From Octopus vulgaris (lineage: Eukaryota), in assembly GCA_951406725.2 (NCBI GenBank), contig OX597818.1:8432001-8496000 (forward strand): a DNA stretch of 64,000 nt. The letters run 5' to 3'. The translations under genes and the position numbers were made by a program. Below the pieces are notes generated by a model that was given only the letters and a program-made list of their open reading frames with translations, searched no databases and had not been told where the DNA came from. Positions 1-64,000 of this stretch are shown here, one piece after another. How positions within the stretch are numbered: the first letter of the stretch is position 1; each line of letters starts with the position of its first letter.

Positions 1-1560
1 AGTAGGTAAAAGTATAGTTAAGTGACCACAGTTTTATCCAGACAGCTACAGTGACCACAAGATGGTTAACTGTAAGTTGAACTTAGATAAGGTACATAGA
101 TAGGGAGGTAACTGAGGTTATAGCGGACTGTGGCGTGGGTAAGTCGCCGGGGATGGATGGTCTGCCCTACAAGCTATATAAGTGTATGCCAGAGATCTTC
201 GGGCACCTGCTGGCCAGCGCGTACATGAACTGGCAACAGAATGGATTTATTCCCAAACCTGTGCGCCGGGGAGAGGTGACGCTGGTCAGAAAGGACCCGG
301 ACAAGGGGATGAGTATGGATAATTTCTGGCGCATCATGCTGTTAAATACAAAAGTGAAGATTTTGGCGTAGGTGTTAGCAAAATGGTTGGCGCGTGTCCC
401 GGATGGTCTGATCGGGGGGCATAGATATGTGCCATCCACGGCAGAAGCACCCAGGATAACCTCCGCCTTCTCCGCTACACCTTAGAGAGGATTCAGTATA
501 AAATTGACAGAGTTGGGTCATTGGTACATTTAGACCAAACAAAAGCTTTTGATAGGGTTGACTATCATTACTTGGTGATTGTTCTTGCGCAGTTTGACCC
601 AGGTCTTGGCTTCCTCAGGTGGATAATTGAATTTTATGATAACATTTACTCGATCGTTCGCGTGAACATTTTTTTTTTATCAAGACCGCACGGTATCAAA
701 CGCTCGGTTCGCCAAGGGTGCCTGCTCTCATCACTTTTTGCCCTCCAGCCGTTGCTGCGAAGGTTGAGTGGTATCCGGAAAGAACCAGGATGTGGCGAGT
801 TTGTTTCAGCCTATGCAGATAACATTACCATCAGCGTGACCAATATAGAGCACATACAAGAGGTAGGCAAGTCTATTGAAGTTTACAAAACGGTGGCAGG
901 AGCAAATATTAACAGAGAAAAGTCGGTTGGCTTGCCTTCAGACAGCGTCGTAGTACTTTGGACGGATGGACCAGTTAAGTTGCTAGGGTGTCTGGTTTCA
1001 TCCGGATATCCAGATAGAGAACTGGGCTCAGGTTTCGAGCAGAGTGACCTGCTTAGTCAAGACCTAGTCTTGGCGGTGGCTATCCCTGAAAGGGATGGTG
1101 GAGGTGGCTAATGTGTTTGTCGCTTAGGTCATTACCTACCGCCTAAACGTCGTTCTTTGCCCGGATCGTGGTTGACCTAGCTGGAAAGGCAGCTCTTTCA
1201 TTTTTTGTGGAGGGGCTTAAGCCACTTGAAAGACGCTCTATTTGTTGTCAAAGGCCGTTAAAGGGAGGACTGAGGATGCCTTGGCTGCTGGTGCACAAAC
1301 ATCTGCTGAGGTTTCAGCATCTCTGGATACTCCTGGGTGGTAAACGGGTGTGTCTCCGCTGGCGAAACAAATGTTTCCCTCGTTCGCTAGCTTTCGTAGA
1401 TCAAGGTTGAGTGAGTGGCATACGGAGTGTCGTACGGCCCTCTTGCTGTTCTGCCGCTCGGGTAATCCCGCCAGCGGTGGGGATTCTACAGCATTTTTCT
1501 ATAGAGTGTTGGTAGAGGCTGAGTGTGACAATGTCCTGGGTGAAACTTTGGGTCTTAGGT
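1..1560 (+). mobile_element. Degenerate L1/Tx1-clade non-LTR retrotransposon (end of APE endonuclease plus RT), with stops and frameshifts
   Basis: SDH endonuclease motif at 50-58 is followed almost directly by GKSPGMDGLP (138), implying an internal deletion. RT motifs LDQTKAFDRVD, VRQGC and YADN (YADD-derived) lie in ORF 521-1111. Confidence 0.85.
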
Positions 1561-2432
1561 ATATTCAAGTTTCGTACGTATTTATTCATATATCTATTAA
1601 TACAATATTATTTTGGATGTATATCCTCTGTGATGATTTTTTAATGAAATATTCATGCTATATATATATATAGTTATATATATATATAATTGCTCTTACT
1701 GAACGTTTCAATACCTTTAATGTTTTAGACATTTCCCTACCAAGAGCATTTATTAGAAATTCAGTATATTGTATTCTCATTGAATATATTTGATTAACGA
1801 TTATATATGAATAACGAGTCGAATATAATATTTCTCTCTGCTCTATATTTAAAAAAAGGCTGTATGGCGATGAACAGAGTGCGCACGATAATATATATGA
1901 AAAATCATATAATCAAGGATAACACTGAAGTTATCAACAAATGCAACTGCAAATAACAAATAAATCGCTACTATACGAAGGATGACGTTGTTGGGAGCAT
2001 ATATCTTTTATACATCCCTAAATGATAAGTTCTAACAGGCATAATATAATTTCTTTCGAATTCCCTGGGAAACAAATTTCGATACATCCATTGCACCACA
2101 TCGAATTTATTCTTAGTAAATTAAATATGAAACAAAATCTTCGAAACGACACCTACACGAGAGAGGTCAATCGCTTTAGTATTTGAAAACGCAGTGAACA
2201 TTAAAGCTTGTAAATATCTAGAAAGTGAAGAAAGAAAATGATTGTTCCTCAACTAATATTATATGTAATATTGAATTCAGTCTAGTAATATTAATAGTTT
2301 ACCTCCACGTCGGGTAGTTTCCTTAGTTGCATCTGTTATTGAATTAGTATGAAACACTAAATGCATTATTGAGTTTCTGCCCATACTTACTTAAATAATT
2401 GAATGATAATTGACATTCAATAACCTGTGTTA

Positions 2433-4905
2433 TCTCTCTATATAAAAAAGGCAGTTTGTCTGTCTGTGTATTTATCTGTCTGTCTGTGTGTCTGTCAGGT
2501 TGTACCCTCATCCTGACCACGGCTTACAACCGATTCTGATGAAACTTTACACACATATAGCCCAATGACATAATTCAAAACTAATGCAGCGAAAAGTTTG
2601 AAAATTCCCCGCAGTTCTGAAAAAAATCGATAAATTCAACATGGGGTTAAGAATCTAAGCTTATCATATGCAACACATTTTCTGTTGTAGTTTTCGCAAC
2701 TTGCAATCGATTTTCTCCAAACTAATGGTGAAGCTTAATGTTACCCTAAGGAACTTAATTCTGACGTTAGTTTTTCATGCAATACCTTACCATCAGAAAA
2801 AATCGATAAAATCATGCCGTTTTGGGAAATCGCGTTCAAATTCAAGATGACATATTTTCGACAATATCTTTAACAAATTGGCAGGAATGTTTTTTTGAAA
2901 TTCACAGCGAGCATCATGTCTGCTCCAAAGACCTATATGGCCCTTTTGATTCCAATAGGATACTTTATTACTGGAAAAAATCAGTTTATTACATCATATG
3001 TGGCACACATAGCAAACCGATTTTTCTGCGATATTTTTTGAAAGTTCACATAGATGTTCCCTACACCGATGTTGGACATCAAGTTTGCATTAAATATCAA
3101 CCTAACGACCTTTTGTCAATGCAATTAACAAGTATTGGGAGAAATCGACAAAACTATATCACTTTGAGACCGCCCATGCGAAACCTACAATACTGACTTT
3201 TATTAAATAGTTGGCGGATTTCAGGTGATTTAGTTGATTTTTGCCGCTTTGCTCATAAAGGTTACTAGAAATAACATATGTTTTCCTCTTGCTTCAAATC
3301 CGAGTAATGTTGGGCTGTAGATGCGTTTGCGGTTGTGTGCGCACGTTCGCGCGTGTCCTTGACACGATGATTGCAGCTCTTCCCATTGGCTCCCCAAACG
3401 GTGAACAATGCTCTCAATTTGACCAATCACATGCACTGACACACTCAGTTGTGCGCGTATAGTTTGTGACTCCCACTTCTTCTCTCGGTTCACACCCGCT
3501 CGCTTCACACGTTGGTCTACTTCTGCTAATCGCTGCTGCAGCCGCAAGTTATTCGAATACTTGTTTCGTTTAAACTTTCTTTATAACTACTACCCCAAAC
3601 GTTTTACCTTAAATTTTTGACGTACCCTAAGGGTCCTCGGACGCAACTTGCAAACTCTTGGTTTAATATAAGCTGCTTTTGTCGTGTGCACCAAAAAACC
3701 TTTTCCATTCGTTTGTTCAGTTTGGTCACTTTTCGCTTTTTTGTTGTTGTCACTCACAGTGCTGCCCGCTTTTTTTCCGTTTTTGTACATTTTTATACAT
3801 TTCGGGATACTTACCCCACGTGTTCCTTTTTATTACACCTTTGCCAAACACATTGCTATCCACTAAAATGCCACCCAAGAAGAGAAGGACCCTCCTCAGC
3901 CCTCGGACGGCCAAGGCATTGGCTGCTAGGGCTAGAAGGGCTCGCGAGACCCACGAGGAAGCCGCCTTGCGCCTCTCGCAAAAAGCTTCCAGTTCAACCG
4001 TCAACTCCATCAATACCCAGCTACGTGAAGCTATTCCTGGTGATGTCCAGGTCTACAAATCTATAGATAAGACAGCAGACCCCACCGAGCTTGCCGATTA
4101 TCCCTTTGAATTCCTGAATTCACTTGAACCGCCAGGCCTGCTGCCACACATCCTGAAGTTAAAAGTTGGTGCGCCCATTATGCTCCTCAAGAATTTGGTT
4201 CCACCTAAACGGTGCTACGGCACACGTCTGGTTGTGAAACATTTGGCACCACATTTAATAACAGCCACAATACTTACCGGTTGTGGGAAGGGAGAGGACG
4301 TCTTCATTCCAAGCATGCACCTTCAACCGTCGGGCGCTGACATACCAATCCACTTCAGGCGTTCTCAGTTTCCTGTTAAACTCTGCTTCGCAATGTTCAT
4401 CAATAAATCCCAAGGCCAAAAGCTACAAGTCGCTGGGTTACATTTGGGCGAACAGTGCTTCGCCCACGGTCAACTCTACGTGGACTGTTCACGCGTTGGG
4501 AGGCGCAATGATGTTTTCATGTTTTCGCCCGAAGGGACAGCTAGGAACCTCGTATACACAGAAGTATAGGAGTGAAGAGAAGACGTTGCAACCTACACGT
4601 GCGCCTTCGTTCCCTAGAGGGAAAGGACTAGATCGGGATTAGTTGTTGCCTACTAGAGGCTCCTGAGGCCCCTTTCGCTAGACTTAAGTTAGGATCAGGT
4701 AGGGCTTAGCTGTGGTCCAAACCCAACTTGGGTTCGGGGGGCGGTGTCAAAAGGGCCGGCATATGCAACATTATCACCTCTGCCTGTCAAACTTCATTTT
4801 ACAAAATAACGGTTAAATGAGTACAATAAAGAGTAAAAAGGTAAAGGGCAGTGCTTATCGACAAAGTTTCTTTCATACCCGGGCAACGCCGGATTATGCT
4901 GCTTG
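2433..4905 (+). mobile_element. Internally deleted Helitron with both termini
   Basis: Starts A|TC at 2432-2434 followed by a (TGTC)n subterminal tract. 3' GC-rich hairpin cccgggcaacgccgg (4878-4892), then CTTG|T (CTRR variant). Contains a PIF1 helicase C-terminus. Confidence 0.8.
3868..4569 (+). CDS. Truncated Helitron RepHel: basic N-terminus fused in frame to the PIF1 helicase C-terminal region (233 aa)
   Basis: ATG 3868 MPPKKRR...; helicase segments EFLNSLEPPGLLPHILKLKVGAPIMLL, QFPVKLCFAMFINKSQGQ, FAHGQLYVDCSRV; stop at 4567-4569. Confidence 0.75.
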   Translation: MPPKKRRTLLSPRTAKALAARARRARETHEEAALRLSQKASSSTVNSINTQLREAIPGDVQVYKSIDKTADPTELADYPFEFLNSLEPPGLLPHILKLKVGAPIMLLKNLVPPKRCYGTRLVVKHLAPHLITATILTGCGKGEDVFIPSMHLQPSGADIPIHFRRSQFPVKLCFAMFINKSQGQKLQVAGLHLGEQCFAHGQLYVDCSRVGRRNDVFMFSPEGTARNLVYTEV

Positions 4906-5676
4906 TTGTTAAATATTTTTACAATGTTCATTCCATTGATTACGATAAATATAGCAACATTTATCCATTTTTTTTTATCCAGGAAAGACCGGTGAGTAGT
5001 CATTTCTTTATTCTTCAACGTATAATAACATTCATACATACTCATATACCCTAGTGACATTTTGCTTTCTGATACGATGTCCATCTCTTGTTCAGTATTT
5101 ACCGTGAAGACTGTCCCTATTTCCCAAGCTTATCAGATCGAGTTACAAGAGCTGCCTTTCGAATGTACTGAATAATTTACAAGTTGTTCGTTATTTGATA
5201 ATATTCTACATTTTCTCTTTGCTTTTTCCATGCCACATAATACTTTATATTATTATTTCGAATCCATCCCACAACCTCCATTATTATGATGACATTACTG
5301 TGACTTCTCTATAAATAACTAATATATTCTTTTTTATATATATTGTGAGTTTTGCTGAACCTACCGAAAAGTTTGCATCACTATATAAAAAATCAAATAT
5401 TATTGCGTGGGAAAAAACTATACATCTCTTCAGTACTCCCAATACAGACTGGTAATATGAGCCTTAACTTTGTCATTGATAATTCCATACGCTTATATAA
5501 TTTATCCATCCTTACAAGTGATGATGGAAATAATTGTCCTCCTTGAACATGCTAATAAATAGAAAGTGCGCTTGTATATATAGAAAAATATATGTGTGTA
5601 TGTATGTATGTACGTATATCCATTTTCCTTGTACATCGATGAATTTTGTTTCTGTGTGTATAGATATATATGATTT

Positions 5677-6400
5677 TTGTCAATGTGGCAAGTAGAAACC
5701 TCGGCCCCCACCAAATCGAAAGGCAGCTTGAATACCGAGTTCGACGTCCTGCCTCCCAGCAATAACGTAGCAGCAGTTCCCAAGGAGGCAACGGCTCGTG
5801 CAATTTCTTTCTCCCGACGAATTTTAGCAAGTATTAATTGTGTTATAAAGGACTTCCGGTACCTCGAGGAACATCGAGAAAAAATGTCGCCCACCTGTTT
5901 TTCAATGACACTGACGACAGTTTCGTACGCCAGCCTCTAATCAGGGTGCAATGTCGATTCATTTACTCTCAGGTACTCCGCAAGTCCATCAGCGGCATAC
6001 GACAATTCCAGAAGTAACTTTGGTGCGAGTGAGTCCACGTCCTGTCGCAATGAGGATGGCAAACCGAATGTGTTCAACGCCGCCCCACCTATTTTGAGCA
6101 GGGCATCCTCGATTTCAATCAACGCGTTATTGTAGATCAGGTCTTTGTATCCAACGTCAGCATTAGGGCACCGTTTCTTTGCCATCCACAGGAAATACTT
6201 GGACATGGAGTCGATGTAATTCACCCACAAAGAAGCTGGATCGGAGAACACACATGTTTGGAGCAAAATAACGAAGACTTGCCGTTGGCTTTTAGGTGAG
6301 TTTAGCAAAGCCCCTTCAGCCAAAGTTGGACCCATTTAAGTTACGCCAAAAAGCCTCATTGCTGTTGATGTACCGCCCCGATAGGTACTCAGAAGCCTCA
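5677..6400 (-). pseudogene. Helitron helicase fragment (pre-helicase region, degenerate Walker A, motif Ia)
   Basis: QVFVILLQTC...PASLW; frameshifted FLDVPRGTG (GTGK Walker A); AVASLGTAATLLLGGRTSNSVFKLP. Confidence 0.85.
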
Positions 6401-9261
6401 TACTTCCACTGGCACTTACAAGGCCAAATATGGACCATGAATCATGTTCATGCGGACGATGTCATATACTTCATCTAGGGTCGTAACGAATGTCGTCCTA
6501 AAATTGGAGCGACATGCGTGCAAATTTTTAATAATTGATACTCTATTATTGTTATCTACAAAACTATATGGTAGAAAGTGACATTCTATTTTCATAATGT
6601 TTTATTTTGTTATTGAAACAGGAAAAATTGAGCCAGCCATTTTAGATACCTACCAGAAGCAAAGTGCCCAATAAGAGCAGAAATATTGAACTTGTGATAC
6701 TGTGAAAGTAAAGGCGAGTAAACTATTGATTGTATGTTTTCACAGTTAGTGAACCTAAACGCTACAAAAATGGAACGCCACCTCGTCAGGAACAGGAAAG
6801 GTGCACATATATCAGTAAAACTCATAAGAATTTGATACGTTTTGATGACGTACAATATTGAGAGTGGAGGTCACACTTCTACTCGGGTCAATGTTAGGAC
6901 ATACTTCACGCCCGTTTTAAAATCAAAAGCTCAGATTTTTCTATTCTTTTCGGCAAACCCATTTATTTCAATTTTGATATGTTTATGATTATCATATAGT
7001 AAGTATGAGAGTAATACCTTACTATTCAACCTTACAAATGACAGTTAAATGTGAATATTTGTGAGGTTAAATGAAAATGTAATGTCATTGCATTGTATGG
7101 CTGACAAGTTATCAAGTCAGAGAACAGAATATTTCTATGTATAATGAAGAACATTTCCTAATATATAAAAGGATTTGTTACAGATATATAAGCATTCATA
7201 TGCACACGAACGTATAAATATGTATTTATGCGCGTATGTATGTATACATATATGCATACATACACACACTCATATATATATATATATACATATATATATA
7301 TTCATACATATTCGTACATATTCATATATACATATATTTATACACACATTTATGTATACATATATATACATATGTGTGTGTATGCATGTATTTATATTTG
7401 TCAGTGTGTAAGTGTGTAAGAAGTGTATAGGTGTGCACTTGTATGTGTAAATTTTGGTATAATTACTCGCATTCAAATATATTCATATGAAAAACTACAT
7501 GCACATATGCATGCTTATTCAAATATGTTAAATATATAGCTATATGCATTCCAACACAAATATAATTAATGTGTATACCCTTACCTCCTCTCAGAATCAC
7601 ACGCACACACGATCGCGCGCTCATTCCGTACACAACACCCACATACGCAGTGACTTCAAAATGCTAGTATTCTACTTAACTGTAGAATAAAACCTGCTGT
7701 CATATTGTATTTTGGAATTCAATTTTCAGAAGCAAAGAACTTCATGAATAATTGGGGATTTGATTTGACAGAATTCCCTGAATCAAGTAAATCTTGTATA
7801 GATCTCTATTGATTTATTAGAGATTACATTACCAAATTATCTTGGAGAAATGCTATATTTCAATGGTGTAGTAGATTCCCTGCAAGAATACAATGGCTCC
7901 CAATTCTTTAAATGATCTACATTGACAAATGGAATTTTCTAGCAGTTGCATCGATACGATATTATTAAAGATGAAATTCTTATTTAAAGCATGTGATAGC
8001 TGCTTTTAAATGTCTTTAGAATAGGAACGATGAATTTATCATGATCGTTTTTATGTTTTTTTATTCTATTTTATTGAACTGCAAGTAATTCCATAGATTC
8101 TAAGCGAATACACTGCTATTTTATAGTAGAATAATTTAGGTAGCTAAAAATTATATGCCATTTTATTTTAATAGTAATTCTGTAAATTCTAACAGACGTG
8201 AATCTCATTTATTATCTATATGTTGCCACGCCGTCTATATTTTTATGGTATAAATGAATCGGGTTTAAGCAAAAGCTTTAGCAAATAATCTATTGTTGTC
8301 TTTTGTTTCCTTCTAGAACATTTGAAAGTCATGTTATTTGTAGGTTCTGAAGATGACCTAGGAAATCTCAAATCATATTGATCCACATCAAGATAGACTA
8401 CTTGTCTATTGTTTTGATTTCCAATCATGAAACAAACAGAAATATGCACAAAAAATTATTTTTAGTAAATGGAACCCGTCCTTTATTTTATCATAGAATG
8501 TTAAATCTCAATAAAACTGTGCATTTAACCACTTTTAAAAGCACGCACTTGGAGAGATATGATTATTGATTAAATAAATCTAACAGATTTGAGTAAATAC
8601 TAACCAGTGAATTATTATTTTTCATGTTGTAGAATGCACAACCCGTTCTGATCAAATCGTTGTTGTGACAACCTCCTCTTTTATTTGAATGTTGATCATT
8701 TTTAATAATGTTAACAATTGTACTACATATCTTTGAATTTACTGGAGTCTTATTTGAGGGAAATTGCCTGCTATATTTAGGAGATCTTATTACTATATAA
8801 TGGTTAGCTTATTCGCTCCTCTTCTAAGGTGAATGCTCCGAAGGACATCATTTATTTACATCAGAATGAGGATTCATTGAAATGTGAAAGCAAGTGGCCT
8901 TCACATAGATTTCAGTGTTACATCTAAGTGTTACTACATAGGAGCGCAAACATCGATGTGAGGTAACAAGCTTGCTTCTTGAATCAGTTCTTGTATCATC
9001 AGTCTCCATATGTCGAGGAACGGTCACGCTACTGTGACGAGTAATTTAGACTCACTGTACAAGTGTAGTAACAGTAAACAAGACAAGGATGCAGCTGTAA
9101 TAACAACGTAACGATCCAACAATCGCTTCACGAAACAAGAATCAATATTTAAAACGAAATAGCCAACCTTCACCTTTCGACATCACTGCTAATTCTACTC
9201 GAATAAACACACAAACTTCTCTCCAATAAATGAAATAAGTAAAATATAAAAGATTGACTTC

Positions 9262-9315
<54 letters not shown>

Positions 9316-9319
<4 letters not shown>

Positions 9320-9521
9320 CCAAACATGAAAACACAAAGAGAATACACAACAACGCGAGGACGTGGAACAAATATAGTATTACTGGACGCTCAGGAAGGA
9401 AGGGATGAAGGAGGGTTTACGTTTCGAGCGGAGCTCTTCGTCAGAAACGTAGGAAAAGGAAAGATCCAGAGAAGGGAAGACGGAGGAAAAAAATCGCCAA
9501 CGGAACACACGCGGTCACATT

Positions 9522-9525
<4 letters not shown>
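9316..9525 (-). mobile_element. Short PLE-like non-autonomous repeat between (TA)n tracts, containing an HHR core
   Basis: Minus strand 9415-9448: gttt CTGACGA A GAGC tcc GCTC GAAAC GTA aac. Confidence 0.6.
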
Positions 9526-9567
<42 letters not shown>

Positions 9568-10418
9568 GTGTGTGTGTGTGTGTATGTGTGTGTGTGTTTG
9601 TATATGCATATATATGTGTGTGTGTGTGTGTGTGTGAGTGTGTAAATATAAACACGCACACAGACAAACATTTATAACAACGCCAGGCTAACACCATTGT
9701 TTAGATAGACCAGGCTAACAATATGGTTTAGATAAGTGAAGAAATCCAATTATTCTTATGACGTGGTCCAAAGAGATACTTCATCACAATTTTCTATTGT
9801 AAATTCCAGGTTGGTCTTCTAAAAAAATACTAATCGCTTCATATATTTCAAATATTAGAACGAATTTTGCCTGCATCTGTTTCCACTAGTCATTAAAGGT
9901 ACGTTTCCGATAGGGTTACACCGATAAGATGAGAATAATAGAACTACCTAAAATAATTTATGCTACTATCGTCAGAGCCGTTTATGGTTATAATATAGCA
10001 GAACACTAAAGGAATGTCATGTTCATAGATGAGAGAGGGAAAGCGGGAAAGTGGAAAGTAGAACAGCGACAAAGAGGACGAGGGGTTACAGCGGGAGGAA
10101 GAGAAGGACGGGGTAACTTAATAAATGGCGTAATGGCAGAAATTTGGGAAACGAACAGTTATAACACATTAGTGTTTGGAGTCAGGTGAACACAGGTGGA
10201 TATAAATGCATCGTTTTTAGATTAGATATAGTTTAAATGTGGTGAAATTTGATATGGGCCATTTAAACACATTGTCATGTTAAGACTTAATAGATAGTGA
10301 TTGTTCCTATCAAGCATTGTCGGTCGTTCAATTATTCTGAATTGGTCGATAGACCAATCGAGTAAAAGTAGCAGTAACGTATCTATAATAACTAATGGAA
10401 ACAGCACTTAAACAAATT

Positions 10419-10482
<64 letters not shown>

Positions 10483-10539
10483 CATATATATATATATATA
10501 TATGGATATATATATATATATGTGCGTGTGTATGTAGGT

Positions 10540-10575
<36 letters not shown>

Positions 10576-10592
10576 ATATATATAAATGTCTG

Positions 10593-10629
<37 letters not shown>

Positions 10630-10709
10630 ATATATATAAATGTCTGTATATATATATATATATATATATATACGGAGATGTACTCTGAGATCGCGTTCTG
10701 GAACGAAAA

Positions 10710-10990
10710 CAATTGCAGCGTGGAAGGTGTGTGTAAGCCATTTAAGAAACACACAAAAGCCGTTCGATTCACTTCAACATTTAAGTTTAACTTGTCAAAA
10801 TATGTTTGTCGCTAAAATCCGCGATCTGTTCACTGACAAAAATCCGCGCTGCATCTCTGCGATGCAGTGAACAGGTCGCGGATTTTAGCGACAAAAATAT
10901 TTTGACAAGTTAAACTTAAATGTTGAAGTGAATCGAACGGTTTTTGTGTGTTTCTTAAATGGCTAACAAACACCTTCCACGTTGCAATTG

Positions 10991-10991
<1 letters not shown>
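10710..10991. repeat. Inverted repeat (~125-bp arms, ~30-bp spacer) of a PLE-like unit, flanked by (TA)n
   Basis: acaattgcagcgtggaagg...ttcactg (10710-10835) is the reverse complement of cagtgaac...ccttccacgttgcaattgt (10865-10991). Confidence 0.95.
10792..10839 (-). ncRNA. Degenerate minimal type-I hammerhead, G3-C8 variant
   Basis: ttgtca GTGAACA g atcgc ggatttta gcgac AAAC atatt t tgacaa: 6-bp stem I and stem II present; G12 is replaced by A. Confidence 0.55.
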
Positions 10992-11036
<45 letters not shown>

Positions 11037-11400
11037 AATAATAATAAAAGAGTAAAACTAATTAATTATTAATTAATTTTACCAAGTAGTGTCCAGTATG
11101 TAAAACGACCATTTACGGTATATTTGAAACATTACGTTATGAAAATAGGGTTCAGTAAAATAATTTACTTTACCACACACAGAACGTTTTATAAATAGCA
11201 GCCAGAAATCTTAGCTATTTCTTCTACTTAAGAAAAATCTCCCAGACAATGCATACTCAAAAATAACTCACACAGGTATAGAGGGAAAAATAACGAAAGA
11301 TCACAAGTATATAAGATTACTTGGATTAGTTGAATATAAAGACCAACATGTCCTTCGTCAGCTCAGAGATTTCTCATGGTTTGAATTTGAGTGTTCTCAA

Positions 11401-11603
11401 ATTGAAATTAAAATATTAAAGTTCATTAAAATATTTCACAACAGTACATACTCATACTAAACTATGCATATATACATCAACATACACAGATAGATGTGCA
11501 CAGACTACATCTATCTGTGTTTGTTGATGTATATATGTATAGTTTAGTATGAGTATGTACTGTTGTGAAATAATTTAATGCATTTTAATATTTTAATCTC
11601 AAT
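11401..11603. repeat. Fold-back palindrome, ~97-bp arms, 9-nt loop
   Basis: ...catacacagatagatgt gcacagact acatctatctgtgtttg...; arms are near-perfect reverse complements. Confidence 0.95.
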
Positions 11604-12429
11604 TTCCATGTATTATTTATATTTTCTTTATTAAGGACAATATGTATTTTAACCAAAGTTTCGATGTAAGGTTTTTTTTCTCGACTTTTATAATTTTACA
11701 TATTTTTTATATTTTATATTGAGCTCATTTTTGTTTATCGCTCGAATATGACCGCTATTTGAAAGGACCAATCAAACAAGTCCATTTTTAAAGGTGTAGC
11801 GTTTATACTAGTCTTGATAGAATTGGCATATCGGTTCTATTTAACAAAAACTGTCCGACGAACGGGAATATAAAACTCCGAGTAACAGGTTTTGTTGAAT
11901 TTCTGCTGTTTTTAAATAAAGCATATAACTCTAACCTTGGTAATTGAGTACTTTTCTTTTCCACGTTGTTTCACATTTATGTGTTTACTCCGGTATATAT
12001 ATATATATATATTCATACATGCTAATAGACAGATGTTCATATACATCCGTACTTACATACTCTTTAACTCTTTACCGTTGTGATTCTTGAATTTTCAGAA
12101 CGAAGCTGAGTTATATCATTTCGTGATTTAATGCTTTTCTCTACAAGCAAGCGACCTAATACATAGCTACTTACCTATGAAACTGGCTACCACCAACATA
12201 CCTACCAACCTACCTACCTAATTATATATATACATACATACGTAACTACCTATATATAAATACACACAGAGAAACACACGCACACACACAAACATATATA
12301 CATACATATATATATATATATAATTAAAATCACAATAAGGGTGAAAAAAATTGAAAATTAATTAATAACATCAATTTAAAACACCAAGTGGCCTAGCGTA
12401 AAAAAATTGTGATACAGTAAAAATTATTA

Positions 12430-12476
12430 ATACAAGTAATAAGAGAGAGACCACATGTGGTCTCTCTCTTATTACT

Positions 12477-12481
<5 letters not shown>
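12430..12481. repeat. Perfect 52-bp palindrome abutting (TA)n
   Basis: atacaagtaataagagagagaccaca|tgtggtctctctcttattacttgtat. Confidence 0.97.
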
Positions 12482-12529
<48 letters not shown>

Positions 12530-13895
12530 TCTCTAGCTCACCTTCTCTCTCTCTTTCTCTCCGTCTCTCTGGTTATCTATCTATCACATCAGATACATGC
12601 AAGGATACTTTAACCAACTGCTTTTGCTGTGAGACAAATAATGAGCTGGGATATCTCTACACATATATTAATAACACGAAGAAAGAAATCGGAACAAGGC
12701 TAGCTTCAGTAAAAAAATAATGCAAAAATAAATATATACATACAAGTTGTTTATTTTATGGAGAGATAAAGTATCTAGAATTGAATTATGCAATGCGTCC
12801 ATCCCTTCTTTTCAATATAGAAAATTGAGTATCTATGTATTTAGAGAAATAAGAGTTGTCCAAAAGAAAGGAAAGGTGGAAGAGATGAACCGGTATAAAA
12901 AAAGAAGGTTAAATTGATTCTTGGTTAGACGCCAGGCCTAAATTGTTTCGAAACTGAATATACATTAATTGAGCTGATGTAATGAGGAAAAAAATACTGG
13001 TATTCATCGCCAATGTTTTGGCTACATGCTTCTATTTTCCTCATTAGTATTCAAAAATGAAGGCGTCTTTTTCATCATAAATTCTGCAATTTCTCTTCAT
13101 ATATATACGTGACAATATGTACACACGCACACGCATACACACACATGCACATATACATATATACACACACATTTTATAAATATATCTATTATATATCTGT
13201 CTACCTATCTACCATTCAGTCTTATACTCTCTTTTTCTCTCTCTCTAACTACATTTATATAAGTATATACACACATATGTACTTCAATTTATATTTGCAT
13301 ATGACAATATGTAATCACACACACGCATATACACAAATATATATATATACATATACTTAAATATGTATCTATCTAACTCTCTCCCTCTTTCCATATATAT
13401 ATAGAGAGAGAGCGAGAGAGCGAGAGAAAGAGAGAGATAGTTATGTGTTTTTATGTGCATGTATAAATACAAACCATACATGTACTGAGAGTAGTATACA
13501 ATACTATAACAAGAAGCATACATATAATGTTGACGCTGTCATTGATTTTTCTCCGGAAAGAATTTACCTTGTTTTCTTGGCAAGATTTTGTGTTCTAATT
13601 TACAGATTTGCACCAGATAATGAATAAAGCAAATAATGTAGAATGATTGCCAAATTTCCCTACACATATAAAATAATTTTTCAAACATTTTCCGATCCTG
13701 TGTATTTCTATCTCATCGTATTGATGATCGTGTGTGTGTATATGTTGTGTGGGGGTGACGTGGGGATGTGGACATGCGTGAGTATGTATTTACGTATATA
13801 TATATATATATATATATATTTATTTATATATATATATGTATATATGTGCGTATAAATATTGATATTTACATCTTTATTCGTATCTCTCTGTCAGA

Positions 13896-14054
<159 letters not shown>

Positions 14055-14056
14055 AC

Positions 14057-14620
14057 AGACAGGCTGTCCCAAAAGTGACTGCTGGGTTTAAAGTGCTTAG
14101 TAACTTACTTAACTTTACAAATAAATGCATGAAGTCCAGACACAGTAATGGACGTAATGGACATTAATATGCACAAGTTAAATTTTTCAACTTCACTACC
14201 TTACATATAAAAAATGACTTCGCTTAAATGGCAGGCATTTTCGGCTTTGCATGCCCGTGCTCTTTCCAAACATGCACCATAACACCCTCAAGAATTTCAG
14301 ATCTCACTTCTTTGATTTTTCTATTGATGTCCTTCTTCAGTTGCAGAAGTTTCTCCGGTTTGTTAACGTAAACTCTCTCTTTCCCGCATTCTCACAAGAA
14401 AAGTTCGGACTTGTGAAGTCTGGGGAACGCGATGGCCAGTTGACATTGCCGTAGCAGAAGATTATTCTCCCTCCAAAGCACTACTGTAGCAACTACATTG
14501 TTTCTCTTGCGATATAGGCTATTGCCCTATCTTCCTGGAACCATGTGTGAAGTCTACGTTGGTTGGCCTTCACATTCCCCAGATTTTACTAGCCCGGATT
14601 TTTTCTTCTGGAGATACCTG
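14057..14620 (-). mobile_element. Tc1/mariner-superfamily transposon 3' fragment
   Basis: Minus strand WFQEDRAIAYIA (WFQQDGA-like) and NWPSRSPDFTSPNF; TIR-like caggctgtcccaaaagt next to (TA)n. Confidence 0.75.
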
Positions 14621-15112
14621 AATAGATAGATAGATAGACAGATAGACAGATAGATAGAGGGATAGATAGATAGATGGATATATAGATATAGATAGAATAT
14701 TTATACATACATATATATATGTATATACATTTTTGTATATATATGTATATATGTATATATGTATATTTGTATGTATATATGTATATGCCTGCATACATAT
14801 ATATGTGGGGTGGTATATAAATATATATTGATATAGATAATGTGTATGTGTGTATGTATAAATAAATATGTATATATATATATATATAAGGACCTAGGAA
14901 AAATGTGTCGAAGCCATCAGGAAGCGTCGATGCTTCCTAGGGCTAAACAGCGGTGGGGTAATCCCTTACTGTCACGTTAAATTGACAGTATACAACCATT
15001 ATATCGCCCCACCACCGTACATATCTCTCTGAGATATTTAGAAATTTAATACTTCTGATTTTGGTAATCAGGGAATAAACTTCACTGAAAATTAGATATA
15101 TATATTTGCGAA

Positions 15113-15412
15113 GTCGGGACAGATATCTGCAGCTGGCGGGCTTCTGCTACTCTAGGCCGATGATGGACAAAGATCTTGAAACATGCGTGTCTCTAGATGC
15201 AGGCCTGGCTGCTGGGGGTGTTTGTCTCCCCTTCGTAAATATATAAGGAGACAGGAAAAATGTGTTGAAGCCATCAGGAATCGTCGATGCTTCCTAGGGC
15301 TAAACAGCGGTGGTGTAATCCCCTATTGTCACGTTAAATTGACAGTATGCAACCACTCTATATGTCATGATGGTTCTAAGGTGGTCAAACTCTGAATGAG
15401 GAATAGACAACC

Positions 15413-15416
<4 letters not shown>
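15113..15416 (+). mobile_element. Short non-autonomous retroelement with a 5' HHR-like motif and an RTE-type 3' end; partial second copy at ~14888-15000
   Basis: 15362-15416 matches the 3' end of the RTE at 16674-16728 (reverse complement, 53/55). HHR-like motif at 15151-15197. Confidence 0.65.
15151..15197 (+). ncRNA. Degenerate type-I hammerhead
   Basis: tctagg CCGATGA tgga caaaga tctt GAAAC atgcgt GTC tctaga: U4 changed to C, weakened stem II, 6-bp stem I. Confidence 0.55.
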
Positions 15417-15448
<32 letters not shown>

Positions 15449-15675
15449 ATTAATCAATATAGGGTGGCAAAAAAAATTTTGTAGAATTTTTTTGCCACTA
15501 GCGGCCTAGTGGGAAAAAATTAAATAGTCATAAACCATTTTTAAGTTCAACATCACAATCAAGGAACGGCCATAATAGGCCATTCACCCACTAGAAATAA
15601 CAGCCAAAAGCTTCAACCGCAAAATAACATCAATTCCGTAAACCAGGAGAAAATTAAAAAAACATTTACCTTGTA

Positions 15676-15782
15676 ATTTCTTATACGATGCACCGTTTCG
15701 TCTACTGTTTAATGGTAAACTAACCTGATTAAATTAAATCAAGCCAATCTACCATAGGCCCTTAGATTCATCAGTAAGAAAT
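15676..15782 (-). ncRNA. Type-I hammerhead with long stem II extension
   Basis: atttctta CTGATGA atcta [hairpin insert] tagac GAAAC ggtgcatc GTA taagaaat; 8-bp stem I. Confidence 0.75.
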
Positions 15783-16167
15783 AGCCAAGTCGGAACAGAT
15801 ATTTTTCACGAGGCATTCCCGTCCCTGCCTCGGCAATATCTGACGTAAAATTTTCAAATCATCGCACTCGCGCCAAATTTATCGGCAGCAAATAAATATA
15901 AGCCGCCGATTCCATTACGGAATTAACCAGAAAATTCATAATTAATCAATATAGGGTGGCAAAAACAATTTTGTAGAATTTTTTTGCCACCAGCGGCCTA
16001 GTGGGAAAAAATTAAATAGTCATAAACCATTTTTAAGTTCAACATCACAATCAAGGAACGGCCATAATAGGCCATTCACCCACTAGAAATAACAGCCAAA
16101 AGCTTCAACCGCAAAATAACATCAATTCCGTAAACCAGGAGAAAATTAAAAAAACATTTACCCTGTA

Positions 16168-16274
16168 ATTTCTTATACGATGCACCGTTTCGTCTACTGT
16201 TTAATGGTAAACTAACCTGATTAAATTAAATCAAGCCAATCTACCATAGGCCCTTAGATTCATCAGTAAGAAAT
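16168..16274 (-). ncRNA. Second copy of the extended-stem-II hammerhead
   Basis: Identical to 15676-15782, offset by 492. Confidence 0.75.
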
Positions 16275-16563
16275 AGCCAAGTCGGAACAGATATTTTTCA
16301 CGAGGCATTCCCGTCCCTGCCTCGGCAATATCTGACGTAAAATTTTCAAATCATCGCACTCGTGCCAAATTTACGTCATTAAACAGTAGACGAAAATTTA
16401 CCATTAAACAGTAGACGAAACGGTGCATCGTATAAGAAATTACAGGGTAAATGTTTTTTTAATTTTCTCCTGGTTTACGGAATTGATGTTATTTTGCGGT
16501 TGAAGCTTTTGGCTGTTATTTCTAGTGGGTGAATGGCCTATTATGGCCGTTCCTTGATTGTGA

Positions 16564-16629
<66 letters not shown>

Positions 16630-16631
16630 AC

Positions 16632-16673
<42 letters not shown>

Positions 16674-16677
<4 letters not shown>

Positions 16678-17900
16678 GGTTGTCTATTCCTCATGCAGAG
16701 TTTCACCACCTTAGAACCATCATGACATCTGATGTGGCTTTTTAAACCAGGCAATGTTCTGAAAAGACACCCACATAGACTGCATTTCCGATTTGGACCA
16801 CCAAGAGCTGCAAATAAGTTCTGATCTTAGTGGATCTTAACATGTCTTTTGAGACATCCGTTAGATTTGCACACTTTCTGGCATACACTGTTTTCAAAGG
16901 TGTGCACAGGCATATAGGCAGAATAGGTAGGGGAGGTTCGTTTTCCATAAGTTCGCAAATGAGATTTGAGCCCAGTAAATGAAAGGCATGGTCTGTCACA
17001 GATTGTGCACACAAAAAGGTCTTTGTCATTTACCTTTTCGATCGTAACATTCTTTCTTAGATCTCTTTTGAGTCCCAATTGCTTATCCTGGCCTCTTCAA
17101 ACACTTTCACTCCACTCCACATTATTTTCGCCATCCAGCTCGATCCGAAGCAAGGGTTTCTATGTCTTCTTGATCCAATCCAAATGACTTCATAGCAGTC
17201 CTTATGTCGTCATTAAAAAGTTTTTAATATTTACGCCGATAGCATTTCCCCTCTGCAAACTCGTTTCGGCATTCTAACGATATGGCTACACCATTTTATT
17301 TGGTTCCTCAAGAATCACAAAATTAAATGAGATGATTCCTGCTGGTGCAAAGAGATCTGTGTTTGCAGTAAATGCGAAGAAATCTAACAATTTAAAATGC
17401 TTTTCATAACAGGTCCATCTTTCACAAGAATACAACAGGGATGGTAAGACAAATGATTTGTAAAGAGCTAGCTTTGTATTCTTTTATATACATGTCGCTG
17501 GCATCAAACGTGAGACTCCAAGCCACCAAATGCTTTTACTGCCCTTTGAGTTTGCAGATGTATTTCTGTTACAAGGTTTTCATAATATTGTACAGAGCTT
17601 GAAAGTTAGATGAACGAATCGACAACGTCAAGTAACTTACCCGCATGCAGGACTATTTTTTGCAAGTTGATGGTCAAGCCAAAATCATCAAAAGCTTAGT
17701 CAAATGCAGGTACAAGAGATTGCGGACCTGTTTCAGAATTACTGATAATATTGCAATCGTCAGCGTATAAAAGTTACCTAAAGAGTGAAGTAAAAAAACA
17801 GGAATCTCCAAGGACTCAGGTTTTATTTAAGAGATTTCCTTCTCGTAGGTAGAATACCTTCAAAGGTTAAAGAACATCTACCTGACCATGAGGTAAGCTA
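16674..17900 (-). mobile_element. RTE-clade LINE 3' part, degenerate, with C-terminal C2H2 fingers
   Basis: LYADDC, FGLTINLQK, KAFGGL, TKLALYKSFVLPSLLY; fingers CTICDRPCLSFTGLKSHLR and VCQKVCKSNGCLKRHVKIH; tail runs into (TA)n. Confidence 0.85.
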
Positions 17901-18140
17901 TCTCATCCAGACACCAAACCGACACTCAAACACTCTATAAAGGGATCAAATATTACTATGGTGACCGACGCGTAGTAGCTCATTCATAGATATAAAATCA
18001 AGAAAAATACGATATGTGATTTGCAAATGTAAATAAGAATTGAATATAAATATTATGCATACACATTCTATTTATATTTATCTATATCTATCTATATCTA
18101 TCTATCATATACATATATATGTATATATATCACGACTTAT

Positions 18141-18210
18141 CCAGGTGGTGCTATTGAGTTTGTCATGGCCTGGATCGATAATGATCGAAACCAGTCTGCT
18201 ATCTGAGATA
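18141..18210 (+). mobile_element. Isolated 3' end of a CR1-like LINE
   Basis: caggtggtgctatt.agtt...catggcctg...tcgaaac matches 33135-33185. Confidence 0.6.
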
Positions 18211-18279
18211 TGTATGTACAGTTTGTGGACATAACTATATAAGACTGACAAGTATGACACTGAGTGACGCTAAGATTTT

Positions 18280-18410
18280 TTCTCTCTCTGTTTCTTGCTG
18301 AAGAGTGTAGGCTCGAAACGTAAAATAATTTTTCATTTTCCCGAGCGTCAAACTAATAATTTTGTTTGTTTTTCACACACCTGTTTTCGTCTTTTGTTTT
18401 CCTATAAATT
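18280..18410 (+). mobile_element. PLE-like repeat fragment with a decayed HHR core
   Basis: gttt cttgctga agagt gtag gctc GAAAC g...c GTC aaac; same layout as 9415-9448. Confidence 0.45.
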
Positions 18411-18430
18411 TCATCTCTCTCTCTCTCTCA

Positions 18431-18503
<73 letters not shown>

Positions 18504-18619
18504 GTATATGTATGTATGTATGTACGTATATATATATATATATATATATTTATTTATATACATATATATATATATATTTATATACATATATATATACATA
18601 TATGTATATATACATATAT

Positions 18620-19190
18620 AAAAAATAGTAAAGAGTGAAAAAACGACAGAAGGCTTAAATGTTAAAAAATATATATATTTGCGTCAATATGTCTGAAGAA
18701 TATTAGAAAATTTTTTAAACAAATGTTTTTTCCTTTATAATGACATAATTTTTAAAGAAAGACCGGTTTCGCATTTAGCTTTTCAAATTTCTTGTGACGT
18801 TATGTTTATGTTTAATAGAGTTATCCTTGTGTTTAAGCTCCGGAGAGTTCTAAATAAGGGAAGGTAGTGGGTGATTTCTTCCGGTGTAAGGGAGATAATC
18901 GCTTAAAATTTTTTTTCCTTTCCCTTAATGTGAATTTCTCTGTATCAGTATGTTCGGATGGTTGAGTCTGGGCTTGTACTTTTCAATGAAGAATGTTTCC
19001 TTGTTTAGTCTAATTTGTGTTGATGATCCGAAAGCACATTGGTAAAATGGAAAGATAAAAAATTGTGGTAGTAGTTGCTTTGCGCATTTCTCAATGTGCT
19101 CACTAAAAGGTATCATTCTATATTCTGGGAATGCAATCTGTTGTCGATGCAGTGTGCATCTACGTCTGAGTGATAGTCCCGTATATACAC
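18620..19190 (-). mobile_element. Penelope-like element 3' end: GIY-YIG endonuclease C-terminus plus pLTR with HHR
   Basis: TGLSLRRRCTLHRQQI...PFSEHIEKC...RLNKETFFIEKYKPRLN, followed on the same strand by an HHR at 18755-18793. Confidence 0.8.
18755..18793 (-). ncRNA. Minimal type-I hammerhead, U3-A8 variant
   Basis: aagaaa(t) TTGAAAA GC taaat GC GAAAC CG GTC tttctt; palindromic helix III ACCGGT. Confidence 0.65.
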
Positions 19191-20300
19191 ATACATGCAT
19201 ACATACATGCGACATCATATGCCACTTAATTAAGGAGTTGTTTACCTTGATGTATCTAAATGTGGCTAAGGTCCTTGCCTCCGTGTACTTGTAAAAGATT
19301 CATTCCTGCAAATATTGGCAATTAATGATAGAATATTCTCCTTATTTTACAAACACTACCTCTTACTGCTGCGTCAGAGTGAAAACGTTTTTGCTTTTTT
19401 AAAGTGATGCCTGTTGTCAATGTTCGTCCTGCATTGTATTTGTCTACATTGTCTACATTTGTCTACATTTCAACGGGAATACCAAGCCTTCTGGCCCTAT
19501 GTAAATTCTAAGGACTCTTCTTCCATAAATCATATGGACTACAGTTCTGATTTATGGGAACCAGCTCAAGATGATTTCCAGTGACATCAAACCCTGTGAA
19601 GTATTTGTCATTAAGAAAATCTTTACAGAGTGATGAGATTATAGCTGACTGATTATATTATCAAGTTTTCCAATGTTATTCACCTCAAGATCACCAATCA
19701 AATCACAACATATAAATCAAATTGGATTTCTTTACTATGGCATAGTCGATTCTAGAGCCCTGAATCATATGTAATTTTTCCCATCTTTCGTGGCATTTCT
19801 AAGGTTGTTCTGGTAACTAATAAATCAAAATGAGTCTAACACTCACACATATACGAGTATCTGTATGTTTGATTAATTACATGCCTGCTCCCGAATTTGG
19901 GTTTATATCTTTAATTTTTGGGTAACATGTTCCTTTTGTGTCCTACGATATTTTGTAAGTCATGACTTCGATTTTTCTGTTGCTGGGAGGCAGGTTTTAC
20001 TACTAACCTTCCTATTTGGTAAAACAATGGTTTCTTTCCGGGAAATAATGTTTATAACTCAACAAATATTTACCTACCATTTATTTTTCTGAATTTGTTC
20101 GACATTACGGATTCGGACTTGATAACAAGTCATGTTAAAAACGTTAATCTTGTGCTTTATTTATGTAACATCTGTTTATCTCCCTTTCCGCGGAGTGCTG
20201 TTGGAATTCCTCCTTGTTTTCGTCAAACTAGTCTTGGACATTCTTTTACGCAGAAAGCAATATGAAACCTCAATAATTATGATGACGATGGTTATGGCGA

Positions 20301-20401
<101 letters not shown>

Positions 20402-20686
20402 TACGTATTCATATCTATTGATATGCCATGTTTGTTAGAAAAGGAAATCCGTAGATATTAAATTAGATTCGATAAGTATGAAACTGCATACATACATACG
20501 AACGTGGGTATACATTGAATAACCCCCAGAATACATTCTAACTGATAACGGCATCGGCATAAAAGTTTCCTATTTTCAATGAAGATATGATTATATTTAA
20601 CAATATATCTTCTCAAAAAGTATAGATATGAGCTTTGTAAATTGCATATATATGTGCATGTAGATATGTATGTACATATGTACATA

Positions 20687-20724
<38 letters not shown>

Positions 20725-21554
20725 TACGTTTATATTTATATATGTGTGTGTATGTGTGTGTGCACGTGTGTGCGTGTGTGCCTGTGTTCGGCTTTGTGTA
20801 TTGACAATTGTATACAAATTTGTACTTTTAAACTGCAGCAAGTACCTAATTTATGTCGCCTACTGTTTATGTGGTCGGGTCTATCATTGCATATGAAGGG
20901 ATTGGTTTGATAGTAAGAATCAGTTTTAATATCAAACATATGGATTGTGTTTATCTAATAAAATTTCATTGATTAAAATTTCTTTTACTATCTGATTCAA
21001 ATCCCATGTCTGCAATGAAAGTTTAACTTATATTGACATTTACTTATATTACGTATAACCGCCGGGCTGGATAAAACTGTGACTACATAATTAAATCAAA
21101 TTAGCCTTCTACGTATCACATTGGATGTATATACATTGCTGAGTGGTTAGAGGCTGCGCTGAAGTACATTGCACATTATAGACAAAAGTATTATTTCAAT
21201 TTAAGTTTGCTTCAACTGTACACTCCGAAATTTTGTACAGCCCTGCACCTCTTTACGACTCCAGGTTATTTTATTATTCTTGGTTTCCAATAAATCGGGG
21301 GAGATAGAGTAGAAATAAGTATGCGGCTGTAAGTACAACACATTACAATGGGCCAAGAATTTGGATAAATTTTACCCCCCCCCCATGTTGATTTTCAGAC
21401 AGCAGGTTTATAAGAAATGTATATCCAAGAAAAACCACGACATGCCCATCTATAAATTGTACATTGTATATATGATGGTTAAAGTGTGTATACAAACGCA
21501 TAAAGACTTTGAATATATATGCATATATATGTTTATCATTATATATAATATATG

Positions 21555-21588
<34 letters not shown>

Positions 21589-21597
21589 TATATAGGA

Positions 21598-21628
<31 letters not shown>

Positions 21629-21663
21629 ATACATATACTTGTATATATGAATATATATATATA

Positions 21664-21696
<33 letters not shown>

Positions 21697-22074
21697 CACA
21701 TGCATACATATATGCCTATATACGCCATTCATTTGTGTGCAGCTATATGTCTATGTATGTGTGTATATATGTGTTTATGGTGCGTGAGCGTGCAATTATT
21801 TATGGTTTGTGCTTATGTATCACTATATAATGTTTCAATAATTGTTTTTGTAATATTGTAGGAGCTGAAAAACTTTACACAACCCTATCGGGAGGAAATA
21901 TTTCTTCTATTACTGCTTTAATAGAAAAATAAAGTATGTGAGAATGAAACAGATGGTTGGCGCTTGTTCACATGTAGCGGTTGTGTATGCCTGTGTAACT
22001 ATGTGTATCTAGATGAGTACGTGCGTGTATTTTATAGATTGCATCTCTCTTCATTCATCGTATACATGTATATA

Positions 22075-22137
<63 letters not shown>

Positions 22138-22181
22138 TTATCCACACGCACATACGTAGCCACATATATACATAAATACTT

Positions 22182-22243
<62 letters not shown>

Positions 22244-22412
22244 TTGTATATGCATGTGAGTGTGAAAAAATGTGTATGCATGTGCGCAAACATATGTGTA
22301 TATGTGCCGGTGTCTCTACGCGTGTATGTACGTGAGTCTATGTCTTTCAGCATGTATGTATCTTAGTCTATCACACTCCTTCTCTCTTTTTCTTACTCAC
22401 TCTCTCTCTCTC

Positions 22413-22465
<53 letters not shown>

Positions 22466-22998
22466 GTATATATATATATTATTATATGTATATATGTATA
22501 TATACATTTATATATATATATATACGTACATATATGTTTATATATATGCATATATTTTATTAACATATTATACGACTAAACGCACGCACCCTATTAAGTA
22601 AGATTGTTCTGTTTATCAAGTTCGCCTTGATATTAACTCTCACGCGACTCTGCATCTTTCTTTCTTTCTCTCCCATTCCCTTTTTCGTCTTTTTTCCCTC
22701 ACTTAACTTGTCTCTTCCTCTCTCTCTCCCCCTCACTGTTCTTCATGGTCTCCTCGCACCATTCCCCTTCTTCTCTCTCTTCCTCTTGCTCCTCCTCCCC
22801 CATTCCCGTCGTCCATCTGCGACGTACTTCCGTCGTAACTGCTATCCCGTCCTTTCTCACCTGCCTTCTAAGGCCACTGGTCGACATCTTCCTCTCTCGT
22901 CGTCCACTATAATCCAGCGTTTGCAATACTTTTTTCGTCTGGCGTTAACAGCCCTTCTTATCTTGTTCTCCTTGTCCTGTCTCTCACTGTTATATATA

Positions 22999-23062
<64 letters not shown>

Positions 23063-23420
23063 CTGTCGTTACCGTCTTGCTTTTTTTTACCCCTCTGCGA
23101 CAAGATCTCAGAATTTTAATTGATTTGCTTTTCGCAGGAAGGAATTTTTCATTCGAAGTATACGTCTCGCTTTTATCCTTCGAAACGTTTAGTAGATGAA
23201 ACTTTAGCGACTGAAGAAGGGGATTTTTCGTTGTGCTTATTGTCCTGTATCTCCTTTTTTTGCTTGTCTTGTTCCTTGGTTTGTGTCTATGTTTTTCGTC
23301 TCTCTATGTGTTCGACGTCCTTTTGGTGTCCTGTACACATATATGCGTATATATGTACATGTAGAGGTAGGTACGTACATATATGTTTATATATATGCAT
23401 ATATTTTATTAACATATATA

Positions 23421-23473
<53 letters not shown>

Positions 23474-23746
23474 GCATGTGTTTGTGTATGTGTGTATTTG
23501 CGTGTGTTATTCAATTGTGCTTTTAACGGAGATTTATGGTCGTTAATCATATGGCTATCTGCAGCGCACTCCTGCTCTGAGATCTTTAAATCTACAAAAA
23601 ATGTGATTGTTTGCAGATTTGACTGTTGGTATAGGTCTATATAAATAAGCTTGCATAATACTTTGTATTTGCCCTCAAATGTAGGTTATACGTGTTTCTA
23701 TCTGATGAGTGTTATTACATTTTATAATGCTAGTTAAATCATATAT

Positions 23747-23856
<110 letters not shown>

Positions 23857-23877
23857 TGTGAGTGTGTCTGTACCGAT

Positions 23878-23912
<35 letters not shown>

Positions 23913-23934
23913 TCTTTTATTCTTTCAATTAATT

Positions 23935-24280
23935 CAGTTATTTGAATGCGGCCATGCTGGAGCACCGCCTTTAGGCAAACAAATACATGAAGGACATATT
24001 CTTTTTAAGCCTAGTACTTATTCTATCAGGGTCTTTGGTCGAACCGCTGAATTACGGGGACGTAAACACACCAACATCGGTTGTCACGTGATAATGAAGG
24101 ACAAACACAGACACACATATACTTGCATATATGCAATAGGCTTCTTTTAGTTTCCGTCTACCAAATCTACTTATAAAGATTTGTTCGGCTCGAGGCTATT
24201 GTAGAAGACACTTGTCGAAGGTGCCACGCAGTGGGACTGAACCCAGAAACATGTGGTTGTGAAGGAAGCTACTTACCAAC
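23935..24280 (-). mobile_element. tRNA-derived SINE (family A)
   Basis: Minus-strand head tggtaag...gggttcagtccca (A/B-box-like); collinear with 44640-45080; head fragments near 8950 and 29570. Confidence 0.8.
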
Positions 24281-24399
24281 ATCCATATATATATAATTGT
24301 ATATATACATATATATAAATGTGTTTATATGTATGCGAGTATTTATATGTGTGTGTGTGTGTGTGTGTATGTATATATGTGTGTGTGCGTGTATATATA

Positions 24400-26638
24400 T
24401 ATATATACATATATACTTTTTGGGGACAGAAGTTTCTACAGGTGCTTTTTGACGATCTACACATCCACACCTTGTAAACGCCTTAGGTCATCTGGAACGA
24501 TGTTGAGCAATTGTGGTCCCCTGAAACCCAAGCTTTTGTAGTGCTGGGTTCTTATTCGAGATGGGGAAAACGGGTTCTTTGGTATTATGCGGTGACCTTT
24601 CAGATCGGTGGATGGAATAGCTTTAAACTTCCTAACTTGTGATCCACACTTTCCAGAATCTTCCATATGTATATATCTGCATATCATTCTCGCCTAGTTG
24701 TTAGTGCTTTAGATCTTTTAGCCTCTCGTTGTAGCTCATCAGTTTCACAGAATCAGTCATTTTTGTGAAATGGCGTTAAATTGCCTTACGATCCGCGACA
24801 AGTTTGATACTCTACTTTGACCACAGTTGTGATCAGTAATTCAGAAAACTGAGAACATTACATTTCCATACGAGTAGCCAGCTCTCCATATTTCTGATTC
24901 TGAATGTTCTAAGGATCAACCCATCTACTCGCCTGCCCAACGCTTGCATCATGGTAATAGGCACATGTGGATTCCCAGGTCACACACCAATTCTATCAGT
25001 TTGGGGACTGATAGTGCATTGCTTGAAACTTCTCAGCATAGAACTACAAGTTATTTTGTCAGCTCATGTGTATATTGCACGCAGGTCGTTTCGTAGATTT
25101 AGTGTGTTGTCAGGATATTTGACGACATAATGGTGAGAGTGATTGACTCTACGGCAGAGGGAATATCTAAGAGAATCACCGCAAACAGCAGTGCTCCCAA
25201 TACAGTTCGTTGAGTGACTCCGCTGCTGACTGATGTTTCTCCAATATTTGCTGCGACTGTCTGACTTTTGTCATTTAAAAAATGCATGTATCTACTCTCC
25301 TAGTTTTCCAACGATACCAAGTTCATGTAATTTGTGGCATATCATTCCATGGTCAACTTTATGAAATGCCTTCGTAAAGTCAATATGTATCTCATCCACA
25401 TCTGTGTGGTTTGACTGTTGTTTCAGTATCCAGTTGTTACGTTGTACAAGCTGTGTAAGACACTTCCTCCACAGGTGGAAACTATGTTACGTGTTTATGA
25501 GCAAGTTATTCTCTTCTTAGGACGTGATCGATCTCCTTCCGACAATGAGTTCCATTACCTTGCTAGCATGTGCAGTCACAGAAATAGGCCTGTAATTTTT
25601 AGCCTCTGCTCTGCTTCCTCCTTTATGGACAGGATATGTGATACCTTCTTTTAACCTTTTGGGAAGTTTGCCATATAAAAATAAACACTGAAAATCTGTC
25701 CGTACTGATATTGCGAGAGCTTTTTTGCATGTACTCAGAGGAACAGCGCGAAATCCATCTGGGCCCCGTTGCTGAGTTTTGAGTTCATCTCATCATTGGC
25801 CGGTATTACGTCTTCCTCTTTTATATCGACGTAGTCAATTGTTGCCTCTTTACCGTATAGTTGTGCAGAGTTGAAAAACTCTTTATACTCGCTTATTGGC
25901 ATGTTTCTCAGCTGAGAGATGAAGACAATCTGGAATTGTTTATTTTGCACTTCACTTAACTTCTTGGTGTTAGCTTCTTCAAACTGTGGCCCTATCTTGT
26001 AGGGCACCGAGGCAGACTTTTTCGAAAACTTGTAGAAGGTTTTGGGGATTTATTTTCATAATTTCAACAACATTAATTTCTCTTTCTACCCTTTCTTTTT
26101 CATGGGAGTGTTTGAGTTTATTGTCGTCATCTAGAATCGCCTTTTTGAGGGGGGACATTTTGCATTTTTATTCTCTGTCTCATAAGGACTCTCCAGTCTC
26201 AAGGAAAACTGTTTTAGTAGTGGTTCTCTTCTCTAGGACAAATCTAAAGCATATGGCTTACATTATTGGCCTGAATTCTTGAGGTTCCACATCAATGTCT
26301 AGCGTAGAGACGCTTTTAAGTCACTTTTGCTGGCTAATCTGTTGTTCAATCGACTTCCAGTCAGCTTTGTAGACGTTCGGGCAGCATAAATTGTACGTGT
26401 CATCCATGTGAAATACCTCATTAATTGGTTTTGAATCATACCTTGTCAGTTCTATCGTGCTGTGGTCTGAGAAGATTTTAGGTTATACCGTCACATTGTG
26501 GATAAAATCTACGCTGGAGCAACAGAGATCTAATATATTATCATTCCTGGTTCTGGAGATTATTGTTTGATTCGTGAAAAAAATATTTTCCAGATATCAA
26601 GTATAGGTTCTGCCTGAATGCGCTCGTTTCCTTTGTGT

Positions 26639-26640
<2 letters not shown>
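24400..26640 (-). mobile_element. Degenerate CR1-group LINE (EN-RT remnant)
   Basis: SGVTQRTVLGALLF (GVPQG-like), DFTKAFHKVDHG, C-terminal RGPQLLNIVP similar to the 29748-33210 element. Confidence 0.8.
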
Positions 26641-26697
<57 letters not shown>

Positions 26698-26904
26698 AAA
26701 AAGGAACATGTCCTACCTATTTGAAGATTATGGTAATATTGACAATAGATTTCATTTAATATTTTTTTCAATTTAATTCTTTTTCTTTTTAATTAATATC
26801 CACCTTTGTTTTACTCTTAGTTGAAAAAGTCATATAGAGACCGGTACAAGCCGTTACAAAATCAATTTTATAATAAAACTATTTTAGCATTTTCCACCTT
26901 GTCT

Positions 26905-28460
26905 TATTTTGTCTGTCTGGTCCCTATGCATTCTGAAACGGCTCGACCAAATGAAATCAAATTTTACAAGGTAAAAGATCAGACCACGTGAGTGTCAACA
27001 TGCATTTTTTATCCTTTTAGATTAAAACAATACAACATTGACACTAGTTCGGTATTCAGTGTCAAAAGCGAAAGAAAAACATCTATATTGTAATGTGATA
27101 TAATATTGTTTCACTTTTATTCTTTCACCTTTAATGCTAATGTGATAAGCCTATAATATTGTTTCACTTTTAATCCTTAACATAATATTCTTTCGCTTTT
27201 ATTCTCTACTATTTTTTTCTAATGTGTTAACACTAAGATCATCTTATTTCTATTATATTTCAAATAAATGAATAATTTATATCCTAATGTGAGCAACATT
27301 ACGCATTGTCAACTTTCCGTCTCTACAGCCACGACAGCGGAATGGTGTGTCAGTGTATGTATGTGTGATGACTGACATAATGGCTGGAGGTGAAACTCTT
27401 GGGAAATAATAATGTGGTAGCAGGTACAAGGTATATAAAAATAAACATTTGCCTTTCAATTACCAGTTAATAATTATGTCAGCAGTAGCAAGGTATTTAC
27501 AGTCACATATTTACCCTTAAATCAACATTTAATACATGCACTTAATATAAACGCATTAAGAAATACATCTAGAAATGTCAGTGTATGCTTGTTGACTGAC
27601 ATAACGAACGGCTGGACGTGAAACTCTGGACAAAGAACAATGAGGTTGTAGGTCCAAGGTATTTAAAAATGCACATTTACCGCTCAATTACCAGATGATA
27701 ATTATCGCAGCAGTTGCAAGGTTGCAAGCTATTTGCAATTACATATTTATCCTTAAATTCACATTTAATACATGTGCTTAATATATACATTAACAATTAC
27801 ATTTACCGTTAAATTACCAGTTCATATATGTGCATCTATTTGCTTAATTTGCTTAAATTTTGTTAATTTATATAAAAATGAGGACATACTACATGCAAAA
27901 AACTACATACCAAAATAGAGATTAATGCATAATTTTTACCTATGTTCATAATTTTGTATTTAATATAGAAAAAATATGCCAGCAAAGAAAAGACGTAATT
28001 TTCCAGAAACAAGTATAAAGCAAGGAGGATTGTAGAAAACCTAAGGCGAGAGTCTCAGGATAGAAGGGAGATGACACTTTCTGAATATCCGCAAGCGCAA
28101 TTGGTTCTCAAGACAGAAGTCAAATGAGACTTTCTCAAGATCAGCAAGGGCATACTGCAGGATCTTCTGGAAGGCACTTCTATTCAGTCAAAGCATTTCT
28201 GAACAATATCAGACAATACAGTCTGCATTTCAAATGACGTCTTTTGGTGCATCTCAGAAGATAGTTGAATATGGATTTATGCCGACGTTTAAAGATCAAG
28301 GGCACGTCATTCCACCCATTGCTTCCCTATTACCCACAAACGAATGACCAGATTTCCTTCAAATTTACTTTATGAGTGATGTAGGTCAACAAACGTGCAG
28401 GAGGGATTAAAAGTTCAGACGATAAGTCGTGTTAGATGCAGCGCCGAACATCACAGAGGA
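26905..28460 (+). mobile_element. Helitron 5' fragment with decayed RepHel N-terminus
   Basis: tgtctgtc subterminal tract; ATG 27976 MPAKKRR; frameshifted SKHFLNNIRQY, AFQMTSFGA, GFMPTFK.QG, FLQIYF; ~230-bp diverged tandem repeat at 27348-27785. Confidence 0.75.
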
Positions 28461-28507
28461 GAGTGTTTATATAAACGTATGTATATATAAGTATTTATAT
28501 ATGTATA

Positions 28508-28544
<37 letters not shown>

Positions 28545-28591
28545 GTATATAAATAAATATATATATATATGTATGTAGATATGTGTATATA

Positions 28592-28659
<68 letters not shown>

Positions 28660-29747
28660 GATATGTGCAAATATGGAGATATATATATATATTTCTAATT
28701 ATTTTTTCCGTAACCAATGAAGGTATAAATTTATAAACTTTGATTTAAAGTGGCTATTTTCTTTTTATAAACACAGTAAATTTGTGCTATTCACTCATGA
28801 ATTACAAACAATAATGTTTATATTATTACGCATAAATAAATTACAATATCTCTTAAATATAATTATATATCTTTTTGAATAATTATGCATATCTGAATAT
28901 TTCTCGTAGACCCTACAATATTTAGCATATATCATCCTCCTATTTTCTTTCGAACTTGTATGCGCATAAATATTATTGAAATATAAAGCTATTGGCTTAC
29001 TCTGTAAATGTAAGTCAAATTCTGATAATTTATTTATTTTATATTATCATTTTTATGTAAGAAATAGTAATTTTATAATAATAATTTGTTTAATATCGGC
29101 GTATTCAGAAAAAAACTTTTTGAATTATGGAATTGTTGATTAAAATTTTTTTATGTGTTTCCTGTCTGAATAGAATATATCCTTATTTACTTTTTCTTAA
29201 TAGTATATAGAAATTTTTAAAAATATATTTCCTACTCCACTATAAGTTCTTAACATATTTAGATTTTATATAAGAAAAATGGGCAGTGATTGTTTTGGAC
29301 TAAAATATCTTTAGATTAATATTATTAAAATTGTGTGAGAATATTCTATGACCGTTGTAATTGTTTTGCTTATTTAATTCATTTTATCTATTTGAATTTT
29401 GGTTTTCTTTTTATTTGTATCATATTCTTAAATTATTAATGCTCACGCTTGTAAACTTAGATATATTTTAAATATGTCTATTTTATGATTCGGCAGTCCT
29501 CGCATGAAACTTTTTTCTATATTTTAGACAAATATTAACCTGGCGGCATTCAGATGCATAAATATAGCACTGAACCATACTGTTGGGAAGCAAGCTTCTT
29601 ACCACACAGCAACACTTGCGCCTGAAAAATACGGAATGCTTCACACATTTGTGTTTTTCTTGCTCAGAGGCTGTGATAGTCTTCTCTGTATAATTCCAAT
29701 TTTAGTATATGTATTGCAGAAGCAATATATATTCTAGATATATTATA

Positions 29748-30465
29748 TCAGAACCCACTATCACAAAATCAACAATCTGCTTCTGACACTACTGCTACTA
29801 CAGCCAGAATAGAAAAACCACTACTACAACCACATAAAACCTCCTGCCGTTACTATTCTAAAGGCAACTGTAGATTTGGCCCCAGCGGCACGAACAACAA
29901 TGGACGCTGTGCTTTTTCCCATCCTACCTTATGTCGTAGACTTGTTAAGGGCCCCTGTCCGTATGGTATAACAGGAAAAAACTGTCCCCACCTCTACCCC
30001 AAATACTGTCCTAAATACAGAATCCATGGTTCTGATCCTAAATACGGATGCACAAAAGGCAATGGATGCACCTTATTCCATCCTAAACTGTGCCAAACTT
30101 CTGGGTCACAAAGAATGTGCCTGAACCCAGAATGCAACCACCACCATCCGAAGGGCACAAAACGATCACGGAATAAATATAAACAGGATCAGAGGAAATC
30201 TGGGACAACAGCAAGAACAAAATACAACCACGTTTCCCCTCCTACAATCAAACAACGTAGACAGAACCATGAAAAAGCACGAAGTAACACCAACATGAAA
30301 TATGTATCCTCTGACCAAGTGGCAAACCAAACAAGTAACTCTTTTTTACTGACATACCTAGAAAATATGAAGGCCGACCGAAGCCAGGAGATCCAGCGAG
30401 CTATCACCAACCACCTATGCAAATCACAAGGACCACTCACTCATTACCAACTTCCCTTACCTTGA
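29748..30465 (+). pseudogene. LINE ORF1 C-terminal part with four tandem CCCH-type zinc fingers
   Basis: Open frame: CRYYSKGNCRFG...CAFSHP, CRRLVKGPCPYG...CPHLYP, CPKY...CTKGNGCTLFHP, CQTSGSQRMCLNPECNHHHP. Confidence 0.75.
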
Positions 30466-33210
30466 CATTCCTGTGCAAAGTCAAGTGACATTCCTGTGCA
30501 AAGTCAAGTCCTTCCTTTGGAAGTACCACTCCGGAAACATACTGGTGATGGGTGATTTTAACCTCCCCCATGTGAACTGGCCCACAAATACTCTGAAGTT
30601 AGGCAAGTGCTCCACATCAGATAGAGCAGCAGCAGAACTGCTCTTTAATCTGATGGATGAGTACTTCCTGACTCAGCTAGTGCTCGAACCAACGAGGCAG
30701 AATAAAACGATCTTGGATCTGGTATTGACCAATCACTCTAGCTACGTTCACAGTATTTCTGTCGAAAAAACTCTCCTCTCAGACCACGACATGGTACCCT
30801 GCAATTTTAATTCCCGACATATAAAAACCAAACCAGTCAATCCCACTCCATGGTACCCATTTGACAACATAAACTTCCACAAAGCGGACTGGGGAGCAAT
30901 CAGAAAGGATCTGTCTTCCATCGACTGGTCTTTTACTCTCAGTTCCTCTCATGTTGAGACCGCGTGGCAGCACTTTGAAAACATTGTCACCTATACATGC
31001 TCTACACACGCTCCCACGAAATCTACTAACACAAACAGAAACCGGCTCCCTAAAAAGAAAAAAAAAACACTCATCAGGCGCATCAAAGGACTCAACAAAA
31101 AAATCAACCAATTAAAATATTCCCACACACAACATCCACATTTAACAACAATGAAAAGACTAGAGCTGGAAAAACTTCAACTGCAGACCAACATGAAAAC
31201 CTCCATTGAAAATCAAAGAGCTGTGGAGGAACAGTGGGTAAGCAAAAACGTCAAACAGAACCCAAAAGTGTTCTATTCTTATGCAAATAAGCATAGAACC
31301 ACTGTCTCACCCATTGGGACATTGATTGATGATAACGGCATTCGCCAACACGATGCTAAAGAAATGGCAGAAATACTGCAGAAATACTGCAGAAACAATA
31401 CTGCTCTGTCTTTAGTGTTCCCTCTGATATTGACGTAAGAGAAACGAACGAAATTGACTACCAACGTAAAATCTCAGACATAACCTTCACTGCTACTGAC
31501 ATCGTAGCAGCAATAAATGAGGTCAAATACTACTCTGCTGTAGGGCCTGATAGATTCCCCGCTAGTCTCCTGAAGGAAGGTATACACCAACTTGCAGTCC
31601 CTCTGACCAACCTCTGGAGAAATTCGTTAGACGCAGGTTATATACCGAAACAGTTTCTATCCCAGTCGATCATCCCGGTTTTCAAACAGGCAAACAGATC
31701 CCTCGCAGTCAACTATCGTCCAATCTCACTCACCTCCCACATCATTAAAGTGTTTGAAAGAGTGTTAAGATCAAGCATAGCTGACTTCCTGGAGACCCAC
31801 AAACTCCTAAATGCAAACCAGCATGGCTTTCGCTATGGTAGGGACTGTCTAACACAGCTGTTACACCACATTGAAGATGTACTCAAAGCCTTGGGAACAG
31901 GTTCGAACTCTGACGTCATATATCTTGACTTCAATAAAGCGTTCGACAGGGTAGACCATAATATCCTACTCTCAAAATTGGCAAATGTTGGAATCCGTGG
32001 AAAAGTTCTGCACTGGATTAAGCATTTCCTGGCGAATAGAACACAACATGTTGTAGTTGATGGAGTCCACTCAAGCCCAGCAAAAGTCACCAGCGGTGTT
32101 CCCCAGGGGACTGTTTTGGGTACGCTACTCTTCATAATTTACATAAACGACCTTTCCAGTGTCGTACATTACTGCAAAGTGAAAATATTTGCTCCAGCAA
32201 ATCGTCAATGAAGAAGCAGACCGAAATCAACTCCAGTCTGATCTATATGCTATGAGTCAATGGGCAGACAGAAATAAAATGCAACTGAATGAAGGAAAAT
32301 TTGAGCTGATGCATTTTGGTAGAAATTCCTCACTAAAACAACCATACTCTCTTCCTTCAGGGGACCCGCTCACAGCCTCTAACAATATCAGAGACCTGGG
32401 TGTAATTGTTGATGACGATCTCAGTTGGAGTGCACACATCAACAAGAAGGTCGATATAGCTGGTAGGATGAGTTCCTGGATCTTAAGAACTTTCCGGTCC
32501 AGAGAACAAGGTGTCATCATACCACTTTTCTCCTCCTTTGTACGACCACACCTTGAATACTGCTGCCCACTGTGGTCTCCCCATACAAGACAAAACATCT
32601 CCAGGATTGAGTCACCCCAGAGGGCACTCACTAAACGAATTGAAGGCATGGCTGCTCTCGATTATTGGGATCGCCTTTAAAGCCTTGAAACTTTACTCCC
32701 TCTAGCGTCGCCGTGAGCGGTACATCATTTGTACGATGTGGAGAATATACCGCCAACTTTGCTCAAACGACCTTAACATTAGCTTCAAGGTTCATCCAAG
32801 ACTGGGACTTCGGGCCATACGTCCCCTGCCCAATTCAAGATCACAACCTACATGTACACTGCAACATAATTTCTTTTCCTCAACAGGCCCTGCCCTATTT
32901 AACATTGTCCCGAGGGAGATCAAAGAGGAAAAGGATCCCATCAACTTTAAACGGAGTCTGGATAGATTCTTACAAAGAATACCAGATAAGCCACCCATAA
33001 TTGGATACAACTCACCCAACAAGAAATCAATACTTGAACAAAACTTGATACAACTCACCCAACAAGAACTCAGTACTTGAACAAAACTTGACTTAAACAG
33101 AACGTGACTTAAACAGGATTCGAATAATCCTATCAGGTGGTGCTATTAAGTTAGACATGGCCTGAACCAATCTTTGGTCGAAACATATCTAAGTTATCTA
33201 AGTTATATAA
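29748..33210 (+). mobile_element. CR1-group LINE, 5'-truncated and inactivated: CCCH-finger ORF1, EN, RT, 3' UTR
   Basis: EN motifs GDFN, LDLVLTN, SDH; RT motifs NYRPISLTS, NQHGFR, LDFNKAFDRVDH, GVPQG; catalytic DD deleted near 32190; tail (tatctaagt)x2; 23-bp tandem duplication at the ORF1/EN deletion (~30463-30509). Confidence 0.9.
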
Positions 33211-34737
33211 ATATACATATATGTGTGTGTATATTTGTTTGCGTGTGTATGTGTGTGCGTGGTTGTGTGTGTAGCAGTGTGTGTGTATGTGCATGTTAGT
33301 ATCGAACAAAGACAACGAGTGCTTACTAAGGCATTCATTGAAAAGTATTCTTTATTTCCGAGTTAACCAGACTGTCATTGATTCTTATCTGCATTATAAC
33401 GCATGCTGTCTGTCTTATAGCTCAACTTTGTTTCTCAGCAAGCAGTATCGATATTCAGTGTTTGTTCGAAGTGATGTTAAACACGTGACACATTGTTTTC
33501 TTATACATAGAGTCTATCTATATCAATGGTAATCTGAAATATTTTAGTATTGGTAATAATTGTTGGGTTGTAAGAAGAGATTGGATAACATGAAACTCCC
33601 CGCAATCGTGTAACAGAAAAGTATAGATGTGTATATGTGATGAAGCAAGATTTCTTGCAAGAGCTTGAGAAATTTATCTTTCGATAGGAGCAAAAATTCT
33701 TCGGCTTTAAACCTTTGAGGATGAAAAGGGAAATTGTGTTTCATTAAGTGCAAGCTAGAAAAAGTATGAATGAATAGCATGGAAAGAGTTGAAAAAAATT
33801 GAAGGTCGAGTTTAGTTTTACTTCACATCCATATCCTCCCAACTTCAAATAGAAAAGACAAATGCTATAAAAATATACTGAATGCGCAAGAAATTGGTTG
33901 ATCAAGCATAGGAGAACACTGTTCATAAATTTTCTCATTTAATTTTGTCCTGGAAACCATAAAAATAAATGCTATAAATATGATTCATGCCGTAAATAAT
34001 TCTTTATTCATAATTTACATTTTCATAATAAGAAAATATGACGCCACTGAATGATACTACCTTATTAATCTTGCAATGAAATCTATTGAAACACAAATAT
34101 AAACAGCGGAATTTCATAACGATCAAGTAACGGAGATTATTTTTTAATGGAAATCCCATCATATCCTGTGCATTTATAATGCACTAAACATTCATTGGTT
34201 AATAATCAGTATATATGCAGTTATGTCTAGAATACTACAACGTGTAGGATATATTTGGTGAATGGTTGAATTACTAGACTGTATTTCCTGATCTATCAGT
34301 AGTTTATATGTAATATTCACCATAGTCTACTTAATCAATAGAATATCATTTTCGAATACTTTACTGAAATTTGAGTATATAGCTGGCATTTCAGATGATC
34401 GTATTTCGATACTTTGTGTATATAATGTAACTGGAGTTTATAATACTTAATGTTTGTTGTCAACATCTCTAAGATGCTGTGCAGAAAGACTAAATAAATC
34501 TCCACATTAATAATTCACTCATAGAGGATATTCTGCCTTATATATTTTCCTTACACGTCTAATATTGATTCATACTGGATATCAACAATCATATGACTAA
34601 TTTGATTATGAGAGCAGGTGTTGTTCGTTTAATGTCAAATCAGCTTTTATTGATTAGATCTAGAATAAAAAGCATTAGATTCGTGACCATTCCATTAATT
34701 TATCCAGATTGAATGCATGTTAGACTACTATGCAAAA

Positions 34738-35116
34738 CATTATTTCGTTATTTACAATTGACAGACATTTGTCCTCATTTTGCTTGTTGTTAACTTAACG
34801 TTTCCGCTGATATACCCTCCAGCCTTCATCAGGTGTCTTGGGGAAGTATCAAACCCGGGTTCTCATTCCTAAGGTATTTTTCGATATTTTGTTGTTGTTG
34901 TTATTATTATTATTATTATTATTGTTAGTAGTAGTAGTAGTAATAGTAGTAGTACTAGTAGTAGTATTTGTAGTAGTATTATTAGTAGTAGTAGCAGCTG
35001 TAGTAGTAGTAGCCCACGCTCTTAACCAGTACGCCATATGCCCGTGGGCATATGACGTTGTAGTTAAGAGCGCGTGCTGCTAACCCTAAGATTCTTAGTT
35101 CGATTCTAGTCAATGA

Positions 35117-35200
<84 letters not shown>

Positions 35201-35228
35201 CAACAACAACAGCAACAACAACAACAAC

Positions 35229-35290
<62 letters not shown>

Positions 35291-35447
35291 CAACAACAAC
35301 ATCGAAAAATACCTTAAGAATCAGATCTCAGTTTCGAAATTTCCCCAAGACACTGAAAAGGCTGGAGAGTATACCAGCGGAAATGTTGTCAACAACAAAC
35401 AAGATGACGACAAATATCCAGCAAATGTAAATAATGTAAATAATGTA
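34738..35447. mobile_element. Head-to-head pair of a composite element: tRNA-like head + trinucleotide microsatellite + HHR-bearing tail
   Basis: Symmetry axis at 35044-35045; 34738-34885 is the reverse complement of ~35300-35447; HHR-like cores at 34792-34837(-) and 35349-35390(+). Confidence 0.8.
35046..35120 (+). ncRNA. tRNA-like Pol III head (SINE), not a functional tRNA
   Basis: A-box-like tgacgttgtagttaag (tggcgtactggttaag in the inverted copy), B-box-like agttcgattct. Confidence 0.65.
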
Positions 35448-35489
35448 CATAATTCCTCATGTCTTAAATATAGAAGTGTAAAATCCATT

Positions 35490-38017
35490 AATGCCCATTA
35501 GACAATTGCAAGCCACTGAGTAGGTTTACGAGTCTTTTTCATCCCCTTCTGTTTAATATCCCCACAAAGTCCTTCCGTGCGTCCAAAATCACATTCCACT
35601 AAACTGAAAGACGTTCCCAGGAGTGTTTCTAGACGCCTGCAGAATCCAGGTTTTCCAGCTTCTGTTGGAGCATAGACGATTACCAGTCTAAGGGCACCAG
35701 CTCCCTATTATTCACATCTAGGACCATCAATCTCTCACCCGGATCCAAGAAGATTGCTTTTACTCCGACAGACCACATGATGAGAAAATCTCATAGTCAT
35801 CGAAAATGGTTGCCAATACTTTCGCATTAGAAACCTTTGTCTCCCTAATTGCAGCCACAGTCAAATCGAGCGACCTGAGGCCCTTTAGTAAGTGACTTTT
35901 CTTCCAATCCGATTCTAGGTTACGAACATTCACACACCCTCTCTGAAAACGATCATGTTTATCGGAGAAGCAAACTGGAAGATCACTTATCTTGAATTTT
36001 GAGAGGACCGCTGATTCAGCTGTCCCGTCTTACGCCTTATCATTAACGAAGGGCCTTCCTAAAGTCCTCTTATCCAGCTTTAGCCTAATGTCTTTTGGAT
36101 ATTTTTTAAAGTTCTAGCTAAGTGTTTGTATCAGTTTTTATCAGCTGTCTGTCATGGGGAGTGTTCGACAAAACCTATTCGAACCATACTCATTCTGTAT
36201 GAATATTTCTGTTTTCCCTACTTCCAGCATCAGCTCGCTCTTGCCCTTGCGAACAACTGTGTAGTTTATGAGGCATTCGGGTTCCCTAGTAAGTTGTACG
36301 AGTTGTTCTTGTGATTGTTGTTTCTCTTCGTATATTTGTTACTGTTTTGGTGCTTTTTGTGGTTGTGGTTGAATGAGTGTGTATTGCTTTTGTTGTTATT
36401 ATTTAGGTGAGTGTGTCGGTGTTGTTAGTGTAGCTGATGGACTAGGTGAATTTTCCTCATCCTGTTTTTTTCGCTTTCAGCTAAGGATGGCCTTTTTTCT
36501 GAACTATTCTCCCGCTTTTCTCCAACACAAGTCCTTCTTGGGGTCTCAATTCTTCTTCGTCGCAATATATCGCTTCTGAAAGGCATTTTTCGGGCGTTGC
36601 TTGTTTCCACCGCTACAATTGTTGGTGTCATCGTGGTGGTGGGATTTTGCTGTTGTAGACGTTAATTTAGTGGTTGTTGCTGCATTGATTGTTGTTGCAG
36701 TTTTTGGCCTTCTTCTGGCGGTGTTAGTAGTAGTGCCACCGTTTCTCAAGCTTCACTTTGTTGTAGTTGTGGGCAATAGACCTTCAAATTGGTGGTAAAC
36801 CCACAAGTGTAACAATATGGCTTTCTACCTTCCACCACCACTTGGAATTGTGCTCCGCTGGGCAGCTCGATGAGGTCGGCAACTTTGTCCAAGGATTCCG
36901 GTTTTACCAGGATAAAAATATCCAATCCGACTCCTGACCATATCTTTTTAATTTCTAGAAGTGAATCCGAGCCTTCTACCACAACGCACGCAATTAACCA
37001 CCAAATGTTGTTTTTACTTTCACCTCCCACCGTCCAAGTTATGTGTGGAGAAGATCCTTGTGTTAACGCTGGAACATTGGGTGTTCTGGGGCCAGTGCCT
37101 CTACGAGGCACCTCCCTTCCACAGAAGTGTATTGTCTCCCTCTTGTGAGAAAACAGATCTCGATCCAAATGCCCTTCAAGTATTTATCTACTCGTATGTT
37201 TGGCACATTGAAAATTTTCCTCGTCTTAAGCGACACACATCTGTGTACGATGGTCCTTCTCAGCGTCTTCTGCATCAAATCTGAAGGGATAGGAACCTTC
37301 GTTATCTTAATCACTCTTTTTTTTCTGCTTCAGTCCTTCCAAAGAGATTTGCTCCTGCAATGTTGTTACTCTTGCAAAGGTGTTGTTCTTATCATTACTG
37401 TTATTGATTATATCGTTTTTGCCTCTGGTTTTGTTCCTGTCGTTCTTGGTGTTAGTCAGAGCCAAAGCGACGCTATTGTTTGTGCTGATGTTCATATCGT
37501 TGACCGAAGTAGCCAAACTAATTACTAACAGTGGAAATAATTTATATCGTAAGTGTACTGCTTTCTTGTCCCTCCCATGAAATCTTTACTGTTGCTGTTG
37601 TTGTTGTGGCTGCTACAAATGATTTTGTTCTTGTTGTTTGTGATTGGGACGGTCTTCTTTTTTGCCTGCTTGCTTGTCTAGTAGTCACGCCAACAGTTGA
37701 AGAAGTACCACCTTCTCTCATTTGTGTAGCAAGACACTCCAATGTCTCCCCCGTCTTCCTCGAAACTATTTATTGCTGACATTGTGCAAAATTCTAAATT
37801 TTTTCACATTGAAATAAAAAATAATAAATTTGATAAGTCCTCAAGAGACAAGGGGACGTTTAACAAAAAAAAAAAAGAACTCAGCAGACAGAAGGGTCCC
37901 TTATTCTCCACTCTGGTTGAAAATGAGAGGAAAGCACCGCAATTTTCCGAAGAAAACTGATGATTTTGGAAAAAAAATTCGGAGCTGAAGTCAATCGTGA
38001 CATCTTCGGCTGGCAGC
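35490..38017 (-). mobile_element. Tx1/L1-like LINE 5' part: ORF1 with zinc knuckle plus N-terminal APE endonuclease, 3'-truncated
   Basis: ORF1 VEGRKPYCYTCG...CP; EN CVNVRNL...AAIRETK and LVIVYAP; 5' end abuts (ATT)n. Confidence 0.75.
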
Positions 38018-38200
<183 letters not shown>

Positions 38201-38399
38201 AGAGAAATAAATAGAAGAGTGTCATAGTTATCATGTGAAATTAATTGAACGATATTTTGGCATCTAGTGTGCTTTCCACAGGTTGAAAAATTACGTGTCA
38301 GTCTACTTCATTTTTTTTTAAAGATTATATACTACTGAGGTAACTTCTGCAGAAGGTATAGAGATATAACAAGAAGAGTGCCATAGTTATCATGTGAAA

Positions 38400-39260
38400 T
38401 TGGTTGAACGATATTTCTGCATCTAGCTAGATGCAAATGTGACCGAAACAGCAGGAGAATTCAAGGACAAAATAAAAAACAAGAGAGCAAACAGATGCAA
38501 GATAATGGAGGTACAAGGGTAATTCAGGCTAGAAACCGAGAACCACGAAAGTAAAGATCGCCGGCTTTAGGTGATGGGTAGGTACCTGAAAGGCGACATG
38601 GATACGCAAATTATATGCGCTCATGAATAAACTCATCCAACAAGCATGTTAAAAGCAAATATTGTCAGACAGCAAATACGGAATTTGCAAGAAAGGAGAC
38701 GATAGTATCAATCACATTTTGAGTGAGTGCATTATATTAGTACAAAAGGCATATAGACGCAGATTTGGTTATGTAGGCCAGAGAGGGTGGCTTCAAAACA
38801 ACAGAAAGGTGGTGTAAGCATAAACCAAAGACTGAGAGAGATAAGGACAGTTACCAGTTTGAGCGGATTTCGGCATGAACACCAACAATACTAACGGTGT
38901 AAGAAGACCGGCTATAACCAGTGAGGACAAAATAATGTATCAGTGTAAGATCCTCGATTTTACAATTCCCTATGAATTGAGAAATTGAAAAAAAATATGA
39001 AAATTATCATGATCTAGCTAGAACACTGAAGTGACTATGGAAGGGCTAGACAATAATTATTCTCTGGTAATCTTTGTACTTGGCATACAAAAAAGAAAAA
39101 TTGCTGCCTAAAAGAATTTAGAATTGAAAGTCACATCGTCGACCTGCAAAATGTACCATCCTATATTCTACATGAATCCTAAAAAAATATTCTTGAGATT
39201 TGAGGAGGTTTGCTGTCACCAAATCTCATGATAAAATACATGCTAAATAAAATAGAATAA
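38400..39260 (+). mobile_element. Highly decayed R4/Dong-like RLE C-terminus
   Basis: DSINHILSEC, RRP.I, ILDFTIP, KYENYHDLAR, IIPLVIFVLG remnants. Confidence 0.65.
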
Positions 39261-39269
39261 ACTAAAATA

Positions 39270-39520
39270 ATGACGGACTCTCCCGTCGAAGACAACGTAT
39301 GAGTGCTCAGATTTTTTTGCCGAAAGACCTGCAAAAAGTATTTGTTTATAATGATCAAATGCATGTGCTGTACATTAGCTCACTCACTACATCAAATTGA
39401 CGTTACCTGAACAGGTGCACGGTGTACCACGTGTCAGGTGTCTAAGTGATCACAGAGCAACTTTGGATATGTTTTGTTCAAGTACAAAACGCACAATACG
39501 GCCTAGGAACTTGAACTAAT
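39270..39520 (-). mobile_element. SINE fragment (family C, also 63790-64000)
   Basis: Shared gagcaa...atg...ttg.tcaag.aca.aacgc...ggaa segment. Confidence 0.5.
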
Positions 39521-39524
39521 AATA

Positions 39525-40430
39525 ATACATGGATGACTTTTTTTTTAAGATGATACCATGAAACAGAAAACCCTTCTAACAATTGTCAATAGTTTCAGCA
39601 AAGACAGATTGGATAAGCACGAGGTTGGAGAAATGTAACATTGAAATGAGGCAAAGAAATCAGCACTGAAAACACAGCACTCGACATAGGCAGAGTATTG
39701 GACAACAATCAGTCATACAAATATCTAGAAATAGATGAAAGAGCTAAAATACAACACACTGATATGAAATATAAAAGGAGAGAACACTACAGAAAAGTCA
39801 GGTTAATAGAAACACTGAACTGAATGCTAAAAATAAGATAATGAGACTAAAAATGTTAACCCTACCAGTTATATATTACAGCATCGACATAATAAAGAGG
39901 AAGAGTAGTGAATTGAGAATCTTACATAGAAAACCAGGAAACAATTAAGAGCATACCGAACTCACCTCCACAAGCAGACAGGGACAGAATATATCTACTC
40001 CGCTTAGAAGGCTGTCGCTGTCTGACACAGATTCAGAACTACGATAAAACAACAAAAGTTGAAGTAGAAAAATACTTTGAAACAGAAAGTTGAAAATTAC
40101 TACATCTGATAAAGGAACCTGAAAAGTGAAAAAAAAAAAAAGAAAAGAAAAGGAAACGCTTTTCTCTATGCATAGTAAGACAACACAATAGAAAACAGAA
40201 ACAAACTACACAGAAACACTAATCTCGGATAATAACACAGGAGAAATGGTGAATGAAACATGAAAACAGAAGTACAAAACAAACTAAAACAGAAATAGAG
40301 GAAAAAATCACCCCACGGAAAATATCCTGCAAAGCTTGACACAGAAGTGAATCTAGGTAAAAGCCAACAATGGATTAAAAGCTCTGAACTAAAGAAAGGA
40401 AAGGGTGGAGGCTCTGTTTTAAGGTGACCC
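39525..40430 (+). mobile_element. Decayed R4/Dong RT fragment
   Basis: YMDD, SYKYLEI, TELNAKNKI, RIYLLRLEGCR; collinear with 48260-49170. Confidence 0.75.
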
Positions 40431-43039
40431 CATGCAACGTGCATTTATACTGCCTATTCTGAGCTTGGTCATGTTTGTCAGAATGCAGGATTGTGAAGAT
40501 CATACTTCCTCCATATCTGTAGAAAGACAGATGATTTGTCCTTCTGACAATTTGTGGGTTTCTACACAAGCATTTATCTATTGAGTCTTCTGTTTATGGT
40601 TTCACAGAAATTTCTCAGTTTTTGGTATTACTTCCGATTTTACGTTAATGTATTTCAAATGCTGACACTTTGACTTCCATCTTTCCTGGCTCGATAATAG
40701 GAAGAGTTGAGCTCTGAATATAACCAAGGTCTCCACTTCACAAAGTTTTTTAGCCTTGTGTCTATAGTAGGAAAATTATTAAGTCAATAAGCTAGCTGAA
40801 TCTTAAGCAAGTCAGACAAAATCGTCATCGACTTTTCTTCTGGCTCTTTATTTCTGAAATCAAATTCCGTCAAAGTCGATTTCCCCTTCATTTGATGTGG
40901 ATAAAGTAAGTACCAGACACTTCCTGGTGTCGACGAGATCAATTTGCTTACTCTCCTCCATATTATAGGCCATGAGGTAATATTAGAATAAAAATATTAT
41001 TACTTCTGTTACTTTCACTTCAATTGGTAGTTCGGTGGGTCGGCAAAATAGTGTGATCATCACAGAAAAAAGCATTATGGTATCTCCTCACTTTCGCCAT
41101 TAACTTACTTCAAATTACTCTGAAGTGAACTTTGCCACTTATTGCTTTCGGGTCAATATTACAAATCAACACGAGTTCTGTACTTGGGTGGATGTTATGC
41201 ACAAATCTACAAAGTTTGCAGCCCATTTGCCAAGATTTGAATCAATATGTTTTATGACTATTTGGTTTTATTGCCTTATATCAATTGTTTAGTTTATTAC
41301 CCTGGCACGCTTGTCTAGTCAAAAAACAAATATTAACTATTTCCTTGTCTCTTAATTTGAATTTGCTACTTGCTTCCATTTAATTGGAGGCAGGACATTT
41401 AAAAATAGTAACAACAACAGCAGCGATAATCATTTAACTAATAAAATTTATTAGACGTTTCTTCCATGCTGCCTTCCAAGTTTTCTCAATTTATATCTTT
41501 CGTAACCATGACAATTGAGAAATTTTATTTTTAGATTTTTTTTCTGTTTTCAATCCTCCACCCACAACATTAAATCCCTGTCAACATTCTTTGCTTGCCT
41601 ATGTTTTATTCATTAAAATTATGTGTATGCTTTACTCCCACCACTTCTCCCTTAGTATTGAGCTAACAGAGTCTGATTATTTTATATCCTAGCATTAACT
41701 AACAAGGAGAAACATCAAGTAGATAAAAAGAAATTAGCGTGCGTTTGCTTAGTTTTCTGTTTCTCTTCTCCTTTCCCCTTTAAATATTTTCCTCTAAATT
41801 ACCCACGTAATTTAATTTTTATTTTATCTTTCAATTTGTTGATTGGGTGTAGACATCTGCTTTTTATTCCTTAACTGAACCAAATGTAGGCAGTGACTGC
41901 AATCACCGCTGTTTAATTCGGTGACACCATTGACAATATCAATTGTGACAAACAAGGTAAACAGCAATAAAAGTGACGTGAGTGTAATTAAATAATAACT
42001 CATTTGCAAATTAGCTGAGGATTCGAGGTAAAAGACCAATTAAGAAGGTTGTCAACTTGTTTGTAAAAACGTCATTGGTCTGAAAAGTGGACATCCTAAT
42101 TGGACAGACGTAAACTCGATGCAGAGACATGGTGATATTTTGTAATGAGCTTTAGTATTGTTGGACAGATTCCATTTTCTGTTGTGTTTTCCCTTGTTAA
42201 TGGGGGATGCACTTTTAAAGAAAATGTGTACGTGTAAGTCTGTGAGCATATTTAAATTTGTGTGTGTAAGTCGTGTTGACAATAATATGAAGTTTTACAC
42301 AGATAACATTGACGCGTATGTTGTGCGTGCTATTGGTGTGATATTTAACATGTCATCGGAGCCTGGTTGTAGGACCGCAATTTAAGATCTGCTATATTAA
42401 ACACACCATCGCATGCTGGTACAAAACACTGGTTGATTAAAATGGCATTATTTTACTAGCACTTTATTCTATTGACCATGGAAGGAGAGTATTGTCCAAC
42501 AGATTAGAAATTAGTTGGATTTGTATAATTTAGTTCATCTCAAGTTTTATAAATTTGGTCTGTGTTTAATCGTTTTGTTTGATTTACGTTTATTGTGTAC
42601 TACTTCACATTCACTTTTGCAATTATTTATGATGTTTGCGATTCTTATGGGATTTACTAGTCACTTTCATTATTGATTTTTTTCTCTTCTTTGTGTTGCA
42701 GATTTGCGGTTTTTATCATAGTTGTTCGTGGTACTGCTGATGTTATTATTGCCGATATAGTCACATGAGTAAATGTATTCTAACTAAAGCTATTCCTTAA
42801 GCTATGCCAGTATGCAGCACGGGATATTTTCTTCAGTATAGCGGAATTTTCAATAATTTGATGTTACGTAATTTAACTAAGCCGTTGATCAATTAATCTA
42901 AACCTGCATAGGACCTCAGTTGTTTTGTGTTGATAGTAAGATCGAATATGAATTATACATAAGTGTCTATGTACCTATAGATTTCCACTGCAAGTAATGT
43001 AGGATACATAAAAGAAAGACATACGAAAGACAAAAGGCT

Positions 43040-43250
43040 GAATGATCAAAAACAAGGCCTGGAATTTTCGTGGGGTTGTTGCTAGATGATTATATTAACC
43101 CCAGTGCACAATTTGAACTTATTTCATCGTCACCGAAGGGATGAAATACAAACTCGACCTCGACAGTTTTTAAACTGAAAACGTAAAGATGGACGAAGTA
43201 AAGTTAAGCATATTATCCAGAGCGATAACGATTCTGCAAACTCGACATAA
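43040..43250 (-). mobile_element. tRNA-derived SINE (family B; relatives near 40790, 41030, 43950, 57130)
   Basis: Shared cgacctcg...tgaactc...aaagacggacgaa...aagcat...acgattctgc segments. Confidence 0.65.
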
Positions 43251-43259
43251 TAAGGATAA

Positions 43260-43840
43260 TAAGTCTTGGTATAAACCATGGTTTAGAGCAAATATTCTGC
43301 TCAATTTATCTTGGTATAGTAGATGGGCTACAGCAAATATTCTGCTCAATTTGTTTTGGTATAAAAGATGGTCTACAGCAAATATTATACTCAATTTGTC
43401 TTGGTATAAAAGAGGCTACAGCAAATATTTTGCTCAATACCACAGATTTGCCTGTCCCTTGGTGGCTGACGATATGTACATCTCTGATCACGAGCAGAAG
43501 CAGTAGGGAAACGCCATAGCCATGCATTAAGAGGAAATCCTTGGTGTTTGAATAATTCACCATTGGAAGCATGGGTGTTCCAAAATCCTTAAGCAAACCT
43601 TATTTTAGATACATTTTGAGCGGGATAGGCTGCTCATCCTAAAAAGAATTCTAACTGGGCTCCACCTGCAAGGTCATGTGCTGTTTTTATTAATAGAAGA
43701 TTACCATGTTGCACACATATGAATGTGATTCATGTGCCTGTTGAACCCTTATCAGAAGCGTAGTCATGATATGTATACTGGGCTTTATATATTTTATCCT
43801 CGTGTCATTTTGATGGCACTCACTGCTCTCTCACTCAATG
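43260..43840 (+). mobile_element. Non-coding interspersed repeat (family D) with ~4 internal 47-bp tandem units
   Basis: tcttggtata...ctacagcaaatattctgctcaat repeated; collinear with 59620-60147. Confidence 0.75.
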
Positions 43841-44639
43841 ATGATGATGATGATGAGGAGGAGGAGGAGGAGGAAGGAGGTGGGAGAGGAGAAGAAGGAA
43901 GGAGGAGGAAGATGATGGTTAGTTCTGTTCAACACAGAAGGACTGTGGTGACCGCAGTACCTGATTAGCACTATATTTTATCGACCCGGAAAGAAGAAAA
44001 GATAAATTCAACTTGCCGGGATTTGATGAGTGAACTTTAAAACATCCGAACAAATACTAAAAGGTGTTTTGTTTGACATTCGAATTATTCTGCCAAACAT
44101 TCCTTTGGTACGGAATACAAACAACATGAATAGTGAAGATTCACCACAGAAAACACACATATGTTTGAATGTATCTACTATAAATAATACTTTGAAAGGG
44201 AATTTACAATAGAGAGAAAAAACATAAAACATACTATTAAAAAGTAAGCTTTGGGGATTAACCTGTAAATTCGGGTTAATCGATAAAATCATCAGAAACA
44301 TTTTGACAGCCCTTTTTAGATTACTAAGTATGAGAAACAAAATTGATTATTAAACGCGTACGTAGTAACAATAGAACATGTAGAAACACTTGCCTAAAAT
44401 ATTAGACTGCTTGATTTTAAACAGCTGCGATGAAGGCAATAGTCCGGATACTAATATCATATTAAACTATTGGAGTTTATTAAAGTTTAAAATGCTGCAC
44501 TGCCATGTAACTTCGATCTACAACAGGCTCTTAAACAATTCAAGAAGCGTACTAATATTACGCCTTACCTGAGTGTTCACTGTGATCATTACGGAATAAT
44601 TAACAAATGATCTCTCTACCGATGACTCTACCTCTTGCT

Positions 44640-45080
44640 TTATTCTTTTATTTGTTTGAGTCATTTGACTGCGGCCATACTGGAGCGCCACCTATAGTCG
44701 AGCAGATCGACCCCAAGATTTATTCTTTGAAAGCCTAGTACTTATTCTAGCGATCTATTTCGCTGAACTGCTATGTTACGGGGACGTAAACACACCATCA
44801 TCGGTTGTCAAGCAATGTTATGGGGCACACACAGACACACAAACATATACACACACGTAAATATATATATATATATATTTATATATACATATATGCGACG
44901 GGCTTCTTTCTGTTTCTGTCTACCAAATCCACTCACAAGGCCTTGGTCGGCCCGAAGCTAAAGGTTTCCCAAAACGTTTTCCCAAGTTTTCCCAAAATGT
45001 TTTCCCAAGGTGTCACGCTGTGGGAATGAACCCTGAACACTGTGGTTGGTAGGCAAGCTAATTACCACGCAGCCACTCCT
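44640..45080 (-). mobile_element. tRNA-derived SINE (family A)
   Basis: Collinear with 23935-24280; head aggagtggctgcgtggtaa...gggttcattccca. Confidence 0.8.
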
Positions 45081-46712
45081 AAAAATCTACTGAAATAACT
45101 ACATTCTATATTTTTCCTCAATATGCTGTCTTAGATTAAACCCATGTTATACAGGATAGTTGAACAGATATTTCTTAACATGAGAGAACTAGAAGATTCT
45201 ATGATATAAAGTCTGCAAAGCGATACCAAACAGGCATCAGAAACAAGCCATCATCCCTCGATTTATTAGCAGGAGCAGTCACAACTACAACGTACAAGAC
45301 AAATATCGCATATGTTGAGAATTCCGCAAGGAAATACGCCTCTCGTTATCAGAATACAATAATACAATTTAGTTTATATTCTCAAGAACTGTGAATTATA
45401 GACGTTCAGATCCAATAGGATGCATTGTCTGACGAAATGGTTCTGTGGCATTGACATTACATTCTAATACAATTCAGTGTATCAGTATCTAGAAAATGCT
45501 CGATATATGCGATATTTATCGTTCATAGTTTAATTATTGTGAAAATTCCTTTTAATATATCTTCTAATGTCAACCTCTTGCATGGAGATCGCTGTTGATT
45601 TTGCAGTCCCATTCAGGGTCTGTTTTGTACAACTAGGACAGATATAGTATTATATTTATGTATGACATATCAATATGCCCCACATATTTATACCTAAGAA
45701 TCAATAATACAGGAAACGCTGTTAGATTCTAACACTACGTTATTCATATAAGTCATATATGTCATATAAGTCATATAAATCATAAGTCACGAAAATAACT
45801 AAATAATAGTGTTTTGAAGAAGAGAAAATGCAACTCATGCAGCGCAAATGTGAGCTGAAAAGACCAAAAAAAAAAATTAATCCAATTTCGCTGGTCAACT
45901 AAACATTTACCAGCAGTAAATTATATTCCCACGATAGGTTTTGTAAGCTGTAACGTGACAAGGGCGATTCACATTCATTTCTATACGTATGTTGTCAAAA
46001 TGAAGAAAAGCGGTTTCTTGTCCATTTGTCCATCTGCTTTTGTTTTGTTTTGTTTTTTTGAGTGGGGTACACAGACTTTAGTTCGCAGTGGTTATAATAA
46101 TGAAATTTCAAATATAGAATTTTATTAGCACTTACGGGCATACACACAATATACGCGCGCACACAAACAAGACACAAAGAGACACAAAGAGACAAACAGG
46201 CAGAGAGACAGACACACACAAATTTATATATATGTGTATATAAGATTTTAACCGAGTTTCAAGCACGAATTTGAAATGACATCTATTATATGACTATGAG
46301 AATCGAGATTGATAAGATTTTTGAAATGAGAGGTTTGATAAATGAATGTATTCGAAGGAAAATTAGTAAAATAAACGACAAATAAATCGGTTAATTCAAA
46401 GAGAGAAAAGGAAACAAGAAATGTAGAATGACTTGCTTTACCTTTTTATTCATAGGCATTAGTGGATGTTTCTTCCTTGATTTATAAATTCAGAAATGTA
46501 CAAACAACTTCCTCTCAATTCTACTCTTTTCCTACTTCGAGTTGCAGTAATAACCCCAAAGGGAAGTATGTATGCATATATATATATATATATATATATA
46601 CATGCACACAAACATATATATATATATATATATATACATACATGCACACAAACATCTGTATATATATACATGTGTGTATTTATGTATTGTTGTGGGGACA
46701 ATAATAATAATA

Positions 46713-46787
<75 letters not shown>

Positions 46788-46788
<1 letters not shown>

Positions 46789-49700
46789 TTGACCCAACAG
46801 AAGTACATGAGCTAAAAAATCAAATCATGATTGAATGGCTGAAAATTAAAGAAACCAGCATGGATGAACGTGATACACTTCCTAAAATCCGCAACTCTAA
46901 CCAAAACATGAAAATAATTGGTAAAATCCGGCTTGCACTTAAGGATATAATTTCAACTAATGATGTTGATATCACAAACCTTAACCACCTATACTATGCA
47001 TCCGCGAAAATCTCAACGATCCTATGTGGTGTAAAGATTAGAAAACGGCAACATTCCCACAAAAAGCCTTCTTGGCAAGAGCGTCTGCAACAACAAATTA
47101 AAATATTTAGATCTGACGTTGAATATTTGAAAAACCTTAAGGCTCACAAGACTACCAAACCTACAAAAACCCAAAAGTTACTGAAAAAATACAATATGAA
47201 AACTATACTTGATATTGATGCCACTATAGAAACCATCAAACAAAAGGTATCTGCCAAAGCTGCCCGCATAGCGAGGTATGAAAAGCGTGTTAGATTTTTC
47301 AAGGACAACAACATGTTCAAAAATAACACCAAGAATTTTTACAGGAAGATAGGAAAAACAGCGTTTACTGCAAGGTCTGTACCATCAAAAGAGGAAGTGC
47401 AGGGATTTTGGAATAAAATCTGGGCAGAAGAAAAAACACACAACGAAAAGGCCCCCTGGATTGACAGAATATCTACAGAACTGGACCCCTTAGAAGAGCA
47501 AAAGTGGGAGGGTGTCAAGGTAGAAGATATAAGATCTGCTCTCAGGAGGTCAAGCAAATGGAAGTCTCCAGGAAAGGATAAAATTCCCAACTTCTGGCTG
47601 AATGCCTTCCCAGAGAGCCATGAACTGCTAACAGAACTGTACAATGATGTTTTGCAACACCCTAGTAGGATGCCTCCATGGCTAGTTAATGGGTTAACAT
47701 TCCTGCTTCCAAAAAGTGAAGAAACAAATGAACCAAAAAACTATAGACCCATAACCTGCTTAACAACTATGTACAAAACACTAACATCTGTCCTGACGGA
47801 ATATACCTATAGTTTTTTAGCAGACAGCAGCATATTCCCTAATGAACAGAAAGGATGTAAACGTGGATCCTACGGCTGTAAAGACCAACAACTCATCAAT
47901 AAGATGATCTTAGAAGATTGTCACAAAAGACACAAAAACTTATCAATAGCCTGGATAGACTATAAAAAGGCTTTTGATAGCCTACCACATAGCTGGATTA
48001 GGAAATGCCTGGAAATGTATAAGATAGCACCTACTCTGCGAAACTTCTTGACTGTAAGTATGAGATCATGGAGAACCACACTAACTCTGAACAGTGACAA
48101 TGAATCCCTAAATGCTGGTGATGTAAACATTTCGTGTGGCATTTTCCAGGGTGACTCACTGTCACCACTTCTCTTTTGTTTATCCTTAATATCTCTCTCA
48201 AAGCTGCTCAATGACGCGCAGTACGGGTATAAAATGTTTGATAAAAATATAAATCATCTCGTTTACATGGATGATTTAAAGCTTTTTGCAAAAAATGATC
48301 AACAACTCAAGGGCTTACTAGCGATAGTCAAACAATTCAGTGACGACATCAGAATGCAATTCGGCCTCGATAAATGTGCAAAGGCTACCTTTATCAAAGG
48401 AAAAATGACAGAAACATCAAACGTTAACCTTGACCAACAGAATGTCATAAAAGAACTGGACCCAGCGGAGAGCTACAAGTACCTAGGGGTAATTGAAGGG
48501 AACGGAATAAGGCATTCAGAGATGAAGGAAAGGATCAGGAGAAAATGCTATAGTAGAGTGAGAGCAATACTCAAGACAGAGCTGAATGCAAGAAACAGGA
48601 TCGAAGCGATCAATGCATTATCCATACCAGTCGTGACTTACAGTTTCAATATTGTTAACTGGTCAATTACTGAAATATGTCAGCTCGACAGAAAAATAAG
48701 GAAACTGTTGACAATGCATAGAATGCACCACCCTAAGGCAGATACCGAACGACTCTATCTGCCAAGAAAAGAGGGAGGCCGTGGTCTTTTGCAACTGGCA
48801 GTAACAATGAAGATTGCTACAATTGGCCTAGACACCTACCTGAAAAACTCTGAGGACTGGATGTTAAAACTTGTCTCAAAACATGAAAACAAGAAAGCAT
48901 CACACTCAGTCACAAAACAGGCAAAGGAATATCTAAGTGAATTCCGAATACAACCAATTTCGGAATTAGAGATAGATATACAAGAAACAAGCACAGAAAA
49001 AGCTAGACGCATGAAAATCCGTGCCAAATCTGCGGCCTTAGATATTCTGAATAATAAATGGCAAGAAAAACCTCTCTATGGCAAATACCCAAAGAGAGCG
49101 AATAATGCAGATATCGACAAAGCCCTGACCCATCAATGGCTAATGGCCTCTGGCTTAAAATCTGAAACAGGGGGGTTTATCATAGCAGCTCAAGATCAAT
49201 GGCTACCAACAAGAAACTACCAGGCCAACATATTAAAGAACGGCAGTAGCCCAACATGTCGTGTATGCCGACAACAAAATGAAACCATTGACCATGTTGT
49301 CTCCAAATGCAGTCTTCTAGCGCCTACAGAGTACCTCAGTAGGCATGATAGAGCTGCACAATATATTCACTGGGTAATTTGCAAAAACCTGGATTTGCCC
49401 CATGAAAAAAACTGGTGGGAACACAATCCACCTCCAGTGCTTGAAAATGACCACATCTCACTCCTCTGGAACTTCACCATTCAAACTGACAGGAAGATAG
49501 ATGCAAATAGGCCAGACATTATATTGAAAGACTTCAGACAAAGAACATGCCTCCTCATTGATATGACTGTCCCAATCGATATAAACGTATCTGTCAAGAC
49601 CTACCAAAAACTGAGCAAATATGAAGATCTTGAAATAGAAATCAGCAAAATGTGGAAGCTGAAGACTAAAACAATACCTGTTGTCATAGGTGCCCTGGGA

Positions 49701-49823
49701 ATGATAGCGAAAAGGACTGATTGCTACCTAACTCAGATACCAGGAAACCCCAAAATGGCAGAAATTCAAAAGATAGTGCTCATGGGAACTGCTCATATCC
49801 TACGCAAAATACTCTCTATGTAA
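46788..49823 (+). CDS. RT-RLE polyprotein of the Dong/R4 element (uninterrupted ~1010 codons, N-terminus missing)
   Basis: WKSPGKD, NYRPITCL, IDYKKAFDS, GIFQGDSLSP, YMDD, CRVC..ETIDHVVSKC, RHD, RPDII..DMTVP..KLSKY. The ORF-track start at 46572 is a microsatellite artefact. Confidence 0.9.
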
Positions 49824-50027
49824 TCCCAAGGTTTAAAACAAACTTTTTATTTATTTATTTATTTTTTTAATGTATTAGACATTCACTAGTACAACACCAA
49901 AAAAAGAAAAAAACATACAAAAAAAAACCGAATATATGGCACAGAACTTCCAACCTGTTGTCTCTTGAGGTCTCTGGGTGAGACTTGGTGCCAACTTGTA
50001 CAGACATAAAGCAAAAGTCAAACATAG
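46788..50027 (+). mobile_element. Dong/R4-clade non-LTR retrotransposon, 5'-truncated, inserted in (AAT)n
   Basis: (AAT)n on both flanks; RT plus CCHC plus restriction-like endonuclease; ~200-bp 3' UTR. Confidence 0.92.
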
Positions 50028-50037
50028 AATAATAATG

Positions 50038-51562
<1,525 letters not shown>

Positions 51563-51588
51563 CATACACAAACATATATATATATATA

Positions 51589-52170
51589 CATGACTGCACT
51601 TTTATTCTTATATTTTTAATCTTCACATTTACGAATTTCCTCTTTCTCACATTACCACATTATTTACTCTTTTTCCTTTGTTACAACGTTTTAGCATCTT
51701 GGTTTTACAGTGTGCTTTCACGTGTTCAAGTTTTCCATAACGGAAATATTCCAGTTTCTTAAATGGGCAGTTTATTTCCTCAAATGTAGACTTCCACTAG
51801 CAAAACATGAGTTTTTTTTTTTTGATTTTTGTCCTTTTGTACTGTATTTTTGCACACAGTTGGTTTCAATTCTGCCTGTTTCGTACTTGCTTCACTTCGG
51901 AATAATCGTTATGTTCAATTTTCTCTGCGTCGTACCTTAGATTTCCTCTTCTTTCACACTCTTCTTACACTTGTAATGTTACAGCTTGATTTTCTTCCAG
52001 CTTAGCGAGAATTCTTGATCTTAATCCCGTGTCTTTTTCTGGAATTTGGCCGTTCCAGTCAACGCGATTTTTTGCATTTCCTGTAGGGATGGTAAGCCTG
52101 GTATCATATTCAAATATGTTTCAGTACCGATTTTTATCATTCCTAGAGTTCCTACAATCAATGTTACTGT
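51589..52170 (-). mobile_element. 3' end of a Dong/R4 family B copy in the opposite orientation
   Basis: LIVGTLGMIK...IPGLPSLQEMQKIALTGTA plus 3' UTR; terminal ~54 bp match 51457-51510. Confidence 0.8.
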
Positions 52171-52177
52171 ATATATA

Positions 52178-53340
52178 TACGAGGGGGTGTATGAAAAGTC
52201 TTGAGCCTGGAAGAAACAAAACATGGTACAGGGCCTTTGATGATTTATATTTCAACATAGTCCCCATCGCTGGCTACACACTTTCTCCTGTGGTGCTGAA
52301 GCGCTATTATCCCGGCGTAGACTCCAAGAAACTTCCTACAGCATATATGACCTCATTGTCACTGGCAAACTGGCGACCAGCTAGGGCTGTTTTTCATTTT
52401 GGGGAATAGATGAAGGCGGATGGGGAACAAGTTCGTATCCACAGTCTCGAAATGTTGCCATGGCAACCACTCAGGTGTGGGCTGGAGCATTGTCGTCATG
52501 AAAAAGGGCTCCTCTGATGAGCATTTCAGGCTTTTTTTAAAATTGTTTCTTGGGGGCGTTTCAGTATCTGAGATTAATACAGCCTTGTCACGGTGTGACC
52601 CTTTTCAAAGTAATCGATCAGTAAGACACCTTGAGAATCCAAAAATAACGGACGCCATGATCTTGCCGGCTGAAAGAATGACCCTTGCATTCTTTGGGGT
52701 TGGAGAAGATGTTCTTTATTTTCTGTGATTGTTCTTTGGTTTCAGGCTGGTAGTGATGATCCCAACATTTGTCTATAGTGATGAAATGAGCAAGAAATGC
52801 ACTTCATCAGCTTCAATCAGTTCATGATTGCTCGTGGACAAAGGACACCTGGCTCGTTTTTGTTCATGAGTCAAAAGGCGAGGGATCCCCTTGCGGAAAC
52901 CTTTGAGAACCCAAGTTCTTTTGTCGCAATGTTGTCTGATCTTTCATTTGAGATGCCCAGTTTCTCGGCTATCTTATGACATGATATTCGGCGATCTTTC
53001 ATTAATATACGAAGAGCAATGTCAAGGTCGTTCTCTGTGGTAGAAGTTGCAGGTCTCCCTGGTCTGGGATCATCTTTCACACTCTCCTTGCCACGCTTGA
53101 ATTCATTTATCCAGGGTTTGACTTTTACATATGAAGGAGCTTTGTCTGTTAAGGTTCTCATCATATCTTCATAGATTTCTGATAGAGTCATGCCTTTCAA
53201 ATGAAGATAACTTATGACTGCACGATACTCAATTTTCTACATTTTCCTTTTAACTTCGACACTTGTTTTTTAAAAAATCTGAAATAAAAAAATAAAAATA
53301 TCAGAATCATGAAAACGAACAAGTTCCAAAAATTTCCTTC
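52178..53340 (-). mobile_element. Mariner transposon, decayed
   Basis: TA-cgaggg...aaaagt TIR; HTH APSY..VK.WINEFKRG..SVKDDPRPGRP; FSKVSAR; RQFASDNEVI. Confidence 0.85.
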
Positions 53341-53581
53341 TTCATTATTTCATTGCTTCACTTATGCGAATTTAAGAGAAAAGCCGTGAACGAAACGAGA
53401 TTGTTTTCAAAATGGAAGCAAACTCCATTTATCATGTGATCGGCTTGAAAGATTGTTAAGACACTTGTTGGATATTTTCCCATTCTTCTTAACATGAAGC
53501 TAATGGTAGTCTTAATTCACAGATAAAGGTTATATATATATATATATATATAAAAAACCATCCACACATACATACATACAC

Positions 53582-53628
<47 letters not shown>

Positions 53629-53640
53629 TATATATATATT

Positions 53641-53692
<52 letters not shown>

Positions 53693-53922
53693 ATAGAAAT
53701 ATTAAAATTACTAAGTCTCTCTAAAAGAGAACAACGGCAGCGTTCCCGGAAAATATTAGTTATCGCCATACTAATATGGCATTCTTATAAAAATAAGAAT
53801 AAAGCTGTCCGCTTATTAGCTCCATGAGGCCATCGCCTTAAGTTAGCTATTTGATACACAAACTGTATCCATATAACCTTTGAACAAAGGGAGGTCAGTC
53901 GCTCCACACTACTTGGCCGGCA

Positions 53923-53964
53923 GCTACAGACGCGTTTCGGGGTATTGCCCCTTTTCAATGCAGC
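53923..53964 (-). ncRNA. Minimal type-I hammerhead ribozyme, U3-A8 variant
   Basis: Exact reverse complement of 54466-54507. Confidence 0.85.
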
Positions 53965-54465
53965 GTAGCCAGACCAGTAGGTGTCACTTCTGACAATCTC
54001 TGTTTATTTACCTAGATTCGGTGGAATACATCCACTTGTTTTCAATAATAGAAATATTAAAATTACTAAGTCTCTCTAAAAGAGAACAACGGCAGCGTTC
54101 CCGGAAAATATTAGTCATCGCCATACTAATATGCGTCTGTAGCTGCCGGCCAAGTAGTGTGGAGCGACTGACCTCCCTTTGTTCAAAGGTTATATGGATA
54201 CAGTTTGTGTATCAAATAGCTAACTTAAGGCGATGGCCTCATGGAGCTAATAAGCGGACAGCTTTATTCTTATTTTTATAAGAATGCCATATTAGTATGG
54301 CGATAACTAATATTTTCCGGGAACGCTGCCGTTGTTCTCTTTTAGAGAGACTTAGTAATTTTAATATTTCTATTATTGAAAACAAGTGGATGTATTCCAC
54401 CGAAGCTAGGTAAATAAAACCTTTGAACAGAGATTGTCAGAAGCGACACCTACTGGTCTGGCTAC

Positions 54466-54507
54466 GCTGCATTGAAAAGGGGCAATACCCCGAAACGCGT
54501 CTGTAGC
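54466..54507 (+). ncRNA. Minimal type-I hammerhead ribozyme, U3-A8 variant
   Basis: gctgca TTGAAAA GGGG caata CCCC GAAAC GC GTC|tgtagc: 6-bp stem I, 4-bp stem II, palindromic ACGCGT helix III, predicted cleavage after 54501. Confidence 0.85.
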
Positions 54508-54681
54508 TGCCGGCCAAGTAGTGTGGAGCGACTGACTTCCCTTTGTTCAAAGGTTATATGGATACAGTTTGTGTATCAAATAGCTAACTTAAGGCGATGG
54601 CCTCATGGAGCTAATAAGCGGACAGCTTTATTCTTATTTTTATAAGAATGCCATATTAGTATGGCGATAACTAATATTATA

Positions 54682-54726
<45 letters not shown>

Positions 54727-56129
54727 AATGAGATCCCGAACAGGACGAATGTATAGACTTCAACGCATTGAAATGACTATAAGTTTTTAGTGTACATCTG
54801 CGTTAGTACAAAAACCCACATGGCCTAAAATTCCTAGAACCAGACTGAGATTCCTGTCTAAGGAGAATTTGGTGCTAGGTACAGGAACATACCCGTGAGA
54901 GGAAGGAAATGTATGGCCTGATCTCTACCCTCAGTGCAGTGTCCCTCGACATGCTAATGCCCCTGATTTGTGCACACCATTTCAGGGATCAAATGGCCCC
55001 CAGCACACAAGAAGAATGAATGACAGCTGCTTGCACTAGATGTGCACAAGATATTACATTCAACGATGAATTGCGACACAAACATCCGACCGAAAGCAAG
55101 GAGAAACGTAAAATCCTGAATTCGATCAGAGGCATTTCTTCTCAACTGTTTATGGTTTTAAGGTGCTTTACCACCAATCGTTATGACGGAGTCATCCCCA
55201 AGCGCTATATATCAGTGAACCGGCAAACTAACAAAGCACACATATTGAGTTTGCATGGTTGATAAAGCTTATAACACTAGCGCTTCTATTATTTTGTTAA
55301 TGAATGTTTACGCGGGTTTTCTGTGTATGCGTGCGTGTGTGAATGTATGTTTGTGGAAGCATATATGTATATAAATAGAAAAGATTAAGGAGATACTATG
55401 ATGAAAATAGTCGCTATTGGCAAAATCCACTCATGATGTGACAGCTATATAATACAATTCAGATATAGTTGAAATTCAATAAACTTTGTTATATTCACCA
55501 ATAAAAGACACTCACATACATGTGTGTGTGTGTATTTGAGTATCTATGTGTAAAGAGTGAGAAGGAAAGAGAGAGTGTGTGTGCGCGAAAGAGTGAGACA
55601 TAGAGAAATTTAATGTCTTCCATTTTAGCATTTCATGTCTCCGTATATAAAGGATTCCTTTCGCATGAACATTCTTTTAGATCAAAGGATTTGATTTGAT
55701 GAATTGAAACAAATACTGTGTACACAGACAGACTTCCAAGCTTGCATGAATCTATTTTATTTTGTTCATCTCTTTCGAAATTGTCCATCGTTGTGTCCAG
55801 ATCTTTTGTGATAATCAAATGAAATGTTCAGTTATTAGAATTTTAAAATATTGTAATGTTAATTTTGACTCTAGGATATGTTTGTAGTTACATGAATAAA
55901 ATGTAATAGATCTATCGTTGAAATTGCCATATGTGTATATGTATGTCCTCCCGGAAGTCTGTAGTGCATATCTGCTTAACTCTCTTCTATTGTTTCAATG
56001 TAAGGGAGAGGATATATAGACAGTGAGGAAGAAAAATGTTTGTGAAATACAAGAAGAAAAGATGTATAAAACCGGGACAAAAAAGATGCGAAATGAAGAA
56101 GCACAAATATACCAAAAAAAAAGTACGGT

Positions 56130-56160
<31 letters not shown>

Positions 56161-57495
56161 GGAGAGGGAGAGAGGAAGAAAGATTGAAAGAAAGAAGGTG
56201 TCGGCATACACCAATAACTTTGTCTAAAAGCATATAAGCTCACCCTAATATCGCTGTTACATATGTGCATGCAGGTGTATGCGTGTGCAATAAAAATGTA
56301 TAATGCAACATATACAGTAGAAAGAAAAGAATGAAAGTGAAGAAGATTAAAAAAGAAAACTTGTAATTTTCCTTAACGTTACCGCAACAAATACCAGTTC
56401 TATAACCGATACTACGTGCACTCCTGCCTTCATAATATATATTCATTTTGAGTTTATCATTCTGATTTTTATGATGGATATAGCAGTTCTGTTCAGGTTT
56501 GTGTTGATAGTCACACTGGTAGTAGTTATTGCAGTAGTACTCACTGTAATAACTGTTTAATAATAGTTCTAGAACCAGTGGAGCTATAGTGGATGGTGTT
56601 TGAAGCAGTTTTGCCGAAGATGGCAGCAGAGCTTATGATTGTCAGTAGAGATAGTGATAGATATAGAAGTATTAAAGTGGTGATTTTGGTAATGCAGTCT
56701 ATAGTTATGGCAATGGTAATATAAGTGGTGCTGGTGGTTCTTTCTTGCACAAACATTCTGAAAAGGAGTGGCCGTCTTTTTGTTACTTCTTCTATGGTTA
56801 TATCAGTGCTAGTTTGCTAAATATGACGATATTCATAGCAGAAGTGGTAGTAGTGATGCTAGAGATTGGAATAGGTATATTCGTATTAAAAATGTTCGTA
56901 TAAATGAGGATACTTGTAGGGGTAATTCGTAGAACAAGTAATATCTTGTCCATATTACGTAATGGTGTTCATCAGGTTAAATGATGGGGACAGACTTCAT
57001 AGCTATCGTGACGGGACTAATTCTGGCAGCTGCAATATTAGTGGGATTCATCGATTTATTTGTTTTGATGTCATTGATAATTGTGCACATGAACTACTTC
57101 CGATATTGTTTTGATAATGTTTATGAAACACTGGGTTCAAATTTTGGCACGAGGCAAATTTCAGAGGACTAAGTTGATTACAACGACACTTGTGCTTAAC
57201 TAGTTCTTCAACCTCGGTGAAATTTGATCTCAGAAATTAAAGACGGACGAAGTGCCACTAAGCATTATGCCCGGCGTACTGACGATTCTGCCAGCTCTCC
57301 GCTTTATGTCTGTAAAATAATAGTCACTGCAATGGCAATTTAGTAATGTTAGATGTCAATGTCTGCGGAAGGCATCATCATCTACTCTCGCATCTGTAGA
57401 GGCAGAGAAGGATCAAAAATGTTTGGAAGATCATGCTTATTTTTGTAATACACGAAACAGAATGTCCTGTGGAGTAGTAGTAGTAGTAATAATAA

Positions 57496-57545
<50 letters not shown>

Positions 57546-57632
57546 ATAGCGGCAGCAGCAACAGCGGTGGTGGTGGTGGTGGTGGTGGTAGTGGTACTAG
57601 TAGCAACATCAGTGATCTTAGTAGTGGTGGTG

Positions 57633-57677
<45 letters not shown>

Positions 57678-57928
57678 ATAGTTGTGGAGGGAAGAACAGA
57701 AGATGCAGAAGGTAAGGAGCAAGAAAGAGGAAGACGAGGAAGGCGAGCTGCAGTAGAACAGCGACCGAATTTGTGTTATTACTGGACATGGTGATGAATC
57801 CAATCTCTTCATCACTGAAAAAACCTTTTCTAAGACAGTTATTTTTATCAACACAGTAACTATAACCCAGTGGGTCATTTTCGGGGCAGCTGACCATTTA
57901 ACATACTACTGCCATGGCACTCCCACAT

Positions 57929-58025
57929 TCTTCTTCTTCTTCTTCTTCTTCTTCTTCTTCTTCTTCTTCTTCTTCTTCTTCTTCTTCTTCTTCTTCTTCT
58001 TCTTCTTCTTCTTCTTCTTCTTCTT
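57929..58025. repeat. (TTC)n microsatellite; compound (GTA/GTG)n at 57473-57680
   Basis: Direct inspection. Confidence 0.99.
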
Positions 58026-58624
58026 GCTAGGTATCTTGCTAGATATCAAGGGTTCACAAGAGTAAACAAGATAGACAGAGACAGGCAGAGACAAGGAAAA
58101 TGCCACTTGTATTTGAACACTATGCAAATATGCTTTTAAAAAAACTTTTCTTTTAATTTTTCGAAATTTATTTGCTTTCCATATTTACAGTTGAAAAAGT
58201 CTCAATGACTAAAACCGGAATTGAAATGTATTTTTTATAAATTTTTTTAGCATTTTCTATCTGGACTTTTTTCCACATATATTAACTCGTGTGTTCCTTT
58301 TCAAACTTCTACATCCCTGTCACAACCTGGGACCTTGAAGACAGCTTAAATGCAAGAACGTATACTAGTCCCTTAATATTTAATAGTCAATATTTCATCT
58401 ATTCAATAAGACAATCAATACTTAACTTCATTTTACTATATATACTATATATACTACATATTCTATATCCTATATTACTATTATAAGAATATAAATGAAA
58501 CATACAAAACAGAGTTGGAATCTCTTTGAATAATATATATATATATATATATATATTTGGTTTTGGGATTTGATTCGCAAGATTCTTTATGTGAGTTCGT
58601 GTTTTGAAGCATATTCTGTTGTGT

Positions 58625-59386
58625 CTGGTAAAATCTCCACTTTTTCTTATTTTTATTTTCCTAAAATTTTCGTTGCATCTTGCAACCTTTTCAATAGTTT
58701 TGATTCTGTCCATTATTTACACAACGTTCCCTTTTGTTTGTTTGTGCCCATGTGTGTGGGTCAGTGTTTGTGTGTGTGTGCCTATAAATACATGCTTGTA
58801 CGTATGTATGTATGTGTGTGTCTGCATGTGTATGTATATGTGTGTTTATGCATATGTATATATGCATGTATGTGTGTGCATCTGTATGTACGTATCCTAG
58901 GTACATAAGCTATAAGAACATACACATATGGAGACACGGATCCACACATATAAAGATGCACATCCATACATACAAACATGGTACATAGTTGCATAACAAA
59001 CACAGAGACATGCACAAACAAGGACACAGAGGTGCATACATATACACACACATACTCACACACATACATAGAAAATACACAAACACGGACATGCATGCAC
59101 ATAAATATGCAGGATACGTCCATACAGATGCACACACATACATACATATATACATATGCATATACACACATATATACATACACATGCAAACACACACATA
59201 CGTACATACGTACATGCATGCATGTATAGTCACACGCAAACAAACACTGACCCACACACATGCGCACAAACAAAGAAAAGGGAACGCAGTGTAAATAACG
59301 GACAGTCAAAACTATTGAAAAGTTTGCAAGACGCAACGAAAATTTTAGGACAATGAAAATAAGAGAAAAATGGAGATTCTACCGGT
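58625..59386. repeat. Inverted repeat (~265-275-bp arms, ~220-bp spacer) of a PLE-like unit with an HHR in each arm
   Basis: 58625-58888 versus 59111-59386. Confidence 0.9.
58661..58697 (-). ncRNA. Minimal hammerhead, U3-A8 variant with an extra G (mirror copy at 59312-59348, +)
   Basis: cta TTGAAAA G GTTGC aagat GCAAC GAAAA TTT tag. Confidence 0.6.
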
Positions 59387-59509
59387 GAGTGTATTATATT
59401 ATAAGGCACACAAAGAAAATGACTCTCCCCAGACACAACAGTATATATATGTTTGTGTGTGTGTGTGTATGTATATATATACATACATATATACACACAT
59501 ATAATAATG

Positions 59510-59600
<91 letters not shown>

Positions 59601-59619
59601 TAATAATAATAATAATAAA

Positions 59620-60147
59620 TGTCCTGATGCAGTACCAGGCAGTGGCTCTCGTGGCTTGTAATCTTAACTGATTGGAAGTGTTATGTACATTGTATTGTCT
59701 TGGTATAAGAGATGGGCTACAGCAAATATTCTACTCAATACCACAGATTTGCTTGTCACTTGTTTGACCTTAACTAGTTGAGCATGTCCCTTAGTGGTTG
59801 ATGATATGTGCAACTCTGATCACGAGCAGAAGTAGTGGGGGAGCATCATAGCCATGTGTTGAGGGGGATTCTTTGGGGTTTGAATAATTCTCCTCTGGAA
59901 ACATGGGTGTATGGTTCAACATCCTTAAACAACCCTTATTCAGGGACCTTTTTAGCAGAATGGGTTACTCGGCCACCTGCAAGGTCATTTCCTGTTTATC
60001 TTGGCATAAGATCTGAATGTCGCACACATATGGTTGTGATATGTGTTCCTAGTGTATCCTTATCAGGCGGGTAGTCACGATGGGTATACTGGGGTTTGTA
60101 TATTTTACCCCAGTGTCACTTTGATGACATGCACAGCTCTCTCACTC
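59620..60147 (+). mobile_element. Family D non-coding element flanked by (AAT)n on both sides
   Basis: Collinear with 43260-43840; ends ctctctcactc then (aat)n. Confidence 0.8.
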
Positions 60148-60241
<94 letters not shown>

Positions 60242-60436
60242 GGCGGCTGGAGGTGACAGCGGCTGGACGTCTTCTTCGCTGCTATGACCTGTCAGCAGCT
60301 GAAGACACACAAACACTAATACAACCCAGCAGGACAAATGAAAAAACGCTCTAAAAGACTGGAATATCTACAGTTTCTTGTGAGTATTTTGAATTTCCTT
60401 CAAAATTAATCTTAAAATATTTAAAAGTTAAGGAAC

Positions 60437-60536
60437 NNNNNNNNNNNNNNNNNNNNNNNNNNNNNNNNNNNNNNNNNNNNNNNNNNNNNNNNNNNNNNNN
60501 NNNNNNNNNNNNNNNNNNNNNNNNNNNNNNNNNNNN
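60437..60536. other. Assembly gap (100 N)
   Basis: Run of N. Confidence 1.
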
Positions 60537-60656
60537 ATCATATTGCATAGCTTTGTTGCTTATTTTGATTTTAATCCCCTTATTGTGAAATTGTATGGAT
60601 AATATCTTACTAAATTCTGGTTCCTCAACTTAAGTACCATATTCATCTGAATCTAA

Positions 60657-60708
<52 letters not shown>

Positions 60709-61559
60709 TTCTATCCTTCTACTTGTTTCAGTCAGTTGACTGCAGCCGTATCTAGATAGATAGATAGATACATACATACATAGATAGATATATAGGCAGA
60801 TATATAGATAAATACATGTACATACATGCCTGCATGCATGCATACACACATATATACATACCATACATACATACATTCGTACATACATAGACACTGGTGT
60901 AGATGCAAGTTTGCTACATGTATATCAAAGTTGGGATGAATGTAATGATTTAATGGGATTTCAACGATTTTCGCGTAGCTTGTCTCCTTCAATCAATTGT
61001 ATTCATTAGTGGGTCAATTATGACGATGGAAAATGATATTTTCTTTCTTTCAATGTAGTCATGAGTAAAGGGAGATCATTAATCTCTCTTTCTTGAAAAT
61101 TTAGATATTATATTCAGTAACAATACAAACGACGAGGTTAGCGGCCGCACAGGTATCTACGAAGATATTAGTAAAATAATTAGCTTTAAGTAGATGTGAT
61201 TTAGTAACAAGAGGATAAATACCAATAATAGTGATTTGGGTGGATTTCAAATCATTTTTGTTGTTAATGCCGTTGAGATATTCAATGTTAACTGTCACTA
61301 ATTCGGTTCATGCTCAGGTTATATTATAATAAAAGATCCCGAACGCCTCATAAAATTATAGTTCCTAAACTCTGCAATTGATAAGTGTAAGAAATCTTGG
61401 GATTTATATTTTAATGTTTAATTTATATGAAGTTTTGTATTTGTAGTATTTTGGAGTCATTTGTAAAAGTAAATTGTTCTTTGTCTTGCTGGATATTGGC
61501 CTGCTTTATTGACTTTAGTCGAAAACTACAATTGCTTGTTATCTGAGGAAATATAGATT

Positions 61560-62640
61560 TATCAGTTGCTGAAGGTTGTTAGATTCATGTCCCAAGAGGC
61601 TGGAATCTGTTGTAGACTTACATATGCCTGTGCATGGTGAAACAAAGCGCTATGTTTCGATTCAGAACCTCTAACTGACGGGCTCTTGATTTGAAATCAA
61701 ATTTCTTTTCTACGAATGTCGGCTGAAAACTTACCCCTATGGAATGTAATAAAATGAGTTTTATTTTTCAACATAGCCTTCCCAACGGTCGACAAATTTC
61801 TTCTGTCGATGTTGCTGTACTTGGATCCCATTGGTGTGGAAGCTTTCCTCCTGTCAGTCAAAACTGTCATTGATATATCGTAGTCATCACTACGATACTG
61901 GTTCCCAGCCAAGTGTTGTTCCTTGTTAGACAATAGATAATAATGAAATTGGGCCAAATCAGCAAATAGGGAGGGGATCAACTGTTTCTAATCCACGGTC
62001 TCATACAGCAACTATCGAAACCAGGTGTTGTGTGCTGAATCATTGTCCTTATAAAATAAGATACTTTCATCAGTTTTCCTGACCGTTTGATCGTGAAAGA
62101 CTCTCATAACTTTCCTCAGGAGGTTGGCATATTACTCTCCATGCTTGTTGCGACTCTTCTGAAGAAAGCCAATAAATATAATGCATTTTGAATCTCAAAA
62201 AATAGAGGCCATCACCTTTCTTGCGAATGGAAAGACCATGGCTTTTTGAGAACAGGTAATGAAATGTATTTCCCTTCTATGATTTGTTTCTTTTTCTCAG
62301 GCACAAAGTCTTAAACCCAGCACTGGTACTGGATTAGCAAACGTTGAAAGAAAACAGCTGGATTTGCCTCAATGTCAGAGTTTCCCGTGAAGTGACCAGT
62401 GTAGTGCTCTTTGAGGATGTATCAGAAAACGTGGCAACTACTGACCGGAAACTTTGGCCATGGGAAGTTGATTGAATAGAATAACACTGGCTATTTGATT
62501 GATAGTCAGCCGCCTGTCACCCATCAACATGCAAGGTTTCACACCTCTGGAACGACTCTGAACGTTTCAACCTATGAAAATTTCAATCTACCCTCGTATA
62601 CTATTCCGATATGCGCATTTTTGATATTCTTATGACATAC
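61560..62640 (-). mobile_element. Decayed mariner transposase
   Basis: MLMGDRRLTINQIA...MAKVSG; ADLAQFHYYLL (PDLAPSDY-like); LAGNQYRSDD. Confidence 0.7.
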
Positions 62641-62826
62641 TTTTTACGATAAAAACAAGGAAATATTCCATGGTCTTTAATGCTGTTGGAAACGTTGGTT
62701 AAATCGGTAATTCTTAAATCGTATCTTCTTTGAAATCAAGCTGAATTAATCTCGATAAAATATAATTATAGATACTCTGTATCTGAATAAAATATGAAAT
62801 CGCTATAAGTGGAATATCTTCATGGC

Positions 62827-62945
62827 TTTGTTTGTTACATGACGGTAAACTACACTTTAAACAACAACAGCAGTAGCAACATAATTTGTTTGTTACATGA
62901 CGGTAAACTACACTTTAAACAACAACAGCAGTAGCAACATAATTG
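62827..62945. repeat. Perfect 58-bp tandem duplication
   Basis: tttgtttgttacatgacgg...gcaacataa x2. Confidence 0.95.
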
Positions 62946-63789
62946 TTGCTCACCTATAAATGTGGCTAGCATTTAGAGAAAAGAAAATTCACTTATTTTA
63001 ATTCCATAATGATTATAAAATTTCATGTTCTAATTATAAGTCTGACAGATGAAACAAATAAAGAAGCAAACAAACACAAAGAATCAAAATTAGGAAAGAA
63101 ATAGTAGATTTTTATAAATAAACATGTTTTCTATCAAATAACATCATAGTTTATAAAACAAATTGTATTAAAGAGCTTTTAGAAGATTGGAAGCTAAACA
63201 TTAAACAAATGAAAGAATTAACTGAGAATTAGTCTTGAAAATATCTTTTGAAGTAAATTAATAATTTTCTGGGTGTATACAGTGGCATGAGTCCATTCAT
63301 ATATTAGGATGGCAGTGGGTGGTATATGAGACAATTGGTGGAATCTTGTAGAAGGTGTATAAAAAAAAAGAGTTGTGTCTACTTATGTACCGACTTCCGA
63401 TTTGTCATCAGATGTGTTCGACTTAGATTCTTTCCAATTCGATGAATTAAATACGAGTTAAAATGCATGTGAATGGATGGTAGAAATGTTTTCGACGACA
63501 TACTATCTGAACAAAAAAACTGGTTTTGAGCACAATTCTATAAGATAACATTTTGGCACAGGTGTATACACGGACTGAATGCGGCAATATACCTATATAT
63601 TTGTTTGATAGTACTGTTAGATGTAAGCATATAACACAGTCCTATCTACTCATGATCCAGAGGTCACCAGCTAAAGTGCTCCCAATGATTGGTTTGCACG
63701 GTGCAAACTTTGCGCGAACGGCCTGCAATAGTTAAATAAGGTGAAAGGCGAACAAACTTCTAGAGAAGTAAATTCATCCATGTACGGGG

Positions 63790-64000
63790 TGCCATAAAGG
63801 TAAAAAGCAAACCGACTCATAAGGGCCAGCTTGTTGGTTTCATAGCGTATATATTCACCACCTGGTGTAGAGGTCGGTCAACCGCAGGATTACTAATTGT
63901 TGCCTGCTGGGTGGACTGGAGTAAAATGAGATGAAGTATTTTGATCAAGAACACAACGCGTCGCCCAGTCGAGGAATCAAAATCACAACCTCATAATCAT
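63790..64000 (-). mobile_element. SINE (family C), runs off the window
   Basis: B-box-like ttgattcctc on the minus strand; similar to 39270-39520. Confidence 0.55.

What the first reader, a model, noticed from the sequence alone, without database searches (positions are those of the whole stretch)
15446..16565. 492-nt tandem unit whose hammerhead has a long G-U-rich hairpin inserted in stem II
Seen on the minus strand: 8-bp stem I, CUGAUGA, GAAAC, helix III ACGG-ugca-UCGU and a GUA site. Loop II holds a 19-bp hairpin (auggUAGAUUGGCUUGAUU / AAUCAGGUUAGUUUAccau) with five G-U pairs that would be A-C mismatches on the other strand, so it folds only on the ribozyme strand. The 10.1-11.1 pair is A/C in both copies, which may impair activity. 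Established: tandem plus inverted arrangement is typical of PLE insertions. Inference: an unusual large-stem-II HHR whose insert may be regulatory or a dsRNA/Dicer/ADAR substrate.
Basis: partly seen in the sequence, partly recalled or inferred. Interest (0 to 1): 0.72.

Follow-up and report, generated by a model that had tools for sequence, protein, structure and literature searches.

The report
Long-armed hammerhead in animal retrozyme family
A very common non-coding repeat in this genome carries a hammerhead (self-cutting RNA) motif with an unusually long extra hairpin, is predicted to fold into its cutting shape only when two copies lie side by side, and shows signs of likely A-to-I editing in RNA, so it is likely a new variant of the known 'retrozyme' jumping elements of animals rather than a new kind of system.

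Summary
In detail: a 492-nt unit in 1.9 tandem copies plus a 169-nt inverted arm, set in (TA)n, with a type I hammerhead on the minus strand whose stem II is extended by a 19-bp hairpin with five G-U pairs. Rfam misses it. Public runs show a very large family in at least three organisms; the hairpin is a standing part of it, not an insert in this copy. Most family depth has A10.1-U11.1 (73-96%); this copy has the minority C11.1. The predicted best fold of the two-copy transcript is a double hammerhead with a 12-bp cross-copy helix III, while a single unit blocks its own core. Two probable RNA runs show clustered A-to-G changes in ADAR context on both strands, inside and outside the hairpin, including the core; this fits long double strands made by inverted arms better than a special role of the hairpin. 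Covariation within the hairpin was not shown, and most family depth breaks one of its pairs. Verdict: new structural variant of a Penelope-mobilised animal retrozyme; cleavage, circles and the partner element untested.

The parts
15934..16373 (-). Upstream (5') copy of the repeat, 440 nt, 5'-truncated at 16373; holds hammerhead 1
15882..15933 (-). 52-nt part of the 492-nt unit present once here; pairs within the monomer and is as deeply covered in genomic runs as the ribozyme
15442..15881 (-). Downstream copy, 440 nt; runs 109 nt past the common family 3' end (15551, equal to 16043) into (TA)n: a one-sided tail
   Evidence: table 7: (AT)n beside 16042-16044 in 14 contigs of X1 and 1 each of X10, X11
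16162..16281 (-). Type I hammerhead 1: stem I 8+4 bp, CUGAUGA, A10.1/C11.1, 4-bp stem II, GAAA, self-complementary helix III, GUA; predicted cut between 16176 and 16175
16204..16247 (-). 19-bp hairpin with five G-U pairs on stem II of hammerhead 1
15670..15789 (-). Type I hammerhead 2 (same anatomy; hairpin 15712-15755; predicted cut between 15684 and 15683)
15684..16175 (-). Predicted 492-nt monomer between the two cut sites; 62% paired as a circle, -146.4 kcal/mol, z -5.4 (40 shuffles)
   Evidence: release and circularisation are inferred
16367..16420 (.). Head-to-head junction of the tandem and the inverted arm, with a local 25-bp duplication and a few shared bases
16397..16565 (+). Inverted, 5'-truncated arm (169 nt): starts inside the 3' arm of the hairpin, ends at the common family 3' end; lacks the CUGAUGA half; gives a predicted 169-bp double strand in a read-through transcript
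15416..15448 (.). (TA)n target, left side
16566..16674 (.). (TA)n target, right side

Best explanation
This is one insertion of a high-copy, non-coding repeat family whose 492-nt unit carries a type I hammerhead with a long stem II hairpin, and it is likely an animal non-LTR retrozyme moved by a Penelope-like element. Mechanism, step by step. (1, shown as anatomy) The unit lies as a partial tandem with an inverted truncated arm and a one-sided tail in (TA)n, the footprint described for Penelope-type insertion. (2, predicted) In a multimeric transcript two neighbouring hammerheads swap their self-complementary helix III and form a double hammerhead, which cuts out 492-nt monomers. (3, predicted) A lone monomer pairs its CUGAUGA with the helix III strand and is switched off, which would protect a circle. 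(4, inferred from known retrozymes) The monomer is ligated to a circle; circle or multimer is copied by a Penelope reverse transcriptase primed at a cut in (TA)n. (5, inferred) The hairpin is a fixed structural arm, one of ten helices of 8 bp or more in the monomer, with no separate function shown. (6, seen in contigs of probable RNA runs; cause inferred) Transcripts that read through an inverted arm form long double strands and are hyper-edited by ADAR on either strand, at times in the catalytic core. This copy has the minority A10.1/C11.1 state and is likely a weak cutter.
For: Anatomy. Family: 20 of 24 listed runs hold part of the unit, 11 studies; organisms A-D hold 40-88% of its words; 7,687 contig records laid from run X1, summed depth about 1e6 against tens to hundreds per record. 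The head-to-tail joint 16373->15882 occurs in X1 (8 contigs) and X17 (1 contig). Double hammerhead: the unconstrained best fold of minus 16300-15640 is the double form, -201.8 kcal/mol against -189.7 for two single hammerheads, cross-copy pairs P 0.92-1.0; helix III strand self-duplex -17.5 kcal/mol, own helix III P <= 0.01, core-blocking helix P about 0.94 in a single copy; active fold 3 kcal/mol above the free fold in the circle. Dimer action of type I hammerheads with palindromic loop 3 is described in PMC4209133 and PMC7229834. Variation fits a kept ribozyme: N7 (16262) is the only place listed with all three other bases, none of the 12 fixed core places is among the 40 rows shown, 16255 and 16196 both vary towards a G-C pair in stem II, and 9 of 11 listed changes in predicted helices keep a pair alone or with the partner's change. 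Editing: 4 of 12 shown loose ends of the RNA runs hold 3-9 same-type A>G changes, 0 of 9 shown for the genomic runs (compared by eye); 0 of 26 such sites have a 5' G, P about 0.006; 7 of 26 have a 3' G against 12-14% background; this is the ADAR context in PMC4365171.
Against: No cleavage, circle or strand of transcription is shown; all runs are contigs, and 'RNA' for X10 and X11 is a guess. The absence of variants in the core is not significant by itself (P 0.21) and 50 variant rows and 78 loose ends were hidden. Linkage of 16255 with 16196 is not shown and their shares differ (23% v 40% in X1, 73% v 16% in X10). 2 of 11 helix changes break a pair (16243, 16256), and 3 of the 9 that keep one are the RNA-enriched A>G changes, which always do. 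RNA and DNA runs come from different samples, so expressed subfamilies can mimic single-site editing (16213 G also has 6% in genomic X17); by kind of change A>G plus T>C make 29 of 63 and 28 of 47 places in the RNA runs against 13 of 35 and 9 of 26 in the genomic runs, a modest excess; I picked the 26 sites by hand. No Penelope ORF is in the window and no genome was held, so the partner is unknown. The tail is 109 nt, not the usual 30-40. In one Penelope element ribozyme mutants still inserted in vitro (PMC11167929), and 4-27% of depth has C11.1, so cutting may be dispensable for spread. Folding models ignore tertiary contacts.
Confidence: 0.68

Rival explanations
1. The unit is the pseudo-LTR (3' end) of an autonomous Penelope-like element, and this locus is a heavily 5'-truncated insertion of it, not a separate non-autonomous family.
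For: Same tandem/inverted/tail anatomy; hammerheads lie in pLTRs; retrozymes derive from pLTRs (bioRxiv 2026.07.22.740005 abstract). Depth in X1 falls over 16307-16373, as 5' truncation would give.
Against: The direct head-to-tail joint at unit length recurs in two organisms and the 52-nt linker is as deep as the ribozyme; the unit folds as a closed, highly paired monomer; no frame of 50 codons lies wholly within the tandem.
Confidence: 0.14
2. The ribozyme is a passenger: the family spreads from uncut multimeric transcripts, and this copy (A/C at 10.1-11.1) never needed to cut.
For: All three pieces here carry C11.1, so the template likely had it; C11.1 holds 27% of depth in X1; mismatches at this pair lower cleavage (PMC3088659 passage); ribozyme mutants still insert in vitro.
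Against: Variation falls on N7 and mostly keeps helices; U11.1 is 91-96% in the RNA runs; the two-copy fold is exactly the active geometry.
Confidence: 0.1
3. One reading: the hairpin is a dedicated regulatory insert, a Dicer or ADAR substrate that controls the ribozyme or yields small RNAs.
For: All 5 non-Watson-Crick pairs work as G-U on the ribozyme strand (P 1/32 for transitions); two hairpin adenosines in UAG context are RNA-enriched for G; the hairpin is kept in organisms A, B and D; one genomic loose end has 4 of 4 changes in the 3' arm compatible with pairing to this copy's 5' arm.
Against: Editing clusters also lie at 16089-16108 (plus strand), 16188-16202 and 16292-16297, outside the hairpin; most depth breaks pair 5; no two-sided change shown; 9 of 12 possible transitions in that arm keep pairing anyway (chance of 4 of 4 about 0.25); 19 bp is short for Dicer (recalled).
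Confidence: 0.06
4. A DNA-level repeat or fold-back product in which the hammerhead-like letters and the hairpin are chance.
For: The plus strand of the unit also folds better than shuffles; Rfam gives no hammerhead hit.
Against: All core letters in order with three helices, 0.05 expected per window; strand asymmetry; N7 variation; Penelope-type junctions.
Confidence: 0.02

Closest known systems
Animal non-LTR retrozymes (Cervera and de la Pena 2020, PMC7229834; Li, Clavereau and Pollet 2026, bioRxiv 10.64898/2026.07.22.740005)
   Same: Non-coding tandem units below 50% G+C (37% here), one type I hammerhead per unit, high copy number, highly self-paired monomer; axolotl forms cut better as dimers and one has a weak base of helix II.
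   Different: Unit of 492 nt is above the 150-450 bp of the 2020 paper (inside the 51-972 bp of the preprint); stem II carries a 7 x 7 internal loop and a 19-bp hairpin instead of a small loop 2; A10.1-U11.1 instead of G-C; the monomer is predicted to block its own core, which the 2020 paper says most animal circles do not; hyper-editing appears here, while that paper only lists RNA editing as one possible cause of mussel heterogeneity.
Penelope-like element pLTR hammerheads and insertion structures (PMC4209133; PMC8557442; PMC11167929)
   Same: Partial tandem, inverted 5'-truncated copy at the 5' end, tail on one side, (TA)n target, palindromic helix III suited to dimers.
   Different: No RT or GIY-YIG frame; full rather than minimal hammerhead; tail 109 nt rather than 30-40; no extra nucleotide between A9 and 10.1 and no G10.1-C11.1 pair in the common form.
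Discontinuous Clec2 hammerheads of mammals (as described in review PMC6765202)
   Same: Natural hammerhead whose core halves are separated by an insertion, so standard models miss it.
   Different: [quoted passage not shown]
Inverted Alu pairs as ADAR hyper-editing substrates (PMC4365171)
   Same: Clustered A>G changes with few 5' G neighbours in an abundant short retro-repeat that forms long double strands when inverted.
   Different: The inverted partner is built into single insertions, and the edited RNA is a ribozyme whose core can be hit.

Membership tests
Type I hammerhead ribozyme | C3-U4-G5-A6-N7-G8-A9, G12-A13-A14-A15.1, U16.1-H17 in order | tested here: met
   both copies
Type I hammerhead ribozyme | Three helices, helix I open | tested here: met
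   Helix I 8+4 bp and II 4 bp have P 0.67-0.99 in a single copy; helix III forms only across copies (P <= 0.01 alone, 0.92-1.0 in the tandem)
Type I hammerhead ribozyme | Paired 10.1-11.1 (usually G-C) | tested here: inconclusive
   Not met in this copy (A/C); met as A-U by 73-96% of family depth if 10.1 is A there, for which no variant row was shown
Type I hammerhead ribozyme | Match to an Rfam hammerhead model | tested here: not met
   No hammerhead family among 13 matches at E <= 10 or at gathering score; likely due to the long stem II
Type I hammerhead ribozyme | Loop 1-loop 2 tertiary contact and self-cleavage | not testable with these tools
   Both stems have internal loops near the core that could make the contact; no assay
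Animal non-LTR retrozyme | At least two consecutive tandem units each with a complete type I hammerhead | tested here: met
   criterion from bioRxiv 2026.07.22.740005
Animal non-LTR retrozyme | Non-coding, no LTR, G+C below 50%, unit of a few hundred bases | tested here: met
   Frames wholly inside the tandem are 43-49 codons at most; 181 of 492 bases G or C; no tRNA head
Animal non-LTR retrozyme | Many genomic copies; highly self-paired monomer | tested here: met
Animal non-LTR retrozyme | Expressed as linear and circular monomers | tested here: inconclusive
   Contigs of two probable RNA runs cover 29 of 29 bins and carry editing-like clusters, but contigs show no ends, strand or circles
Animal non-LTR retrozyme | Target-site duplication | tested here: inconclusive
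   Both flanks are (TA)n, so none can be read
Penelope-like element (autonomous) | RT plus GIY-YIG frame between pLTRs | tested here: not met
   None in the element or among the 163 window frames scanned with Pfam
Penelope-like element (autonomous) | Partial tandem, inverted 5'-truncated copy, one-sided tail, microsatellite target | tested here: met
   features from PMC8557442 passages; tail longer than usual
ADAR hyper-edited repeat | Clustered A>G in RNA, few 5' G neighbours | tested here: met
ADAR hyper-edited repeat | Absence of the changes in DNA of the same individual | not testable with these tools
   RNA and DNA runs are different samples

The most novel reading that the evidence does not exclude
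A retrozyme family in which ADAR and the ribozyme interact: editing of the GAAA core acts as the host's off switch, and edited transcripts that are still copied back into DNA turn A-U pairs into G-U pairs, so the five G-U pairs of the stem II arm are fossil edits and the arm is an editing-shaped module of a new long-armed, dimer-only hammerhead class that standard models miss in animal genomes.
Probability: 0.15. Interest if true: 0.72.

Novelty: new variant of a known kind. Interest (0 to 1): 0.46.

Why it matters
It adds a hammerhead shape that Rfam does not detect, in a family likely counting thousands of copies, so surveys may have missed such retrozymes. The predicted on-in-tandem, off-as-monomer switch offers a testable answer, for this family, to the open question of what keeps the ribozyme quiet in animal retrozyme circles (raised in PMC7229834). 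The editing signal makes the link between ADAR and ribozyme-bearing retroelements directly testable with matched DNA and RNA. The class of element and the dimer principle are already known, so the surprise is moderate.

Tried and rejected
No genome was held, so no copy census, alignment or covariance model could be made. Rfam: only a U6 copy in the window, no hammerhead at E <= 10. Relatives elsewhere: a 20-base motif gave 0 metagenome hits; a 16-base motif gave 8 viral loci, none with a matching hammerhead (one has a CUGANGA 15 nt upstream without homology); a gapped core pattern gave 120 of about 1,100 estimated metagenome stretches, 0 of 120 with a UH site plus 5-bp stem I and none like the unit. 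Host: a homologue search with the RT frame at 46800-49820 gave best identity 62% and only scattered arthropod names far down the list, so the host is not identified; the paper searches with 'octopus' and 'cephalopod' rested on a recalled likeness of the microsatellite-rich sequence and prove nothing. No host exon was found in 150 frames (148 of the 173 filtered frames of 48-99 codons plus 2 from the neighbouring LINE) or 13 longer frames. Promoter and tRNA scans gave nothing above chance. Fossil editing as origin of the G-U pairs: family polymorphisms in X1 show no strand bias (12 A/G against 11 U/C transitions on the ribozyme strand), the G>C, U>A skew fits C>U equally well, so it stays unproven. 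Earlier findings: none for this sequence or genome; 8 listed concern other genomes and were not used. Rejected: hairpin as a private insert of this copy; G10.1-C11.1 as the common family pair; first fold of the monomer was 4 nt off the cut site and was redone.

Full report
Observation. Tandem Repeats Finder gives 15442-16373, period 492, 1.9 copies; the two 440-nt copies differ at 5 places. An inverted arm, 16397-16565, is identical to 16043-16211. Both ends abut (TA)n. On the minus strand each copy has every core letter of a type I hammerhead, an 8-bp stem I extended by 4 more pairs, a 4-bp stem II, a 7 x 7 internal loop, a 19-bp hairpin with five G-U pairs, and a GUA site. The region folds far better than shuffles on the minus strand only (z -4.3 against -1.3). 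A relaxed descriptor finds these two motifs and 0.05 per shuffled window. Rfam does not see a hammerhead even at E <= 10. Position 10.1/11.1 is A/C in both copies and 11.1 is C in the inverted arm.

Surroundings. The window is repeat-rich eukaryotic DNA with RT, Pif1 helicase and mariner-type fragments and a U6 copy; no host exon or Penelope frame was found among 163 frames scanned. I infer an animal from this content and from the editing signal; the host was not identified. The element sits in a (TA)n tract between two facing 3' ends of another element (82 nt, 97.6% alike) whose longer copy has C2H2 zinc-finger matches below Pfam's cut-offs and looks like an RTE LINE end (recalled).

The family. 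20 of 24 listed public runs hold part of the unit; organisms A-D hold 40-88% of its words. I laid 4 of the 24 on one unit: X1 (organism A, kind not recorded, treated as genomic), X10 (A, RNA by guess), X11 (B, RNA by guess), X17 (D, DNA by guess). X1 gave 7,687 records and a summed depth near a million against tens to hundreds per record; the tool warns that this is no copy number, and I infer only thousands of copies or more. The hairpin is as deep as its flanks, and none of the 3 joints listed removes it cleanly. The head-to-tail joint recurs in X1 and X17. (AT)n follows 16042-16044 in 14 contigs of X1 and one each of X10 and X11, which is where the inverted arm ends: the common 3' end. The tandem here runs 109 nt further, a one-sided tail. 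Partial tandem, inverted truncated copy, tail and (TA)n target are the Penelope footprint (PMC8557442).

The 10.1-11.1 pair. U11.1 makes 73, 91, 96 and 82% of depth in the four runs. No G10.1 row is among the 40 of 90 rows shown, though two T>C places of X1 are hidden. The common pair is therefore most likely A-U, and this copy belongs to a C11.1 minority (27% of depth in X1). Mismatches at this pair lower cleavage (PMC3088659). Since all three pieces carry C11.1, the RNA that was copied likely had it.

Selection on the ribozyme. N7 is the only place listed with all three other bases; none of 12 fixed core places is listed, which alone is not significant (P 0.21). Of 11 listed changes in predicted helices 8 keep a pair alone, 1 with its partner's change (16196 with 16255, A-U to G-C, linkage not shown) and 2 break it. 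One of these is in the hairpin: 16243 reads A in 55-96% of depth, opposite A16208, so the perfect 19-bp form is the minority. No two-sided change within the hairpin was shown. That all five odd pairs are G-U on the ribozyme strand has a chance of 1 in 32 under transitions.

How it likely works. In one copy helix III hardly forms (P <= 0.01) and a 5-bp helix pairs the CUGAUGA with the helix III strand (P about 0.94); in the circle the active fold lies 3 kcal/mol above the free fold. The 12-nt helix III segment is self-complementary (-17.5 kcal/mol as a dimer), and the unconstrained best fold of the real two-copy transcript is the double hammerhead, 12 kcal/mol below two single ones; with the family-majority 11.1 letter the 10.1-11.1 pair closes at P 0.9. 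This matches dimer action known for animal type I hammerheads (PMC4209133; PMC7229834). I therefore propose: multimer on, monomer off; ligation to a circle; copying by a Penelope RT primed in (TA)n. These steps are predicted or inferred; none is shown. At this locus the inverted arm would pair over 169 bp with one copy in a read-through transcript and cover the 3' half of a ribozyme.

Editing. Five places read G on the ribozyme strand mainly in the RNA runs: 16213 (1.7% X1, 75% X10, 17% X11, 6% X17), 16242 (0.9, 78, 21, 0), 16254 (0, 11, 25, 0), 16274 (0.1, 59, 19, 0), 16104 (0, 0, 16, 0). Among the 21 of 99 loose ends shown, 4 of 12 from RNA runs hold clusters: 6 A>G in 16188-16202 of the ribozyme strand including A14 and A15.1 of the core (X10, 2 contigs), 3 in an overlapping stretch (X10, 4 contigs), 6 in 16274-16297 (X11, 2 contigs), and 9 of 10 adenosines in 16089-16108 of the opposite strand (X11, 4 contigs); 0 of 9 from genomic runs do, one having up to 2 such changes (one search read). 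None of 26 sites has a 5' G (P about 0.006) and 7 have a 3' G, the ADAR context (PMC4365171). Limits: sites picked by hand, different samples for RNA and DNA, few contigs, and only a modest overall excess by kind of change. Editing on both strands and in the single-stranded core points to long sense-antisense duplexes from inverted arms, as with Alu pairs; the hairpin is edited but is not special in this.

Comparison and novelty. It meets the sequence criteria for an animal non-LTR retrozyme and fails those of an autonomous Penelope element. What differs is the long stem II arm, the A-U pair, the predicted self-blocking monomer (PMC7229834 says most animal circles leave the ribozyme free) and the editing. 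Eight paper searches showed no report of a natural retrozyme hammerhead with such an arm or of hyper-edited retrozymes; the library lacks most subscription papers, Lunse et al. (PMC5785218) was not held, and the supplement of PMC7229834, which draws further invertebrate retrozymes, could not be read, so a prior description is possible. Read: PMC7229834 parts 2-4 of 6; bioRxiv 10.64898/2026.07.22.740005 parts 1-2 of 5 (supplements closed); PMC4209133 parts 1-2 of 4; passages only of PMC8557442, PMC3088659, PMC11167929, PMC6765202 and PMC4365171; all others as search listings.

Verdict. Real, well-formed and family-wide; a new structural variant of a known kind of element. Interest 0.46. The boldest reading left open, ADAR as off switch and as the source of the G-U pairs, has about 15% odds.

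Noticed in passing
window 16373 and 16207-16211: Both 5' truncation points lie at or just inside the 3' base of predicted minus-strand hairpins (9 bp and 19 bp); such places are 20% of the monomer. Fits reverse transcriptase stalling at folded RNA; two events, noticed after the fact.
   Followed up: partly
window 15362-15443 (+) and 16647-17500 (-): Two facing 3' ends of one zinc-finger-ended, RTE-like (recalled) element share the same (TA)n tract, with a third 9-nt remnant near 16627-16636: a TA hotspot hit by several elements.
   Followed up: partly
window 46554-49823 (+): Open RT frame of about 1,000 codons right after an (AAT)n tract, nearest relatives 50-62% identical; recalls R4/Dong elements that target (TAA)n (recalled).
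   Followed up: partly
window 29625-29728 (-): Diverged U6 snRNA copy (65.8 bits) overlapping the start of a LINE-like region at 29680-33100; possibly a U6 retro-copy.
   Followed up: no
window 3667-4569 (+) and 5502-6335 (-): Pif1 helicase fragments on opposite strands, Helitron-like.
   Followed up: no
window 10709-10991 and 11399-11605: Short inverted-repeat elements: 127-nt arms 95% complementary, 29 nt apart; 99-nt arms 94%, 9 nt apart.
   Followed up: no
window 14879-15004 and 15236-15361: Two copies, 90% alike, of another 126-nt repeat just left of the element.
   Followed up: no
unit places 16136 and 16248-16250 in run X11: Loose ends show another head-to-head junction of the family, so inverted arms occur at other loci too.
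   Followed up: partly
unit places 15979 (X11) and 16154 (X10): A long A run is attached at an A-rich place on the ribozyme strand in X11 and on the opposite strand in X10, one contig each; could be oligo-dT priming on transcripts of both strands.
   Followed up: no
window 52871-53236 (-) and 60437-60536: Mariner-type transposase fragment; a 100-base assembly gap.
   Followed up: no
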